From Chloroflexota bacterium (lineage in GTDB: Bacteria; Chloroflexota; UBA11872; VXOZ01): a stretch of 64,000 nucleotides of DNA. Below are positions 1 to 64,000 of the stretch, piece by piece; positions within the stretch are counted from its first letter, which is position 1, and every line of letters starts with the position of its first letter. A program made the position numbers and the translations under genes. Location of the stretch: NCBI GenBank assembly GCA_963662335.2, contig CAXXVD010000001.1, forward strand, positions 160,001-224,000. Reading direction: 5' to 3'. The notes under the pieces are model-generated. The model saw only the letters and a program-made list of their open reading frames with translations. It ran no database searches and had not been told where the DNA came from.

Positions 1-106
1 AGTGAGGAAAGTACACCGAAGCGGCCGGCGGTGTAAGCGGACGGCCAAGATGGTACCCTGCTATAGAATCATTACCACGTATCTAAGCGGCAAGGAGTAG
101 GACGGA

Positions 107-1264
107 ATGTCAGCAGCGCCAAAGATTACGCGCATCACGGTCACGCACTACGCGCACGAGATTCAGAACCTGACGCTGGAAGACACGTACGGCTTCGACA
201 TGGTCTACCAGGAGGGCGCGCGCCTGGGCGGCGGCGGCGGCATCTTGACCATCGAGACCGACGCCGGTGTGAACGGCGTCGTGCCCGGCGGCATCGACGC
301 CCGCACCGCCCACTACCTGCTGGGCCGCAACCCGCTGGAACGGGAAATCATCTGGCAAGACCTCAAGCGGCTCAATCGCGGCAACACCTCCACGCCCCCC
401 GGCGACCATGACGTGGCGCTGTGGGACATTGCCGGCAAGATGGCCGGTGTGCCGATCGCGGCGTTGCTCGGCGGCTGGCGCGCGCGCCTGCCTTGCTACG
501 CCAGCACCTACCACGGCGACGAAAACGGCGGCCTGAGCACGCCGGAAGATTATGGCGAGTTCGCCTTGCGCTGCAAGGAGGAGTACGGCTATCCGGCTTT
601 CAAGATCCACGGCTGGATTGGCGCACCGATCGCGCGGGAGGTGGCGGCGGTGCTGGCTATCCGCGACGCCGTGGGCGACGAGATGGACATCATGCTCGAC
701 CCGGCCGGCGCGTTCGGCACGTTCGACGACGTGTTGAAAGTGGGGCGCGCCTGCGACGAGGCAAGATACTTCTGGTATGAGGATGCCTTCCGCGGCGGCG
801 GGGTCTCGCAGTTCGTGCACGCCAAGCTGCGCCAGTTCATCAAGACGCCGCTGCTCATGGGCGAGCACATTCGCGGCCTGGAGACCAAGGCCGACGCCAT
901 CCACGCCGGGGCCGTGGACTACCTGCGCGCCGGCAGCGGGCGCGACGGCGGCATCACCGGCGTGATGAAACTGGCGGTGCTGGCGGAAGCCTACGGCCTG
1001 GACGTGGAACTGCACGGCGGCGGCCTGGCGCACCGCCACTGCATGGCCGCCATCCGCAATACCAACTACTACGAACTCGGCCTGGTGCACCCCAACGTGC
1101 CCCATACCAAAGCGCCCATCTACGCCGATCCGAAGTGGCGCGACGAACTGTATTCAGTTGATTCCGAGGGCTGCGTGGCCGTGCCGGAAGGTCCCGGCCT
1201 GGGCGTGGAGCTTGATTGGGGCTTCATCGAGGCCAATAAGACCGGCGAAACGGTGTACGAATAG
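107..1264 (+). CDS. Mandelate racemase/muconate lactonizing enzyme (enolase superfamily) protein
   Basis: 385 aa ORF with 'DVALWDIAGK', 'FKIH', metal ligands in 'MLDP', 'WYED', 'MGEH', and C-terminal 'GPGLGVELD'; AGGAG upstream. Confidence 0.9.
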   Translation: MSAAPKITRITVTHYAHEIQNLTLEDTYGFDMVYQEGARLGGGGGILTIETDAGVNGVVPGGIDARTAHYLLGRNPLEREIIWQDLKRLNRGNTSTPPGDHDVALWDIAGKMAGVPIAALLGGWRARLPCYASTYHGDENGGLSTPEDYGEFALRCKEEYGYPAFKIHGWIGAPIAREVAAVLAIRDAVGDEMDIMLDPAGAFGTFDDVLKVGRACDEARYFWYEDAFRGGGVSQFVHAKLRQFIKTPLLMGEHIRGLETKADAIHAGAVDYLRAGSGRDGGITGVMKLAVLAEAYGLDVELHGGGLAHRHCMAAIRNTNYYELGLVHPNVPHTKAPIYADPKWRDELYSVDSEGCVAVPEGPGLGVELDWGFIEANKTGETVYE

Positions 1265-1271
1265 GTTGCTC

Positions 1272-1470
1272 GTAGGGGCGATTCGCGAAAGAACACTGCC
1301 GCACAAAGTAGCGCGGGGGCTTGTCCCCCGCCGGAGCTTTTGAAACTGGCACGTAATAGATTGACCCAACAGCTTCGCAGGTTGCAAACCTGCGCTACCG
1401 GGGATTTCGGACGCAAGTCTTGCTGTCGCTTTGCTTAGTGAGACAGCATTGGTTTGCGAACCGCCCCTAC
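1272..1470. repeat. REP-like palindrome (GTAGGGGCG...CGCCCCTAC) interrupted by a ~160 bp MITE-like composite element
   Basis: Outer inverted ends at 1272 and 1462-1470. Inner GTAGCGCGGGGGCTTGTCCCCCGC (1308) and CGCAGGTTGCAAACCTGCGCTAC hairpins, and right end TTAGTGAGACAGCATTG (1435-1451), recur at ~5030-5191 and 25354-25649. Confidence 0.75.
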
Positions 1471-1557
1471 ACGTCCGCCCGCAGACCGCCCCGCTCTATA
1501 CGGCGCGATTGCACGGTGTACGCAGCACAAGCGTTACGATTCCCAAAGGGTACAGGC

Positions 1558-2094
1558 ATGACAGACACGCTTGCCGGTGGCGCTCCCCAAGGCGCTCTGG
1601 GAGAAGCGCGCGGCAGATCCTCCCAAGACGCGGCGGAAGGCACGGCGGCAAACGCTTCCCCGGACGCGCTCGAAGTCTCGCTGCGCATCGCCGCGCCGCC
1701 GGAGCGCGTCTTTCAGCTTCTCACCGATCCGGAGCAAATCGGCCTCTGGTTCGCGCAGGTTGCCGGCATTGAGCCGCGCGCGGGCGGCGCGGTGGAATTC
1801 GTCTTCTTCAATGACAACGGCAGCGTCAGCGTGTTTTCCGGTGAAGTTTCCGAGTTTGTCCCCAATGCCGGCTTCGGCTTCACGTGGCATCACCAGGACT
1901 GGTCTTTCCCGCCGCTCCACGTGCTCTTCAATCTGGAAAGGGCGGGAAACGAGACCGCGCTATGCCTGCGGCAGACCGGCTTTGCCGCCGCGCCTCCTAT
2001 GGAGTACGAGGTACATGAAGAGGGCTGGCGGCGTTACCTGGAGCGCCTGGCGGCGGTCGCCGACGGCACGCGCCCGGCGGGCTGGAACGCCTGA
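1558..2094 (+). CDS. SRPBCC/AHSA1-like (START-fold) domain protein
   Basis: 'IAAPPERVFQLLTDPEQIGLWF', 'GGAVEF', 'HEEGWRRYLERL' are typical of AHSA1; ATG at 1558 chosen. Confidence 0.85.
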   Translation: MTDTLAGGAPQGALGEARGRSSQDAAEGTAANASPDALEVSLRIAAPPERVFQLLTDPEQIGLWFAQVAGIEPRAGGAVEFVFFNDNGSVSVFSGEVSEFVPNAGFGFTWHHQDWSFPPLHVLFNLERAGNETALCLRQTGFAAAPPMEYEVHEEGWRRYLERLAAVADGTRPAGWNA

Positions 2095-2555
2095 TGGACA
2101 AATGGGGGAAACTGGTCGAGGAGCGGCTGCAAGCGGCCTTTGACGCGGGCGCGTTCGCAAACCTGCCCGGCAAGGGCAAGCCGCTCGACTTAGACGAGGA
2201 TCCGTTGGCAGACCCGGCCCACTGGCTGGCGCGCCATATCCTCCGCAATAGCGGCATGAGCCTGCCGTGGGTGGAAGAACGCCGCCGCATCGAGGAGGCC
2301 CTATCCCAGGCCCGCAACCAGTTGGTGCGCTCGTGGTCGGCGCATTCCGCTAACCGCAGTAGCGGGCAGCCGAGCACAGCCAATGAAGCGCACTGGCAGC
2401 GGGCGCTGGCGGACTTTGAAGAAGAGATTGCCGCGCTCAACCGGCGCATCCGGGTCTACAACCTGGCCGTTCCGCACGTGCGCTTCCAGCTTTGCCCCAT
2501 CGAGGTGGGACGTGAGATTTCGCGGCTGCGTCGGGGAAGTGCAAGCCTGCGGTAG
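2094..2555 (+). CDS. DUF1992 (DnaJ-associated) domain protein
   Basis: 'LVEERLQAAFDAGAFANLPGKGKPLDL...HILRNSGMSLPWVE' signature; TGATG overlap with the upstream gene. Confidence 0.85.
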   Translation: MDKWGKLVEERLQAAFDAGAFANLPGKGKPLDLDEDPLADPAHWLARHILRNSGMSLPWVEERRRIEEALSQARNQLVRSWSAHSANRSSGQPSTANEAHWQRALADFEEEIAALNRRIRVYNLAVPHVRFQLCPIEVGREISRLRRGSASLR

Positions 2556-2639
2556 TATCGTCGAACGGCCACCCAAGATGTGCTAAGGTGTGAAGTGCGG
2601 GGATAGCGCACCGATTAATCGTGGATCGCGAGGCGCGAC

Positions 2640-3035
2640 ATGGCTACGCGCGTAAACAACAGAGACCCAAAGGTTGAAGAGCACCTGCGCATCAGCCGCC
2701 AATTCCTGCGCCAGTCTCAGGAAGAACTCAATAGAGGCGACCGTCTCCAAGCGTCAGAAAAAGCCTGGGGTTCCGCCGCGCACGCGGTGAAGGCAGTCGC
2801 ACAGCACAGAGGGTGGCAGCACAACGGGCATCGGTATCTTTTCGAGGCGATAGATAAAATCCGTCTCGAAACTGAAGACCGGGAGTTCCACATCCTCTTC
2901 AAGGCGGCGAACTCGCTACACATGAATTTCTACGAGAATTGGCAGTCCGACTTTTCTATACAAGATGGCATCCAGCAAGTTGAGAAACTGCTGAATAAGC
3001 TGGAATCTCTGGTAGGGGGAGCACCCGGCAAATAG
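2640..3035 (+). CDS. PaREP1-family (HEPN-like) protein, copy 1
   Basis: 'GDRLQASEKAWGSAAHAVKAVA' and 'ANSLHMNFYE' motifs. Confidence 0.8.
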   Translation: MATRVNNRDPKVEEHLRISRQFLRQSQEELNRGDRLQASEKAWGSAAHAVKAVAQHRGWQHNGHRYLFEAIDKIRLETEDREFHILFKAANSLHMNFYENWQSDFSIQDGIQQVEKLLNKLESLVGGAPGK

Positions 3036-3133
3036 ACTGCATCCAGGTGCGTGCACGCGGCGGCGACGGCCGTCTAAGAGTAAAGATTCGCAGCGCGAGC
3101 AAACCCAAACAAGAGCAGAAGGCGAGGCGCATA

Positions 3134-3514
3134 GTGGCTACGCAAGTGGGCGGCAGAGATCGCAAAGTCGAAGAACACCTGCGCATCAGCCGCCAACTCC
3201 TGCGCCAGGCGCAAGCAGAGTTTGATAGCGGCGATCGGCTCCAAGCATCGGAAAAGGCCTGGGGCGCGGCCGCGCACGCCGTGAAGGCCGTTGCGCAGCA
3301 CAGAGGATGGCAGCACAACGGGCATCGGTTCCTCTTCGAGGCAATAGACAAGATCTATCGCGAAACACGCGACCCGGAGTTGCACGACCTGTTCGGGAGA
3401 GCCAATTCCTTGCATATGAACTTCTACGAGAATTGGCAAACCGATTACTTTGTCCAAGAGGGCATAGAGAGGGTTGGGAAGTTGGTAGACAAGCTGGAAC
3501 CGCTAGTGGAATGA
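3134..3514 (+). CDS. PaREP1-family (HEPN-like) protein, copy 2
   Basis: Close paralog of 2640-3035; GTG at 3134 aligns with the ATG of copy 1 (both preceded by GCGAGGCGC). Confidence 0.8.
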   Translation: MATQVGGRDRKVEEHLRISRQLLRQAQAEFDSGDRLQASEKAWGAAAHAVKAVAQHRGWQHNGHRFLFEAIDKIYRETRDPELHDLFGRANSLHMNFYENWQTDYFVQEGIERVGKLVDKLEPLVE

Positions 3515-3532
3515 CCGACCGCGCGTGAGCGC

Positions 3533-4903
3533 CTAGACCAGCACCCCCGGCAGGGCGTTTGCCACCGCCCGCGTCCCGCGCTCGGTTGCCGCGGCCACGT
3601 CCAGTTCACCGGTATAGAGCGGCTCGATCATGTTTCGCGTCAACAGCGCGCCGATTTCCGTCCAGGGCAGCGTCATCGTGCCCCGCCCGTTGCGCAGCGC
3701 CGCCATCACCACCGGCACGCGCTCTTCCACCTGCGCCAGTTCCGGCCTTTCGCCGGAAGGTTCCTCCACGTGCTTCAGGGCCGGGATCCAGGCCGGCGCC
3801 ATGGAGCGCAGCGCCACGAATGGGGCGAGTGCCTTGAGCGCCTCGTAGGCCAACTCGGTCTGCACCGACTTGCCGTGAATGCCCAGCACGTCCATCACGT
3901 AGAGCGAACTATCGGCGTTTCCGGCGAAGGACGGCGAGTGCTGTATCTTCCAGCCGCGGCCGATGTTCTCGCCGGAGTAAACCATGGCGTGGTGAAAGGC
4001 GGCCTCGCTGCGCGGCGCCAGGCGCGTCATATCGAAGTACGACATTTCCGCGCCGGTCGGCATGATGCCGTGCGTGTGGCCCAGGTCGCGCCAAGATTGC
4101 AACGCGGCGCGCGTTGCATCCGCGGTCAGGTTCAGCCGGCCTTCATCCATGTCCAGCACGCCGCCGCCGGATTGCGCCATCAGGTGCGCCCAGAGCGCGG
4201 CGTGCAGGCCCTCGCCCAGCGCCCACCAGTCGTTCTTGTTGCGCGCGCGCGCCGCCGCCATGAACTGCCGGCCCAGCGCGACCAAGTCGTCCCACGACCA
4301 CCGCTCCGGCGGGGGCGGCAAGTCCGTATCGTCGAAGCGATCGGGGCTCCAGGCCATCACGCCCGCGCCCAGCACCACCGGTACCGCTTGCGTGCGACCG
4401 CCGAAGGTCGTTGCCGCCACCGCTTGCGGCAGAAACTCGTTGAGGAATCCCGGATCGCGCTGCGTAAACTCGTTGAGCGGCCCGAAGAACGGGCTGGCGA
4501 TGCCCGGCAGCGTAAAGATACCGCCGGTGAGCATGGCTATGTCCGCCGGACGACCGGCCGCGGTTTCGGCGTCGATGCCCCGGCGAAAGTACGTCCACGT
4601 CGGCGGAGCGCCGCCGGCCGGCCGGCCGCCGTCTTCGCGCGCCTTGATAATTTGCAGCGAGATGCGGAAGCGCTCACGCGGCCCGGCCGGGTCGATGCCG
4701 CCGTCGTTCCAGGCCTCAATGGCGCGGATCAGGTTGGTGGCGGAGACCAGCGAGATGTTCGGCGCGACCACGTGGACTGTGGGCACGTTGGAGTCGCCGC
4801 CGGGGCGGATTGAGTCTGGCATACTGCTGCCGCAGGCCGCCAGCAACGGCAGCGCGGACAACGAACTCGCCGTATGTAGCAGTCTCCGCCGTGTAATTCG
4901 CAT
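3533..4903 (-). CDS. Extracellular solute-binding protein (family 1), Tat lipoprotein
   Basis: 'MRITRRRLL...LLAAC' twin-arginine signal plus lipobox; 'PPPERWSWDDLVALG', 'HGIMP' SBP features. Confidence 0.75.
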   Translation of the reverse strand: MRITRRRLLHTASSLSALPLLAACGSSMPDSIRPGGDSNVPTVHVVAPNISLVSATNLIRAIEAWNDGGIDPAGPRERFRISLQIIKAREDGGRPAGGAPPTWTYFRRGIDAETAAGRPADIAMLTGGIFTLPGIASPFFGPLNEFTQRDPGFLNEFLPQAVAATTFGGRTQAVPVVLGAGVMAWSPDRFDDTDLPPPPERWSWDDLVALGRQFMAAARARNKNDWWALGEGLHAALWAHLMAQSGGGVLDMDEGRLNLTADATRAALQSWRDLGHTHGIMPTGAEMSYFDMTRLAPRSEAAFHHAMVYSGENIGRGWKIQHSPSFAGNADSSLYVMDVLGIHGKSVQTELAYEALKALAPFVALRSMAPAWIPALKHVEEPSGERPELAQVEERVPVVMAALRNGRGTMTLPWTEIGALLTRNMIEPLYTGELDVAAATERGTRAVANALPGVLV

Positions 4904-5029
4904 GACAATTTCCCGTCTAGATGAGGGAATTCTACGCGCGGCGATCGCTGTGGTCGCTAGGAACTGCCGCACACCGGCTTGGAATTGATAAGCTGCGACA
5001 AGTGCATAAAGGGTTCTTTGCCGCAGCCA

Positions 5030-5240
5030 AGAGCGGGGGACAAGCCCTAATGCTTTCGCATTAAACAGAAAGACAGCAAAACTCGTGTCCGAAATCTCTG
5101 GTAGCGCAGGTTTGTAACCTGCGAAGCTATTAGGTCAATCCTTTGCATGCCACTTTCAATGGCTACGGCGGGGGACAAGCCCCCGCGCTACACAATAGAT
5201 TCCTCGCGCCACAGATTCCTCGCTGCGCTCGGAATGACAT
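5030..5240. repeat. Reverse-oriented copy of the MITE-like composite element joined to a half TGTCATTCCGAGCGCAGCGAGGAATCT-type palindrome
   Basis: GCGGGGGACAAGCCC twice, AATGCTTTCGCATTAA (5049-5064), GTAGCGCAGGTTTGTAACCTGCG (5102), and AGATTCCTCGCTGCGCTCGGAATGACA ending near 5240. Confidence 0.75.
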
Positions 5241-5256
5241 GCACTTTCGGCGCCGC

Positions 5257-6081
5257 CTAGAACTGCACGACCAAGCCGTCGTACGCCGGTTCGATGCCGT
5301 GGGGCGCAAAGAAATCCACGCATTCCAGGTACGGCGGCGTGCGGTTGTGGGAGAAGTGGGTCGCAAAGCGCCGCGCGCCGGGTTGCAGCAGACCATCGCT
5401 CTCGAGCCGCTGGTGGTGTTCCACGCACTGGTCCATTGAGAGATGCTGCTCCCCCGGCGGGCCGATGCCCATCGTGGACTCGATGATCGCGCAATCGAAG
5501 CGGAAGTTCTGGAGCAGGCGCCACGTTTCATCGGGAAACGGTCCGGTGTCGGAAGCGTACAGCAGCGTCCGCCCGCCCTCTTCCAGCGCGAAGAACACCG
5601 GCGTCAACTCTACCGCGTGATTTGCTTGGAAAGCGGTGACCCGATAGCGCCCGGCCTGCCACGAATCACCGGGCCGCACCGTGTTCAGGCGCAGACGAAA
5701 GTCATCCGCCGCCAGTTCGCGCGCGTTGGCCGCCGCCTCGATTGCCTCTATCGTGGGCGGGGAGCCAAAGATGTCCATCTGTGCCGGCGTGGTCGCGCAA
5801 AAGCTCCCCCGCCGCATGTAGAGATTGGCCAGGTGGAAGTGGTCGGCGTGCGCGTGGGTAATGAGCAAGGTGGAAACCGGCCCGAAGTTCGCGCCCGTGC
5901 CGTGCATGCTCGCCGCGAAATCGGGGCCAATGTCTATCAAGAGGTCTTGGTTGACCATCAGCGCCGAACGGCGGCGCAGGTTGCGGCCGCCCCGGGCGCG
6001 TGCCGTCGTGCAGTGCGCGCACTCGCAAAATACCGCAGGATAGCCTTCGGCCGCCGCCGTTCCCAGAAAGAGCGCTCGCAT
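5257..6081 (-). CDS. Metallo-beta-lactamase-fold hydrolase, PhnP-like
   Basis: 'LFLGTAAAEGYPAVFCECAHC', 'ITHAHADH', 'YASDTG', 'THFSHN', 'AYDG'. Confidence 0.88.
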   Translation of the reverse strand: MRALFLGTAAAEGYPAVFCECAHCTTARARGGRNLRRRSALMVNQDLLIDIGPDFAASMHGTGANFGPVSTLLITHAHADHFHLANLYMRRGSFCATTPAQMDIFGSPPTIEAIEAAANARELAADDFRLRLNTVRPGDSWQAGRYRVTAFQANHAVELTPVFFALEEGGRTLLYASDTGPFPDETWRLLQNFRFDCAIIESTMGIGPPGEQHLSMDQCVEHHQRLESDGLLQPGARRFATHFSHNRTPPYLECVDFFAPHGIEPAYDGLVVQF

Positions 6082-6090
6082 AGGTTCACC

Positions 6091-6879
6091 TCACCGGTTC
6101 ATTTCGCGCAGGATGTGCGCCAGTTCGGGTATGAGAATTTCGCTCAGCGCCAGCCGCACCGCGCCGGACGAGCCGGGACAGCAGACTACGAATTTGTTGC
6201 CAATGCGGCCGGCGGTGGCGCGGCTGAGAATGGTGGCGGCGCCGATCTCCTCATAGCTCAGAATGCGGAAGAGTTCGCCAAAGCCCGACAACTCTTTTTC
6301 CAGCAGCGACTGCACGGTCTCCACCGTGATGTCCCGCGTGCCGGGGCCGGTGCCGCCGGTGAGCATCACGAAGCGCGCCCGGCCCGCCAGCATGTGCGTG
6401 AGCGCCTGCGTGATCTGCTGCGCGTCGTTCTTCACCAGCCGGTAGCCCGCAATCTCGTGCCCGGCCTCCCGCAGCATCGACTGGATGAGCGCGCCGGACT
6501 TGTCGTCAAGCTCCGTGCGGGTGTCGCTCACCGTAATTACCGCGCACTCGATGGAGGGAAACTGCCGCGCGCCGGCCTGGCGGTGCTCGTCGGGAGATGA
6601 CGCCGGTGCAGCCTCCCCGTGCCGGTGTTCGTCATGGCCATGCGCGTCGGTCCCGGCCCCATGCTCATGCTCGCCGTGGCCGTGCGCCTCATGCTCTCGC
6701 GCGTGGCCGTGCGCATCGCCGCCCTGCGATGCTGCGTCCTGCGCTCCTGCCCCGTCCGCCTCCGCTTCGTCCGCATCCGCTTCGCACGGCGGCGGCCGGT
6801 GCGGCTGCCGGGCGATTATGGAGCGCCCCTGGTGGTGCTCGTGGTCATGGCCGTGCTCGTGTTTCTGCTCACCGCTCAT
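6091..6879 (-). CDS. moaB: Molybdenum cofactor biosynthesis protein MoaB/Mog family with His-rich N-terminal extension
   Basis: 'VITVSDTR...DDKSG', 'TGGTGPGTRDITVE', 'GFGELFR', 'LSRATAG', 'PGSSGAV'; ATG at 6879 follows GGAAGGA. Confidence 0.85.
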   Translation of the reverse strand: MSGEQKHEHGHDHEHHQGRSIIARQPHRPPPCEADADEAEADGAGAQDAASQGGDAHGHAREHEAHGHGEHEHGAGTDAHGHDEHRHGEAAPASSPDEHRQAGARQFPSIECAVITVSDTRTELDDKSGALIQSMLREAGHEIAGYRLVKNDAQQITQALTHMLAGRARFVMLTGGTGPGTRDITVETVQSLLEKELSGFGELFRILSYEEIGAATILSRATAGRIGNKFVVCCPGSSGAVRLALSEILIPELAHILREMNR

Positions 6880-7021
6880 CTCGCATGTCCTTCCACACAT
6901 TTGGATTTACGTGTCTGGCTTCGTTGTACTAATCGCTGGAGCGCACCACCTATTGTACCGCGTATCACGACCTAAGGGGCTGAAGTGCGGTGCCTTCATC
7001 ACCCTGGCTCCCTCCGTTCCC

Positions 7022-7051
7022 TTGACAGTCCTAAGCGCTTGTGCGTACAAT
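7022..7051 (+). promoter_or_regulatory. Sigma70-type promoter
   Basis: TTGACA (7022-7027), 18 bp spacer, TACAAT (7046-7051), upstream of the ORF at 7107. Confidence 0.6.
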
Positions 7052-7106
7052 CAGGGCGTAGCTAGTGTTGTATCAGCACGTCAACAGCGAACTTGGGATA
7101 TTCGTC

Positions 7107-7301
7107 ATGTCTCGCACGGAAGAGCGACTGGCTCGCGTTGAAGCTGGTTTCGAGCACTTGGCAACGAAAGCCGATATTCAGGCCGTGCTTATTCAGATGG
7201 CAGAAATACGTGGCGAGTTTCGCGGAATCAAGTGGACGCTCATAGCGGCTATTGCGCTCGCCGGCCTCGCAGTCGGCATCTTGGCATTCAGCGCCCGGTA
7301 A
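7107..7301 (+). CDS. Small coiled-coil protein with C-terminal TM helix (DUF1640/CCDC90-like)
   Basis: 'ERLARVE...LATKADI...IKWTLIAAIALAGLAVGIL' pattern; has its own promoter-like motif. Confidence 0.6.
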   Translation: MSRTEERLARVEAGFEHLATKADIQAVLIQMAEIRGEFRGIKWTLIAAIALAGLAVGILAFSAR

Positions 7302-7330
7302 CGCCAATGAGTCGGTGTGCGCCCGTGCTC

Positions 7331-7927
7331 CTACCCACCTAGCCCCTGCAGAAACGGATTGCCTGCGCGCTCCGCGCCGATTGTGGTTGCTTCGCCGTGG
7401 CCCGGCAGCACGCGGGTGGCATCGGGCAGCGGCAGAATCTTTGCGGCGACAGCCTTCAAGAGCGCCTCGCCGTCGCTGTCGGGAAAGTCGCTTCTGCCGA
7501 CCGAACCGGCAAAGAGCGTATCGCCCGCAAAGAGCACGTCCTCCACGAGGAAACACATCCCGCCCGCCGAATGCCCCGGTGTGTGCAGCGTGCGGATCGT
7601 GAGACTGCCCAACGCCAACTCCTCACCGCCGCCCAGGAGCATGTCCGGCACGATTCCCAACTGTTCCTCCAGCAGCGCCGCGTCGTCCTGGTGCAGCACG
7701 AGGGGCGCGCCGAACCGTTCGCGAAAGAGTTCAGCGCAATCCACGTGGTCGTAATGGCGGTGGGTGAGCAGGACGTAGCGCAACCGCAATTGCCGTTCTT
7801 CTACGCGCGCGAGCAAATCGTCGCTGCCAATGCCGGGATCGATGATGGCCGCGTCGTTCCCGTCCACGTCCCACAGCAGGTAGACGTTGTTGAGCAGCGG
7901 CCCCCGCACGAAGGTCTCCACCTTCAT
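7331..7927 (-). CDS. MBL-fold hydrolase, glyoxalase II-like
   Basis: 'IIDPG', 'LLTHRHYDH', 'HTPGHS', 'GDTLFAGSVGRSD', 'PGHG', 'ERAGNPFL'. Confidence 0.9.
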   Translation of the reverse strand: MKVETFVRGPLLNNVYLLWDVDGNDAAIIDPGIGSDDLLARVEERQLRLRYVLLTHRHYDHVDCAELFRERFGAPLVLHQDDAALLEEQLGIVPDMLLGGGEELALGSLTIRTLHTPGHSAGGMCFLVEDVLFAGDTLFAGSVGRSDFPDSDGEALLKAVAAKILPLPDATRVLPGHGEATTIGAERAGNPFLQGLGG

Positions 7928-9078
7928 GAGGCCGGCTCTTTCCCAGCGGCTTCGGCCTTCCCGGCCGGTTCGCCGTCCGCTGACGCAGCCTGCTCCGGCG
8001 CGGACTTGCCGTACGCCTCCGCCAACTGGCCAAACTCGGAACCTGCGGCGGCGCGGCTTGCGCCCACTGGAGCTGCCGGCGGCTCCGGCGACTCAGCCGC
8101 AACTTCAGGCGTCGCCGCTTCTGCGGCAGTCGCCGCGCCATTGCCGTCGCCAGCGCCGGCGGCCTCTGCCGCGCCGTCAGTTGCGGGCGCCGGCTCGGGC
8201 GGCGGTTTGGCAAAGACCAACTCGCACCACGGGTCGCCGGCCGTCAGGTGCGATTCCCACTTCACCTCGGCGGCGCGCTCTTCCAGAAATGCCAGGTCGT
8301 ACGCGCCGCAGGACTGGCAGAGCGCCACGTCGTCGCTCTCGGCAAAGCTGAACGGGCATTGCCGCATCCGCACCCGGTAGTCGCGACCGGTCTCGATGAT
8401 CTGCAGGCTGCCGTTGGGCAGCGCGTTGCGGTGCATGTCCGCCCAGGAGCGCACCAGCGCGGCAATGTCCCCGTCCTGCGCGGCGTTCCGTTCGGCGGCG
8501 CGCGCGCCCAGGTCGCGGTAGATTGCCGCCTGTTCGTTCAGCCATTCGTCGCCCAGCCGCGCCTGCAGGCCGCGCATGAGCCCGGCAAAGAGGTCTTGCT
8601 GCACCGGCGAACCGCCGCCGCCTTGAGCGCCCTGCGGCGTCCACGCCGCGCCGGGTTCACGCGGGCTAGGCCGCGCGGGCGTGGCGGCGGCAACGGCCGG
8701 CGGCGCGGCGGCTTCCGCGCCAATCTGGTCCGGCCGCGTGGCGGCGGCCTCTTTGGCCGTCTGATCGAGGCCCTTCTGTATATCCGCCCCGGCGGTCTTT
8801 ACCTCGCCTTCCACCTCCTCCACGTCCTTCTGCACGTCCTCGGCGGTAGAGCGCACTTCTCCCTGGATTGTGGAGATCTCATTGCGAATGGCGTCGATGT
8901 CGCCCTGCACGTCGCCAAGCTGGTCCTTGAAGGTAGCGATGGCGTCGCGATAGCCGGAACGGAGTTGGCGGATAACCCGGGTGAACTGGCGGATGACGCC
9001 CGGCAGGCGCTCCGGCCCCAGCAGGACCAGGCCCAGCACCAAGATGATCATAAGTTCCGGCAGGCCGATGTCGAACAT
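7924..9078 (-). CDS. tatB: Twin-arginine translocase TatB-like subunit fused to a Cys-rich C-terminal domain
   Basis: 'MFDIGLPELMIILVLGLVLLGPERLP' TatB N-terminus, then amphipathic/coiled region, Ala/Pro linker and 'CPF...CQSC...GDPWC' domain. Confidence 0.75.
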   Translation of the reverse strand: MFDIGLPELMIILVLGLVLLGPERLPGVIRQFTRVIRQLRSGYRDAIATFKDQLGDVQGDIDAIRNEISTIQGEVRSTAEDVQKDVEEVEGEVKTAGADIQKGLDQTAKEAAATRPDQIGAEAAAPPAVAAATPARPSPREPGAAWTPQGAQGGGGSPVQQDLFAGLMRGLQARLGDEWLNEQAAIYRDLGARAAERNAAQDGDIAALVRSWADMHRNALPNGSLQIIETGRDYRVRMRQCPFSFAESDDVALCQSCGAYDLAFLEERAAEVKWESHLTAGDPWCELVFAKPPPEPAPATDGAAEAAGAGDGNGAATAAEAATPEVAAESPEPPAAPVGASRAAAGSEFGQLAEAYGKSAPEQAASADGEPAGKAEAAGKEPAS

Positions 9079-9238
9079 ATCCGCTCTTTCCCTACGGAAG
9101 GCGCGCAAGATTGTTGCGCGGCCCGGTCGACGCCACTTTGCTCTATTCTATCCCGCGCGGCGTGTGGGGGCAAAACTGTACGCCGTTCGCGCCGCACAGT
9201 ATCATGTGCTGAGAGCAAACGAGGAGGGAGTTTGACCG

Positions 9239-9532
9239 ATGGCAGTGCGACAGAGAACGTGGCAACCCGACCTCCGGTGGCGCGCCTTCCGCAAGGAGTT
9301 GCCCAACGATTGGTGCCTGCGCATCAACGAACGCTACACGGTGCCTTTCGCGAACGGCTACGTGCTGCAGATTACCCGCGCCGAACACAATGACGACGGC
9401 TATGAGTGCGCGCTTGAACGCGGCGGGCGCGTGGCCAAGCACCCCGACTTTCCCCATGGGCCGCAGTTGCTCATGGAAGAAGCGGCGGTGGACGCCCTCG
9501 TCGCGAAAGTTGCCGCCTATCCCAGTCGCTAG
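9239..9532 (+). CDS. Hypothetical protein (97 aa)
   Basis: Strong GAGGAGGGAG RBS, fills an intergenic gap, protein-like composition; no family recognised. Confidence 0.6.
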   Translation: MAVRQRTWQPDLRWRAFRKELPNDWCLRINERYTVPFANGYVLQITRAEHNDDGYECALERGGRVAKHPDFPHGPQLLMEEAAVDALVAKVAAYPSR

Positions 9533-9622
9533 CGGCCCCGGCGCGCGCGAGCGTGTGCCCACGGTCATGAGATCATCGTAGCCGCTCAGCCGCTGCTTCT
9601 GCGATGCCGAAAGGAACCGTTT

Positions 9623-10687
9623 GTGCCCATCGTCACCGCCGACGCCCTGCGCCGCATTGGCTACGATTTCTTTGCCGCTTTGGGCTGCAATCAAGCAGAC
9701 TCCCGGATCATCACCGACCACCTGGTGCAGTCCAATCTCTACGGCCATGATTCCCACGGCGTGACGCACATGGAACGGTATGCGCGCGCCGTGCGGGAAG
9801 AGCGGCGTGTTGACCCGCGGGCGGCGCCGGAAATCGTGCGTGAACATCCTTGCACGGCGGTGGTGGACGCGCATCACGGCTTCGGCCAGGTGGGCGCGAC
9901 CTTCGCGACCGAACTCTTGCTGCAAAAGGCGCGCCGCTACGGCGTGGCCAGTGTCTCGCTGCGCAATACGAGCCACATTGGCAGGGCGAGCGCCTACCCT
10001 CTCTTGGTAGCGCAGGCCGGCATGATTGGCTTGACGTTCGTCAACGCCGGCCGCATGGGCTTTCAGGTCGCGCCATTCGGCGGCATCGACGGTCGCCTGG
10101 GCACTAATCCGCTGGCCTTTGCCGCGCCCCGCCGCGCCGAAGCGCCCCTCTTCGTGGACATGAGCACTTCCACGGTCGCCGATGGCAAGATCTACCTCGC
10201 CGCCAACCAGGGCAAGCCGGTACCTGAGGGGTGGTTCGTCAATGCGGAGGGCAATCCCAGCACGAACCCGCACGACTACTTTGGCGAACCGCGCGGGGCC
10301 GTGCTCCCGCTGGGCGGCCCCCTGGGACACAAGGGCTTTGCCCTCAGTATCATGATGGAAGTCTGCGGCGGCGGCCTGAGCGGGCAGGGCATGTCCCAGG
10401 GCGACATGCGCGTGAGCAGCAACGGCGTGCTCATGACCGTCTACGCCATCGACCGGTTCACGACGCCGGATGCCTTCTATGACGAGGTTGAAGCCCTGGT
10501 GCGGCACGTCAAGTCGAGCCGCACCGCGCCCGGCGTGGACGAAGTCCTGGCGCCCGGCGAACCGGAATACCGCGCCGAGCGCGAGCGCGCGCAAACGGGC
10601 ATCCCAATCGACAATACCACTTGGGAAAAGCTCTGCGAGGCGGCGGCAAACATGGGCCTGGAGCCAGGGGCTTGGGAATTGTCCTAG
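9623..10687 (+). CDS. Ldh_2-family (malate/L-lactate/ureidoglycolate-type) dehydrogenase, paralog 1
   Basis: 'GHDSHGV', 'DAHHGFGQV', 'SHIGR', 'GTNPLAFAAP', 'DMSTS', 'GHKGFALS', 'PGEPE'. Confidence 0.92.
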   Translation: MPIVTADALRRIGYDFFAALGCNQADSRIITDHLVQSNLYGHDSHGVTHMERYARAVREERRVDPRAAPEIVREHPCTAVVDAHHGFGQVGATFATELLLQKARRYGVASVSLRNTSHIGRASAYPLLVAQAGMIGLTFVNAGRMGFQVAPFGGIDGRLGTNPLAFAAPRRAEAPLFVDMSTSTVADGKIYLAANQGKPVPEGWFVNAEGNPSTNPHDYFGEPRGAVLPLGGPLGHKGFALSIMMEVCGGGLSGQGMSQGDMRVSSNGVLMTVYAIDRFTTPDAFYDEVEALVRHVKSSRTAPGVDEVLAPGEPEYRAERERAQTGIPIDNTTWEKLCEAAANMGLEPGAWELS

Positions 10688-10788
10688 CGTGTCGTCTTGC
10701 GCCCACGCGCGCTACCCCGCAACCAATAGAAGTCAAGACCGATTCCCTTGCTCAGATTTAGCTTGAGCAACGCCGAAAGGAGCCGTTC

Positions 10789-11853
10789 GTGCCTACCGTT
10801 ACCGCCGGCGCGCTGCGCCGCATTGGCTGCGCCTTCTTCACCGCTCTGGGTTGCCGCCCCGGCGACGCGGAAATCATCACCGACCACCTGGTGCAGTCCA
10901 ACCTCTACGGCCACGACTCACACGGCGTGGTGCGCATGGAGCAGTATTGGCGCGCCGCGCGGGAGGAGCGCGTCGTCGATCCGCAGGCGCAACCGGAAGT
11001 CGTGCGCGAGCATCCCGGCACGGCGGTGGTGGACGCGCACCACGGCTTCGGCCAGGTGGGGGCCGTTTTCGCGACGCAACTCCTGATCGAGAAGGCGCGC
11101 AAGCACGGCATCGCCAGCGTCTCGCTGCGCAACACCAGCCACGTCGGCAGGGTGGGGGAATACCCGCGCCTGGCGGCGGAGGCCGGGCTGATTGGACTGA
11201 TCTTCGTCAATGCCGGACGGCTGGGCTTTCAGGTGGCCCCCTTTGGCGGCATCGACGGCCGCCTGGGCACAAATCCTCTCGCCTTTGCCGCGCCCCGCCG
11301 GGACGCGCCGCCTTTCTTCGTGGACATGACCACCTCAACCGTCGCCGACGGCAAGATCAAGGTGGCCGCCAATCAGGGCAAGCCGCTGCCGGCAGGGTGG
11401 ATCGTCGATTCCGAAGGCAATCCCAGCACCGATCCCAGCGACTACTGGGACGAGCCGCGCGGCGCGGTGCTGCCGCTGGGCGGCCCGCTGGGGCACAAAG
11501 GCACCGCGCTGAGCATGATGAGCGAGATCTGCGGCGGCGGCCTGAGCGGGCAGGGCATGTCCCAAGGCGACATGCGCGTGGATAGCAACGGCGTGCACAT
11601 GACGGCCTACGACATTGCGCAATTCGTGGAGCCGGAGTTCTTCTATGATGAGATTGATACGCTCATCAGCCACGTGAAGACCAGCCGCCCCCGGCCCGGT
11701 GTGGAAGAGGTGCTGGTTGCCAGCGAGCCGGAATACCGCGCGGAACGGGAGCGCGCGCGCACGGGCATTCCCATCGACGAAACCACGTGGGAGAAGCTTT
11801 GCGCCGCGGCCCGCGATCTGGGCCTGGAACCAAACACCTGGAGTCTCGACTAA
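10789..11853 (+). CDS. Ldh_2-family dehydrogenase, paralog 2
   Basis: Same motifs; collinear with paralog 1. Confidence 0.92.
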   Translation: MPTVTAGALRRIGCAFFTALGCRPGDAEIITDHLVQSNLYGHDSHGVVRMEQYWRAAREERVVDPQAQPEVVREHPGTAVVDAHHGFGQVGAVFATQLLIEKARKHGIASVSLRNTSHVGRVGEYPRLAAEAGLIGLIFVNAGRLGFQVAPFGGIDGRLGTNPLAFAAPRRDAPPFFVDMTTSTVADGKIKVAANQGKPLPAGWIVDSEGNPSTDPSDYWDEPRGAVLPLGGPLGHKGTALSMMSEICGGGLSGQGMSQGDMRVDSNGVHMTAYDIAQFVEPEFFYDEIDTLISHVKTSRPRPGVEEVLVASEPEYRAERERARTGIPIDETTWEKLCAAARDLGLEPNTWSLD

Positions 11854-11876
11854 CCTGTTGACGAAGGGATTGCGCC

Positions 11877-12938
11877 GTGCCTACGCTCACCGCCGACGCC
11901 TTGCGCCGCATCGGCCGCGAATTCTTCACCGCTCTCGGTTGTCGCCCGCAGGACGCCGCGACCGTGGCCGACCACCTGGTCCAATCCAACCTCTTCGGCC
12001 ATGAATCCCACGGCGCGCTGCGCATGTATGAGTATGCGCGCGCCGTGAGCGAAGGGCGCATCATTCCCGGCAGCACGCCCGCCATCGTGAGCGAACACGA
12101 TTGCGCCGCGGTGATTGACGCCAACGACGGCTTTGGCCACGTGGGCGCGACCCTGGCCGCGCAGATGGCGATCGAAAAGGCCTGGCGGCATGGCGTGGCC
12201 AGCGTTGCCCTGCGGCGGGCCAGCCACATCGGCCGCGCCGGGGCCTATCCCACCATGATTGCCGAAGCCGGCCTGATTGGCGTGGCGTTCGTAAATTTCG
12301 GTCGCCTGGGCATCCAGGTAGCGCCGTTTGGCGGCATCGACGGCCGCCTGGCCACGAATCCGCTGGCGTTCGCCGCGCCCCGCCGGGCCGACCGGCCCAT
12401 CATGGTGGACATGACCACGAGCACCGTCGCCGACGGCAAGATTCGCGTTGCCACCAATCTCGGCCAGCCGCTGCCGGAAGGCTGGATCATCGACGCGGCG
12501 GGCAATCCCAGCACGAACCCGCAAGACTACTGGGACGAGCCGCGCGGCGCGATTCTGCCGCTGGGCGGCCCGCTCGGCCACAAAGGCTACGCGCTGAGCA
12601 TGATGGTCGAACTCCTGGCCGGGGGCCTCAGCGGCCAGGGCATGGCCGCCGGCGATCCGCGTTCACCCGCCAATGCCGCGCTTTTCACCGCTTACGACAT
12701 TGGGCACTTCGGCGACTTGGAGGAATACTACGACGAGGTGGAAGCCCTGGTGCGCCACGTCAAGAGCAGCCGCACCGCGCCCGGCGTCGCGGAGATACTC
12801 GCGCCCGGCGAACCGGAATTCCGCACTGAGCGGGCGCGCTTGAGGACGGGCATCCACATCGACGAGACGACGTGGGAGAAGATCTGCGCCGCGGCCCGGG
12901 AACTGGGACTGGCGCCAGAGGGTTGGCAATTCTCCTAG
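11877..12938 (+). CDS. Ldh_2-family dehydrogenase, paralog 3
   Basis: Same motifs ('GHESHG', 'ATNPLAFAAP', 'GHKGYALS'). Confidence 0.92.
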   Translation: MPTLTADALRRIGREFFTALGCRPQDAATVADHLVQSNLFGHESHGALRMYEYARAVSEGRIIPGSTPAIVSEHDCAAVIDANDGFGHVGATLAAQMAIEKAWRHGVASVALRRASHIGRAGAYPTMIAEAGLIGVAFVNFGRLGIQVAPFGGIDGRLATNPLAFAAPRRADRPIMVDMTTSTVADGKIRVATNLGQPLPEGWIIDAAGNPSTNPQDYWDEPRGAILPLGGPLGHKGYALSMMVELLAGGLSGQGMAAGDPRSPANAALFTAYDIGHFGDLEEYYDEVEALVRHVKSSRTAPGVAEILAPGEPEFRTERARLRTGIHIDETTWEKICAAARELGLAPEGWQFS

Positions 12939-12972
12939 CGTGACACCGGCTTAAGACCGGCGGTGCGCGCCT

Positions 12973-13902
12973 TCACGGCGTGGCCTCGGCGGCAATCGCA
13001 TTGATCTCCCGCATTTGGTCGGGGGTCAGTTCCCAATCGCCCGCGCCCAGCCAGCCGTCCACCTGGGCGGGACTCTTGGCGCCGACGAGCGCCGTCGTCA
13101 TGGCCGGATGCGCCAGCACCCAGGCCACGTCGAGTTCGATGAGCGTGTGGCCGTGATCGGCGGCGTAGGCGGCGAGTTTCTTGGCCATGCGAATCGTGCG
13201 CCGGAATTGCGCGCCGGTGAACCGCTCGTTCCGGCTGCGGATGTCGTCCGCGCCAAAGACGTGGTCTTCCGCGTAACTGCCGGTGAGCAGCCCTTGGCCC
13301 AGCGGCGCGTAGGCCAGCACGCCGATGCCCTGCGCCTGGCAGAACGGCAGGACGTCCGCCTCGATTTCGCGGTCGAGCAGATTGTAACGCGGCTGCTGTG
13401 AGTCCACGTGCCGCACCTCCAAGCACGCCTGCATCTGCGCTACGGAGAAGTTGGAGACGCCCGCGTAACGCACCTTGCCCTGCGCGATCAAATCATCGAT
13501 GGCCGTCATGCTCTCGCCGAAGTCCATCTCATCGCTCGGCCAGTGGATCTGGTAGAGGTCGATGTAGTCGGTGTGTAGATGCCGCAGGCTGCGCTCGGCG
13601 GCGGCCAGCAGGTCGGCGCGGCGCCAGTTGTCGGGCAAGACCTTGGTGGCGATGAATACCTCGCCGCGCCGGTCGCCAACCGCCTTGGCGACAAGCTCCT
13701 CGGAGAGGCCGAAACCGTACGCCTCCGCCGTATCGATCAGGGTCACGCCGCCGTCCACCGCCCGCCGGATTGCCGTAACCGCGTCCCGCTCCGCCACCGG
13801 CCCCAGCTTGCCCGCAATCGGCCACGCCCCAAAGCCCAGCACCGAAACCGCCGGGCCGTTCTTGCCTAGTTTTCGTGTGCGCACGCTGTTTCCTCCTGCC
13901 AA
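12973..13902 (-). CDS. Aldo/keto reductase
   Basis: 'LGFGAW', 'IDTAEAYG', 'IATK', 'DYIDLYQIHWP', 'GVSNF', 'YAPLGQGLLTG'; start may be the GTG at ~13881. Confidence 0.92.
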   Translation of the reverse strand: MAGGNSVRTRKLGKNGPAVSVLGFGAWPIAGKLGPVAERDAVTAIRRAVDGGVTLIDTAEAYGFGLSEELVAKAVGDRRGEVFIATKVLPDNWRRADLLAAAERSLRHLHTDYIDLYQIHWPSDEMDFGESMTAIDDLIAQGKVRYAGVSNFSVAQMQACLEVRHVDSQQPRYNLLDREIEADVLPFCQAQGIGVLAYAPLGQGLLTGSYAEDHVFGADDIRSRNERFTGAQFRRTIRMAKKLAAYAADHGHTLIELDVAWVLAHPAMTTALVGAKSPAQVDGWLGAGDWELTPDQMREINAIAAEATP

Positions 13903-14128
13903 TATGTGTTTCTGTTAGCTTACCGCAAATTGGACGAAAGCATAGAGCGTCCAACTGGAATGATGTCCAAGCGTTTCATGTCTGTCGCATTCCAGATTTT
14001 CCTAATTCGCAGCGAGCCGGTCCAGAGCGCAAAGCAAAATACAGGATGATGTGCGCGCCCATGGGAAGCGAAGAACAAGATGCTACCGTCAGCCGGTTAA
14101 GTGCGGAACTTCCGGCTTGCAGGCTATC

Positions 14129-14437
14129 CTATTGGGAAGGGGCTAACCGTGGTTCCGCTAGGCCAAGACGCCGTATGATAGGCGCAGCCTCCTCGAACTT
14201 GCGCAGCAGCAAGCGGTACTGGGATTGCTGCAATTGGCTCAATTCATGGGCGCGAAACGCGCGCTCCAAGCTCTCCATCCGCGCCAGCGCCTCGTCCCAT
14301 TCGAGGAGAAACGCAGCCTGATGATCATCGAGCATCTGCGGCCACTCGCCTTTGACATCGGGCAGACCGTCAATCTCGGCCGCAATGGCGCTCAATTTGA
14401 GGTCCATCCGCTCGCTTTCTGTGGCCTGCACAGCCAT
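14129..14437 (-). CDS. Hypothetical protein (102 aa, predicted helical)
   Basis: ORF with GGAGAGAG RBS in an AT-richer patch; no family recognised. Confidence 0.55.
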   Translation of the reverse strand: MAVQATESERMDLKLSAIAAEIDGLPDVKGEWPQMLDDHQAAFLLEWDEALARMESLERAFRAHELSQLQQSQYRLLLRKFEEAAPIIRRLGLAEPRLAPSQ

Positions 14438-14615
14438 CGTTGCTCTCTCCGACCGGACCGATCCAAGTAGTCAAGACCTGCTTCAAGCTGAAACGCGGTA
14501 GCAAAGCCGAACAAAAAGGGAAACCTATAAACGGAAACTAGCCATGACGAGTAGTGGGCGGCCGAAACCGTGGGTCACAGCCGCCCACCATCTGTTGGCC
14601 CAAATTCCAGGCGCT

Positions 14616-15836
14616 CTACAACTGCCGCAGCGCGATGCCGTGGTAGTCCACCTTTGGCGGCTCTTCGCCCTCCATCGCCTCCGGTTCGAGTAGAATTTGC
14701 ACGATTTCCCGGGTCTCGACGGCTACGACGACGACTCCCGGCGATTCCCCTTCCGCGGGCATTACTCCCGAGCCGCCCGCGCCGCGCAGGAGAATGAACG
14801 CAAAGACGCCGTCCGGCGAGATAGCCAGCAAGTCCGGGGCCTCACCCACGAAGGGTATCCGCTCCTTGAACTCGTCGGTCGCCGTGTCGAAGATCGCCAC
14901 GTTGCCGGTCCAGCGGTTGGTGACCCACAACTCGGAGCCGTCCGGGGTCAGCGCCATGCCGTGGGAGTCCGCTCCCCGCGTCGAGTCCTGGGAGAGGAGC
15001 TCGTGGGTTGCCGTGTCGAACACGTAGACGAAACTCGTCGAGTCCTTGGCGCCGCCGTTGATGTACATCTTGCTGCCGTCGGGGGAGAGCACACCCATCA
15101 GATTCGCCCGCACCTCGCTCGGCGGGTACGCCTTGACCACCGTGTATGACTCCATGTCTACGATGACAAGACCGCCGTCCTTGAGCGCCGGGCCAAGCGT
15201 CACATAGGCGTAGCGCCCGTCCCGCGTAAAGGCGGCCGAGATCGGATTGGCCTTCGGCGGCGCATCGTCGGTCGCGCCAAACTCGGCGGCGCGGGCCTGC
15301 ACGGCCGGATCGTCGGCGATTTTCAGCGTCCGGCCAATCGAAAACGTCTCCGCGGCGTGGTCCGCCAGGATTTCTACCAACTCCCCGGTACCGATTGCCG
15401 ACGTGAGAATGCGGCCGTCGTCCGGCGAAATGTCCGCGGCGTGGCTCTTGGCGCCGGTGTCGAACGTGGCGATTACCTTGCGGTCCTCGGCGCGAACCAC
15501 TGCCGTGTTGCCGGAACCAGTGCTCGCGATCCAGGCGTACTTGTAATCGCTGGTGAAGTTGATCCAGTGTGTGGTCTTAAGGCCCGCGGGCGAGAAGTCA
15601 ATCGACTCGACCGGTTCGAGCTGCGGGTTGATCACGTGCAGCATGTTATTTCTCTGGTCCATAGCCCACACTTCGTAATTGGCCGTGGATACGGGCAGCG
15701 CCTGTTCGGCCTCCTCCGCTACCTGGCTTGGCACGCTGACCGTGCCGCAGGCGGCCGCAAGGGCGGCCAGCACGGGAATGCTGCCCGCCGCGCCTATGAA
15801 TCTTCGCCGGCTTAGCGTTCTCGACTGCTTGGACAT
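14616..15836 (-). CDS. YncE-like beta-propeller Tat lipoprotein
   Basis: 'SRRRFIG...LAAAC' signal; repeated blades 'ISPDDG', 'FTRDGRYAYV', 'LSPDGSKMY', 'LTPDGSELWV', 'ISPDG'. Confidence 0.8.
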   Translation of the reverse strand: MSKQSRTLSRRRFIGAAGSIPVLAALAAACGTVSVPSQVAEEAEQALPVSTANYEVWAMDQRNNMLHVINPQLEPVESIDFSPAGLKTTHWINFTSDYKYAWIASTGSGNTAVVRAEDRKVIATFDTGAKSHAADISPDDGRILTSAIGTGELVEILADHAAETFSIGRTLKIADDPAVQARAAEFGATDDAPPKANPISAAFTRDGRYAYVTLGPALKDGGLVIVDMESYTVVKAYPPSEVRANLMGVLSPDGSKMYINGGAKDSTSFVYVFDTATHELLSQDSTRGADSHGMALTPDGSELWVTNRWTGNVAIFDTATDEFKERIPFVGEAPDLLAISPDGVFAFILLRGAGGSGVMPAEGESPGVVVVAVETREIVQILLEPEAMEGEEPPKVDYHGIALRQL

Positions 15837-15941
15837 GAGATTCTCCTCTCACCCTGAAGCGATTGAACTGTAGACCTGAGGCGCGCGACTTTGCTCCCGA
15901 CTTGGCAAACGCCACTACCCCTTGCTTCATTCTCCACTATG

Positions 15942-15965
15942 TACATTGAGAATGTAAACAATGTA
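15942..15965. promoter_or_regulatory. Palindromic operator-like site
   Basis: TACATTG-N10-CAATGTA with an embedded TTGAGAAT half-site, ~105 bp upstream of the beta-propeller gene. Confidence 0.4.
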
Positions 15966-16050
15966 GCGACTATAGCCTATTCTGCGGTGGTGTGCAAGTC
16001 GCCAAGCGGCGAGGGGCAGGCTCAACAACCGGAAGAGTTGGGAAGCCCAA

Positions 16051-17097
16051 TCAAACCGTTGTCCAGGCGAGACAGTCCTCACGGCTGGCGCCGGCGATCC
16101 GCTCACAGAGCAGAATGTCGGCCAGGCCCTCCGCCGCGTCGGGCCTGGGGGTGGCGCCCTCTTGTACACAGCGCAGGAAGTAGCGGATTTCCTCCGTGAA
16201 AGCCTCGCGCGCGGGCACGTCCAGGCGGGTGGAACCGGCCGGCGCGTGCAGGATGACGGCGGAAGGTTGGCGGAAGAGCAGCGGCGGCGCGTGCACGATT
16301 TCGATGCGCCCTGCCGTGCCGTAGATCGTGGCCGCCTGGTCCCAGGGAGCATTGGCATATGACAACGAACCGACTTCGAGCACGGTCTCATGCGCGCCGT
16401 AGCCGAGCACGGCCAGGCGCGGCGGCCCCAGGCTCGCGTATCGCACCTCGCCAGGATCGCCCAGCAAGTGGCGCATCAGGTTGACGTCGTGCACCCACAC
16501 TTCGATCCACTCGGCCAGGGCGCGCCCGCGCGATGCCGACGGCGGAGGCGCGGTTACAGCCGTGGGCGGGGCAGACTCTCCCAACTTGAGAGGCAGCGAG
16601 TGCAGCGCCGCCGCGCCCATCTGCCAGTTGCCGCCAAAGTCGCGGAACTGGGCAAAGCGCACCGCGCCAATTTCGCCCTGCGCCAGCAGTTGCTTGGCGC
16701 GTTGCACGGCGGGATCGAACTGGCGCATGTAGCCGACCATCACCGGAGCGCCGGTTCTTGCGCTCGCCTCGCAGATGCGCTCGGCGTCATCCCGCGTGGC
16801 GGCCAGCGGCTTTTCCGTAAAGACCGGCACGCCGGCTTCCAGCAACGGGATGATGGCGGCGGCGTGATCTTCCTTGAGCGTCACCACCACCGCGCAGTCG
16901 ATTTCGTGCGCGTGGGCGGCCAATTCCCCGGCTCTGCCAAAGATGCGCGGAATGCCGTACGCCGCGGCCACCTGCTCGGCGCGGGCGCGGTCCAATTCCG
17001 CCACGCCTACCAGCGTCACCCCGGCAATCTGCCTGAGGGACGGCAAGTGCGTAATCTGCATCATGTGTCCCGCGCCCACCAGACCGACTCGCATCAT
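16051..17097 (-). CDS. Gfo/Idh/MocA family oxidoreductase
   Basis: 'VGLVGAG', 'EKPLA', 'GYMRQFDP', 'VHDVN'. Confidence 0.9.
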   Translation of the reverse strand: MMRVGLVGAGHMMQITHLPSLRQIAGVTLVGVAELDRARAEQVAAAYGIPRIFGRAGELAAHAHEIDCAVVVTLKEDHAAAIIPLLEAGVPVFTEKPLAATRDDAERICEASARTGAPVMVGYMRQFDPAVQRAKQLLAQGEIGAVRFAQFRDFGGNWQMGAAALHSLPLKLGESAPPTAVTAPPPSASRGRALAEWIEVWVHDVNLMRHLLGDPGEVRYASLGPPRLAVLGYGAHETVLEVGSLSYANAPWDQAATIYGTAGRIEIVHAPPLLFRQPSAVILHAPAGSTRLDVPAREAFTEEIRYFLRCVQEGATPRPDAAEGLADILLCERIAGASREDCLAWTTV

Positions 17098-17150
17098 TCG
17101 CTCCTATAGGTTTGCACTCTCGGTTCGACGCGCGGACGTTTCCGCATTCC

Positions 17151-18269
17151 CTAGCCCGCGCGAAACGCGTCTATGCCCGCCAGTAAGCGGTCTATGTCCG
17201 CGCGGTTATTGAAGACGTGCGGGTCCACGCGGAAGAGGTTGCGCAGGAAATAGGTATCCACGCCGCGCGCCGTGAGAAAGGCTTGCAATGCGCCCGCGTC
17301 ATCGCTCTCGGCGGCGATCACGCCCGCGCGCCGGGCAGGGTCGCGCGGCGTGCGCACCGTGATGCCGCGCTCCCGCAATCCGTCAATACAATACGCGGTC
17401 AGGTCGAGCACGTGGGCTTCCACGACCGCCATGCCGGTCTCCAAGAGCACGTCGATGCCCGGCAGCGCCGCCGCGACACCCATCAAATTCGGCATACCAA
17501 GCTGGAAGCGCTCGGCGCTGGGCAGCAGTCTGAGTTGTTCCATGTCCGTGCGCTCGGTGCTCACCCACCCGGCGGTGGGTGGCCTGCGCTCGAGATGGCG
17601 CGCGGCGACGTACAGAAAGCCCACGCCGGCCGGCCCCAGCAGCCACTTCATGGCGGTGGTGGCAAAGAAATCGACGCCGGTGGCGTGGAGATCGATATTC
17701 AGCGCGCCCGCCGACTGCGCCCCGTCCACGATGAGCAACGCCCCGCGCGCGTGCGCCAGCCGCGCCAACGCGCCAATGTCGTGGCGAAAGCCCTGCGCGG
17801 GCGTAACGTGGGAGACGCTCACGGCAACGGTTTTGTCGTCGATGGCGCGCTCCATGTCCTCCAGGTGAATGAGACCGCCGCGCGGCTGTACGAAACGGCG
17901 TTCCAGCCCGTCGCGCGGCGGCAGCATCCAGGGATAGACGCTGGAGGGATACGGGTAGCCGTCGAACACGACGTTGCCGCCCGGCTTCGGCGCAACCAGG
18001 CTAACGGCCAGACTCGAGCCCGCGGACGTGCTGTCGTTGACGACGATCTCCGCTTCATCCGCCCCCATGAGCGCCGCAAAGCGCTTGCGCAATACGCGCG
18101 ATTCGTCCATGAAGCGCGGATAGAGGTCGCCGGTGTCGTGCGTCAGCGCGTCCAGATGGCGCTCCACCGCCGCCAGCATGGGCGTGGACGCCGGCGCGAT
18201 GCCGCCGCTGAAGAGATACGCCCGCTCGCTGAGTATGGGAAAGAGTTCGCGCACGTTTGCCGGCGTCAT
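17151..18269 (-). CDS. Class V PLP-dependent aminotransferase / cysteine desulfurase-like protein
   Basis: 'VRELFP', 'VDGAQSAG', 'MKWLLGPAGVGFLY' (PLP lysine), 'PHVFNN'. Confidence 0.88.
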   Translation of the reverse strand: MTPANVRELFPILSERAYLFSGGIAPASTPMLAAVERHLDALTHDTGDLYPRFMDESRVLRKRFAALMGADEAEIVVNDSTSAGSSLAVSLVAPKPGGNVVFDGYPYPSSVYPWMLPPRDGLERRFVQPRGGLIHLEDMERAIDDKTVAVSVSHVTPAQGFRHDIGALARLAHARGALLIVDGAQSAGALNIDLHATGVDFFATTAMKWLLGPAGVGFLYVAARHLERRPPTAGWVSTERTDMEQLRLLPSAERFQLGMPNLMGVAAALPGIDVLLETGMAVVEAHVLDLTAYCIDGLRERGITVRTPRDPARRAGVIAAESDDAGALQAFLTARGVDTYFLRNLFRVDPHVFNNRADIDRLLAGIDAFRAG

Positions 18270-18279
18270 GCGCTGCTCC

Positions 18280-18723
18280 TCATTCGCTAACCCCGGCGTC
18301 ACCCTGCGGGGCCGGGAATACGATGCCCGCTTCCTGCACTTCCTGGTACGGCAGCAGCCACACCAGCGACTCGTCGTGCAGGTCTACCACCTGGATGCGG
18401 TTGCCCCACGGATCGCGGAAGTCGCAGCGAATGTAGTCGTTGCTGACCACGTCGAGCTTGTACTTGGCGCGCAACTTTTCGCGCACGCTCGCCAACTGCT
18501 CTTCATCGCGCACCATGATGCCAAAGTGGCGCGACCGCTCCGGCTGCAACTCGTCAACCTCGAAGATCGCCAGAAACTGGTGGTTGCCCAACTGGCACCA
18601 CGCCGCGCCTTCGCCCCCGCGCAGCATCTCGAGATTGAAAACGTCCTCATAGAAGGCCACCGCCTTCTCCACGTCGTCAACTTCGATGCCGACGTGATTG
18701 ACACCGTATACCTGAACATCCAT
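18280..18723 (-). CDS. VOC (glyoxalase/bleomycin resistance) family protein
   Basis: 'NHVGIEVDDVEKAVAFYEDVF', 'HFGI', 'FRDPWGNRIQ'. Confidence 0.88.
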   Translation of the reverse strand: MDVQVYGVNHVGIEVDDVEKAVAFYEDVFNLEMLRGGEGAAWCQLGNHQFLAIFEVDELQPERSRHFGIMVRDEEQLASVREKLRAKYKLDVVSNDYIRCDFRDPWGNRIQVVDLHDESLVWLLPYQEVQEAGIVFPAPQGDAGVSE

Positions 18724-18819
18724 GTTTACGTACCCCCAAGCGGCGCATGGCCAAATTCTTCCTGCTCACCACTATATCCCAATGCCGCGCAAAACGTCTG
18801 TCCGCACGGCCCAACAAAC

Positions 18820-18895
18820 TATGTCACTCCGAGCGGAGCGTCTGCCACCACGGCCCACAACCTTATGTCACTCCGAGCGGAGCGAGGAGTCTAGC
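18820..18895. repeat. Two direct copies of TATGTCACTCCGAGCGGAGCG (REP-like half elements)
   Basis: Copies at ~18820 and ~18864; related to the palindromes at 37152 and 38361. Confidence 0.6.
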
Positions 18896-19017
18896 GCATG
18901 ACCCCGGACGCTGCCCAATGCGAAAAGCACGCCCTGCGCCGCTTGACATACCACGGCAAGACACGTGCCGGCGAAACGGGCCGCTATCGTGTGCGCCGAA
19001 CAACCGTGTGCGCCGGA

Positions 19018-20169
19018 CTAGAGAAGCCCCAGTTCGTCCGCAAGCCCGGCTGCCTGCGCCAAGACAGTATCCCGGTCGCCGCCCCGCAGGGTAACGTGCC
19101 CCACCTTGCGGCCGGGGCGCGGCGCTTTGGCGTAGAGGTGCACGTGGGCGTTGGAGGCAGCGAGCATGGCGGCGCGCTCGGGTATGTTGCCGATGAGATT
19201 GAGCATCACCGCGTGGCCGCGCGGCGCGGTCGCGCCCAGGGGCAGGCCGAGCACGGCGCGGAGATGGTTCTCGAACTGGCTGGTTTCCGCTCCCTCTATC
19301 GTCCAATGGCCGGAGTTGTGCACCCGGGGCGCCATCTCGTTGGCGAGCAAGCCGTCCCCCACTTGGAAGAGCTCGATCGCCAGCACGCCCACGTAGTCCA
19401 GCGCCGCCAGCGCGCGCCGGCCGTACGCTTCCGCTTGCGCCTGCAGGGCGGCCGGGGACTGCGTCAAAGACGACGTTGCCGGCGCGGGCGCGATAGACCG
19501 GCGCAGGATGCCGTCGTGATGGTAGTTTTCAATCAGAGGATAGAACGCCGCGCTGCCGTCTCTGCCGCGCGCGGAGATTAGCGAGACCTCTCGCTCGAAC
19601 GGCACGAACGCCTCCAGGATGAGCGGCGCCGGTTTGCCGCCTGCGCCCGCCGGCCCGCCTTGCAGCGCGTCCCAGGCCGCCTCAGCCTCGGATGGCTGGC
19701 GAATGACGCGCTGCCCCTTGCCGTCGTAGCCCAGCCGCCGTGTCTTGAGCACGGCCGGCGTCCCCAGCGCGCGCAGCGCGGTTGCCAGCGTCTCGCGGCT
19801 GTCTACGGCCTGGAAGCCGGGCGTGGGAATGCCGAGACTTTGGAAGAAGGTCTTCTCGGTCAGGCGGTCCTGGGAAGCCTCCAGGGCCGCGGGCGGCGGG
19901 TAGACCGGCACACGCTCCGCCAGAAAGCGCGCGGCGTCTACGGGCACGTTCTCAAACTCATAGGTGGCGACCGCTATCCCATCCGCAAATCGCGCCAGCG
20001 CCGCGCGTTCGTCGAAACTCGCGCCGACCACGAGTTCCGCCATCTCGCCGGCCGGCGCGGCGTCGTACGTGTCCAGCACGCGAAACCGCAGTCCCAGCGG
20101 ATACCCCGCCAGCGCCAACATGCGGCCAAGCTGCCCGCCGCCGAGGATGCCGACCGTCACGCTATTCAC
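19018..20169 (-). CDS. purK: N5-carboxyaminoimidazole ribonucleotide synthase
   Basis: '[13 protein letters not shown]', 'TYEFENVP', 'GYDGKGQ', '[14 protein letters not shown]', 'SQFENHLRA', 'RKVGHV'. Confidence 0.96.
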
Positions 20170-20710
20170 CGCCGTTCCCACGCGAAGGGGATTCCGTCTG
20201 CGCGCTCTGCGGCTCGGGATTGGCCAGCACCTCGGCGGTGCGCCGGCGGCGGAAATCTGCATAGGCCGCGCGAAACTCTGGGTGCTTAGCGCCAAGTATG
20301 GCCGCGGCCAGCAACGCCGCATTTACCGCGCCGGCCCGGCCAATCGCCAACGTGCCCACCGGCACGCCCGCCGGCATCTGCGCGATGGAGAGAAGCGAGT
20401 CCATGCCGTTCAGCGCCCGCGACTGCACCGGCACGCCCAGCACCGGCAGGCAGGTCTTGGCCGCCGTCATGCCGGGCAGATGCGCCGCGCCGCCGGCCCC
20501 GGCAATGATCACCTCGATGCCCCGCTCCGCCGCCGTCTCGGCGTACGCGAACATCTGGTCCGGCGTCCGGTGCGCCGACACCACCCGCGCCTCATGCGGC
20601 ACCCCCAACTCTGCCAAAGTCTCAACCGCGTGGCGCATGGTCTCCCAATCGGACTGGGAGCCCATGACTATGCCGACCAGCGGCAGTGAATCGTCTCTCG
20701 ATTCTCCCAC
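20162..20710 (-). CDS. purE: N5-carboxyaminoimidazole ribonucleotide mutase
   Basis: 'GIVMGSQSD', 'SAHRTPD', '[12 protein letters not shown]', '[10 protein letters not shown]'. Confidence 0.97.
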
Positions 20711-21113
20711 GAGTCTTCCTGCCCTTCTGCCCGTTCTTCCTAGAGTTGCATCCCTGGGTTTTCTACGACAGGAATGCCGTCGTGACAGCGAAACCAGTCA
20801 CACATCGGCCATCCGCACCGCAAAGTCCGCACTACTCCATTGTAGCGAAAACTCGTACAGCGATTTTCACCCTGGACGCCGACGCGTCTCGCTTGCAAGC
20901 AACGTTGCGCGGGATTCGCGCCGGTTTCCGCCGCAAGCCGACTCTCACGTATGCGGGGCACTTGGCGCGCGCCTGCCAAGCGTGTAAAGTAAGTACATGG
21001 CACGCCGGCAGCCCTTTGGCGAAATGTGACGTGGAGCGTGCCATTCTTTGTGGAAAATAGTCGAATGCGAACAAGCGGCACGCCGCAAGGCAACCCAGGA
21101 GATTGACGGGCGC

Positions 21114-21776
21114 ATGGCCAGACAACACGAACAGCTACAGGCGGATAGGCGCAAGACCTTTGGCAAGAAACTGCGGCGGCTGCGCCGCGACGGCATGGTG
21201 CCGGGCAACGTCTACGGCCTGGACATGAAACCGATTCCCCTCACGCTCGAAGGACGCGGTTTCATCGCCGTGCATCAGCGGGTAGGCAGCACCGGCGTCA
21301 TCGACCTGGCGGTAGACGGTGCGGATTCCCTGCCGGTGCTCGTGCAAGAGGTGCAGCACGACCCGCCCACCAGCCGCGTGCTGCACGTCAGCTTCTTGCA
21401 AGTAGACCTGACGAAGTCCATCAACGCCATGGTGCCGGTGACGGTGTTTGGCGAGTCCCCGGCGCTGGAACAGGGCGCCATCATCATCCAACACGTCAAC
21501 GAGGTGGAAGTGGCGGCGCTGCCGGACGACATCCCCGAGAGCTTTACCGTCGACGTCTCCGTATTGACGGAAATCGATCATGGCTTGGTGGTCGGCGACC
21601 TGACCGCGCCGGAGGGCGTCGCGATTCAATCCGACGCGGAAGATTTGGTCGTGCGCGCCGAACGGCCGCGCGTGGTGGAAGAAGAGACGCCTGAAGAGGA
21701 CGAAGAACTCGAAGGCGAAGAAGGCGCCGGCGAGGAAGGCGAAGAGGGCGCGGCGGAAGAGGCAAGCGAAGAGTAG
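21114..21776 (+). CDS. rplY: 50S ribosomal protein L25 / Ctc with acidic tail
   Basis: 'RRLRRDGMVPGNVYG', 'QEVQHDP...LHVSF', 'LPDDIPESFTVDVS', Glu-rich C-terminus. Confidence 0.93.
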   Translation: MARQHEQLQADRRKTFGKKLRRLRRDGMVPGNVYGLDMKPIPLTLEGRGFIAVHQRVGSTGVIDLAVDGADSLPVLVQEVQHDPPTSRVLHVSFLQVDLTKSINAMVPVTVFGESPALEQGAIIIQHVNEVEVAALPDDIPESFTVDVSVLTEIDHGLVVGDLTAPEGVAIQSDAEDLVVRAERPRVVEEETPEEDEELEGEEGAGEEGEEGAAEEASEE

Positions 21777-21840
21777 GCGTTGCCCCGGCCCCGCCGCCGC
21801 GTCGCAGCCGCACGCATAACCGTACCGGGGAGCACTGCCC

Positions 21841-22744
21841 GTGGCGAGCGCCCTCAGCGTTGACCGCGTCAAGAAAGTCTACGGCCGCGCCACCGTGGTC
21901 GATGACGTCTCGTTCTCCCTGGAGCCGCAAGAGATTCTGGGTCTCGTCGGCCCCAACGGCGCCGGCAAGACTACCACCATTCGCATGGCGCTGGACATCA
22001 TCCGGCCCGATTCGGGTGCGGTGGCGCTATTTCGGCGGCCCGCCCACGCGGCAAGCGCTGCGACGGGTCGGCTATCTGCCCGAGGAGCGCGGCCTCTACC
22101 AGAAGTCGGGCTTGACCGACGTCCTTCGCTACCTGGGGCGGCTCAAGGGACTCAGCGCCAAGGCCGCCCAAGCCCGCACCGACGCCATGCTGCAACGGGT
22201 CGGCCTCTACGAGCACCGCGCCAAGAAGGTGCAGGCGCTCTCACGCGGCATGAACCAGCTTGCCCAGTTCGCCAGCGCGCTCCTGCATCAGCCGGACCTC
22301 GTGATTCTCGATGAGCCGTTCTCCGGCCTCGACCCCATCAACGTGCAGGTGATGAAGGAGATCATCCACGAGCAACAGCAGCGCGGCGCGGCCATCATCT
22401 TCAGTTCCCACAACATGGAAGACGTGGAGGAGATGTGCGAGCGGGTCGTGCTCGTCAGCGGCGGGGCCGTGCTGCTCTACGGCGCGCTCGACGAACTGAA
22501 GCGGGCGCGCGGCGTCCAGACCATCCGCGTCAGCGCGCCGCGCCAACCGGCGGACGTCCCCGGCGCCAGCCAATCCACGGTCAAGGAAGGCCGGTTCGAG
22601 TATCTCTTGACAGACGGTTCGGACCCAAACGCCGTGCTCCGCGCCTTCCTGGAGGGCGGCATTCCGGTGGAGCGGTTCGAGGTCGCGTTGCCCTCGTTGC
22701 GCGACATGTTCATCGAAGAGGTGAGCCGTGCCCGCAACGCTTGA
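21841..22744 (+). CDS. ABC transporter ATP-binding protein (NatA/YhaQ-like), +1 frameshift near 22031
   Basis: Walker A 'GPNGAGKTT' in one frame; 'GYLPEERGLY', 'LSRGM', 'ILDEPFSGLDP', 'SSH' in the next; one extra T in CTATTTCGGC. Confidence 0.88.
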
Positions 22745-24002
22745 CGGCGTCCGCATCGTCTTCGGCCACGAGTTTCGCAAGCAGATCGGCGGCAAGGGCT
22801 TTCTCATCGCCACGCTGGCGATTCCGGTACTGCTCGTCCTCATTTGGATCGCCATTCCGGTGATTAGAGGGTTTGCGGACGGCGACGACGCGGATGCCGC
22901 GGGCAGCGCCGCCGGTACCCCGGCAAACGAGGCCGGCCAAGACGCTGCCAGCGCCCCCGCCGGCATCGTCATGCAGGCGCGCGGCCTCGCCGTAGACTTT
23001 TCCCCGTATCCGGAGTTTCGGGTCTACGCCGAGACGGCGGCGGGCTTGGCAGACGTGAAAGCCGGAGAGATCAACGAACTCTTCGTACTCTTGCCCGATT
23101 ACGTGGCAAACGGCCGCGTGGAGCACTACTACACGGAAGACGCGGGTGACGGTGCGCAGCGCCTGCGCCTCATCTTGCGCGACGCGCTCTTGGGCGAGAC
23201 GCAGTCGCCCGCGCACCGGCAGCGGGCGCTTGACCGTCCGCAATTCCAGCGCTTTACGGTAACGGCAGACGGGGAAGTCTCTGCGGAGAGCGGCCTCGCC
23301 GTCGCCGTCTCCTTCTTGATCGGGCAAGGATTCGCCATCGCGCTGATCTTCAGCCTCATTGCCTACGGCACCATTCTGCTCCAGACCGTTTCCGAAGAGA
23401 AAGAGAACCGCATGGTGGAGGTGCTGCTCACCTCCGCCACGCCGCTGGCCGTCATGACGGGCAAGGTGCTGGCGCTGGGCCTGGCCGGCCTCATGCAGAT
23501 GTCGGTGTGGATCGCCGCAGTCGTGCTCATCGTGCCCCGGTTCGCGGGCGTGCTGCCGGACATGGACGGCATACCCATCGACGTGGGCTTGCTGCTGCTC
23601 GTGCTGGCGTTCTTCTTGGCCGGGTACGCGATTGCGGCGGCGCTCCTGGCCGGCATTGGCGCCGCTACCACCTCGGCCACGGAAGCGGGGCCGCTTTCCG
23701 CCCTTGTCATCATTCCGTTGGCCGCGCCCTTCTACGCGATGCCGCTCTTTCTCAGTTCCCCGGACCACTGGCTGCCGCGTTTGCTCTCGTTCCTGCCCGT
23801 CACGGCCGCCACGTCGATGCTGTTGCGCCTGGCGACGAGCCGCGTGGCGCCAGGTGAAGTCGCGCTCAGCCTCGGCCTGATGCTGGTCACGGCGGCGCTC
23901 CTGCTCTGGCTGGCGAGCCGCATCTTCCGCGCCGGCCTGCTGCTCTACGGCCAGCGCATGAGCCTGCGGGCGGCCTGGGCCGCGCTGCGTTACGGCGGCT
24001 AG
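22728..24002 (+). CDS. ABC-2 type transporter permease (NatB/YhaP-like) 1
   Basis: 'EEKENRMVEVLLTS...GKVL' motif; multiple TM segments. Confidence 0.9.
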   Translation: MPATLDGVRIVFGHEFRKQIGGKGFLIATLAIPVLLVLIWIAIPVIRGFADGDDADAAGSAAGTPANEAGQDAASAPAGIVMQARGLAVDFSPYPEFRVYAETAAGLADVKAGEINELFVLLPDYVANGRVEHYYTEDAGDGAQRLRLILRDALLGETQSPAHRQRALDRPQFQRFTVTADGEVSAESGLAVAVSFLIGQGFAIALIFSLIAYGTILLQTVSEEKENRMVEVLLTSATPLAVMTGKVLALGLAGLMQMSVWIAAVVLIVPRFAGVLPDMDGIPIDVGLLLLVLAFFLAGYAIAAALLAGIGAATTSATEAGPLSALVIIPLAAPFYAMPLFLSSPDHWLPRLLSFLPVTAATSMLLRLATSRVAPGEVALSLGLMLVTAALLLWLASRIFRAGLLLYGQRMSLRAAWAALRYGG

Positions 24003-24070
24003 AATGCGCCAGATTCACAGAAAATGGCCGTACCGGCACAACGCGCCAGGTAGGCGGAGGGCCTAGGAAC

Positions 24071-25330
24071 ATGCGGCAACTCTGGGCCGAAATGAGGATC
24101 GTCCTTGCGGAAGAAGTGCGCCGGCAGATCCGCCGCAAGCAGTTTCTCCTCGTCACCTTTGCGCCGGTGGCTATCCTGCTTGTGCTCGCACTGGCCGTGC
24201 CGCTCATTCGCGGCTTCTCCGGCGGCGACGGCGCAAGCACAGCCGCCGCGGACGGCGGCAGAGTAATCGCCGTCGTCAACCTCGCATCAGACCTCACGTT
24301 CGCGCCGCCGGAATCCGCCGCCATAGAGACATTTGCCGACCGCCAGGCCGGTATTGCCGCGTTGCAGGCAGGCGAGGTTGACGATCTCTTCATCATTCCC
24401 GCGGACTTCCTGCAAACCGGCCGCATCGAGTGGTTGCACGCGGACGAGGGCTTGAGCAGCCTCATCGCCGGGGACGAGAGCGAAGACCGCATGAGAGCGC
24501 TCGTGCTGCAAGCGCTAACGTCGGACGAACTCTCCGCAGGCCGCCTCGCGCGCCTGCGAAACCCCCTGAACCTGTCCGCCTACAAGGTGCTGCCGGACGG
24601 AAGCGTAGCGGCAGAAGAGGACGGCGACTTCATCACGTTCTTCTCCGTGCCGTTCCTGTTGTCGTGGCTCATGATCATGGCGATCTACATGGTGAGTGGC
24701 ACGCTGTTGCAAAGCGTTTCCGAAGAGAAAGAGAATCGCGTCGTGGAGGTGCTCATCACGTCGGTGTCGCCGCTGGCCTTGATGACCGGCAAGGTGCTCG
24801 GCCTGGGGGCAACGGGCCTGCTGCAAGTGGGCATTTGGCTAGCCGCCGCGGCCGTACTTGTGCCCCGGATCGTTTCCGCCTTTCCCAACTTGGGCGACCT
24901 GACGGTGGCGCCGGCGTTGGCAGCCGCGCTCGTGCTCTTCTTCCTGGCCGGGTACTTCGTCTTTGCCGTGGTGATGGCAGCCATCAGCGCGGCTACGGTT
25001 TCGGCCCGCGAGGCGTCGTCGCTCTCGAGCGTCGTCCTCCTGCCGGCCCTCGCGCCGCTCATCCTCGCCTCGTTGATCTCGCTGACGCCCAACGGCGCGC
25101 TCGCGCGCATCTTAACCTTCATCCCCTTTACCGCTCCCGCCACGATGATGATTCGCCTCGGCGTGACCGACGTGGGGCTTTGGGAGATCGCGCTCAGCCT
25201 GGGCGTCACCATCGCGAGCGGGCTGGCGTTTCTGTGGCTCGCGGCGCGGGTCTTCCGCGCGGGCATCCTGACGTACGGCCAGCGTATGACCCTGCGCCGC
25301 CTGTGGCTGGCCGTGCGCTACGCGGACTAG
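24071..25330 (+). CDS. ABC-2 type transporter permease (NatB/YhaP-like) 2
   Basis: 'EEKENRVVEVLITS...GKVL', 'IPFTAP', 'RVFRAGIL'. Confidence 0.9.
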   Translation: MRQLWAEMRIVLAEEVRRQIRRKQFLLVTFAPVAILLVLALAVPLIRGFSGGDGASTAAADGGRVIAVVNLASDLTFAPPESAAIETFADRQAGIAALQAGEVDDLFIIPADFLQTGRIEWLHADEGLSSLIAGDESEDRMRALVLQALTSDELSAGRLARLRNPLNLSAYKVLPDGSVAAEEDGDFITFFSVPFLLSWLMIMAIYMVSGTLLQSVSEEKENRVVEVLITSVSPLALMTGKVLGLGATGLLQVGIWLAAAAVLVPRIVSAFPNLGDLTVAPALAAALVLFFLAGYFVFAVVMAAISAATVSAREASSLSSVVLLPALAPLILASLISLTPNGALARILTFIPFTAPATMMIRLGVTDVGLWEIALSLGVTIASGLAFLWLAARVFRAGILTYGQRMTLRRLWLAVRYAD

Positions 25331-25353
25331 CTTGACCTGCCACCCGTTCGTCC

Positions 25354-25649
25354 CAATACTGTCGCATTAACGTAGCGCGGGGGCTTGTCCCCCGCCTGGG
25401 CCATTGAAACTGACACACAAAAGAATGACCTGACAGCTTCGCAGGTTACAAACCTGCGCTACCGGGGATTTAGGAGGCGAGTTTTGCCGCCGTTCTGTTT
25501 AGTGCGACAGCATTGGGCCTTGTCCCCCGCCTGAGCAAGAGAAAAGGACACACAAAGGATTGACCCTACAGATCGCAGGTTGCAAACCTGCGTTACCTGA
25601 GATGTGAGACGTGATTCTCATTGCCATTACGTTTAATGCGACAGCATTG
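25354..25649. mobile_element. MITE-like composite element with ~17 bp terminal inverted repeats and a duplicated internal unit
   Basis: CAATACTGTCGCATTAA (25354) is the inverse of TTAATGCGACAGCATTG (25633-25649) at 16/17; internal right end at 25499-25515; two REP hairpins per unit; no transposase. Confidence 0.65.
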
Positions 25650-25720
25650 CCCGCTTGTCCTGACCCTACCGCCGCTTGTCCTGACCCTGTCGCCCGTTCG
25701 TCCTGAGCCTGTCGAAGGGC
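25650..25720. repeat. CCGTTCGTCCTGAGCCTGTCGAAGG-family repeat with short tandem partial copies
   Basis: CCGCTTGTCCTGACCCT twice, then the full motif at ~25694; relatives at 47391-47510 and 62702. Confidence 0.65.
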
Positions 25721-25749
25721 AAACGGAGCGACGGCGCCGCCGAGCCGCG

Positions 25750-25944
25750 GGTTGACAGGTGAAGCGCGCGTGTGGTTAATTGAATGCCGTGCGCAAAGCC
25801 CTTGCGCGCAGACCGGCGCTCCCCAACCATTTTCGTCCGCAGTTTTCGCGGCGCATCAGGCGCTTTTGCGTTCAAGTCAGGGTGGCGGGCCAAGAGAGCG
25901 CTCCGCGCCGAACGGTTGACACGTGTAGCGGTAGTGTGGTTAAC
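25750..25944 (+). promoter_or_regulatory. Two tandem promoter-like motifs GGTTGACA-N13-TGTGGTTAA
   Basis: Copies at 25750 and 25914, 164 bp apart, 25/30 identical. Confidence 0.5.
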
Positions 25945-26084
25945 TGGAATTCGCGGCCTGCATACTTGACCTTTGTGGTACGGTCATTGCCCCAAAGGTA
26001 CCCCACGTAGCATGAGGAGATATGTACAGGCGCCTAGCAGTTTTCCCGGTCCTGCGGCCTAGACCCGTGAGGTAAGTCTGGGCC

Positions 26085-28133
26085 TTAGCACTTTTCCCCG
26101 CGCCGAATTCCGGCGCTGGCGCCGCGTCTACGGCCCGCAGCCGTGCCGGCGCCTTGCGGCCTCGTTTCCGGCGCGCGCCGGTGCACGTGCACCATCAACA
26201 CCGCCACGTCCGCCGGTGTCACGCCCGCGATGCGCGCCGCCTGTCCCAACGTGCGCGGTTGGAATTGCGCCAGTTTCTGCCGCGCCTCCACACGGAGGGA
26301 GGGCAAACGGTCGTAGTCCACGTCTACCGGCAAGGGGGTGGATTCCATGCGCGCCAGTTTGCGCACCTGGGCCTGCTGGCGTTCCACGTAGCCCGCGTAG
26401 CGCGCCTCAAGTTCGACCTGCGCCACAACCTCCGGTTCCAGCGCCGCCACCTGTTCATCCATGAGTCCCGCCACCACCGCGTAGCGTGCGTGGGGCCGCT
26501 GCAGCAGGCTCAGCGCCTGCGTCCGGCCGCGGATTGGCTGCACGCCGGCCTCCGCCAAGACACGGTTCGTGCGCGGCGATGGGGTAAGCCAAAGGCTGCG
26601 CAGACGCTCCAACGTGCGCTCTATCTGCTCGCCCTTCGCCATCACGCGCGCATATCGCTCCCGGCTGATCAGGCCGACCTCGTAGCCCAAGGGCGTTAGG
26701 CGCAGGTCGGCGTTGTCGTGCCGCAGCAGCAGCCGGTACTCCGCGCGGGACGTGAACAGGCGGTAGGGTTCCCGGTGCTCCTGGCTCACCAGATCGTCCA
26801 GCATGACGCCGATGTAGGCTTGGTCGCGCCTGAGCACGAGGGGCGGCTTCTCCCGCGCGCGCCGCGCGGCGTTGATGCCGGCGATGAGGCCCTGCGCCGC
26901 CGCTTCCTCATAGCCCGAGGTGCCGTTGATCTGTCCGGCAAAGTAGAGGCCGGCCACCGCTTTCGCCTCCAGTGTCACCGCGGTCTGGTCGGTGATCACG
27001 TGGTCGTACTCCACGGCGTAGCCGTGGCGCGCGATCTCGGCGCGGCGCAGCGCGGGGATGGTGCGCAGCATTGCCGCCTGCACGTCTTCCGGCAGGCTGG
27101 TATTCGCGCCCTGCACGTACACCTCATGCGTGGTGAAGCCCTCCGGCTCCAGGAAGAGTTGGTGGGAATCCTTGTGGCCGAAGCGCACGACCTTGTCCTC
27201 GATGGAGGGACAGTAGCGCGGCCCGGCGCCCGTGATGGCGCCGTTGAACATAGGCGCGCGGTGGAGATTCTCGCGTATGACGGCGTGGGTAGCCGGGTTG
27301 GTATGCGTCAAGTAGCAGACCATCTGCCGCCGCCAGGGTGTTTCGGTCTGAAACGGGTAGACCGGGTCCGGCTCATCACGCCAGATTTCTTCTTCATCGA
27401 TGGGAAGGAAAGAAAAACGCAGCGGCTGCGGTGAACCGGGTTGCGGCGTGGTGAGCGCAAAGTCGATGCTCTCGGCCAGGACGCGCGGCGGCGTGCCGGT
27501 CTTCAGGCGGCGCAAGCGAAATCCCAGTCGCCGCAATGCACGCGAGAGGCCCTGCGCCGGCGCTTCGCCCGCGCGCCCGCCACCGACGCGCTTCTCGCCC
27601 GTGATCAGGATGCCCTGCAAGAAGGTGCCGGTGGTGAGCACGACGGTCTGGGCGCGGAACGTGTCCCCGGCTTGGGTTCGCACCCCGGTGATTTGTCGGC
27701 GGCCGCCGGACGTCTCGCGCGTGGCCAGGTCGTCAACCAAACCGTCGTGGATGGTCAGGTTTGCTTGGTTCTCCAGCGCCTGGCGCATGGAGCGCGCGTA
27801 GAGATGCTTGTCGCACTGGGCGCGCAGCGCCTGTACCGCCGGCCCCTTGCTGCTGTTCAGCAGGCGGATCTGAATCAAAGTGCGGTCGGTATTGCGGCCC
27901 ATCTCGCCGCCCAGGGCGTCGATCTCCCGCACCAGGTGACCCTTGGCCGGGCCGCCAATCGAGGGATTGCAGGGCATGAAGGCGATGCGGTCCCGGTCGC
28001 CGGTCACGACCAACGTCGCACACCCCATGCGCGCCGCCGCCAAGGCCGCCTCGCAGCCGGCGTGGCCCGCGCCCACCACAATCACGTCGTAGCGCGTTTG
28101 CGTGTGCCCTCCCGGGCGCGCATGTTCGTCCAT
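26085..28133 (-). CDS. mnmG: tRNA uridine-5-carboxymethylaminomethyl(34) synthesis enzyme MnmG (GidA)
   Basis: '[10 protein letters not shown]', '[13 protein letters not shown]', 'KTGTPPR', '[11 protein letters not shown]', '[17 protein letters not shown]'. Confidence 0.97.
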
Positions 28134-28193
28134 AGATTTTTTCCGTAAGCCCGCTTCGCGCGCGGCGCAAGGAGTGCGAAACCGGTTCCCGCG

Positions 28194-28823
28194 CTAGAGG
28201 GCGCGCAACGCGCGCGCGGCGGCTTCCACGTCCGCAGCCCCCACAACCGCAGAGACCACCGCAATGCCGTCCGCCCCCGCGGCCAACACGGCCGCCGCGT
28301 TCTCCGCCGTAATGCCGCCAATGCCCACCAGCGGAATGCCGGGCGCGGCCTGCCGCAGCGCGCCGAGAATCGCCGGCCCTACGGCCGCGCCCGCGTCGCG
28401 CTTCGTGCGCGTGGCATACATCGGCCCCACGCCCACGTAGTCCGGCTGCCCGGGCACGACGTCCCGCAACTCCTGGAGATTGCCTGCCGACGCGCCGATG
28501 ATGGCGCTCTCGCCCAGCAGTTTGCGGGCCGCCGGAAGCGGCAGGTCGTCCTGGCCCAGATGTACGCCGTCCGCGCCGCACGCCCAGGCAATGTCCACCC
28601 GGTCGTTGACGATGAAAGGCACGCGGGCCGCGCGGCAAAGCGCCGCCAGCGCCTCCGCCGCGGCCAGCAGGGCCCGGTCCGGCGAGCGCTTGTCACGCAA
28701 TTGCAGCATGGTCGCGCCGCCGGCGAGCGCCTGGCGCGCAACTTCCAGCAGAGGGCGCTCGCCCGCGACTGCCGGATCGAGCACCACGTAGAGGCGAAGG
28801 TCGAATGGGCGCTTACTGCTCAT
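28194..28823 (-). CDS. thiE: Thiamine-phosphate synthase
   Basis: 'LQLRDK', 'IVNDRVD', 'GVHLGQDD', 'GPMYATRTK', 'GIGGI', 'AVVSAV'. Confidence 0.94.
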   Translation of the reverse strand: MSSKRPFDLRLYVVLDPAVAGERPLLEVARQALAGGATMLQLRDKRSPDRALLAAAEALAALCRAARVPFIVNDRVDIAWACGADGVHLGQDDLPLPAARKLLGESAIIGASAGNLQELRDVVPGQPDYVGVGPMYATRTKRDAGAAVGPAILGALRQAAPGIPLVGIGGITAENAAAVLAAGADGIAVVSAVVGAADVEAAARALRAL

Positions 28824-29047
28824 GGGTGGCGGAGCCGGCGCGCGGGCATCTCTCGTTGCACTACGTTGCGCCGCGCCGTGCCCGTAGCTTGCAGTATAGC
28901 ACTCTCGGCGGGGCGGGAGCGCCGCGCCGCTCACATACGAAAAGACGGCGCATTCGTCAATCGTTTCGTTGTGGACGCGTAGTCGATGTGCTACACTAAT
29001 GTGAACGCGGCGGGATGCCTGGTTGCGGAAAGCGGCAAAGCAAGCGT

Positions 29048-29824
29048 ATGGCTCTCACAATCGCCTGTGCCAACCAGAAGGGCGGGGTTGGCAAGACGAC
29101 GACGACTGCCAACCTGAGCGCGACACTCGCACGGATGGGTAAGCGCGTACTGGCGGTTGACATGGACGCCCAGGCCAATCTAACCGCCCACTTCGGCATG
29201 GAGCGCGAATTGCAAGCATCCGTCGCAAGCGCTCTGCGCGAGCGCCAGGCGGACCTCGCCATCTACCGCGTCGAGGATGATAGAGGCGCGTCGGTAGACG
29301 TCGTGCCCGCGTCATTAGAGCTTGCCAGCGTGGAGTTTCAACTGACGGCCGTCATTGGCCGCGAACTGCGCTTGCGCGAACACCTGGCCCGCGTCCAGGA
29401 TCACTATGACTTCATCTTCGTCGATACGCCTCCCTCGCTCGGTCTGCTCACCGTGAACGCGCTGGTGGCGGCAGACCGCGTGATCATTCCCACCGAAGCC
29501 CGCTTCTTCTCCCTCCAGGGTTTGTACATGCTGGAGGAGACTATCGCGGAGGTGACGTCGCTGAACCCGAAGCTCGAGATACTCGGCGTGCTGCTGAGCA
29601 AGTACGATCGCCGGCTCCGCGAAGAACAGGCGGTGTGGCAGTACCTTCACGAGCGGTGGGGCGACCGCGTCTTTACCACGGAGATCGGCATAAACAGCAA
29701 GATCCTGGAAGCCGCGTCGGCCGGCGTCTCGGTGGTTTCCTACAGCGGCGCCAGAAAAGCGGTGGATACGTATCAACTGCTAGCCAGAGAGGTGTTGGAC
29801 CGTGTCGAAGAGGCCCGGCTTTGA
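29048..29824 (+). CDS. ParA/Soj-family ATPase
   Basis: Deviant Walker A 'NQKGGVGKTT', 'DMDAQANLT', 'DTPPSLGLLTVNAL'. Confidence 0.92.
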   Translation: MALTIACANQKGGVGKTTTTANLSATLARMGKRVLAVDMDAQANLTAHFGMERELQASVASALRERQADLAIYRVEDDRGASVDVVPASLELASVEFQLTAVIGRELRLREHLARVQDHYDFIFVDTPPSLGLLTVNALVAADRVIIPTEARFFSLQGLYMLEETIAEVTSLNPKLEILGVLLSKYDRRLREEQAVWQYLHERWGDRVFTTEIGINSKILEAASAGVSVVSYSGARKAVDTYQLLAREVLDRVEEARL

Positions 29825-30977
29825 TCCGGAACGGTTGGATAATATGGAAGGCGCCAACCGGCCGCGGCCGGTAGTGCCGGAGATGGTCGCGGCCGGCTCG
29901 CGGTCCCGCGAAACGCGCGGTCTGATACAGATTCGCATCATTGGCGTTGGCGGCGGCGGCAGCAACGCCGTGGACTGCATGATCGAAGCCGAGGTAGCCG
30001 GCGCCGCCTATGCCGCCGTCAATACGGACGCCCAGGCGCTGGAGTTCTCCAGCGCGCCGGAGAAACTCGCCATCGGCAAACGCCTCACCGGCCTGCGCGG
30101 CACCGGCGGCGACCCTGAGCTTGGCCGCCGCGCCGCGGAAGAAAGCGTGCAGGACATCGAGCGCCTGGTGGAAGGCGCCGACATGGTCTTCGTCACCGCC
30201 GGCATGGGCGGCGGCACCGGCACCGGCGCCGCTCCCGTCGTGGCCGAAACCGCGAAGCGCTACGGCGCCCTGACGGTAGGCGTCGTCACGCTGCCGTTCA
30301 TCTTCGAAGGCCGCCCGCGCCAACGGAGCGCAGCCGCCGGCATGGAAGAACTCCAGCGCAGCGTGGACACGCTCATCGTCATCCATAACGACCGCCTGCT
30401 CGCTGCCGTGCCCGCCTCAGCGCCCATCAAGGAAGCCTTCACGCTGGCAAATGAGATGCTGCTGAACGGCGTGCGCTCCATCGCCGAACTCGTCACCACC
30501 ACCGGCATCATCAACGTGGACTTTGCCGACGTGCGGTCGGTCATGAAAGACGCCGGCACGGCCATGATGGGCGTGGGCATCGGCTCCGGCGAAAACCGCA
30601 TGTTGCTGGCCGTGGAAGAAGCCATGCAAGACCCGCTCTCCGACATGCCCATGCGCGGCGCCCGCGGCGTGCTGATGAACTTCCGCGGCGGCCCCGACAT
30701 GACCATCCAGGAGATCAACGCCGCCGCGGAAGTGGTCAGCGCCACGGTGGACGAAGAAGCCAACATCATCTTTGGCGCGGCGGTCGACCCGGCGAATCAA
30801 GAAGAGGTGCAGGTGACGCTGATTGCAACCGGCCTCACCGCCGAACGCTCCCAGCGCGCCAGCCCCCGGCGCCAGTTGCAAGACGATGAACCCTCCGTCG
30901 AGCCGGTAGGCAAGCAGCCGGACGACCTGGACCTGCCGGCGTTCCTGCGCCGCCGCCAACGCAATCAACCCCAGTAA
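29802..30977 (+). CDS. ftsZ: Cell division protein FtsZ
   Basis: '[10 protein letters not shown]', 'NTDAQAL', tubulin signature 'GMGGGTGTG', 'INVDFADV', C-terminal 'LDLPAFLRR'. Confidence 0.96.
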
Positions 30978-31154
30978 CGCAACCGCCACGCCTCCGGCAA
31001 GACCCCTACACGAACGCCCCGCCCGCTTCGCGCAGGTTGTTGCGCGAACTTTGCGGTTTCCTTCCCCGGCGGCGGACGCGGCAAAACCCCGGCCGGCAGG
31101 CGCAATGGCCCCCCCCTCTACCCGGGCAATGCCGACCCCATCTCCAGAATCGGG

Positions 31155-31961
31155 TCAATCATCCGGCTTCGCCGCCCGTATAGAGAACATCTGCGGGATT
31201 GAGTCATTCTTCTCCGGGAACCGCCACCAGCCGTCCTCGCCTTGCGCCATCATGGGCAGCGCCTGATAGTGGCAGAAGGGAAACTCGTGGAGGAACTCGA
31301 TTCTCAATCCGGAGCCGGCTAAGGCCGTGACGATCTCACCCAGGCTGTGCTGCCACTCATAGTTGGGACTCGCGATGTGCTCGTTACCGGCATAGGACGG
31401 CTCATCGCCCGCAAGGTACAACTCTTCGCGAAAGTAACTGTAGTGTGGGCGGGCTTCGCCACTGGCGGAGGGCTCCAACGTTGCCAGCGCCGGGTGGAAT
31501 TCCACCATGTAAAACGTGCCGCCCGGTTTGAGAAAACGGCAAACCACCTCGGCCCAGCGGTCGAGGTCCGGCAACCAGCACAAGACGCCGTACGACGTGA
31601 ACACGATGTCGAATTCTTCAGCGAGGACGTGCGGCAGGTCGTACACGTTGGAACGGATGAAGCGCGCGTCCGTGCCGGCTTCGGAATTCAGCGCCCGCGC
31701 AAGCGCTATTGCTTCATCGGAGAAAGTCCACGCCGGTCGCCCGCGCGCCCAGCCGCGCCCACGACATGGTGTCCAGCCCAAAGTGGCATTGCAGAGTGGA
31801 GCAGCGTCTTGCCGGAAACGTCGCCAACCTCTTCCCGCTCAATGGCTTTGAGAGTGTATCCGGCCCGCCTTGAAGCCCGCCACGTCGTAGAAGTCGGAAG
31901 CAGCGTGGACGGGCGTGCGCTCATTCCAGTTGACGCGGTTCGTTTCGAGTCGTTTATCCAT
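31155..31961 (-). CDS. Class I SAM-dependent methyltransferase, three +1 frameshifts in the 5' part
   Basis: Reconstructs as MDKRLETNRVNWNERTPVH...KTLLH/LQCHFGLDTMSWARLGARATGVDF/SDEAI...FDIVFTSYGVLCWLPDL...LKPGG; extra bases near 31858, 31795 and 31724. Confidence 0.82.
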
Positions 31962-32063
31962 TGTACGACTCCAAGACGTAGATTCCCACGCAAGCGGGAA
32001 CAACGGGAGCATCGGTCGCTGCTCAAAGTAATGAGAGTCTTACTATGGTCAGAACGCTTTGCG

Positions 32064-33032
32064 TTACGTGACGATGTTCTGCGGCCGGCCTTCCACGAAG
32101 GCAATCACGTTCGAGATGATGCCTTCGTTCAGCAACTCGATGCCTTCCGGCGTCTGGTCGGCGAGGTGCGGTGTGAGCGCCACCTGCTCGCACGCGAGGA
32201 TCGGGTGAGTCGGGCGGCAGCGGCTCCTGGTCGAACACGTCAAGCCCGGCGCCCGCGAGATGCTCAGACTGCAACGCTGCAACCAGGGCGGCGGTATCCA
32301 CCAGGTCACCCCTGCCGGCGTTGATGAGGATTGCGCCCCGCGCTTCATCAGGCCGAGTTCCCGCGCGCCGATGAGGTGGTGACTCTCATCACTGAGCCGC
32401 ACGTGCAAACTCACCACGTCGGATTGCCGCAGCAGGTCGTCAAACGCGACGAACTCTACGCCCAATTCCCGCGCCCGCTCCGGCGAGGGGTTGAACGTCC
32501 ACGCCAGGCAGCGCATGCCCAGCAGATTCGCGACGCGCGCGACCTCGCGCCCTACGTTGCCCGTACCCACGACACCAAGCGTCTTGCCGCGCAGCATGAC
32601 GTTCTGCTTGAGCGTCCAGCGACCGGCCTTGAGTTCGGCGGTTTGGAACGCCGCGCGCTTGGCGGCCGCGAACATCAGGCCGATGATGTGCTCGGCCACC
32701 ACGGGCGCGGTGCGGCCCGGCTGGTTGGCCACGGCCACGCCGTGCGCCCGCGCCGCCTCCACGTCAATCGAGTCGACGCCTATTGAGCACGTGGCAATGA
32801 GGCGCAGGTCCGGCAACGCCTGGAGCGCGGGCGCAAACCACTTGATCGCCCCGCGCGTATTCAAGATGACGTGGGCGCCCTCTACGCGCTTGAGTTGCTC
32901 TGCCATGCTCTGGGGCCGGTCGAGATAGAGGTCAACGTCGCCGTAGGGCGTGAGACGCTCCAGGTGCGGCGAGCCCTGTATCTGGGGCGGGAAGTCGCCG
33001 GGCACGACGAATTTTAGGCGCTTGCCGGACAT
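32064..33032 (-). CDS. D-isomer-specific 2-hydroxyacid dehydrogenase, compensating frameshifts near 32338 and 32208
   Basis: 'GVVGTGNVG', 'DVVSLHV'; the segment '[16 protein letters not shown]...[11 protein letters not shown]' lies in another frame; ends 'LTPHLA'. Confidence 0.88.
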
Positions 33033-33383
33033 ATCCGTATCCTCGGCTGGGGCTGACTCATGCTTCCGCGGACCGCTCCCTTCCCGCGGCGACCGGCGAG
33101 CGTCGCTTGCAACGCCGCCGCAGCCGGTCGGAGCGTGCGCAATGCTTCCGTTATCATACTGCTCGCGCAGTAGGCAGTCGAGTCTTTGCCAGCGCGGTGA
33201 GTTTCGCCTTACCTGCACGTGAGACCATGTCAGATTTATGTGAAGTCACGCAAATTGCGCATAGCAAACTTCAAGACAAGGCGCCGTCCAAACACGTGTA
33301 TAATCATTGGTGCGGGCGTGACGCGATGGGGGTCGCTGCACGTCCGAGACTATCTTTACCATGGAAATTGCGCGGCAGCCGCC

Positions 33384-33452
33384 GTCATTCCCGCGAACGC
33401 GGGAATCCATCTTCGCCGCGCCTGCCTGGACTCCGGCTTCCGCCGGCGTGAC
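33384..33452. repeat. GTCATTCCCGCG..GCGGGAATCCA-type palindromic element
   Basis: Hairpin pair; relatives at 47276, 51146 and 54574. Confidence 0.7.
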
Positions 33453-33516
33453 GACCACGCAGCCGCGCGAAAGCGAAAATCCACTACGCTAGACACAAGC
33501 GGGGGCACTGAAGCAC

Positions 33517-34110
33517 ATGCGCGCCATTCTGAGCGTATTCGACAAGACCGGCATCGTTGCGTTTGCCGCCGGATTGGCCGAACTCGGCTGCGAAATCATC
33601 TCTACCGGCGGCACCCAATCCGCGCTGGCAGCGGCCAACGTGCCCGTCACCGGCATTAGCGCGGTCACCGGCTTTCCGGAGATTCTGGACGGGCGCGTCA
33701 AGACGCTGCATCCGGTGGTGCATGCCGGCATTCTGGCGCGCCGGGACTTGCCGGCGCACACGCAGACCCTGCGCGCCCACGGCATCGCGCCCATAGACGT
33801 GGTGGCCGTGAACCTCTATCCCTTCGTGGAAACCCTGAAGAGCGGGGCCGATCACGCTGAGATCGTGGAGAACATCGACATCGGCGGCCCCACGCTCATC
33901 CGCGCCGCCGCCAAGAACGCCGACTCCGTGCTGGTAGTGGTAGACCCGCACGACTACACGCCGGTGCTCGACGCGCTCGCGGCCGGGCAAGCTGACAAAG
34001 CACTACGCGCGCGCTTGGCAACCAAGGCCTTTCAACACACGGCATCCTATGATGCCCACGTCGCCGCGTACTTCGATGAAATGCGCGGCAACCAACCTGC
34101 ACCAGACTGA
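33517..34110 (+). CDS. purH: IMP cyclohydrolase (N-terminal MGS-like domain of PurH only)
   Basis: 'SVFDKTGI', 'STGGT', 'GRVKTLHP', 'VNLYPF', 'IDIGGPTLIRAAAKN', 'KAFQHTASYD'; stops before the 'LRYGENPHQ' transformylase part. Confidence 0.85.
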   Translation: MRAILSVFDKTGIVAFAAGLAELGCEIISTGGTQSALAAANVPVTGISAVTGFPEILDGRVKTLHPVVHAGILARRDLPAHTQTLRAHGIAPIDVVAVNLYPFVETLKSGADHAEIVENIDIGGPTLIRAAAKNADSVLVVVDPHDYTPVLDALAAGQADKALRARLATKAFQHTASYDAHVAAYFDEMRGNQPAPD

Positions 34111-34166
34111 AACCGCAGACTGGGCAATTGCAGTGAAACCGTTCACAATGACGGCGGGAGGGCAGC

Positions 34167-34478
34167 GTGCTGCATCCAATCGTTAGTAAGAGGGCCACCG
34201 CAGTAGAACGGCTCTGCCGCCGCTACCGTGTCCGGCGGCTTGACCTCTTTGGTTCAGCCGCGACGCGCCAGGACTGGACTGAAGCGAGCGATCTCGACTT
34301 TCTCGTGGAGTTCGAACCGCTGCCGCCAGGCGTTTATGTCAACGCATACTTTGGTTTGTGGGAAGACTTGCAGCAGCTTTTCGATAGGCCGGTGGATCTG
34401 GTAGTCGAGTCAGCCATCAAGAATCCCTACTTCTTGGAATCAGTCGAGGCAACGAGGACGCCCCTCTATGAGACGTGA
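34167..34478 (+). CDS. Minimal nucleotidyltransferase (MntA-like antitoxin)
   Basis: 'LFGSAA...SDLDFLVEF...RPVDLV...IKNPYF' MNT motifs. Confidence 0.88.
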   Translation: MLHPIVSKRATAVERLCRRYRVRRLDLFGSAATRQDWTEASDLDFLVEFEPLPPGVYVNAYFGLWEDLQQLFDRPVDLVVESAIKNPYFLESVEATRTPLYET

Positions 34479-34836
34479 GGGCAAGAAATACCTTTACGAC
34501 ATCTACCTGGCAGCAGCATTGGTTGCAGACTTCACACGCGGTAAGACACACGCGGACTACGAGCGTGATGCCATGCTGCGCGCCGCGGTGGAGCGTAAAC
34601 TCGAAATCATCGGTGAGGCAATGAACCGATTGGCCGCGATCGACAGTACAGCGGCAGCCCGTATAAGCGAATACCGACGCACTATCGCGTTCCGCAACAT
34701 CCTGTCTGATATAGCGCTCATGCCCCAATATGACATGGGTTCTCTTCCTGGCGGCCCAGCCAGAAGACGTTCTCACCCGAGCTCACTGATTGCTGAACCC
34801 GCGTATACAAGATTGTCCCGTCTCTCGGCGCAGTGA
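34468..34836 (+). pseudogene. HepT/DUF86 RNase toxin, truncated at the RX4H motif
   Basis: 'YLYDI', 'AVERKLEIIGEA', 'IAFRNIL', then sequence diverges (no 'IHGY') and runs into the 3' end of the convergent gene. Confidence 0.75.
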
Positions 34837-35694
34837 TTTCGGCGCGTACGGTTCCCCAGAGATCGCGCACGCGGGCGAGGGGTTGACCCTTGTCTACGTC
34901 TTGGCCAAGCGCAACCAGACTCTCCAGAAGCCGCCGCATGGCGCAGTGACGTATTCCTGAGTCCAAACGTATGGCGGCATCGCAACCTCCAGCGGCGGGT
35001 CGAGCATGCCGAGATGGCGCAAGCAGCGGCGCACGCCGGCCTTGTAGAGGTCTCTCTCTTCTCTGGCAGCCGTGCCGCCGCCGCCCACCTCGCAACCCAC
35101 GGCGGGTATGCCCTGTTGGTTCGCCCAGGTGGAGAGCGTGCCCGGCGCCCAGCGCATCATCCAGTAGCGCTCCAGCCCAAAGGCCGCGGCCGCCAGCGCC
35201 GAGCGTCGGGCGCAGGCATTGTGGGCTTCCCGGAAGCCGCTGAGCGGAAGCAAGTTGCCTTCGCGTCCGGCGCTGTGGAGGTCGATTACGAGGTCCGCGC
35301 CGCCAACGACCACGCGCGCGAGAACACTGGCCAGACGTTCGGTCACCGAGCCTTCGACCTTACCTGGAAAGGTGCGGTTCAGGTCGAGATCATCCTCCGG
35401 CGCTCTGCGCCGCCCGGCGGCAAAGGCCAGCGGATTGGCGCTCGGTACCAGCGCGACCGTGCCCTGCAACTCTCTGGGCGAGAGTTCTTGCGCCAACTCC
35501 ACCAACGCATGCGGCCCCACCAACTCGTCACCATGGATTCCCGCAACGACGGCGACTCTCGGCCGTGGCACGCTCCCGAAGACGCGGGTAAGGGGTACTT
35601 CTACTCTTGCGCCACTTGGCAGCGAGAATCCCACGAATGCGCACTGCACGGTCTCTCGCACGTAACATGCGGCATTACTCGAAGCGCCAGTCAT
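34718..35694 (-). CDS. Succinylglutamate desuccinylase/aspartoacylase (M14) family protein, frameshift near 34927
   Basis: 'AGIHGDE', 'DLNRTFPG', 'IDLHS', 'EVGG'; C-terminal 'ESLVALGQDVDKGQPLARV...ITAPRDG' is in the ORF ending at 34718. Confidence 0.82.
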
Positions 35695-35699
35695 CCGCC

Positions 35700-37043
35700 T
35701 TACGCCCGTTCCACGCCGCACCAAGCGGCAAGCTGCCGGGCGCAGATTTCAAGCCCGCGATAGAAGTCGGCCAGCGAGACGAACTCATCCGGGCTGTGCG
35801 CCTGGGCGATGCCGCCGGGGCCAAAGAGGCAGCCGGGCATCTCCGCCTGGGCGTACCAGGCCAGATCGCTGGCGGCGGAAAACCCTCTGATTGCGGGTTG
35901 CGCGCCGGCCTGCGCGACGTTCTGCGTCAGGAGTTCGATGAACGGATGCTCCGGCGCGGTCTCGAACGCCGGAAACGTCACGTTCCGCAGGCCCCAGGTG
36001 AAGCGCGGCGGATGCGCCCGCAGCCATTCGTCAGTCTGGCAAACCGCGTGCACGAACGCCTCGAATTCCGCCTTCACCCGCTCGCGGGGTTCGTCCGGGT
36101 AGTACCAGATGTTGTACTCGATCGCGCAATAGTTCGCCATGGTGCCGGGATTGTTGACCGCGTTGAGTTGGCCGTCCTGCCCGCCGCCGGGCCCGCCGAT
36201 GAAGATGGCCGGCAGGATAGAGTTGTAGCCGGGCGGGAAGAGCGGGTGCGACTTGCAGTTCACCCACTGGCGCTCCAGGTCTTGGATGGCGGTGACCAGT
36301 TTCACGCCTTTCTCCACCGCGTTGACGCCGGGGCCGTTCTCGCCGGGGGCCAGGTTGCGCCAGCGGCTGCCGGCGTGGGCTTCGCGCCCTTCGATCTCGA
36401 TGCGCAGGTGCTCCAGGCCGCCCTCGGTAGGGATGACGGTCAAGTCGGTCGGCTCGGCGTCCAGCACGGCGTCCGTGGCCGGAAATTTCTCAATGCAGTC
36501 CCGTGTGCCGTTGCCCACCAGTTCCTCATCGCTCACCACGTGGAACCACACGTCGCCCGCCGGGCGATAGCCCGCCGCCAGCACGCTCTTGGCGGCGAAC
36601 AACATGCTGACGAGACCGGCCTTCATGTCGGCCGCGCCGCGGCCGTAGAGCTTGCCGTCTTCAATCTCGCCCGCCCAGGGAGCGCGCGTCCACGCGGATG
36701 TATCCCCCACCGGCACCACGTCGATGTGGCCGTTGAAAGTCAACGACCGGCCGCCGCCGCTGCCGGGCAGCCGCGCCGCCAAGGTGGGATAGCCGTGCCG
36801 CGTCTCCCACGTGTGCACCTCGCAGCCAAGCCCATCGAGAAAGCCGGCAACCAGAGCGCGGCACTTGCGCGTTTCCGCCAGGAACTCCGGGCTCGGGGGG
36901 CTTTGCACGGCCGTCTCGCAGGCGACGAGTTGCTGGAGCAGGGCCGTGGCTTCCGCTTGCGCATCACGGGCCTGGCGCGCAATCGCCGCCGTCGCGCCTG
37001 CTAAAGTGTCTTCGGATGGCATGGATGGGACTCCCAGTGACAT
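35700..37043 (-). CDS. ArgE/DapE-family (M20) deacylase
   Basis: 'NGHIDVVP', 'YGRGAADMKAG', 'DEE', 'GREAHAG', 'GPG...AHSPDE'. Confidence 0.92.
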   Translation of the reverse strand: MSLGVPSMPSEDTLAGATAAIARQARDAQAEATALLQQLVACETAVQSPPSPEFLAETRKCRALVAGFLDGLGCEVHTWETRHGYPTLAARLPGSGGGRSLTFNGHIDVVPVGDTSAWTRAPWAGEIEDGKLYGRGAADMKAGLVSMLFAAKSVLAAGYRPAGDVWFHVVSDEELVGNGTRDCIEKFPATDAVLDAEPTDLTVIPTEGGLEHLRIEIEGREAHAGSRWRNLAPGENGPGVNAVEKGVKLVTAIQDLERQWVNCKSHPLFPPGYNSILPAIFIGGPGGGQDGQLNAVNNPGTMANYCAIEYNIWYYPDEPRERVKAEFEAFVHAVCQTDEWLRAHPPRFTWGLRNVTFPAFETAPEHPFIELLTQNVAQAGAQPAIRGFSAASDLAWYAQAEMPGCLFGPGGIAQAHSPDEFVSLADFYRGLEICARQLAAWCGVERA

Positions 37044-37151
37044 AGTTTCAGAAGGTAAACTTTAGCGCCGTGGCCGGTAAACCGCTGGTGCACCTTGAGT
37101 TTGTGGCTAGATCTTGGGCAGCGCCATAGCGTCATGCGGCAGCGACTAGGT

Positions 37152-37244
37152 TGTCATTCCGAGCGCAGCGAGGAATCTAGAGTCCACCACCCATGTCGTC
37201 AGACTTTGCAGCACTTTAGATTCCTCGCTGCGCTCGGAATGACA
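37152..37244. repeat. REP-like long inverted repeat TGTCATTCCGAGCGCAGCGAGGAATCTA...TAGATTCCTCGCTGCGCTCGGAATGACA
   Basis: Perfect ~28 bp inverted arms. Confidence 0.85.
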
Positions 37245-37245
37245 T

Positions 37246-38262
37246 TCAACAGTTTGGCTCAATTTGTATCCGTTGGCCGTCGGCGACGCGGTGGCTGTAG
37301 CGGATTGTGGTGTCGTCCAGCCGCTCCAGCGAAACCGGTTCCGTTTCGCCGCCATGCGTGACCTGTACGCCGACTTCCGACCACTCTCTCGGCACCGCGC
37401 ACGTAAACGTCAGCGTATGCCATTGAATCCTGCCAGGAACGGCGGCCGCTTCCAGCCGGTACGTGACGGCGGCCGGCGCACGTTCTTCGTCCACAATGGT
37501 CGTCTCCCGCGCCAGGATGAGGTAGTCCACCACCTCTTCCGGCACGGCGAGCCAGACCTCATCCCCGCCAACGCGCGTGACGGCTTCCAAGCGGTTGCCG
37601 AGTTCGGTGGGCGTCAATTCCCGGTTGGGAATGACCAGTTCGTCCTGCACCGCATGGGTGTAGTCCACGATCCAGCCGCCGGTTTCGCGGGCGCGGTAGA
37701 CCAGCCGGTAGGGATCGTAGCCCCGGTTGTAATCGTCCAGCTTGTGGTAGACCACCGGCCGGCAGAGTTGCATCAGGTCGGTATCGGGATAGTTGAGTTG
37801 ATCGCGCACGCCGAACATGCTCAGGCACCCGGCCTCCTCGGCCAGCGGCCAAGCGTACGGCAGGCAGTGGTCGTTGCCGGGGGCGATGAAGGTGGTCACC
37901 GGCGTGCCCAGCCGCTCTTCCAGCAGCCGCGCCGAGTCCACCACCTCGATGCGGGCGTTTGCCGGCACGGCCATGCTGCCGGGCAGCTTGTTGTGCGTCA
38001 TGGAATGCGAGGATACCGTCCAGCCGTAGCGCTGCGCCCGCTTGCACTCGGCCACCGACACGTGCACGTAGGTGGCGTCGTAGCCGCTGTTGGGCACGTC
38101 GCGCGGCTCGCCCATCTGTCCCACCACCACCGTCAGATGCCCCGGCGCGCCGAACTGCTCGTGGATGGGCAGGCCGTTCTCTACAGTCGAGGTCGGCACC
38201 TCGTCGTAGGTGGTGGAGTAGACCCAGCGTTTGCCAAATTTCCAGCGAGTGATTTCTACCAT
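37246..38262 (-). CDS. Polysaccharide deacetylase (NodB-like) family protein
   Basis: 'STTYDE', 'GWTVSSHSMTH', 'FIAPGN', 'GGWIVDYTH'. Confidence 0.7.
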   Translation of the reverse strand: MVEITRWKFGKRWVYSTTYDEVPTSTVENGLPIHEQFGAPGHLTVVVGQMGEPRDVPNSGYDATYVHVSVAECKRAQRYGWTVSSHSMTHNKLPGSMAVPANARIEVVDSARLLEERLGTPVTTFIAPGNDHCLPYAWPLAEEAGCLSMFGVRDQLNYPDTDLMQLCRPVVYHKLDDYNRGYDPYRLVYRARETGGWIVDYTHAVQDELVIPNRELTPTELGNRLEAVTRVGGDEVWLAVPEEVVDYLILARETTIVDEERAPAAVTYRLEAAAVPGRIQWHTLTFTCAVPREWSEVGVQVTHGGETEPVSLERLDDTTIRYSHRVADGQRIQIEPNC

Positions 38263-38295
38263 AAGAATTCTTCTAGCGTTAACCTTGCTATGCCG

Positions 38296-38486
38296 CCCTC
38301 ACCCTAACTTTCTCCCTCAGGATGGGCTGACAAGGGTAGGTGTTCTTCAATCGATTCACCTGTCATTCCGAACGGAGCGTAGCGGAGTGAGGAATCTAGA
38401 GCATTGCCCTGCAAAACCGGCATCTCTAGATTCCTCGCTGCGCTCGGAATGACATTTACCTAGCCCTGTCAGCCCAGGAGAGGGGA
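38296..38486. mobile_element. Nested repeat: CCCTCACCCTAAC-type element interrupted by a 154 bp MITE-like element (38323-38476) that contains a REP palindrome (38361-38454)
   Basis: TGGGCTGACAAGGGTAGGT / ACCTAGCCCTGTCAGCCCA inverted ends (17/19), flanked by GGA on both sides. Confidence 0.6.
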
Positions 38487-38495
38487 CAATACCAC

Positions 38496-39698
38496 TTACG
38501 CCAACGCTTCCTTTGCCGCGCGCAGGTTTGCCAGGCGCATCAGGCCGTAATTGTAGACGCTCACCCGGTCGATGCCCAGCGCGCGCACCTTTTCGATTTG
38601 CCCGGCCACGTCCGCCGACGTAATCACCTGCGGCGGAATGAGGCGTAGTCCCTCGCGGAGCGGCACGCGGCCGTCCACAAGCCGCTGCAAGTCATGCACG
38701 GCGCGCCTGAGGATGAGACCATCCAGCGAATATGCCGCGCAGTCCAGCAGTTCGTTTGGAATGCCCTCAGCAAGGGCGCGGCCGATGTCCACGCCGTCCA
38801 GCGCCTGGATGACCGACGCTTGCTCCGGCATGCCCACGCCCATGTTGACGATGGGCACGAAGTCCGATTTGCCGCCCAGCGCCTGCTTGCATTCCGCCCA
38901 CAGCGACATGACCGTATCGATGCGCACGCGCAGGTAGCCGTCGAGCGCCGGAAACGTCAGCGCGTGGCCGGCAATGTTGTCGCCCAAGCCGCCGAGCGCC
39001 GGCAGTTGGTCGCCTTCCAGGTAGTCCAGCACGTGTTCTTGCGCCCAGCGCCGCACGGCGTGCCCGTCCACGCCGGCGTGTTGGGCGTTGCGCAGGCAGT
39101 GTTCGCAGAAGCAGAGACCCAGCAGGTATTCGGTAAACGGGTCTAGTTCCACGCTCGGGATGCCGTGGTGGACGTCGTGCTCGAACGTGCCGTAATGCAG
39201 AAACTCCAACTCGACCTGCGCCGGGGCCAGATTGTCGGCAATATCGCCCACCAGCGCCGTCACGTACGCCCGCACGTCGGGATTGCTGGGACAGAGATAG
39301 TGGGGAATGCGGTCGTCCAGCGCATTGAGTGTGTTGATGCCCGGATAGCGCGTGCCCAGCGCGCTATTGTGCAGGGTGACGGTCCAGGCGTGATACGCCA
39401 GGCCGCGCTTCGCCACCGCGTCCCGGATGCGCCGCATCCCGTCCTCTTCCTGGACGAGCGGCGCGACGATGGGCTTGATTGCGCCGTAGCGCTTCAGATC
39501 GGGCTGGAAGTAGATGGCCGACGAATTGGCGACGAAGAGCTTGCGCGCCGGGTTGTGGGGCCGCAGGTGCTTGACGTTGTGGTAGCTGTGGCTCAGGGAA
39601 ACGGCCCGCATCCCGCCCTCGTCGGCAATCCGCGCCAACGCCGTGTCAACGCCCGCATCCAGCACGTCCCAGGGATACGTCCAGATAACGCCGTACAT
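38496..39698 (-). CDS. Hypothetical glycoside-hydrolase-like TIM-barrel protein
   Basis: 400 aa; 'WTYPWDV', 'SYH', 'LCPSNPDVRAY', 'CFCEHC' motifs reminiscent of GHL/GH42-like proteins. Confidence 0.55.
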   Translation of the reverse strand: MYGVIWTYPWDVLDAGVDTALARIADEGGMRAVSLSHSYHNVKHLRPHNPARKLFVANSSAIYFQPDLKRYGAIKPIVAPLVQEEDGMRRIRDAVAKRGLAYHAWTVTLHNSALGTRYPGINTLNALDDRIPHYLCPSNPDVRAYVTALVGDIADNLAPAQVELEFLHYGTFEHDVHHGIPSVELDPFTEYLLGLCFCEHCLRNAQHAGVDGHAVRRWAQEHVLDYLEGDQLPALGGLGDNIAGHALTFPALDGYLRVRIDTVMSLWAECKQALGGKSDFVPIVNMGVGMPEQASVIQALDGVDIGRALAEGIPNELLDCAAYSLDGLILRRAVHDLQRLVDGRVPLREGLRLIPPQVITSADVAGQIEKVRALGIDRVSVYNYGLMRLANLRAAKEALA

Positions 39699-39741
39699 GG
39701 TTCTTGCCGCTCCCTTCCGGCAACGCTCCGCCCCTCAGGTT

Positions 39742-39776
39742 CCTTCTCCCTGGGGAGAGGGTTAGGGTGAGGGGGG
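39742..39776. repeat. CCCTCACCCTAACCCTCTCCCCAGGGAGA-type repeat (reverse orientation)
   Basis: Relatives at 38296 and 54483. Confidence 0.6.
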
Positions 39777-40032
39777 AAACTCGTCAAGCCTAAGTCTCCG
39801 AAACGCCCACACCCGCAGTATACTCACTTTGGCGCCACTTGCGGTAGTGGGAGTAGACGCGGTTGTGATTGGGAAAGCAAACAGGCACGTCCTGAAACCC
39901 CACTTGTTCGTCAGATCACTCCATGTCTCCACAAACTGTGCAAGGATGATATAATCCTGCCTGGAATGTAGGGTTGGTAGACGCCTCACATTCTACCACG
40001 CAGGGTTTTGCCAATTGGAAGATAGGTACGCT

Positions 40033-41403
40033 ATGACGACTGTCAACAGTCGCAGCCCTGGGCTGACTGGGGCCCTGGAAGAATTGCAGGACGACTTGGA
40101 AGACCTCGAGCAACTCTTCATCCGCCAGGATGAAACCGCTCGCCGGTCCTTACGGCGCTTGGAGGAGGACGGAGAGGACCTGGCGCGGTTGGCGTCCATG
40201 ATTCCAAAGTGGCAAGAGGAGGTGGACGTCTTCAGGACCCTGCGCTTGGATGATTCCGAGATCTTTCATTCCAATTTCCTCGCCTGGCTGCTGCGCCCTG
40301 AAGAGAATCACGGCCTCGGCGATTACTTTCTCCAGGAGTTTCTTGCCGAAGTCGGCGCCGCCCGCGCCGTTGGCGCCGGCGCCCGGATGAGCACCACGGT
40401 GCGCCGGGAGCAGAATATCGAGCTTGACGGGGGAAGCGGCCGGTTGGACATCTGCATCCTCAATGAGCAGGCCGGATTCCTGTGCGCGGTGGAAAACAAG
40501 ATATGGGCATCGGAAAGCGGAAATCAACTGGCCTACTACCGGAAGGCGCTCAGGGAGCGTTACCCAGACTACACGATTCTCCTGGTGTTTCTCACGCCGA
40601 GTGGAAACAGCCCTGAAGACGCAACGGAAAGGGACTACTGGACTACTTATGACTACTCGCGCATCCGGCAAATCCTTGACCGGACAATCGAGGCGAAAGG
40701 CAACTCGGTTCACGAGGACGTTGCCGCCGCGCTACGTCAATACTCGATCACATTGAGGAGAAATATCGTGCCTGAAGTCAGCGACGACATACACAAGCTG
40801 GCCCGCAAGATCTATCGGAAGCATAAGAAGGCCATCGATCTGATAATCGAGCATCGGGAACAGTACGAGCCCAACTATGTCAAAGAGGGATTCCCCATGG
40901 TGCGCGAGGCGGTCAGCAAGCACGAGGAATGGAAGGAGATCCAGTGCAACTATCCGCATGCCCGGTTTGTCTCCGCCACTTGGGACCGGTACGAGGCGCT
41001 CAATACTGGCATTTTGCCTTACAAACTACTGTACTTTCACGTGGGGGTCACCAACGACGGGGCGGATCTGTCGCTGATATTCAACAAGAGTGGCCCTGAC
41101 GACCTGAAGAAGAGGCTATTCGACTGTGTCGCGGCAAACCCCTCGATCTTCGAGGGATCGCTGCCGGGATACGTCAAAGACGACTACTTCGGGCTGCCCT
41201 TTGGGGTGAGCATACTTGAGAGTTCAGACTACGAGCACTGGTATGACGAGGAGAGGATTCGCAAGGCCATTTCTGACAGACTCGAGGCTTTCTCCAAAGG
41301 CCAGTTCCCTAAGGTCAACAAAATCGTCCTCAATTGCTTGGAGGAGTACCGGAGCGAAGAGGCTCAGTCGGTGGACGGCGAAGAAGCGGAACCTTCCGCT
41401 TGA
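40033..41403 (+). CDS. PD-(D/E)XK nuclease family protein (PDDEXK_4-like)
   Basis: 'EIFHSNFLAWLLRPEENHGLG', 'RREQ', 'RLDICI', 'VENKI', 'NQLAYY', 'VFLTPSG'. Confidence 0.85.
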   Translation: MTTVNSRSPGLTGALEELQDDLEDLEQLFIRQDETARRSLRRLEEDGEDLARLASMIPKWQEEVDVFRTLRLDDSEIFHSNFLAWLLRPEENHGLGDYFLQEFLAEVGAARAVGAGARMSTTVRREQNIELDGGSGRLDICILNEQAGFLCAVENKIWASESGNQLAYYRKALRERYPDYTILLVFLTPSGNSPEDATERDYWTTYDYSRIRQILDRTIEAKGNSVHEDVAAALRQYSITLRRNIVPEVSDDIHKLARKIYRKHKKAIDLIIEHREQYEPNYVKEGFPMVREAVSKHEEWKEIQCNYPHARFVSATWDRYEALNTGILPYKLLYFHVGVTNDGADLSLIFNKSGPDDLKKRLFDCVAANPSIFEGSLPGYVKDDYFGLPFGVSILESSDYEHWYDEERIRKAISDRLEAFSKGQFPKVNKIVLNCLEEYRSEEAQSVDGEEAEPSA

Positions 41404-41458
41404 CGTCAAACAATCGGCGCGCGCTGCCGGCTCAGTAGTTGCGCGATGGCTACGGCAA

Positions 41459-41487
41459 AGAGGCGGGAGGCTTGGCCTCCCGCCTCT
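41459..41487. terminator. Probable bidirectional intrinsic terminator
   Basis: AGAGGCGGGAGGC-TTG-GCCTCCCGCCTCT, a 13 bp stem between convergent genes. Confidence 0.7.
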
Positions 41488-41551
41488 CTTCTTGCCTTCT
41501 TCAGAGCGACTGCTCACTCTCCCGCGATGGGAAAGAACGATCCCGCCGCCG

Positions 41552-42922
41552 CTACTCTTGAATGATGATCGCGTTCAGCAGGTCGGTCGCGGCGCGGCCG
41601 TATTCTTCCGCGGTCATGTTGCCCGCGTTGAACTCATCGTAGACCGGCTTGATTTCGGTGCGCCATTCGCCCCACGTGGTGTAGCGCAGCAGGCCCCAGC
41701 CGGCCGGGCCGCTGTACGCGGACTGGTTGGCGTGGGCAACCGAATCGTAGCCCGTCTCCGCCTTCAGCCTCTCCGCCGGCAGCGTGGAAACCGCCGCCAC
41801 CGGGCTGATGGTGTGGTTCACCGCCAGGGTGTAGCCCACGCTGTTCTCGCCGGACATCATCCACTTCAACACGTTCCAGGCGTGGTCAACCTTATCGCCG
41901 ACGCCCATCAGGATTGCCGGGTACCAGGCGCGGCCGGACTTGTTCGGCGCTTCGCCCGTATACGGCAGGGCAGCGCCGACCACCTCGAATTCCACCGCCG
42001 GCTTGTAGCCGTTGGTAATGTGGAAGCCGACTTTGCCGGTCTGCCAGATGTGCTGTTCGCCTCTGAGGGCGGCGGACTGGTCCGCATTCGGCACGACCTG
42101 GTGCTTATCGCGCAGGTCGCGCCAATACTCTAGCGCCTCGATGAAGACCGGGTGGTCCATGTTGCCGCGCTCTTCTTCCACGTTCCAGCAGAACTCGCCG
42201 AAGTACGTGCCGGTAGCAATGCCGGACACGTTGAACGCGGAGACCCCGCCGGTGTGACCGAACTGTTGATCGCCCTGGGTCATGGCCTTGGCGTACTCCA
42301 GGAACTTGTCCATCGTCCAGGACGCGTCTGCCGGGTCTGCGGAAGGCGCATCAAGCCCGGCGGTGTCGAGCAATTGCTTGTTCATGAGCAGGGCGTCGCA
42401 ATTGCCGGACGCCGGCATGCCCCACAAGGTGCCCTTGTCCAGCCACTGCGTGAGCGTAGCCGGCAAGAAGATCTCGGTGGGAGACAAGCCGTCACGCTTG
42501 AAGAAGTCATCCAACGGCGAGAGCACTTCGGCTTCCGCCAAGTCGAGATAGGAACCCCAACTGCAGCGCAGGAAGTCGATGGGCACGCCGGCCGCCGCGG
42601 CGACCTTGAGCTTCGTCTCCGCTTCGCCAACGCTGGCGAGGTTTTGCAACTCGATCTTGACGTTGGGCGTCTCGGCTTCGTACGTGTCGAAGTACGCGCG
42701 CACCTTCTCCGTGGTGGAAGCCGAATCGCGGGAAAGGTAGATGAGCTGTACCGGCTCCTCTTTCGGGGCCGCTTCGGCCTTGGGCGCGGCCTCTTCCTTG
42801 GCCGGTTCCGCTTCTTCGGTCGTTGCCGCCGGCGCGGCGCCGCAGGCCGCCAGGAAAGCCGCGCCGCCTACCGCCGTTGCCGAGCCAATGAAAGCCCGCC
42901 GTGAAAAACGCTTTGCCAACAT
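41552..42922 (-). CDS. ABC transporter sugar-type solute-binding protein, Tat lipoprotein
   Basis: 'FSRRAFIG...FLAAC', Ala/Glu/Pro linker, 'PLDDFFKRD', 'NKQLLDTAGL', 'WTMDKFLEYAK'. Confidence 0.85.
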   Translation of the reverse strand: MLAKRFSRRAFIGSATAVGGAAFLAACGAAPAATTEEAEPAKEEAAPKAEAAPKEEPVQLIYLSRDSASTTEKVRAYFDTYEAETPNVKIELQNLASVGEAETKLKVAAAAGVPIDFLRCSWGSYLDLAEAEVLSPLDDFFKRDGLSPTEIFLPATLTQWLDKGTLWGMPASGNCDALLMNKQLLDTAGLDAPSADPADASWTMDKFLEYAKAMTQGDQQFGHTGGVSAFNVSGIATGTYFGEFCWNVEEERGNMDHPVFIEALEYWRDLRDKHQVVPNADQSAALRGEQHIWQTGKVGFHITNGYKPAVEFEVVGAALPYTGEAPNKSGRAWYPAILMGVGDKVDHAWNVLKWMMSGENSVGYTLAVNHTISPVAAVSTLPAERLKAETGYDSVAHANQSAYSGPAGWGLLRYTTWGEWRTEIKPVYDEFNAGNMTAEEYGRAATDLLNAIIIQE

Positions 42923-43139
42923 GAGAATTCACTCCTCTCCATGTTGCTGCTCTGAGGTATGCGCCACAAATGAAGCTCTATCGTTACCTGCGCGCACCCC
43001 TTTTTCCCGACTAATGCTGCCTTATAGGTTGCAGTAACGCGCTGCGGTCGTCAAGCAGTGGGGGAGAAAGACCCTGGGGGTGCGTGACATGAGCGGGCGG
43101 CTCTCACGGCAAGCCGGGCGGGCGCGGAGAACACGCGAC

Positions 43140-44288
43140 CTAGCGCTGCGCCAGCGGCGTCCAGCGGCGGTCTTTCGGGCCCGTGTATACGGACGAAGGC
43201 CGGATGAGGCGATTATGCGCCAGTTGCTCCAGGCAATGGGCCGACCAGCCGCCCACGCGGCCCACGGCAAACGTGGGCGTAAAGAGTTCGGCGGAGAGGC
43301 CGACGCCGTGCAGCACCAGCGCCGTGTAATACTCCAGGTTCGTCTGCAAGTTGCGGCCCGGCTTGTATTCCTCCAGCAGGCGCAGCGCCGTCTCCTCCAC
43401 CGCCCGTGCCAGGTCGTAGAGGGTGCGGTCGCCGGCCTGTTCGTAGAGCCGTTCCGCCGCCTGCGAGAGCACGTCGGCGCGCGGATCGCGCACCTTGTAG
43501 ACCCGGTGGCCGAAGCCCATCAGGCGCTCGCCGCGGTCGAGGCGTGCGCGGATATTCTGTTCGGCTTTGTCCGCCGTGCCGATCTCGAAGACCATGTCCA
43601 ACGCCGGGCCGGGCGCGCCGCCGTGGGCCGGGCCTTTCAATGCGCCCACCGAGCCGGTGATAGCGGAGTAGAGGTCCGATTCCGTCGAGACGATTACGCG
43701 CCCGGTGAAGGTGGAAGCGTTCATGCCGTGGTCCATGGCCGTAACGAGGTAGGTATCCATGGCGCGCACGAAGTCGGAATGCGGCTCATTGCCCGTTAGC
43801 ATATAGAGATAATTGGCGGCGTGGCCGTATTCATCCCGGGGCGCCACGACGCTCTTGCCTTCCCGGATGCGGACGTAGTGCGCCACGATCACGGGAAACG
43901 CCGCGCAGATCTTCTCCGCGCGGCGAAGCTGCCCCGCCGGGCTCGTGTCGTCGGGATTGGCGTCGCCCAGGGAAAGCGTGGCGCAGGCCATGCGCAGCGC
44001 GTCGATGACCGGCGCGTTTCTGGCGGCGGCGGCTTCCAGCACGTGCCGGGTCGTGCGGGGCAACTCCTGCCCGCCCCGGAACCGGGTCTTCAGGTCGGCC
44101 AGTTCTTGCGCGTTCGGCAAGCGGTCGTGCCACAGGAGAAAGGCGGCCTCCTCGAAAGTCGCGTTGGGCGCGAGTTCCATGAGCGGATGTCCGCCGATGA
44201 AGAGTTCGCCGGCGAGACCGTCCACGTAACTGAGCCGCGTTTCGGCGGCGGCGACACCTTCCAGGCCGGGGATTACTTTGGTAGACAT
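43140..44288 (-). CDS. Citrate/2-methylcitrate synthase
   Basis: 'GLEGV', 'DHGMNASTF', 'GPAHGGA', 'GFGHRVYKVRDPRA', 'NLEYY', 'LIRP'. Confidence 0.94.
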   Translation of the reverse strand: MSTKVIPGLEGVAAAETRLSYVDGLAGELFIGGHPLMELAPNATFEEAAFLLWHDRLPNAQELADLKTRFRGGQELPRTTRHVLEAAAARNAPVIDALRMACATLSLGDANPDDTSPAGQLRRAEKICAAFPVIVAHYVRIREGKSVVAPRDEYGHAANYLYMLTGNEPHSDFVRAMDTYLVTAMDHGMNASTFTGRVIVSTESDLYSAITGSVGALKGPAHGGAPGPALDMVFEIGTADKAEQNIRARLDRGERLMGFGHRVYKVRDPRADVLSQAAERLYEQAGDRTLYDLARAVEETALRLLEEYKPGRNLQTNLEYYTALVLHGVGLSAELFTPTFAVGRVGGWSAHCLEQLAHNRLIRPSSVYTGPKDRRWTPLAQR

Positions 44289-44508
44289 AACTGAGCCGCT
44301 CTCCCTTCACTGAAACCGGCGGCGTCTCCGCCGCCCGCGAACGCATTCCCAATCCCGGAACCCCGGCACCGGCGAGCAGCGCCGCGCTTGCTCCGGTTGG
44401 AATAGAGACTTTCGCTTCTCAGACTATGGTGTGTCGAAGACGTACGTCCGCTATCCCCCACCGCGGATAGCCTCCCTTAGTATAGCAAGCCGCCGGGAAA
44501 ACTTCCGC

Positions 44509-47100
44509 CTACGGCGCGCTCCCGGCCGCGCCGCCGCTGTTTTGCGCATCCCCGCTGTTCTGCGCGGCTTCGGTATTCTGAATTGCAAACGTCACCGTCT
44601 GCACTCGCTGCTGTCCGGCCGTGTCCTGCGCCGTCAGGCGCACCGTGTACACGCCGTCGGGATTTTGGATCGTATCCCACGCGCCAAGCACGGCGTTCGC
44701 CCGCGGCTCCGTGGAGTAGGTGATCCGCACCCATTGGTCCGGGTTTTCCCGCCCGGCGTACGCAACCTCGTAGGAGTGGAAGCCTGGGAAGAACGCATTG
44801 CCGCGAATTTCCAGAATGCTGCGCACCGTGTCGCCTTCGCGGGGATGGATGATGACTACCGGGTCGTCCGGCGGGACGTTGTACTCCTCGGTCGGCGCGA
44901 TTTCCACTTCCTCCTCCTCTTCCGCCCAGGCTTCCGCCCCTTCCGGCAAGACCATGAACACCTTGACCTCGGTCTGGGACTCGGGCACGTTCGGGCCGGC
45001 GCGCAGACCGCTCTCCTTGTGCACGCGGAACGGCACGAAGATGTTATCCACCAAACGCGGCGTATTCTCCTCCAGGAAGATCTCTTCGTACGTTGGGCCG
45101 CAGTGGGGCGTGGGCAGCATACCGGTCCGCGTGCACACTTCTACCTCCACCATGCCGATTGGCCTGGCAAAGTCCACGACCCGCGTCTCCGCGAGCGCGG
45201 CCTCCATAAATGCGTTCCAGATAGGGGTAGCGCCGCGCATACCGGTGAGATTCCACGTCGGCGTGCCGTCGGAATTGCCCACCCAGACGCCGGCGACAAG
45301 CTGCGGCGTGTAGCCAATCGTCCAGCCGTCCCGGTTGTCGTCGGTGGTGCCCGTCTTCGCCGCGGCGGGACGGGAAAGGTCAAGCGGCGTGTACGGCCCA
45401 AACTCCGCGGCGCGGGTCTCGCTATCGGCGAGAATGTTGGTGACCTGGAACGCGATGCGCGGATCGAACACCTCAGTCACGGTAGGCAGTTCGGCGCGTT
45501 GCAACTCGTTGCCGTAGGTATCGACCACCCGGCGAATTGCCGTAACCGGCACGTAGTTGCCGCCCCGCGCCAGTACCGCGTAGGCGTTCGTGAGTTCCAG
45601 CAACTTCACCTCCCCGCCGCCCAGCACGATGCTGGGCCCAAAGCGGCTGCGGTCCGCGAACGTGGTCATGCCCACGCTCTGCATGGTGTCGATGGCCGTT
45701 TCCAATCCCAGGAAGAGGCCCATGCGCACCGCGGCCACGTTGAACGAGTTGGCGAGAGCATGGCGCGCGGTGACCGGCCCCCTGAACTCGCCGCTGAAAT
45801 TGCGCGGTTCGTAGTCGTCCTCGCCTTCGATCTCGATCGTCAAGGGGACGTCCCAAATCGTGGTGGCGGGAGTCCAGCCTTTGGCAAAGGCCGCCGCGTA
45901 GAAGAGCGGCTTGAGGGCCGAACCCGGCTGGCGCGGCGCCAACGCCACGTTCACCTGGCCGTCGATTTCTTCATCGTGAAAGTCCAGGCTGCCGACCATG
46001 GTGAGAATTTCGCCGCTGCGGGGCAAGAGCGCCACCACCGCGGCATTGGTGACGTTGAACCCCGCCAGCGACGCGACGTGCTCCCGCGCGATCTCTTCCG
46101 CCGCGTTCTGCAAGTTCAGGTCCAGCGTGGTATAGACGTGCAGACCGCCCTGGCGCACCCGCTCGGCCCCGTATTGGGCCGCCAGTTGCTCGCGCACGAA
46201 TTGCACGAAGTGCGGGGCCAGGACCGCGCCCTGCTCCTCTTCTTCCTCGGCGGCGGCCGGCGCTGCTTGCAGGCGCGTGTATTCCAGCGGTCGCGCGAAC
46301 GCCTCTTCCATCTCGGCTTGCGAAATGTAACCGGCCACCACCATCTGTTCCAGCACGTACCGCTGGCGGAACTTGGCTCTTTCCTCGTTCTGGTAGGGAT
46401 TGTCCCGCGAGGGCGACGCGGTCAGACCGGCAAGCATCGCCGCCTCCGGCAGCGTAAGCTCGCCCGCGCTCTTGCCAAAGTACACTCTGGCCGCGGCCTC
46501 GATGCCGTAGGCCTGGCTGCCGTAGTAGACCTTGTTGAGGTAGAAGGCGAGGATAGAGTCCCGGCTGAACTGCGCGGTAAGGCGGGCGGCGAGATTGACC
46601 TCCCTCAGCTTGCGCTCATAGGTCTGCTCCGGCGTGAGGCAGATGCCCTTGATGAGTTGCTGGGTAATCGTGCTGCCTCCGGAGACCACTTCCCCGGCCT
46701 GCTGATTCTGCACGAACGCGCGCGATATGGCCCGCACGTCGTACCCGGGGTGCTGGTAGAAGAAACGGTCTTCGGCCGCGACGGTTGCCTGCTTGACGAG
46801 CGGCGGGATGTCCTCGACCGCAAGGACGATGCGCAGCCCCTCGTCCGGATCGGAAATGGCGGCGAGCAACGTGCCGTGCCGGTCGTAGATGTAGCTTGTC
46901 GCGGGCAGCGCCTCACCGCGGATCTTGTCGAGACACGCGGCATAGTCCGCGTCGGTCACCACGTTGCCGCCCGGGGCCGCCTGCGCGCCGCAGGCCGCCG
47001 CCAGCATTATCGCGCACAGCAGAAGCGCGAGCGCCATCTGCCGCCGCGCGCCGCCCCGCGCGCTCCATGCTGAGGCCGGTTGCCGGATCACTCCGCGCAT
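44509..47100 (-). CDS. Class A penicillin-binding protein (transglycosylase/transpeptidase) with C-terminal Ig-like domain
   Basis: 'EDRFFYQHPG', 'GGSTITQQL', 'RKLRE'; SxxK 'SALK', SxN 'SFN', 'KTGT'. Confidence 0.94.
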   Translation of the reverse strand: MRGVIRQPASAWSARGGARRQMALALLLCAIMLAAACGAQAAPGGNVVTDADYAACLDKIRGEALPATSYIYDRHGTLLAAISDPDEGLRIVLAVEDIPPLVKQATVAAEDRFFYQHPGYDVRAISRAFVQNQQAGEVVSGGSTITQQLIKGICLTPEQTYERKLREVNLAARLTAQFSRDSILAFYLNKVYYGSQAYGIEAAARVYFGKSAGELTLPEAAMLAGLTASPSRDNPYQNEERAKFRQRYVLEQMVVAGYISQAEMEEAFARPLEYTRLQAAPAAAEEEEEQGAVLAPHFVQFVREQLAAQYGAERVRQGGLHVYTTLDLNLQNAAEEIAREHVASLAGFNVTNAAVVALLPRSGEILTMVGSLDFHDEEIDGQVNVALAPRQPGSALKPLFYAAAFAKGWTPATTIWDVPLTIEIEGEDDYEPRNFSGEFRGPVTARHALANSFNVAAVRMGLFLGLETAIDTMQSVGMTTFADRSRFGPSIVLGGGEVKLLELTNAYAVLARGGNYVPVTAIRRVVDTYGNELQRAELPTVTEVFDPRIAFQVTNILADSETRAAEFGPYTPLDLSRPAAAKTGTTDDNRDGWTIGYTPQLVAGVWVGNSDGTPTWNLTGMRGATPIWNAFMEAALAETRVVDFARPIGMVEVEVCTRTGMLPTPHCGPTYEEIFLEENTPRLVDNIFVPFRVHKESGLRAGPNVPESQTEVKVFMVLPEGAEAWAEEEEEVEIAPTEEYNVPPDDPVVIIHPREGDTVRSILEIRGNAFFPGFHSYEVAYAGRENPDQWVRITYSTEPRANAVLGAWDTIQNPDGVYTVRLTAQDTAGQQRVQTVTFAIQNTEAAQNSGDAQNSGGAAGSAP

Positions 47101-47275
47101 GAGACCTCCTCTGCATCTCGGCTAAAGTCACGGGAGAACACGCGATGTTTCCCGCAAACGACCGTTTTCGCCCTCATTGAGTCAATCTTACATGAGAAGA
47201 GACTCGAAGACTCAGAAGTGGGCGCATGACGTACGCAAAGCGTGTCATTGCTTTGAAAATAGCGCGACGGAATCC

Positions 47276-47510
47276 GTCATTCCCGCGAAAGCGGGAATCC
47301 ACTGCGTGCGCGGCGAAGATGGATTCCCGCTTTCGCGGGAATGACGGACATGAGGCTGACCTACATTTACCATGAAAATAGCGCAACCAAGCCGTTCGCC
47401 CTGAGCGACGTCGAAGGGTGAACGGCGGATTGAGCGTGTAGCAAATCCGCACGCGCCTCTCTCCGTTCATACTTCGACAGGGGCTTCGCGCAGCACTCAG
47501 CACGAACGGA
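47276..47510. repeat. Cluster of palindromic repeats
   Basis: GTCATTCCCGCGAAAGCGGGAATCCA...TGGATTCCCGCTTTCGCGGGAATGAC (47276-47345), followed by CCGTTCGCCCTGAGC..GTCGAAGG and CTTCGACAGG..CTCAGCACGAACGG arms. Confidence 0.8.
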
Positions 47511-47725
47511 GAGAAGGGCGATCACTCTTTACTCCCTTGTGCGGCCGGCGGGCGGCCATGGTGATTGCTCTGAAGATAGGCGCTCATACCGTTTGCCCCC
47601 GTATCACGTACGGGGCAGGCTTGGGAAGAGAAGCTACTGCCTCAGGCAAGACGCGTAGTATGGTATTGTTGGGGTAAGGCGTTGACACAACAGCGGCGGA
47701 CTGCCGGAGGCAGGGAGCGCCCCAC

Positions 47726-48628
47726 ATGAGGCAAGCGCGAGCACGGCGAAAGCAAGGCGGCACCACGCGCCGCGAGGCCCTCCGCCAACTCTTTGGCGGC
47801 GCGGCCGCGCTGCCTATGACGCGGTTGCGCTCCGCGCCCGCCCAGGCCGCAGCCGGCAGTGAGAACTCGTTCCTGGGCTGGCACGCGGACGCCGAGGAGC
47901 CAACCGCGCCGCCGGTTGTCGCCCCGCCCGCGGTCTGGCAGCCGCCGTACCGGTACGAACCGGCACTACCAAACAACGCGGTCGTCTTGCCCATACTCAT
48001 GTATCACCGCGCCACGTTGCCGCGTCTCTTCGAAGCCCAACTGGCCGGCATGCTCACCGCCGGCTACCGGCCGCTCTCCTTGCACAGCGCGCTGCGGGGA
48101 CTGCGCGGAGACGCAGAGCTCCCCGAGAAGCCGATTGTGCTCACGTTCGACGACGGCTGGAACGTCCAGTTCAAGGGGGTGTTTCCTGTGCTAATCCAGT
48201 ACAAGGTGCCGGCGGCGTTCTTCGTGATGCCGGGATTCCATGAGCGGCAAGACGGGTACATGGACTGGGACCAACTCGCCGCCATCGTGGACGCCGGGCT
48301 GGACGTGGAATCGCACACCCTCAATCACGCCGACCTGCCCCGGCTGGCAAAGACGGATTGGGGCGCGGTGTTGGCGGAGGTTGTGATTTCCAAGCAACTC
48401 CTGGAGGAGCGGCTCGGCCGCGCGACGCGCTTCTTCGACTACCCCCTTGGCCGCCAGAATGCGAAGATTCGGCAGGTGGTGCAGGAAGCCGGCTACGAGG
48501 CTGCCGTCATGATCGGGCCCGGCGTGCACCAATCGGTGGAATCCCTCTACATGATGCGCCGCATCCGCGTCGAGGCCTGGGAACCGTGGCCGAGCGTACA
48601 ACACCAACTCAACTGGTACGGCGCGTGA
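47726..48628 (+). CDS. Polysaccharide deacetylase with Tat-like signal
   Basis: 'TTRREAL' signal; 'PILMYH', 'LTFDDG', 'ESHTLNH', 'YPLG'. Confidence 0.88.
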   Translation: MRQARARRKQGGTTRREALRQLFGGAAALPMTRLRSAPAQAAAGSENSFLGWHADAEEPTAPPVVAPPAVWQPPYRYEPALPNNAVVLPILMYHRATLPRLFEAQLAGMLTAGYRPLSLHSALRGLRGDAELPEKPIVLTFDDGWNVQFKGVFPVLIQYKVPAAFFVMPGFHERQDGYMDWDQLAAIVDAGLDVESHTLNHADLPRLAKTDWGAVLAEVVISKQLLEERLGRATRFFDYPLGRQNAKIRQVVQEAGYEAAVMIGPGVHQSVESLYMMRRIRVEAWEPWPSVQHQLNWYGA

Positions 48629-48633
48629 GGCGG

Positions 48634-49794
48634 TCAGAGGACTTGCCCCCGGCGCAGAATAGTGTCGGGACTCTCCGGATCGCCGTGCACGGTCTCCCGC
48701 GCCGGAAACCGCGCGTAGCGCGCCAGCTTCTCCCGGTCCAGCGTCGCGCCCAAGCCGGGCGCGTCGGGTATGCGCAGCGTACCGCCCGCGAAGGGCAAGA
48801 GCGGCGCGATCACGTCGTCCTCCTGAATTGGGTAGTGCGTGTCGTTGGCGAGCGCGAAACTGCGGTGGCTGGCGATGAGGTGCGCGCCCGCCAGCGTGCC
48901 GATGCCCAGTTCCGCCCACGTGCCCAGCACGCAGGTGATGCCGGACTGGTAGGCAATATCGGCAATCTGCCGCGACTTGAGCAAGCCGCCGGCCTCAGAG
49001 ACGTAGATGACGAACACGCCGCACGCCTGTTTCTGCGCCAGTTGCAGCGCGTCCAGCACCGTCTTGCAACTCTCGTCGGCGGCCACCGGCGTTTCCACCG
49101 CCCGCGCCACCTGCGCCATGCCGTCGAAGTCGCGGTCGGTGACCGGCTGCTCCACGTATTCCAGGCCGTACGGCTCCATGGCGCGGATGGCCTTGATCGC
49201 CGTGGGCACGCTCCAGCCCTGGTTGGCGTCGATGCGAATGCGCACGTCGGGGCCCACCGCTTCGCGAATCGCGGCGATGCTGGCCGCGTCCTGCGCGATG
49301 CTGCGCCCCACCTTGACTTTCAGCGTGCGGAATCCCCGCTCCACGTACGCCTTGGCCTTGACCGCGTTCCGTTCCGGCGTATCGATGAAGAGGTAGCCCA
49401 TGTACTCCACGGCGTCCCGGTAGCGGCCGCCCAGCAGGTCGCAGACGCTGGCGCCAAAGTGCTTGGCCTTGATGTCCAGCAGCGCCATTTCCAGGCCCGC
49501 GATCGCGTGGTTGCCGGTGCGAAACCAGTGGATGGCGTGTTCGTCCATGCGGTGGAGCAGGAACTCGGTGCGCAGCGGGTCCTGGCCCACGAGCAACGGC
49601 CGCAGTTCCGCGTCCACGGCGGCGCGAATAACCGGGATGTGCGGCCCGGCGCACTCGCCGAGGCCGACGATGCCGGCGTCCGTCTCGATCTCCACCACCA
49701 GCGCCGGGGCCGTGCCTCGCGTGCCGCCCGACCACTTCACCGGCTCGCTGAGCGGCACGCGCACGGCGGTGGTCTTGACATCGGTGATCTTCAT
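48634..49794 (-). CDS. Mandelate racemase/muconate lactonizing enzyme family protein
   Basis: 'LKVKVG' (KxK), 'IDANQGW', 'VEQP', 'ADES', 'PGLG'. Confidence 0.92.
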   Translation of the reverse strand: MKITDVKTTAVRVPLSEPVKWSGGTRGTAPALVVEIETDAGIVGLGECAGPHIPVIRAAVDAELRPLLVGQDPLRTEFLLHRMDEHAIHWFRTGNHAIAGLEMALLDIKAKHFGASVCDLLGGRYRDAVEYMGYLFIDTPERNAVKAKAYVERGFRTLKVKVGRSIAQDAASIAAIREAVGPDVRIRIDANQGWSVPTAIKAIRAMEPYGLEYVEQPVTDRDFDGMAQVARAVETPVAADESCKTVLDALQLAQKQACGVFVIYVSEAGGLLKSRQIADIAYQSGITCVLGTWAELGIGTLAGAHLIASHRSFALANDTHYPIQEDDVIAPLLPFAGGTLRIPDAPGLGATLDREKLARYARFPARETVHGDPESPDTILRRGQVL

Positions 49795-49919
49795 AGAGCG
49801 TTTGTCCCGGCACTGATGCTATGCGCGCCGAAATTGACGAGCAGCCACGCACAGCCTACCATGATTCCTACCACTTTGTAGGCAGAACGCCGCAGCCGCA
49901 ACGGAAAGCAGCATTCGCT

Positions 49920-51101
49920 ATGGCAACGTTCGACGTGGTGCTCAAGGGTGGGCGTGTGCTCGACCCGGCCCAGGGCATAGACGCCCCGCTGGACGTGGGC
50001 GTAAAGCACGGCCGGATCACCGCTTTGGAGCAAGGCCTGCCGGCGGACGACGCGTGGCTCGCGCTCGACGTCGCCGATCACTTCGTCACCCCCGGCCTCA
50101 TCGACATCCACACGCACCTCTATTGGGGCGGCGCCGATCTCGGCGTGCTGCCGGACGCCACCTGTCTGCCCAGCGGCGTGACCACGGCGGTGGATGCCGG
50201 CAGCGCGGGTTGGGCGAATTTCACCGGCCTGCGCCACTTCATCATCGGCCAGGCGCGCACGCGGGTCTTCGCCTTCGTCAATATCTCCAGCATCGGCATT
50301 ACCGACATGCGCGTGGGCGAGAGTCTCAACCTGGCCTACTGCGGCGTGGAAGACGCGATCAAGGCGATCGAGGCAAACCGCGGCGTGGCGCTGGGCGTGA
50401 AAGTGCGCGTGGCGGAAAAGATCACCGGCCCCAACGGTCTGGAACCCTTGCGCCGCGCGGCGGAGGCGCGCGACGCCACGCATACGCGCATGATGGTGCA
50501 CATCTCCGACTGCGAACAGCCGGTGCAGGAAATCCTGGAACACCTGAAGCCAGGCGACATCATCACCCACTGCTTCACGGGACGCGGCCGGCTCATCCTC
50601 AACCAGCAAACGGGCGCGGTGCTGCCGGAGGTGCGCGCGGCGCAGCAAAGCGGCATCGCCTTCGACGTGGGCCACGGGCAGGGCAGCTTTTCCTTTGCGG
50701 TGGCGCGGGCGGCGTTGGACGACGGCTTCCTGCCGGATACGATCAGCACCGACCTGCACGCCTATTCGTCCCACTTCACCGCGCGCAGCCTGCCCGACGT
50801 GATGTCCAAGTTCCTCTTCCTGGGCCGGGACGTGCCCGACGTGGTGGCGCGGACAACCCAGAACGCCGCGGCCGCCATTGGCCGGGCGGACACGCTGGGC
50901 CATCTGCGCGTGGGCGGCGTTGCCGACGTGGCGGCCCTGCGTCTGGAATCCGGGCCGTATCACATGCGAGACGCCGAGGACGAAGAAATCACCGGCGACC
51001 GGCGCCTCGCGGCCACCTACACCGTCCGCGCCGGTGACGTGTACAACCAAGCGGGCCGGCCGGTACGCCGCTGGTACGGGCCGCGCCCTGAGGAGGCATG
51101 A
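49920..51101 (+). CDS. Amidohydrolase/deacetylase family metallohydrolase (dihydroorotase-like)
   Basis: 'PGLIDIHTH', 'VDAGSAG', 'GDIITHCF', 'DVGHGQGSF', 'TISTDLH'. Confidence 0.9.
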   Translation: MATFDVVLKGGRVLDPAQGIDAPLDVGVKHGRITALEQGLPADDAWLALDVADHFVTPGLIDIHTHLYWGGADLGVLPDATCLPSGVTTAVDAGSAGWANFTGLRHFIIGQARTRVFAFVNISSIGITDMRVGESLNLAYCGVEDAIKAIEANRGVALGVKVRVAEKITGPNGLEPLRRAAEARDATHTRMMVHISDCEQPVQEILEHLKPGDIITHCFTGRGRLILNQQTGAVLPEVRAAQQSGIAFDVGHGQGSFSFAVARAALDDGFLPDTISTDLHAYSSHFTARSLPDVMSKFLFLGRDVPDVVARTTQNAAAAIGRADTLGHLRVGGVADVAALRLESGPYHMRDAEDEEITGDRRLAATYTVRAGDVYNQAGRPVRRWYGPRPEEA

Positions 51102-51102
51102 A

Positions 51103-52161
51103 ATGAATGCTATGCGATTGCCGGGAAGACTCTCCACGACTCTCCGCCACTCCGGCGCAAGCCGGAGTCCAGAGGGCGCCGGCAAGCTGGATTCCGGCTT
51201 GCGCCGGAATGACTATGCCGAGATTTCCGCTTTCGCCGGCAGACGCCGGCTTTGCAAGACTATCTCTCGGCTCCCCTGGTTTGCCGGTCTCGCAATACTC
51301 GCGCTGGCGTTGCTGCTGGGCGCATGCGCCACTGACGCGGGAAGTGAGCCGTTGCAGTCCGACGAAATGAGCGCCGCTGCGTCGGCAACCCCGGCGCAAA
51401 CCGAGCAGGCCGCGCCGGCTGCGGCCGACGCCGCCGCAGACACTGGCTCGACCGCGTCTACGGCGGCCACGTCGTTGACCGGCGCGCCGGCAGCGCGCAT
51501 TACAGACATCCGGTTTGGGAAACATGACGACTTCGAGCGCCTGGTGATCGACTTCGCCACGGACGAAGAGTCCGCACGCGCGGTACCGCATTGGCGGATC
51601 GAGAAGGCGGCAGGGGAGGGAGTAGTGCGGATTCATCTCCCCACCACGACAGAGACCGCGTTCACCGATGCGCAACTGGCAGACAAGTTCACGTGGTTCA
51701 CCCATGTTTACGTCGTCCGCGCGCCGGACCGCAGTCTGTTCGTGGACGTATTCATACCCGGCGCCTACCAGTTGCGCGTGCAGGAGTTGCGCAACCCGCT
51801 GCGGTTGGCAATCGACGTGGCGCCCGGCGGCACGGAAACCTACGTGCTCCCGGCCACCACCGAGCACACGGCGCTCATCGCGCCGCGACCCGGCGCAACC
51901 ATCCACGGCACGTTGACGGTGAGCGGCTACTCGCGGCACTTCGAGGGCAACAACGTCATCATACTGCAGGATAGCGAGGGCAATGAGTTAGCCCGCGCCG
52001 TCACCACGGCCACCGACTACATCGAGACGTGGGGCTTTTTCGCTACCCAGCTTACGGTTCCGGCGGCTACGGGCAGCGGGATGTTGCTCGTCGGTGACTT
52101 CGACGCTAAAGATGGGGAGTTCGAAGGCGTGACCATACCGGTGCAGTTTGGCGGTCCATAG
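51103..52161 (+). CDS. Lipoprotein with AMIN-like and Gmad2-like immunoglobulin domains
   Basis: Lipobox 'LLGAC'; 'DIRFGKHDDFERLVIDF...NPLRLAIDV'; 'VSGYSRHFEGN...WGFF'. Confidence 0.7.
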   Translation: MNAMRLPGRLSTTLRHSGASRSPEGAGKLDSGLRRNDYAEISAFAGRRRLCKTISRLPWFAGLAILALALLLGACATDAGSEPLQSDEMSAAASATPAQTEQAAPAAADAAADTGSTASTAATSLTGAPAARITDIRFGKHDDFERLVIDFATDEESARAVPHWRIEKAAGEGVVRIHLPTTTETAFTDAQLADKFTWFTHVYVVRAPDRSLFVDVFIPGAYQLRVQELRNPLRLAIDVAPGGTETYVLPATTEHTALIAPRPGATIHGTLTVSGYSRHFEGNNVIILQDSEGNELARAVTTATDYIETWGFFATQLTVPAATGSGMLLVGDFDAKDGEFEGVTIPVQFGGP

Positions 52162-52200
52162 CCGCGAGCGGCCGCTTGAGTAGACCATTGTTGCACGGGT

Positions 52201-52580
52201 ATGACCGTAGCGCGGGGGCTTGTCCCCCGCTCCGCGTCGCATGGATCCCGGCCTGCGTCGGCTTGACGGTGCTGTCAGCGGAATCGACGGTATTATCGGC
52301 GGGCATGACCGTAGCGCGGGGGCTTGTCCCCCGCTCCGCGTCGCATGGATCCCGGCCTGCGTCGGCTTGACGGTGGTATTAGCGGAATTGACGGTAATAC
52401 CGGCGGGTATAACCGTAGCGCGGGGGCTTGTCCCCCGCTCCGGGTCGCATGGATCCCAGCCTGCGCCGGAATGACGGTGGTATTAGCGGAATTGACGGTA
52501 ATACCGGCGGGCATGACCGTAGCGCGGGGGCTTGTCCCCCGCTCCGGGCCGCATGGATCCCGGCTTGCGCCGGAATGACG
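52201..52580. repeat. Tandem array of 104 bp units (BIME-like), 3 full plus 1 partial
   Basis: Units start at 52201, 52305, 52409 and 52513; each has GTAGCGCGGGGGCTTGTCCCCCGC plus TGGATCCCGGC.TGCG.CGG..TGAC. Confidence 0.9.
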
Positions 52581-52663
52581 GAAACGCTTGCGGCAACAGC
52601 GGCGGCGGTGCTGTCCGTTCTAACCGGGCGCGTTCAGGATACGTCACACATGAGAGAGGCACC

Positions 52664-53440
52664 ATGAGCGAACATCACTGGTTCGACGACTTGCAGGATG
52701 AGGAGTTTCTAAGCTGGGCGTCCACGTTCGAGGAAGTACAAGAGAGCGGCTGCGACACGGCGCTCTTCTGCATCGGCGCCATCGAGCAGCACTCGTACCA
52801 CATGCCGCTCGGCACCGACTGGCTGCTGGGCCTTGCCGGCAGCCGCCTGCTGGCGCGTGAGTTGGCAAAGCGCGGGCTGATCGTCTACCTCCTGCCGCCG
52901 ATTCCCATCGGCACCTCCAGCGAGTTCCTCAACTACATGGGCACGCTCAGCTTCAAGCCCGCCACCGTAGCCGCCATCCTGGAAGACATCGCGGCCTGCC
53001 TCAAGCGCCAGGGGTTCAAGCGCATGATCGTCACCAGTTCCCACGGCGGCAACTGGATTCTCAAGCCTACCATCCGCGAACTCAATATGTGGGACCCGGA
53101 CTTCCTGGTGATGTGGGGCGCGCCCGTGGGCGCGGGCGGCTCGGGCCCAGGCAAGGACCGGCACTCCGGCGAGAGCGAGACCTCGCGCCTCATGTACGCC
53201 TATCCCGAACTGATGCGCACCGAGAAGGTGGTGGACTCTTCCCCCGATCTGGGCTCCGAGTTCGTGGACATGATCCCCACGGAATACTATACGCCGAGCG
53301 GCGTGTGGGGCTTTCCCACCAAGGCGGACCGTGACGCCGGCGAAGAGCGCACAAAGCAGGGCGTGGAACGCCAGGCCGGCTACATCATGGAGACCATCGA
53401 GAAGCTGGACGACATGCGGCGCGAGCGCGAGCAGGAGTAG
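52664..53440 (+). CDS. Creatininase family amidohydrolase
   Basis: 'GAIEQHSYHMPLGTD', 'GTLS', 'SHGGN', 'HSGESETS', 'SGVWG'. Confidence 0.9.
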   Translation: MSEHHWFDDLQDEEFLSWASTFEEVQESGCDTALFCIGAIEQHSYHMPLGTDWLLGLAGSRLLARELAKRGLIVYLLPPIPIGTSSEFLNYMGTLSFKPATVAAILEDIAACLKRQGFKRMIVTSSHGGNWILKPTIRELNMWDPDFLVMWGAPVGAGGSGPGKDRHSGESETSRLMYAYPELMRTEKVVDSSPDLGSEFVDMIPTEYYTPSGVWGFPTKADRDAGEERTKQGVERQAGYIMETIEKLDDMRREREQE

Positions 53441-53473
53441 CCGCCAGGCTTGCGCCGACCCGCGGTTAGCAAG

Positions 53474-53503
53474 TTGACAACCAGGCATACTTTGCGCTAT
53501 ACT
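53474..53503 (+). promoter_or_regulatory. Sigma70-type promoter
   Basis: TTGACA-N18-TATACT, 40 bp upstream of the uridylyltransferase start. Confidence 0.65.
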
Positions 53504-53543
53504 ACATTGGCAGCGTATCTCCTCTCACGGAGCACCCTCTCCC

Positions 53544-54434
53544 ATGGCGCAGCCCTCCCATGTTTCCAAGGCCGTCATTCTCGTTGCCGGTCTCGGCACC
53601 CGCTTGCTCCCGGCCACCAAGTCCCAGCCCAAGGAGATGCTGCCCGTCGGCCGCAAGCCGGTGGTGCAGTACGTCGCGGAGGAAATGGAACAAGCCGGCA
53701 TCAACCAGATTCTCTTCGTTACCGGCCGCAAGAAGAGTTCCATCGAAGACCACTTCGACCGTGATCCCGATCTGGAAGAGCGCTTGGCGGACGGCGACGA
53801 TTTGTCGCTGGGGGAGAAACTGCCAAACTTCGATACCGTGCTCCACGTTTTCTACACGCGCCAGAGCGTGCAAGCCGGACAGGCCGACGCCGTGCGCCTC
53901 GCCCGCGAGTTCGTGGGGGACGATCCTTTCGTGGTGGCCTTTGGCGATACCATCATCAAAGGCGGCAATCTGCTCAAGCGCATGATCGACAGCCACGCGC
54001 AGAGTGGCGCGGCGTGCACGGTAGCCGTGGAACAGGTGCCGCCGGAAGATGCCCATCGCTACGGCGTCGTGATGCCCAAAGACGGTCTTGAAAGCGAATT
54101 CCCTATCCAGGGCATTGTAGAAAAACCGCCGCGCGGCGCCGAGCCAAGCAACTTCGCCGTGGTGCCGCGCTACGTGATGAACCGCGAGATCTTCGAGGCG
54201 ATCCGGCTCACCTTGCCCGGCAAGGGCAACGAACTCTGGCTGGCCGACTCCATCGAAGTGCTCATCAAACAGCAGCAACCGGTGCAGTGCGTTGCCCTGG
54301 CCCCGGACGAGACGCGCTACGACATCGGCAACTTCGAGACGTACTTCAAGGCGTTCATCGACTTCGCGCTCTCTGACGAAAAGTACGGCTACCTGGTGCG
54401 CCAACACCTGCGGCGCAAGGCGGCAGCGCTTTAG
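53544..54434 (+). CDS. galU: UTP--glucose-1-phosphate uridylyltransferase-like nucleotidyltransferase
   Basis: 'AGLGTRLLPATKSQPKEMLP', 'IEDHFD', 'IVEKP', 'RYDIG'. Confidence 0.82.
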   Translation: MAQPSHVSKAVILVAGLGTRLLPATKSQPKEMLPVGRKPVVQYVAEEMEQAGINQILFVTGRKKSSIEDHFDRDPDLEERLADGDDLSLGEKLPNFDTVLHVFYTRQSVQAGQADAVRLAREFVGDDPFVVAFGDTIIKGGNLLKRMIDSHAQSGAACTVAVEQVPPEDAHRYGVVMPKDGLESEFPIQGIVEKPPRGAEPSNFAVVPRYVMNREIFEAIRLTLPGKGNELWLADSIEVLIKQQQPVQCVALAPDETRYDIGNFETYFKAFIDFALSDEKYGYLVRQHLRRKAAAL

Positions 54435-54570
54435 TTGCGATAGGAACCCCTTGCGCCAAGCGGTCAAGCGGGCACAATAAATCCCCCTCTCCCCCAGGGA
54501 GAGGGGAGAAAGCAGACTGGTCTCAATGGCCGTCTGCCGGCCGCTTACAAAAGTGAACACTGGCGTCCTG

Positions 54571-54646
54571 TTCGTCATTCCCGCGCACGCGGGAATCCAC
54601 CGACTGCGCGGCAAAGATGGATTCCCGCGTGCGCGGGAATGACGAA
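54571..54646. repeat. Palindromic element TTCGTCATTCCCGCGCACGCGGGAATCCA...TGGATTCCCGCGTGCGCGGGAATGACGAA
   Basis: Perfect ~29 bp inverted arms. Confidence 0.85.
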
Positions 54647-54675
54647 GGCCGCGGCGCTATTGGCAAGGTAAGGCG

Positions 54676-55746
54676 ATGAGTTCGGCGATGGCAGAACCAG
54701 ACACCGCACCGGCGACCAAAGTCGCTTCCGCGCCGGGCCGTTGCGGCATCATCGGCAACCCGACCGACATGTACGGCGGCAGCGTGCTCTCGTGCACCAT
54801 CCCCCAGCGCGGCTACGTTTCCATTCGCCCCGCGGACCGGCTTATCCTCGAATCCGATCAAGGCACGCTCACCGTCCGCGCCCGCGACGACTTGCGCCAG
54901 CGCGGCGACCACTTCGACGTGCTCCGCGCCGTCATTTCCCAGCAGCAGTGCCTGGGCATGAAGGCGCACTTTACGTGCTGGAGCGACGTGCCGGTCGGCT
55001 CCGGCCTCTCAAGCTCTTCTTCATTGGTAGTTGCCGCCCTCTATGCCCTCACCCACTATCAGGGACGCGCCCTGGGCAAGTACTACTTCGCGGAGACGGC
55101 CCGCGCCATCGAACTCAACGACATGGGCGTTGTCTGCGGCTACCAGGACTTCTATATGCCCACGTTTGGCGGCCTCAACTACCTGGACTTCCGCGACAAG
55201 GAGTTTTACCGCGAGGTGCACAGCGAACCGTACGCCACTGTTGAGCCGCTCACCGCTCTGGCGCCGGATTTGCCGTTCGTGTTGGCGCATACCGGCGTCG
55301 AACACCGCGCGGGCGTCGTCCACAAGCCGATCCGCGAACGCTGGCTGGAAGGCGAGCGCGTGGTGGTGCAAGCATACGAAAACATCGCGCGCCTGGCGCG
55401 GGAGGGCAAGAAATCTCTACTGGAGCAAGACTGGACGCGCCTGGGCAAACTGATGAATGAGAATCACGCCATCCAGCGAGATCTCGGTGGCTCCGGCGCG
55501 GCTAACGAGCGCCTCATTCAAGCCGCCCTGGACAACGGCGCGCTGGGTGCAAAACTGGCCGGCGCCGGTGACGGCGGCACCATTATCGCGCTGCACCCGG
55601 AACCGGAACATCTCGGCAACTTGCTCAGTGAAGCCGGCGCCGCGCGCATCCTGCGCCTACAGCCCGTAGAAGGCGTCCGCCTCGAAGTCGTTGCGCAAGG
55701 TGACGAATCCCATGCCATCGGTTCGATTAGGGAGCGCGCCAAATAG
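54676..55746 (+). CDS. GHMP-family sugar kinase (glucuronokinase-like)
   Basis: 'APGRCGIIGNPTDMYGG', ATP loop 'PVGSGLSSS', 'GYQD', 'GAKLAGAGDGG'. Confidence 0.85.
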   Translation: MSSAMAEPDTAPATKVASAPGRCGIIGNPTDMYGGSVLSCTIPQRGYVSIRPADRLILESDQGTLTVRARDDLRQRGDHFDVLRAVISQQQCLGMKAHFTCWSDVPVGSGLSSSSSLVVAALYALTHYQGRALGKYYFAETARAIELNDMGVVCGYQDFYMPTFGGLNYLDFRDKEFYREVHSEPYATVEPLTALAPDLPFVLAHTGVEHRAGVVHKPIRERWLEGERVVVQAYENIARLAREGKKSLLEQDWTRLGKLMNENHAIQRDLGGSGAANERLIQAALDNGALGAKLAGAGDGGTIIALHPEPEHLGNLLSEAGAARILRLQPVEGVRLEVVAQGDESHAIGSIRERAK

Positions 55747-55798
55747 AGACGGTCTTTAACGGCCTATGTCTGGCCGGCGGGGCTGAAAGGAGATTGCA

Positions 55799-56188
55799 AT
55801 GGCTACCAAGAGTGCGTTCATCAGCTTCGACTACGACCATGATAACGACCTACGGTGCAACCTCGTAGCGCAGGCCAAGAAACCTGATTCGCCATTCAGC
55901 ATCACGGACTGGTCTGTGAAGGAACCATTTGACGAAAAGTGGCGGGAGAAGGTGCGAGACATCATTGAGAGAACTGACCTTACCATTGTAATCTGTGGGG
56001 AGCATACGCACCAAGCCAAGGGCGTGGAAGCGGAAGTGACGATGGCGCAGCAGGCAGGAAAACCGTACTTCTTGCTTAAAGGCCGCAGGAACAAGACATG
56101 CGCGCGCCCAAAGTCAGCCCCTAAAAAGATGAAAATCCACCCCTGGACATGGCCCACCTTGAAAGAGCTTATTGCTAATCCGAAGTAG
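55799..56188 (+). CDS. TIR domain protein, ThsB/MTH538 (DUF1863)-like
   Basis: 'AFISFDYDHD', 'DWSVKEP', 'IVICGEHT', 'GVEAEV' (catalytic-Glu position), 'KPYFLL'; AAAGGAG RBS. Confidence 0.85.
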   Translation: MATKSAFISFDYDHDNDLRCNLVAQAKKPDSPFSITDWSVKEPFDEKWREKVRDIIERTDLTIVICGEHTHQAKGVEAEVTMAQQAGKPYFLLKGRRNKTCARPKSAPKKMKIHPWTWPTLKELIANPK

Positions 56189-56191
56189 GTT

Positions 56192-56704
56192 ATGGATAAG
56201 CAAGCGCGAGAATCCGTAGTGCACCAGTGTGAGGAAACCTACGGCGGTTCTTTCCATGTGGATCTTCTTGATCAGTACAAAGTCTACGTACAGTCCGCCG
56301 AGCAAGTCAGCGCCCGTCGTGTCGCGGCAAACCGCTTTATGCTAACCATCAACGCCGCGCTGGTTGCGCTGTACGGGCTACAATCCGCCAGTTTTGGCCA
56401 GGGCTACTGGACGCTGCTCATTCCGGTTATAGGGATCCCTGTATCTGTGCTGTGGTACCTGATCATCAAGTCACACGCTGATCTGAATCGCATCAAGTTT
56501 GATGTGATTCACGAACTTGAGCAACATTTGCCAGCAGCGATGTACAGGTATGAGTGGACGATGGCTGAAGAAGGGCAGGGCAAGACCTACCGCGCGGTGA
56601 CCAACCTAGAACGATGCGTACCTATCCTGTTTGCCGTACTGCATATTGCCCTAGGAGTTGTAATGGTCCTGGCAATCGTCGGCGTAATGAATTGGACAGA
56701 ATAA
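56192..56704 (+). CDS. Small 3-TM membrane protein (resembles RipA/8xMP-type oligomeric membrane proteins), putative TIR-linked effector
   Basis: 'LLDQYKVYVQSAEQVSARR..ANRFMLTIN', TM 'LLIPVIGIPVSVLWYLII', 'LNRIKFDVIHELEQHLP...YEW', C-terminal TM; 3 nt after the TIR stop. Confidence 0.7.
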   Translation: MDKQARESVVHQCEETYGGSFHVDLLDQYKVYVQSAEQVSARRVAANRFMLTINAALVALYGLQSASFGQGYWTLLIPVIGIPVSVLWYLIIKSHADLNRIKFDVIHELEQHLPAAMYRYEWTMAEEGQGKTYRAVTNLERCVPILFAVLHIALGVVMVLAIVGVMNWTE

Positions 56705-56724
56705 CCACCGCATTAGGAAAATAG

Positions 56725-56976
<252 letters not shown>

Positions 56977-56985
56977 ACATTCACT

Positions 56986-57123
56986 ATGCGATTCAAGCTA
57001 GACGAAAACCTGCCGCTCCAGCTAGAGCGTCTGTTTACGGAAGCCGGCCACGATGCGGTCACAGTCCTCGACGAGGGGCTTGGCGGCGCGGCAGGAAAGC
57101 GCAAGACCCGTCTATTCACATAG
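56986..57123 (+). pseudogene. Truncated DUF5615 PIN-like toxin
   Basis: Translates MRFKLDENLP...AGHDAVTVLDEGLGGAA, then runs into the rpoD terminator and stops at 45 aa; lacks the 'LVTLD.DF' part. Confidence 0.75.
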
Positions 57124-57130
57124 ACGGGTC
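57105..57130 (-). terminator. Hairpin, probable rpoD terminator
   Basis: GACCCGTCTA-TTCACA-TAGACGGGTC, a 10 bp perfect stem downstream of rpoD. Confidence 0.6.
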
Positions 57131-57246
57131 ATCCGGTTCTAAGATTAGCTCTGTTGCCGACCCGCGCTGAGTTCTGGCGAGAGCCGGAATTTCGGCAATC
57201 TCAGCCACTAGCAGCAACCGACTGCTGACAGCTTAGCTGGAGGTCT

Positions 57247-58551
57247 TTACAGGTCCAGGTAATCCTTCAGCTTCTGGCTCCGCGCCGGGTGGCGCAGTTT
57301 GCGCAGGGCTTTCGCCTCGATCTGGCGGATGCGCTCGCGGGTAACGCTGAACTCGCGGCCAACCTCTTCCAGGGTGCGGGTGCGGCCGTCCTCCAGCCCG
57401 AAGCGCAGGCGCAGCACCTTGCGCTCCCGGTCGGAGAGCGAGTTGAGCACCGCTTCCACCTGTTCCCGCAGCATTTGGTAGGAGGCCGCGTCTGCCGGCG
57501 ACATGGTGGACTCGTCCGGGATGAACTCGCCCAAGTGGCTGTCTTCCTCTTCGCCAATGGGCGTCTCCAGGCTCACCGGCTCCTGCGAGACCTTGATGAT
57601 TTCGCGCACCTTGAACTCCGGGATGTCCATCTCGGTCCCGATTTCCTCGGAGGTCGGCTCGCGGCCCTTCTCCTGCACGAGTCGCCGCGAGATGCGCACC
57701 AGCTTGTTGATCGTCTCCACCATGTGCACGGGAATGCGGATCGTGCGCGCCTGGTCGGCAATGGAGCGCGTGATCGCCTGCCGGATCCACCAGGTGGCGT
57801 AGGTGCTGAACTTGAAGCCCTTGCCGTAGTCGAATTTCTCAACCGCGCGGATGAGGCCGATGTTGCCCTCTTGAATGAGGTCCAGCAGCGACATGCCGCG
57901 TCCCACGTACTTCTTGGCCATGCTCACCACCAGGCGCAGGTTCGCCTCGGTCAGGCGCTTGCGCGCCTCGATGCCGATCTTGATCGTGCGTTCCAGCCGC
58001 CGGATGTCGTCCAGGCTCATGCCCTCGCGGTTCTCAAGCTCTTCCTCGGCAAAGAGCCTCTTCTCCATCTGCTTGGCGAGCATGACCTCCTGCGCGGCGG
58101 TAAGCAGCGGCACGCGCCCAATCTCGCGCAAGTAGGTGCGCACCGGGTCGTCCAACGTGCCCGTGTCCTCTTCTCCACCCTTCGCGGCCTTCAGCGCGGC
58201 CCGCTCCAGCGCCACCATTTCGGGAACGCTCGGCGTGGCGCGATCTTCCTCATCTTCTTCCTCGCTGTCAACCTCATTGGCCGGCAGGACGTTGAGCCCG
58301 AGATCGGCAAACACCGAGAAGAGTTCCTCGGCTTCGTCGCTGCCCGCCTCGATGTCCGGAAAGGCCTCCAGCAACTCCTCCTGCGTCAGGTGGCCGCGCC
58401 GCTTGCCGCGGTTTACCAGCTTGCGAATGTCCTCTTCGGTAATCTCAAGCTCCGGCGCTTCGGCCTCGGCAGCCGTTGCCGCCCCGGCCTGAGGCGCTTT
58501 CTTTTCCGCGGCGGTCTGGACGGCGGTGGTAGTCTTCTGCGCAGCCATCAC
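57247..58551 (-). CDS. rpoD: Primary RNA polymerase sigma factor
   Basis: '[12 protein letters not shown]', 'ANLRLVVS', '[10 protein letters not shown]', '[14 protein letters not shown]', '[19 protein letters not shown]'. Confidence 0.97.
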
Positions 58552-58627
58552 TCCTCCTTCACAGGTTTACCCGTGCACTCTGTGCTGGCGCCATACTGCC
58601 TATTCATCATCTTGCCGCAGCTCACAG

Positions 58628-60493
58628 TCATGAGGTGCGGATGAAACTCGTCTGCTTCAGCGCGCGGTTGAGCTGGCGCAATTGCTCACCGACTCTGCGG
58701 ATTTCCTGTCGGACCTGCGCGCCAAGCGGCTTGCTGTCGTCCGCCCGTTCGCTTGCCAAGAGGAGTTGCAGGTCTTCGTACTCCTCCTGCACGTTGCGGC
58801 GCTTCAACCGCAAGGCCGCGGCCACCACGGTTGGGCGCAGGTGTTCGTCATCGATAGCCGGTTCCTGGCTCTTCTCCCGGCGCAACCGCTCGAGAAGCGG
58901 CTCCACGCCCACTGCCTCCGACTCCTCTGCTGTCGCGGCGCCGTTTTCGTTCCCTGTCAGCACGTGCTCATACGCCGCTCTATGGAGCGGATGACGAAAG
59001 TCCACGGCGTCGATTACGTCAGCCGCGAACCCGCTCGCCCGCGGGTGCGTGATGAGCAGTCCCAGCAGATACCGTTCGAGCGCATCCGCCGGCTGCTCCT
59101 GTCCGTTCTGGGGCGCTTGCTCCTGGCCGGTTTGGCGCTGGGCCGCGGGCGCTTGCCGCGCCGGCCGCCGCGCGTGCAGGAGGTTCATCAGCACTTCGCT
59201 CTGGATGCCCAGGTCCAGCGCCTGCGCCAGCCGCTTCAGATAGTGCTGCCGCGTCACGGGATCGCCGACGTCGGTGATAAGCGGGCCCAATGCCTGGACG
59301 GCGGCGCGCTTGCCGCGGGCGCTGCTGAGGTCGTGCTCGCGGGCAGCGGCGCGGAACGCATAGTCTACGAAAGGCTCCGCGCGCTCGATGCGCCTCTGCC
59401 ACGCGCCGGAGTCCTCGCGCAGAAGGTCGTCCGGGTCTTTGCCCTCGGGCAGCACGGCGATGCGGATGTCCGCTTCCAGCGTACTCTCCAAGCGCATGAT
59501 GTCGCCCACGGACACCTGGGTTTCCACCCGGTCGAACGCCCGGCGGGCTACTTCCAGTCCCCGCAGGGTGGCGGCGTTGCCGGCGGCGTCGGGGTCGAGG
59601 GCCAACACCAGATTCGTTGTCAAACTCTTGACCGCCTTGACGTGCTTCTCCGTGAGCGCCGTGCCCATGCTGGCGACCACGTTGGCCTCGCCATGCTGGT
59701 GCGCCATGATTACGTCCGTGTAGCCCTCCACGATGACGCACTGCTTGCGCTCGCGAATTGGCTGCTGGGCAAGATCCAGGCCGTAGAGCAGTCCGCTCTT
59801 GTCGAAGAGCGGGGTCTGCGCCGTGTTGAGGTATTTCGGCTGAATCTCGGCGCTCAGCGTACGCGCGCCAAAGCCGCGATACCGGCCCCGCGCGTCACGA
59901 ATGGGAAACATGATGCGCCCGCGAAACCGTTCGTACGGCTCACGGTCGCCCTGTGTGAGCAAGCCGGCCGCCAGCAGGTCTTCCGGCGCGAAGCCCAATT
60001 GGACCAGATGCGCGCGGACCGGGCCATAGCGGTTTGGCGCATACCCCAGCATGAAGCGGTCGATGCTTGCTTGTTCGATGCCGCGTTCCGCCAGGTACTG
60101 CCGCGCCCGCGCCGCCTCAGCGGATTCGCCTAACAGACGGTGGTAGAACTGCGCCGCCTCTTGATTGATCTGGGCGAGCAAGCGATAGCGGCTCTGCTGG
60201 CGCTCTGCCTGCGGCGAGAGGACGATGCCGGCCTCCCGCGCCAGCGATTCCACCGCCTGCACGAACGGGGCCTGTTCCCGCTCCATGACGAAAGAGATCA
60301 CGTCGCCGCCGCGCCCGCAGCCAAAGCAGCGCCACGTGCCCCGCTCCGGAAAGACGAAGAACGAGGGCGTCTTCTCTTCGTGAAACGGGCACAGTCCCTT
60401 GAGGTAACGGCCGCTCTGCTGCAGCCGCACCGCCGCTTGCACCACGTCCACCACGGAGACGCGGGCCTTTACGTCCTCAACCGGCAAGGGCAT
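58628..60493 (-). CDS. dnaG: DNA primase
   Basis: Zn finger 'CPFHEEKTPSF...CFGC', 'RIMFPI', 'KYLN', 'VEGYTDV', 'DPDAAG', 'KDPDD'. Confidence 0.97.
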   Translation of the reverse strand: MPLPVEDVKARVSVVDVVQAAVRLQQSGRYLKGLCPFHEEKTPSFFVFPERGTWRCFGCGRGGDVISFVMEREQAPFVQAVESLAREAGIVLSPQAERQQSRYRLLAQINQEAAQFYHRLLGESAEAARARQYLAERGIEQASIDRFMLGYAPNRYGPVRAHLVQLGFAPEDLLAAGLLTQGDREPYERFRGRIMFPIRDARGRYRGFGARTLSAEIQPKYLNTAQTPLFDKSGLLYGLDLAQQPIRERKQCVIVEGYTDVIMAHQHGEANVVASMGTALTEKHVKAVKSLTTNLVLALDPDAAGNAATLRGLEVARRAFDRVETQVSVGDIMRLESTLEADIRIAVLPEGKDPDDLLREDSGAWQRRIERAEPFVDYAFRAAAREHDLSSARGKRAAVQALGPLITDVGDPVTRQHYLKRLAQALDLGIQSEVLMNLLHARRPARQAPAAQRQTGQEQAPQNGQEQPADALERYLLGLLITHPRASGFAADVIDAVDFRHPLHRAAYEHVLTGNENGAATAEESEAVGVEPLLERLRREKSQEPAIDDEHLRPTVVAAALRLKRRNVQEEYEDLQLLLASERADDSKPLGAQVRQEIRRVGEQLRQLNRALKQTSFIRTS

Positions 60494-60794
60494 TTGCTAG
60501 TTGCAATCTCCCCGCGCGCCGCAACCCAGTCGCGCTCACGCCCATGGCAGCAACACACTATGTCACCACTATCATACCACACACTGGGGAAGATTGCTAC
60601 GTGTCAAGATGGTAAGTACTGGATAATCGACCGCAATTCGGCGCCAGGCGCCGGCCGCCGCGCGAACCCTGGCGTTGCCGGGGCGGCATCTCCTGACTCT
60701 CGGCACGCTGGTCGCCAAGCTGTGATATGCTCACAGTGAACGCGGCTTGACCCGTCAATTGCGTTGGCACTGCGCGCGGATACGGAGAGAGACG

Positions 60795-61784
60795 ATGATT
60801 ACACTGGGCGTAATCGGCTGCGGCAATATGGCGCGGAACCACATGCGCAACGCGGTGGGCATGGACGGCCTCCGCCTGCACGGCTACGCGGATCTCTTCC
60901 CTGACTCTGCTAACGGGTTCCTTCATGAGTTTGGCGGCGCGTACGCCACCGCCGACCCGAGCAAAGTGCTGGCGGACGACGCCATCGACGCCGTGCTCAT
61001 TGCCACGCACCACGACACCCACGTATCGCTCGGCATAGCGGCGGCGGCGGCGGGCAAGCACATCCTCATGGAAAAGCCGCTCTCCATGACCGTGCCCCAG
61101 TGCGACGCCGTGGTAGAGGCGGTGGAAAAGGCCGGCGTGCGCCTGATGACGGGCTTCAAATTGCGTTTTGCGCCACTCATCCAGGAGACCAGGCGGCTCG
61201 TGCCGGAACCGTTTCTGTTGGTGGGACAGATGCTGTGCAACCGCTGGCCGGACACGAGTTGGGCGGCCGATCCGGTCACGGGCGGCGGCAATATCCTCTC
61301 CCAAGGATGTCATACGTTCGACTTGGTCTGCTACCTGGCCGGTTCCGAGCCGGTGGAGGTCTTTGCCGCCGGCGGCAACTACACCCACGAGAACAAGACC
61401 TACCCCGACAACATGGCTGGCACCATTCGCTTTGCCAGCGGGGCGGCCGCCAGCGTCATCCAGGGCGACGCGGCCGACAGCCAGGCGGTCTCTAAGTTCT
61501 TCTTCGAGGTCTTCGCAGACGGCACGAGCGTCCAACTCTACGACCGCCTCCACCGCGCTACGGTCTCCGGCGCGAACGTCGCCGACCCCGGCGAACGCCA
61601 TGCCCCTGAAGACGCCGACCCGGAAGGACTCCAGCAAGAACTCGCCGAATTCGTCCACGGCCTGAACACCGGCGCGCCCTGGCGCATCGGCGCCGACCAC
61701 CACGCAGGACACCGCGCAACGGCCCTGGCCCACGCCTTCTTTGCAGCCATCGAGACCGGGCAACCGCAGCAACTCTCGCCGTAG
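60795..61784 (+). CDS. Gfo/Idh/MocA family oxidoreductase
   Basis: 'GVIGCG', 'DAVLIAT', 'MEKPL', 'GFKLRFAP', 'GCHTFD'. Confidence 0.9.
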   Translation: MITLGVIGCGNMARNHMRNAVGMDGLRLHGYADLFPDSANGFLHEFGGAYATADPSKVLADDAIDAVLIATHHDTHVSLGIAAAAAGKHILMEKPLSMTVPQCDAVVEAVEKAGVRLMTGFKLRFAPLIQETRRLVPEPFLLVGQMLCNRWPDTSWAADPVTGGGNILSQGCHTFDLVCYLAGSEPVEVFAAGGNYTHENKTYPDNMAGTIRFASGAAASVIQGDAADSQAVSKFFFEVFADGTSVQLYDRLHRATVSGANVADPGERHAPEDADPEGLQQELAEFVHGLNTGAPWRIGADHHAGHRATALAHAFFAAIETGQPQQLSP

Positions 61785-61859
61785 GCGCATTGTGCGCGCC
61801 CTCGCGACGGTCGCATGGCGCCAATGGTATAGAGATGTCGGCCATGCTTGCGGTCGCGC

Positions 61860-62570
61860 TTACTCCGGGGGAAGTGCGCCCACCACTGCTTCCACTCTGG
61901 CAAGCACCGCCGCCGCTTCCTGCGCCAGCGTGAGACGGCCGCTATCAAGCACGATGGCGTCGGGAGGCTGGGTCAGTGGGGCCGCGGCGCGGCTGCTGTC
62001 AATGCGGTCGCGGGCCGCCAAGGTCTGTGCCACGGCTGCTTGCGAAAGGTCCGTTCCCCTGGCCGCGAGTTCCTGCCGGCGGCGCTGAGCGCGGGTTTCC
62101 AAGTCGGCGACAAGGAAGACCTTGACCTCGGCTTGCGGGCAGACTACGGTGCCGATGTCGCGTCCCGCCATTACCACGCCCTTTTGGCGGGCCAGGCGCT
62201 GCTGGGCGGGAAGCAGGGCGGCGCGGGCTTCCGGTTGCGCGGACACCTGGGAAACGTGGGCGTCGACGGCGGGAGCGCGGACTATCCACGTGACGTCTTC
62301 TGCGCCAAGCAGGAGGGTGAACTGCCGGCCGTCGGCGGCCGTGGGCGGCCGGAATCTGATTGCCAGCGTGCGCGCCAGCGCCGCCAGGGCCGGCCCATCC
62401 TCCACCGACACCGGCGCGCGCAAGGCGGCCAGGGTCAAAACGCGGTAGAACGCGCCGGTATCGACGAAGAGGTAGCCGAGCCGGTCGGCGAGCAGGCTGC
62501 CCAGCGCGCTCTTGCCGGAGCCGGCGGCGCCGTCGATGGCGATGGTGAGGCGCGGCTCAGGCGCGGTCAC
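61860..62570 (-). CDS. cmk: Cytidylate kinase
   Basis: 'IAIDGAAGSGKS', 'DTGAFYR', 'GRDIGTVVCP', 'RDRIDSSR...PL'. Confidence 0.95.
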   Translation of the reverse strand: MTAPEPRLTIAIDGAAGSGKSALGSLLADRLGYLFVDTGAFYRVLTLAALRAPVSVEDGPALAALARTLAIRFRPPTAADGRQFTLLLGAEDVTWIVRAPAVDAHVSQVSAQPEARAALLPAQQRLARQKGVVMAGRDIGTVVCPQAEVKVFLVADLETRAQRRRQELAARGTDLSQAAVAQTLAARDRIDSSRAAAPLTQPPDAIVLDSGRLTLAQEAAAVLARVEAVVGALPPE

Positions 62571-63564
62571 GGTTGGTCTCACAGTCGGGATTCCCGGTCG
62601 GCTGTCCCGGCTGAGTCCCGCGAATGTCTGTCCGCCCGAAGTCCGTCCTCACTAAGTCCGGCCGCGGGAAATCCGTTCGCTCGATTTCCGTCCGCTCGAA
62701 TCCCGTTCGTGCTGAGCCTGTCGAAGCGCGCTCCGTCGGTTGCGCGACCGTTCCGGAATGACAGCCCGCGCGGCCATCCGCCCGAGCGCCGCATTCCGTA
62801 GTCCGCGCCGACGGCGGGGACGCTTCGCCCTCGATGGTCGGCACATTAGTTGTCTCCCGCCAATGCGCAATCTCGGCTGCCGTAAGGGGGCGCTGCTTGC
62901 CCGGCGCAAGGTTGCCGAGGCGTGCCGGGCCGATCCGGACGCGGATCAGGCGCGCGGCGCGCTTGCCGATTGCCGCCAGCATGTGGCGAATCTGCCGCTT
63001 GCGTCCCTCAGTGAGGGTCATGGCGAGCCAGGTGTACCCGTTCTGCTCGCGGCCCACCACCGCAACCGTGACCGGATTGAGCCGGTAGCCGTCAATGCTC
63101 ATTGGCGCTTGCAGCGTCTTGCGCTGCTGGGCGGTGAGCGCGCCGCTCACCAGCACCGCGTACTCCTTTTCGCCGCCGTAGCGGGGATGCGCCACCCGCT
63201 GCGCCCACGCGCCGTCGTCGGTGAAGAAGAGCAGCCCTTCGCTTTGGGCGTCCAGGCGGCCCACCGGAACCAAATGCGCGCAGTCCGGGGGCAGGAGGTC
63301 GTACACGGTGGGGCGGCCATGCGGATCATGGCGGGTGGTGAGATAGCCGCCCGGCTTGTGCAGGGCCAGGTAGGTGCGGCCCGGTCGGGGCGCAATTGCT
63401 TTGCCGTCCAGGGCTACCCGGTCGCGCGCCGGGTCAACTTTCGTACCCAGCACGGTGACCGTCTCCCCATTCACGGCTACGCGGCCTTGAACGATCAAGT
63501 CTTCCGCCCGGCGGCGGGAGGCCGCGCCGCAACGAGCCAGGTACTTTTGCAGTCGCTCTTGCAT
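62557..63564 (-). CDS. RluB/RsuA-family pseudouridine synthase with repeat-derived C-terminal extension
   Basis: 'ERLQKYLA', 'SRRRAE', 'HKPGG', 'GRLD', 'EGRKRQIR', 'LIRVRIG'. Confidence 0.92.
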   Translation of the reverse strand: MQERLQKYLARCGAASRRRAEDLIVQGRVAVNGETVTVLGTKVDPARDRVALDGKAIAPRPGRTYLALHKPGGYLTTRHDPHGRPTVYDLLPPDCAHLVPVGRLDAQSEGLLFFTDDGAWAQRVAHPRYGGEKEYAVLVSGALTAQQRKTLQAPMSIDGYRLNPVTVAVVGREQNGYTWLAMTLTEGRKRQIRHMLAAIGKRAARLIRVRIGPARLGNLAPGKQRPLTAAEIAHWRETTNVPTIEGEASPPSARTTECGARADGRAGCHSGTVAQPTERASTGSARTGFERTEIERTDFPRPDLVRTDFGRTDIRGTQPGQPTGNPDCETNRDRA

Positions 63565-63605
63565 GGGACTAAGTATACCGCGTAGTTCGTGAGGCGCTCT
63601 CCGCG

Positions 63606-63635
63606 TTGACAGCGCACACAGCCGCGTGCTACGTT
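63606..63635 (+). promoter_or_regulatory. Sigma70-like promoter
   Basis: TTGACA-N18-TACGTT with TG extension, upstream of the ORF at 63692. Confidence 0.4.
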
Positions 63636-63691
63636 CTGCCAGTCAGCTTTGCACGAGAATGCACGCTACGCAACCGTTAGAGAGGACTCTG

Positions 63692-64000
63692 ATGAAGGTA
63701 CACCTTGGGTGCTTCAGCCGGCCGTGGACCAAGTATGCGTTGGAAGTCTCCATGGAGGGCACGGCGCAGGCGGGCTTCCAGTACTTTGGCTTCATGACGG
63801 CGGGGGACGGTTTGCCGTTGCCGCCCAACGCATCGCAAGAACAGGTGAATAACCTCGCTGGATTGCTTGAGAAGTACAATCTCAAGAACCTGGAGAACTA
63901 CACGAGCATCCCCTGGGGCGATGAAGCCGTGGCGCGCGCGGCGTTGCACAGCTACGTGGACAACAGCCACACGCTGGGCGCAACCTTCATGCACAACAGC
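63692..64000 (+). CDS. Partial ORF, probable sugar-phosphate isomerase/epimerase (TIM-barrel) family
   Basis: AGAGGA RBS; MKVHLGCFSRPWTKYALEVSMEGTAQAGFQYFG... open to the window end; not in the ORF track because there is no stop. Confidence 0.55.
   Translation, partial: MKVHLGCFSRPWTKYALEVSMEGTAQAGFQYFGFMTAGDGLPLPPNASQEQVNNLAGLLEKYNLKNLENYTSIPWGDEAVARAALHSYVDNSHTLGATFMHNS

Follow-up and report, generated by a model that had tools for sequence, protein, structure and literature searches.

In their catalogue of Thoeris systems, Yirmiya et al. list 29 putative types, of which eleven are verified (bioRxiv 10.64898/2025.12.03.692087, December 2025). According to the main text of this preprint, the effector of type I is ThsA with SIR2 and SLOG domains, that of type II is a transmembrane (TM) protein with a Macro domain and a membrane output, and those of type IV are caspase-like proteases (10.64898/2025.12.03.692087). 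Type V, consisting of ThsB and ThsF, is described there with a DUF2270 (PF10028) effector of three TM helices, lacking SLOG and Macro domains and modelled as a heptameric ring channel with positive pockets between the protomers; it is anti-phage by experiment and its signal is 3'cADPR (10.64898/2025.12.03.692087). Type VII combines ThsB with ThsH (SLATT), a TM effector thought to oligomerise upon a nucleotide signal, and the type X effector is an ion channel, as outlined in the same text (10.64898/2025.12.03.692087). On this description, the design of a TIR protein joined to a small membrane effector lacking a sensor domain has by now become established, and the concept is no longer unusual. 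The initial annotation of the locus presented here had claimed an atypical, new architecture; this claim is outdated, since small TM effectors without SLOG or Macro domains count as verified in the main text for types V, VII and X (10.64898/2025.12.03.692087). The preprint also cautions that the TIR protein in unverified TIR pairs may be an NAD+-depleting effector (10.64898/2025.12.03.692087, Limitations).

A gene pair of this design was found in the window, the whole stretch of 64,000 nucleotides that was analysed. The pair and its surroundings comprise the following features:

55750 to 57200, no strand assigned: low-GC inserted block with four ORFs, limits approximate (composition; neighbours absent from 80 related loci)
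55787 to 55792, plus strand: AAGGAG ribosome-binding site, 6 nt 5' of the TIR ATG (sequence inspection)
55799 to 56188, plus strand: thsB-like gene for a stand-alone TIR protein, 129 aa, ATG start (Pfam ThsB_TIR, PADLOC ThsB1, Foldseek)
56192 to 56704, plus strand: gene for an 8xMP-family membrane protein, 170 aa, ATG start, putative effector (Pfam PF24838, AlphaFold2 model)
56749 to 56976, plus strand: DUF433 gene, antitoxin-like, intact, 75 aa (Pfam DUF433, E=2.4e-23)
56986 to 57123, plus strand: truncated DUF5615/PIN-like toxin gene, 45-aa ORF (Pfam DUF5615, E=3e-6; tblastn)

The TIR gene ends with a TAG stop codon (56186-56188), and the co-directional 8xMP gene starts with its ATG after 3 nt; due to this gap both genes are regarded as one translationally coupled operon. 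The features of the pair are far beyond chance, as 8xMP (PF24838) reached 125.7 bits at a Pfam cut-off of 30 and ThsB_TIR (PF08937) 38.5 bits at a cut-off of 21.2. The family assignments are one basis of the reading that we prefer and consider rather probable, namely that the pair is a Thoeris-type system in which an NAD-derived signal of the TIR protein would trigger an oligomeric membrane effector.

The initial annotation had described a TIR protein of 129 aa and a three-helix membrane protein of 170 aa at a distance of 3 nt, AT-richer than the flanks and lying with a decayed toxin-antitoxin (TA) module between a sugar kinase and rpoD. ORFs, structure model and hydropathy agreed with the description of the two proteins, the composition profile gave a GC content of 0.50-0.55 over the pair versus 0.60-0.68 in the flanks, and the surroundings were all identified: a GHMP kinase that carries a galactokinase signature as 5' neighbour, the DUF433/DUF5615 remnant, and beyond it, both on the minus strand, rpoD and dnaG. 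The DUF5615 match covers profile positions 1-35 of 110, and only residues 1-36 of about 117 (56986-57093) are homologous to the full-length relatives at three of the related loci (L045, L054, L062; tblastn). Neither rpoD, dnaG nor the GHMP kinase occurred as a neighbour in any of the 80 related loci, so the TIR-8xMP pair is mobile. The operon in the window is real, intact and horizontally acquired, an ordinary defence-type cassette in a Chloroflexota-like genome and one of hundreds of close copies. Direct repeats of an insertion site were not found in the flanks of the pair, tRNA and Rfam matches were absent from the window, and promoter and terminator scans at the pair stayed at chance level. 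No defence island surrounds the pair in the window; its neighbours are housekeeping genes. The nearest PADLOC candidate matches are at least 15 kb away, and the matches to window proteins were shared-domain matches to housekeeping genes or were located at 34 kb and 40 kb. This isolated position was counted against a Thoeris-type assignment.

Judged by its sequence, the TIR protein is a member of the ThsB family with one candidate catalytic glutamate:

56033 to 56035, plus strand: E79 codon, candidate catalytic glutamate of the TIR protein (conservation and alignment to BcTir E82)

Residues 7-91 matched positions 1-91 of the 100 positions of the ThsB_TIR profile. PADLOC matches were weak, to ThsB1 (E=3e-7) and PDC-M50B (6e-6), and even weaker to the ThsA model (STALD; E 0.0004 and 0.04). 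The AlphaFold2 model (pLDDT 88.8) has the five-stranded alpha/beta TIR fold. Its top Foldseek match was BcTir (8fz9, E 1.8e-7, TM 0.75), and among the further top matches were the SARM1 TIR and three ThsB structures (9b7d, 8wcf, 6lhy), a fold relationship that also supports the Thoeris-type reading. In sequence, the protein and BcTir are about 22 % identical (phmmer, E 0.0035). The initial annotation had pointed to a catalytic-type glutamate in the motif GVEAEV. This motif spans residues 75-80 and contains two glutamates, of which E79 is kept in 99 % of 79 aligned TIR sequences and is invariant in the 49 sequences of alignment A3, unlike E77, which is not conserved; the annotation was right for E79, and the invariance is consistent with a Thoeris-type enzyme. 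BcTir E82 is the alignment counterpart of E79, and from this alignment together with what is known of TIR NADases we take the position to be the catalytic one. In the BcTir paper (PDB 8FZ9), E82 sits at the inhibitor-binding site. BcTir is likewise a minimal stand-alone TIR protein, of about 130-140 aa, encoded in a two-gene anti-phage operon; unlike 8xMP, the protein encoded with it is soluble, with glycosidase and TPR parts, and not a membrane protein. The layout of the BcTir/Tpr operon is equivalent to that of type VIII Thoeris (TIR plus TPR/CMP-hydrolase). The TIR protein of the window, with its 129 aa, is minimal, and a phage-sensing domain is not obvious in it (Pfam, model); this, like its modest ThsB score, was entered on the negative side in the assessment of a Thoeris-type function.

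The second protein matched 134 of the 136 positions of the 8xMP profile (positions 1-134, E=1.4e-36), which was its sole Pfam match at E<=1. All 52 sequences of alignment A1, the window protein and 51 relatives, match 8xMP. The initial annotation had suggested an 8xMP/RipA identity: 8xMP is a curated Pfam family, but a literature basis for the name RipA was not found. Pfam names 8xMP the 'Octameric membrane protein family', a name that would imply an octameric assembly. The AlphaFold2 model (pLDDT 91.6) consists of helices 21-66, 73-110, 117-127 and 136-163, and together with the hydropathy profile, strong for the second and third membrane segment and only moderate for the first, it predicts three TM helices:

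56327 to 56389, plus strand: predicted TM1, residues about 46-66, moderately hydrophobic (model and hydropathy)
56408 to 56470, plus strand: predicted TM2, residues about 73-93 (model and hydropathy)
56618 to 56686, plus strand: predicted TM3, residues about 143-165 (model and hydropathy)

The two predicted cytoplasmic segments contain 11 lysine and arginine residues versus none in the outer ones, and charge and hydropathy predict a topology with the N-terminus inside and the C-terminus outside. Invariant or nearly invariant in the 52 diverse members are Q28, Y29, S40, R42, R43, W88, N99, K102, F103, E110, L113, P114, E121, W122, E140 and P144. From their position along the chain, the most conserved residues are predicted to border the membrane on the cytoplasmic side. 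The predicted juxtamembrane, cytoplasmic location of conserved charged residues is compatible with a Thoeris-type effector. As stated in the initial annotation for SLOG and Macro, the protein has no such domain in the Pfam search, and neither SLOG, SIR2 nor Macro was detected with Pfam and PADLOC. A nucleotide-binding domain is not recognisable in the protein, a point that was weighed against the Thoeris-type reading. The family comprises 2430 representatives at 50 % identity (E<=0.001), or 1247 at E<=1e-10, from bacteria and archaea. A solved structural relative was not found (best Foldseek E 1.5; phmmer against PDB E 0.5), and an ESM Atlas search without PF24838 returned scores of at most 0.81, which are leads at most; one cluster has 13 % PycTM. 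The 8xMP protein matched no PADLOC 2.0.0 or NCBIfam model, another observation on the negative side of the assessment. Whether the pair already corresponds to a described system model had been raised with the initial annotation; in PADLOC 2.0.0 it fits no single one, with the TIR protein matching weakly to ThsB1 and PDC-M50B and 8xMP to none.

Compared with the described systems, the pair resembles type V Thoeris as outlined in the preprint's main text in being a two-gene TIR operon with a small effector for which three TM helices are predicted and which lacks SLOG and Macro domains. Unlike type V, a DUF2270 match was obtained neither for the window protein (E<=1) nor for the 51 relatives (E<=0.02). 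With type VII and the SLATT effectors of CBASS it shares the coupling of a TIR protein to a TM effector and the N-terminal layout of a helix followed by two TM segments. At E<=0.02 a SLATT_1 match was present in one of the 51 relatives, below the gathering score: residues 25-97 of P0244, which span the helix, TM1 and TM2, matched positions 6-77 (E=0.0029, 18.1 bits versus 26.3). A SLATT gathering score was reached by none of the members compared, and a homology to SLATT would be putative. One of the 51 relatives also had a sub-threshold match to S_4TM (18.2 bits versus 26.9). SLATT and STALD reportedly go back to Burroughs et al. 2015 (NAR). 8xMP differs from SLATT effectors by an additional, third TM helix and by conserved motifs of its own. 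Types I and II, in the same main text, have in common with the pair a ThsB-family TIR protein, often in multiple copies, next to one effector, and a putative abortive-infection logic, type II also the presumed output at the membrane; unlike in these types, the partner is free of SLOG, SIR2 and Macro domains, and a gene for a ThsA-type effector was not detected in the pair with PADLOC. The precedent of types V, VII and X, as far as the main text describes it, would by analogy support a Thoeris-type function for TIR-8xMP.

The distribution of the pair was followed in 80 loci, obtained by scanning genomes with an alignment of 12 sequences; at 44-77 % identity these are closer relatives and not all 2430 representatives. 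Among the groups represented are Chloroflexota, Latescibacterota, Actinomycetes, Nitrospirales, Alpha-, Gamma- and 'Delta'-proteobacteria, Planctomycetota, Gemmatimonadota, Spirochaetes and one Thaumarchaeota MAG. Co-occurrence in other genomes, proposed as a check with the initial annotation, was confirmed: in 78 of the 80 loci a gene for a TIR homologue directly precedes 8xMP in the same orientation, the most frequent gap being 3 nt. This linkage supports the Thoeris-type reading. In one exception (L070) a TIR_2 protein of 491 aa is encoded two genes before 8xMP; in the other (L073) a truncated TIR gene is separated from 8xMP by an inserted DDE transposase. On plasmids, ten contexts were examined among 31 matching records, which represent more distant 8xMP homologues below 41 % identity. 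Eight showed a coupling to TIR: a stand-alone TIR gene adjoins 8xMP in seven contexts, two of them from haloarchaea, and a Rhizobium plasmid encodes a 1215-aa TIR-NB-ARC-WD40 protein (STAND NTPase) immediately upstream of 8xMP. In the other two, of Leptolyngbya and Streptomyces, a TIR was not found in the adjacent genes scanned, and these contexts were counted against the Thoeris-type reading. The single matching record in a phage collection was the Haematospirillum plasmid sequence again. TIR-8xMP is a two-gene unit that is widely shared and moves horizontally, with near-obligate linkage across phyla.

Copy numbers and partners of the TIR gene bear on the division of labour within the pair. 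In six loci (L009, L016, L026, L028, L059, L074) a single 8xMP gene is preceded by a tandem of full-length TIR genes, the two TIR products being 45-62 % identical and both carrying the glutamate; such tandems are a hallmark of Thoeris and were taken as support. Another locus (L042) has two complete TIR-8xMP pairs. On a Clostridium perfringens plasmid the genes for a caspase-family protein, TIR, 8xMP and TIR follow each other, and the TIR-8xMP cluster on a Paenarthrobacter plasmid likewise includes a caspase-family gene. The caspase-family genes resemble the type IV effector as described in the preprint's main text, and this company on two plasmids also argues for a Thoeris-type module. With the roles reversed, the TIR protein would be the NAD+-depleting killer and 8xMP a sensor, anchor or regulator, for instance of membrane perturbation at phage entry. 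The minimal size of the TIR protein without a sensor domain, the translational coupling and the caution expressed in the preprint (10.64898/2025.12.03.692087, Limitations) would agree with such an arrangement, but divergent tandem TIR proteins before a single 8xMP suit several sensors and one effector, the Rhizobium protein possesses its own sensor and switch and leaves 8xMP as the output, and the clustering of 8xMP with caspase-family genes suggests interchangeable or parallel outputs. We regard reversed roles as unlikely.

The identities of both proteins co-vary: pairwise identities of TIR and 8xMP gave a Mantel r of 0.48, with none of 1000 label permutations as high, counted without the two fragmented loci L066 and L071. 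As a comparison of sequences, this correlation shows inheritance as a unit and not co-evolution as such, and its support for the Thoeris-type reading is limited to co-inheritance. A TIR protein that binds and gates 8xMP by direct contact, without a diffusible messenger, would also be in line with the co-variation, equally explained by co-inheritance, with the tight translational coupling and with an 8xMP protein lacking a recognisable ligand-binding domain. An invariant candidate catalytic glutamate argues instead for an enzymatic activity, and the partners of 8xMP range from stand-alone ThsB_TIR proteins to TIR_2 in the 491-aa protein and the 1215-aa STAND NTPase; for such different TIR proteins a shared small-molecule signal is easier to conceive than a conserved interface. 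A weaker point is the lack of a TIR-8xMP fusion among the longer 8xMP forms found, which are three proteins, all of 8xMP and an HsdR N-terminus and most likely read-through of adjoining genes. The predicted complex of TIR (A3) and 8xMP (A1) scored 0.03, the mark being 0.32, in a run without controls and counts neither way. Gating by direct contact is in our view quite unlikely; a signal-mediated Thoeris-type mechanism is favoured by the very different TIR partners, the tandem TIR genes and the invariant glutamate.

Defence cargo is known from restriction-modification (R-M) operons: the anticodon nuclease PrrC is encoded inside the EcoprrI hsd operon. The TIR-8xMP pair shares this habit. The flanking ORFs of the 80 loci (flanks of 4 kb) were clustered and the cluster representatives annotated: HsdS was encoded upstream on the same strand in 41 loci, HsdR downstream in 30, both in 22 and at least one of them in 49. 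HsdM was found in 11 loci within these flanks of only 4 kb. Like PrrC-type cargo, the pair is thus located in type I R-M operons, on the same strand as hsdS and/or hsdR, in 49 of the 80 relatives; unlike it, the copy in the window lacks hsd genes in its neighbourhood. This defence context, a plain count among the 80 loci without a genome-wide background statistic, is a further argument for the Thoeris-type reading. The distance from hsdS to the TIR gene varied from -28 to 3178 nt, and homologues of Kiwa KwaA/KwaB, SoFic, PDC-M02A/B, PDC-M24B and PDC-S45 occupied this space in relatives, while hsdR started within 10 nt of the 8xMP stop codon in eight loci. The variable distances and the intervening other cargo speak more for a cargo hotspot than for a dedicated partnership. 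TIR-8xMP is a habitual cargo of a variable slot in type I R-M operons.

Other neighbours would suit a non-immune role, an addiction, TA-like or membrane-stress module on mobile elements in which the TIR protein neutralises or regulates a holin-like toxin. Plasmid copies adjoin partition and TA genes, the DUF433/DUF5615 pair lies alongside in the window and also in relatives, where a DUF433 homologue was present 54-424 nt downstream of the 8xMP stop codon in 8 of the 80 loci with a full-length DUF5615 gene alongside, and no defence island encloses the copy in the window. The R-M operons with their other defence cargo in 49 loci, the ThsB-family TIR protein with its retained candidate glutamate and a TIR multiplication typical of immune sensors make a non-immune module very unlikely. 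Among the general features of Thoeris, a TIR protein with a conserved glutamate, an adjacent conserved effector gene and tandem thsB copies were all found; a location among defence genes was present in relatives (49/80), not in the window. The initial proposal of a Thoeris-like defence operon thus gained support from the adjacency in 78 of 80 loci, the defence neighbours, the tandem TIR genes and the invariant glutamate.

For a Thoeris-type TIR-8xMP system we envisage the following course. The pair would have arrived by horizontal transfer as an abortive-infection module. Upon phage infection the minimal TIR protein would convert NAD+ with E79 to an ADP-ribose-derived second messenger. 8xMP would reside in the inner membrane with a cytoplasmic N-terminus, three TM helices and the C-terminus outside, probably as a ring-shaped homo-oligomer. 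The messenger may bind, as a conjecture, to the juxtamembrane cytoplasmic cluster of R42, R43, N99, K102, F103, E110, E121-W122 and E140, which would take the place of a dedicated SLOG or Macro domain. In the bound state 8xMP would open or disrupt the membrane, and the cell would be halted before phage release. A bolder version, which we think improbable, makes the pair a distinct Thoeris type beyond the eleven verified ones: the cluster of Arg, Lys, Glu and Trp residues would be placed between the protomers of the ring and read the TIR product without a dedicated nucleotide-binding domain, 8xMP possibly answering a signal other than the known cADPR isomers, and the sensor-less TIR protein would respond to the condition of the type I R-M complex whose operon usually houses the pair, as a PrrC-like second-line guard that fires once phage anti-restriction proteins disable R-M.

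The terms 8xMP and PF24838 are absent from the main text of the preprint, which this comparison covered (10.64898/2025.12.03.692087). TIR-8xMP may be already among the 18 putative types that lack verification there, or be identical to type IX, for which the main text gives no description of the effector. In the literature searched, mostly without subscription papers, a TIR-8xMP system was not described, and neither of the two terms occurred with a relevant meaning. Most likely, the pair is a defence module of the Thoeris type whose effector family is not named among the verified types in the preprint's main text. If the pair defends against phages, 8xMP would be a further and abundant Thoeris effector family (2430 representatives). 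It would be another very small membrane protein that lacks a classical sensor domain yet decodes a nucleotide-derived immune signal, and would help to understand how such signals gate membrane assemblies. The cargo slot in type I R-M operons is a simple genomic handle for finding more defence genes, and the position of TIR-8xMP in this slot raises the question of a functional link between R-M and TIR signalling.

In 49 of the 80 related loci (L005-L084) the TIR-8xMP pair was flanked, on the same strand, by hsdS and/or hsdR of a type I restriction-modification operon. Examples of these flanking genes are:

L055, 42-1907: HsdS gene
L064, 4483-8121: HsdR gene
L018, 4498-7644: HsdR gene

Other defence cargo, namely Kiwa, SoFic and the PADLOC candidate systems PDC-M02, PDC-M24B and PDC-S45, was present beside the pair in hsd operons of these loci, and the slot between hsdS and hsdR appears to be a defence-gene hotspot. 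One locus (L042:2336-4489) carried two complete TIR-8xMP pairs, one directly after the other, and then an HsdR gene. In three database proteins (P0391-P0393) an 8xMP domain was joined to an HsdR N-terminal domain; genuine fusions are less likely here than artefacts of read-through or gene calling across neighbouring genes. Insertion sequences had split or disrupted the module in two cases: a DDE transposase lay between a truncated TIR gene and the 8xMP gene in L073:1062-4507, and a Mutator-family transposase separated two TIR genes in L017:1646-3987.

A gene for a caspase-family peptidase (Peptidase_C14) shared the cluster with TIR-8xMP on the C. perfringens plasmid NZ_CP065633.1 (L087, 995-3308) and on a Paenarthrobacter plasmid (L001, 1-3462). 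The gene order of the former, caspase-TIR-8xMP-TIR, suggests TIR sensors common to two effectors. On the Rhizobium leguminosarum plasmid NZ_CP050092.1 (L091, 1-4108) the 8xMP gene directly followed the gene of a TIR-NB-ARC-WD40 STAND protein of 1215 aa; here the membrane protein is paired with another type of TIR protein.

Within the window, two further defence candidates were detected, both distant from the pair:

34167-34475: match to the PADLOC candidate system PDC-S09, 103 aa, E 7e-32
40015-41400: match to the PADLOC candidate system PDC-S26, 462 aa, E 9e-71

Two repeat structures were also observed:

52196-52581: tandem repeat, unit of 104 nt, 3.7 copies, 93% matches, intergenic, upstream of a creatininase-like gene
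57097-57138: inverted repeat, arms of 19 nt, 84% complementary, loop of 4 nt

The tandem repeat gives rise to several ORFs that overlap, carry repeated peptides and are spurious; similar peptide motifs in the ORF 53502-54614 (minus strand) hint at dispersed copies. The inverted repeat is placed exactly at the end of the homology to the DUF5615 gene in a shortened toxin-like ORF downstream of the pair, and about 110 nt past the stop of rpoD, a minus-strand gene. The rpoD terminator named in the initial annotation may be this inverted repeat.

The pair also extends to archaea, with copies on two haloarchaeal plasmids (L088, L090) and in a Thaumarchaeota MAG (L078). Since the latter copy shares 58% identity with the window protein, it suggests either a binning error of the MAG or a transfer between domains.
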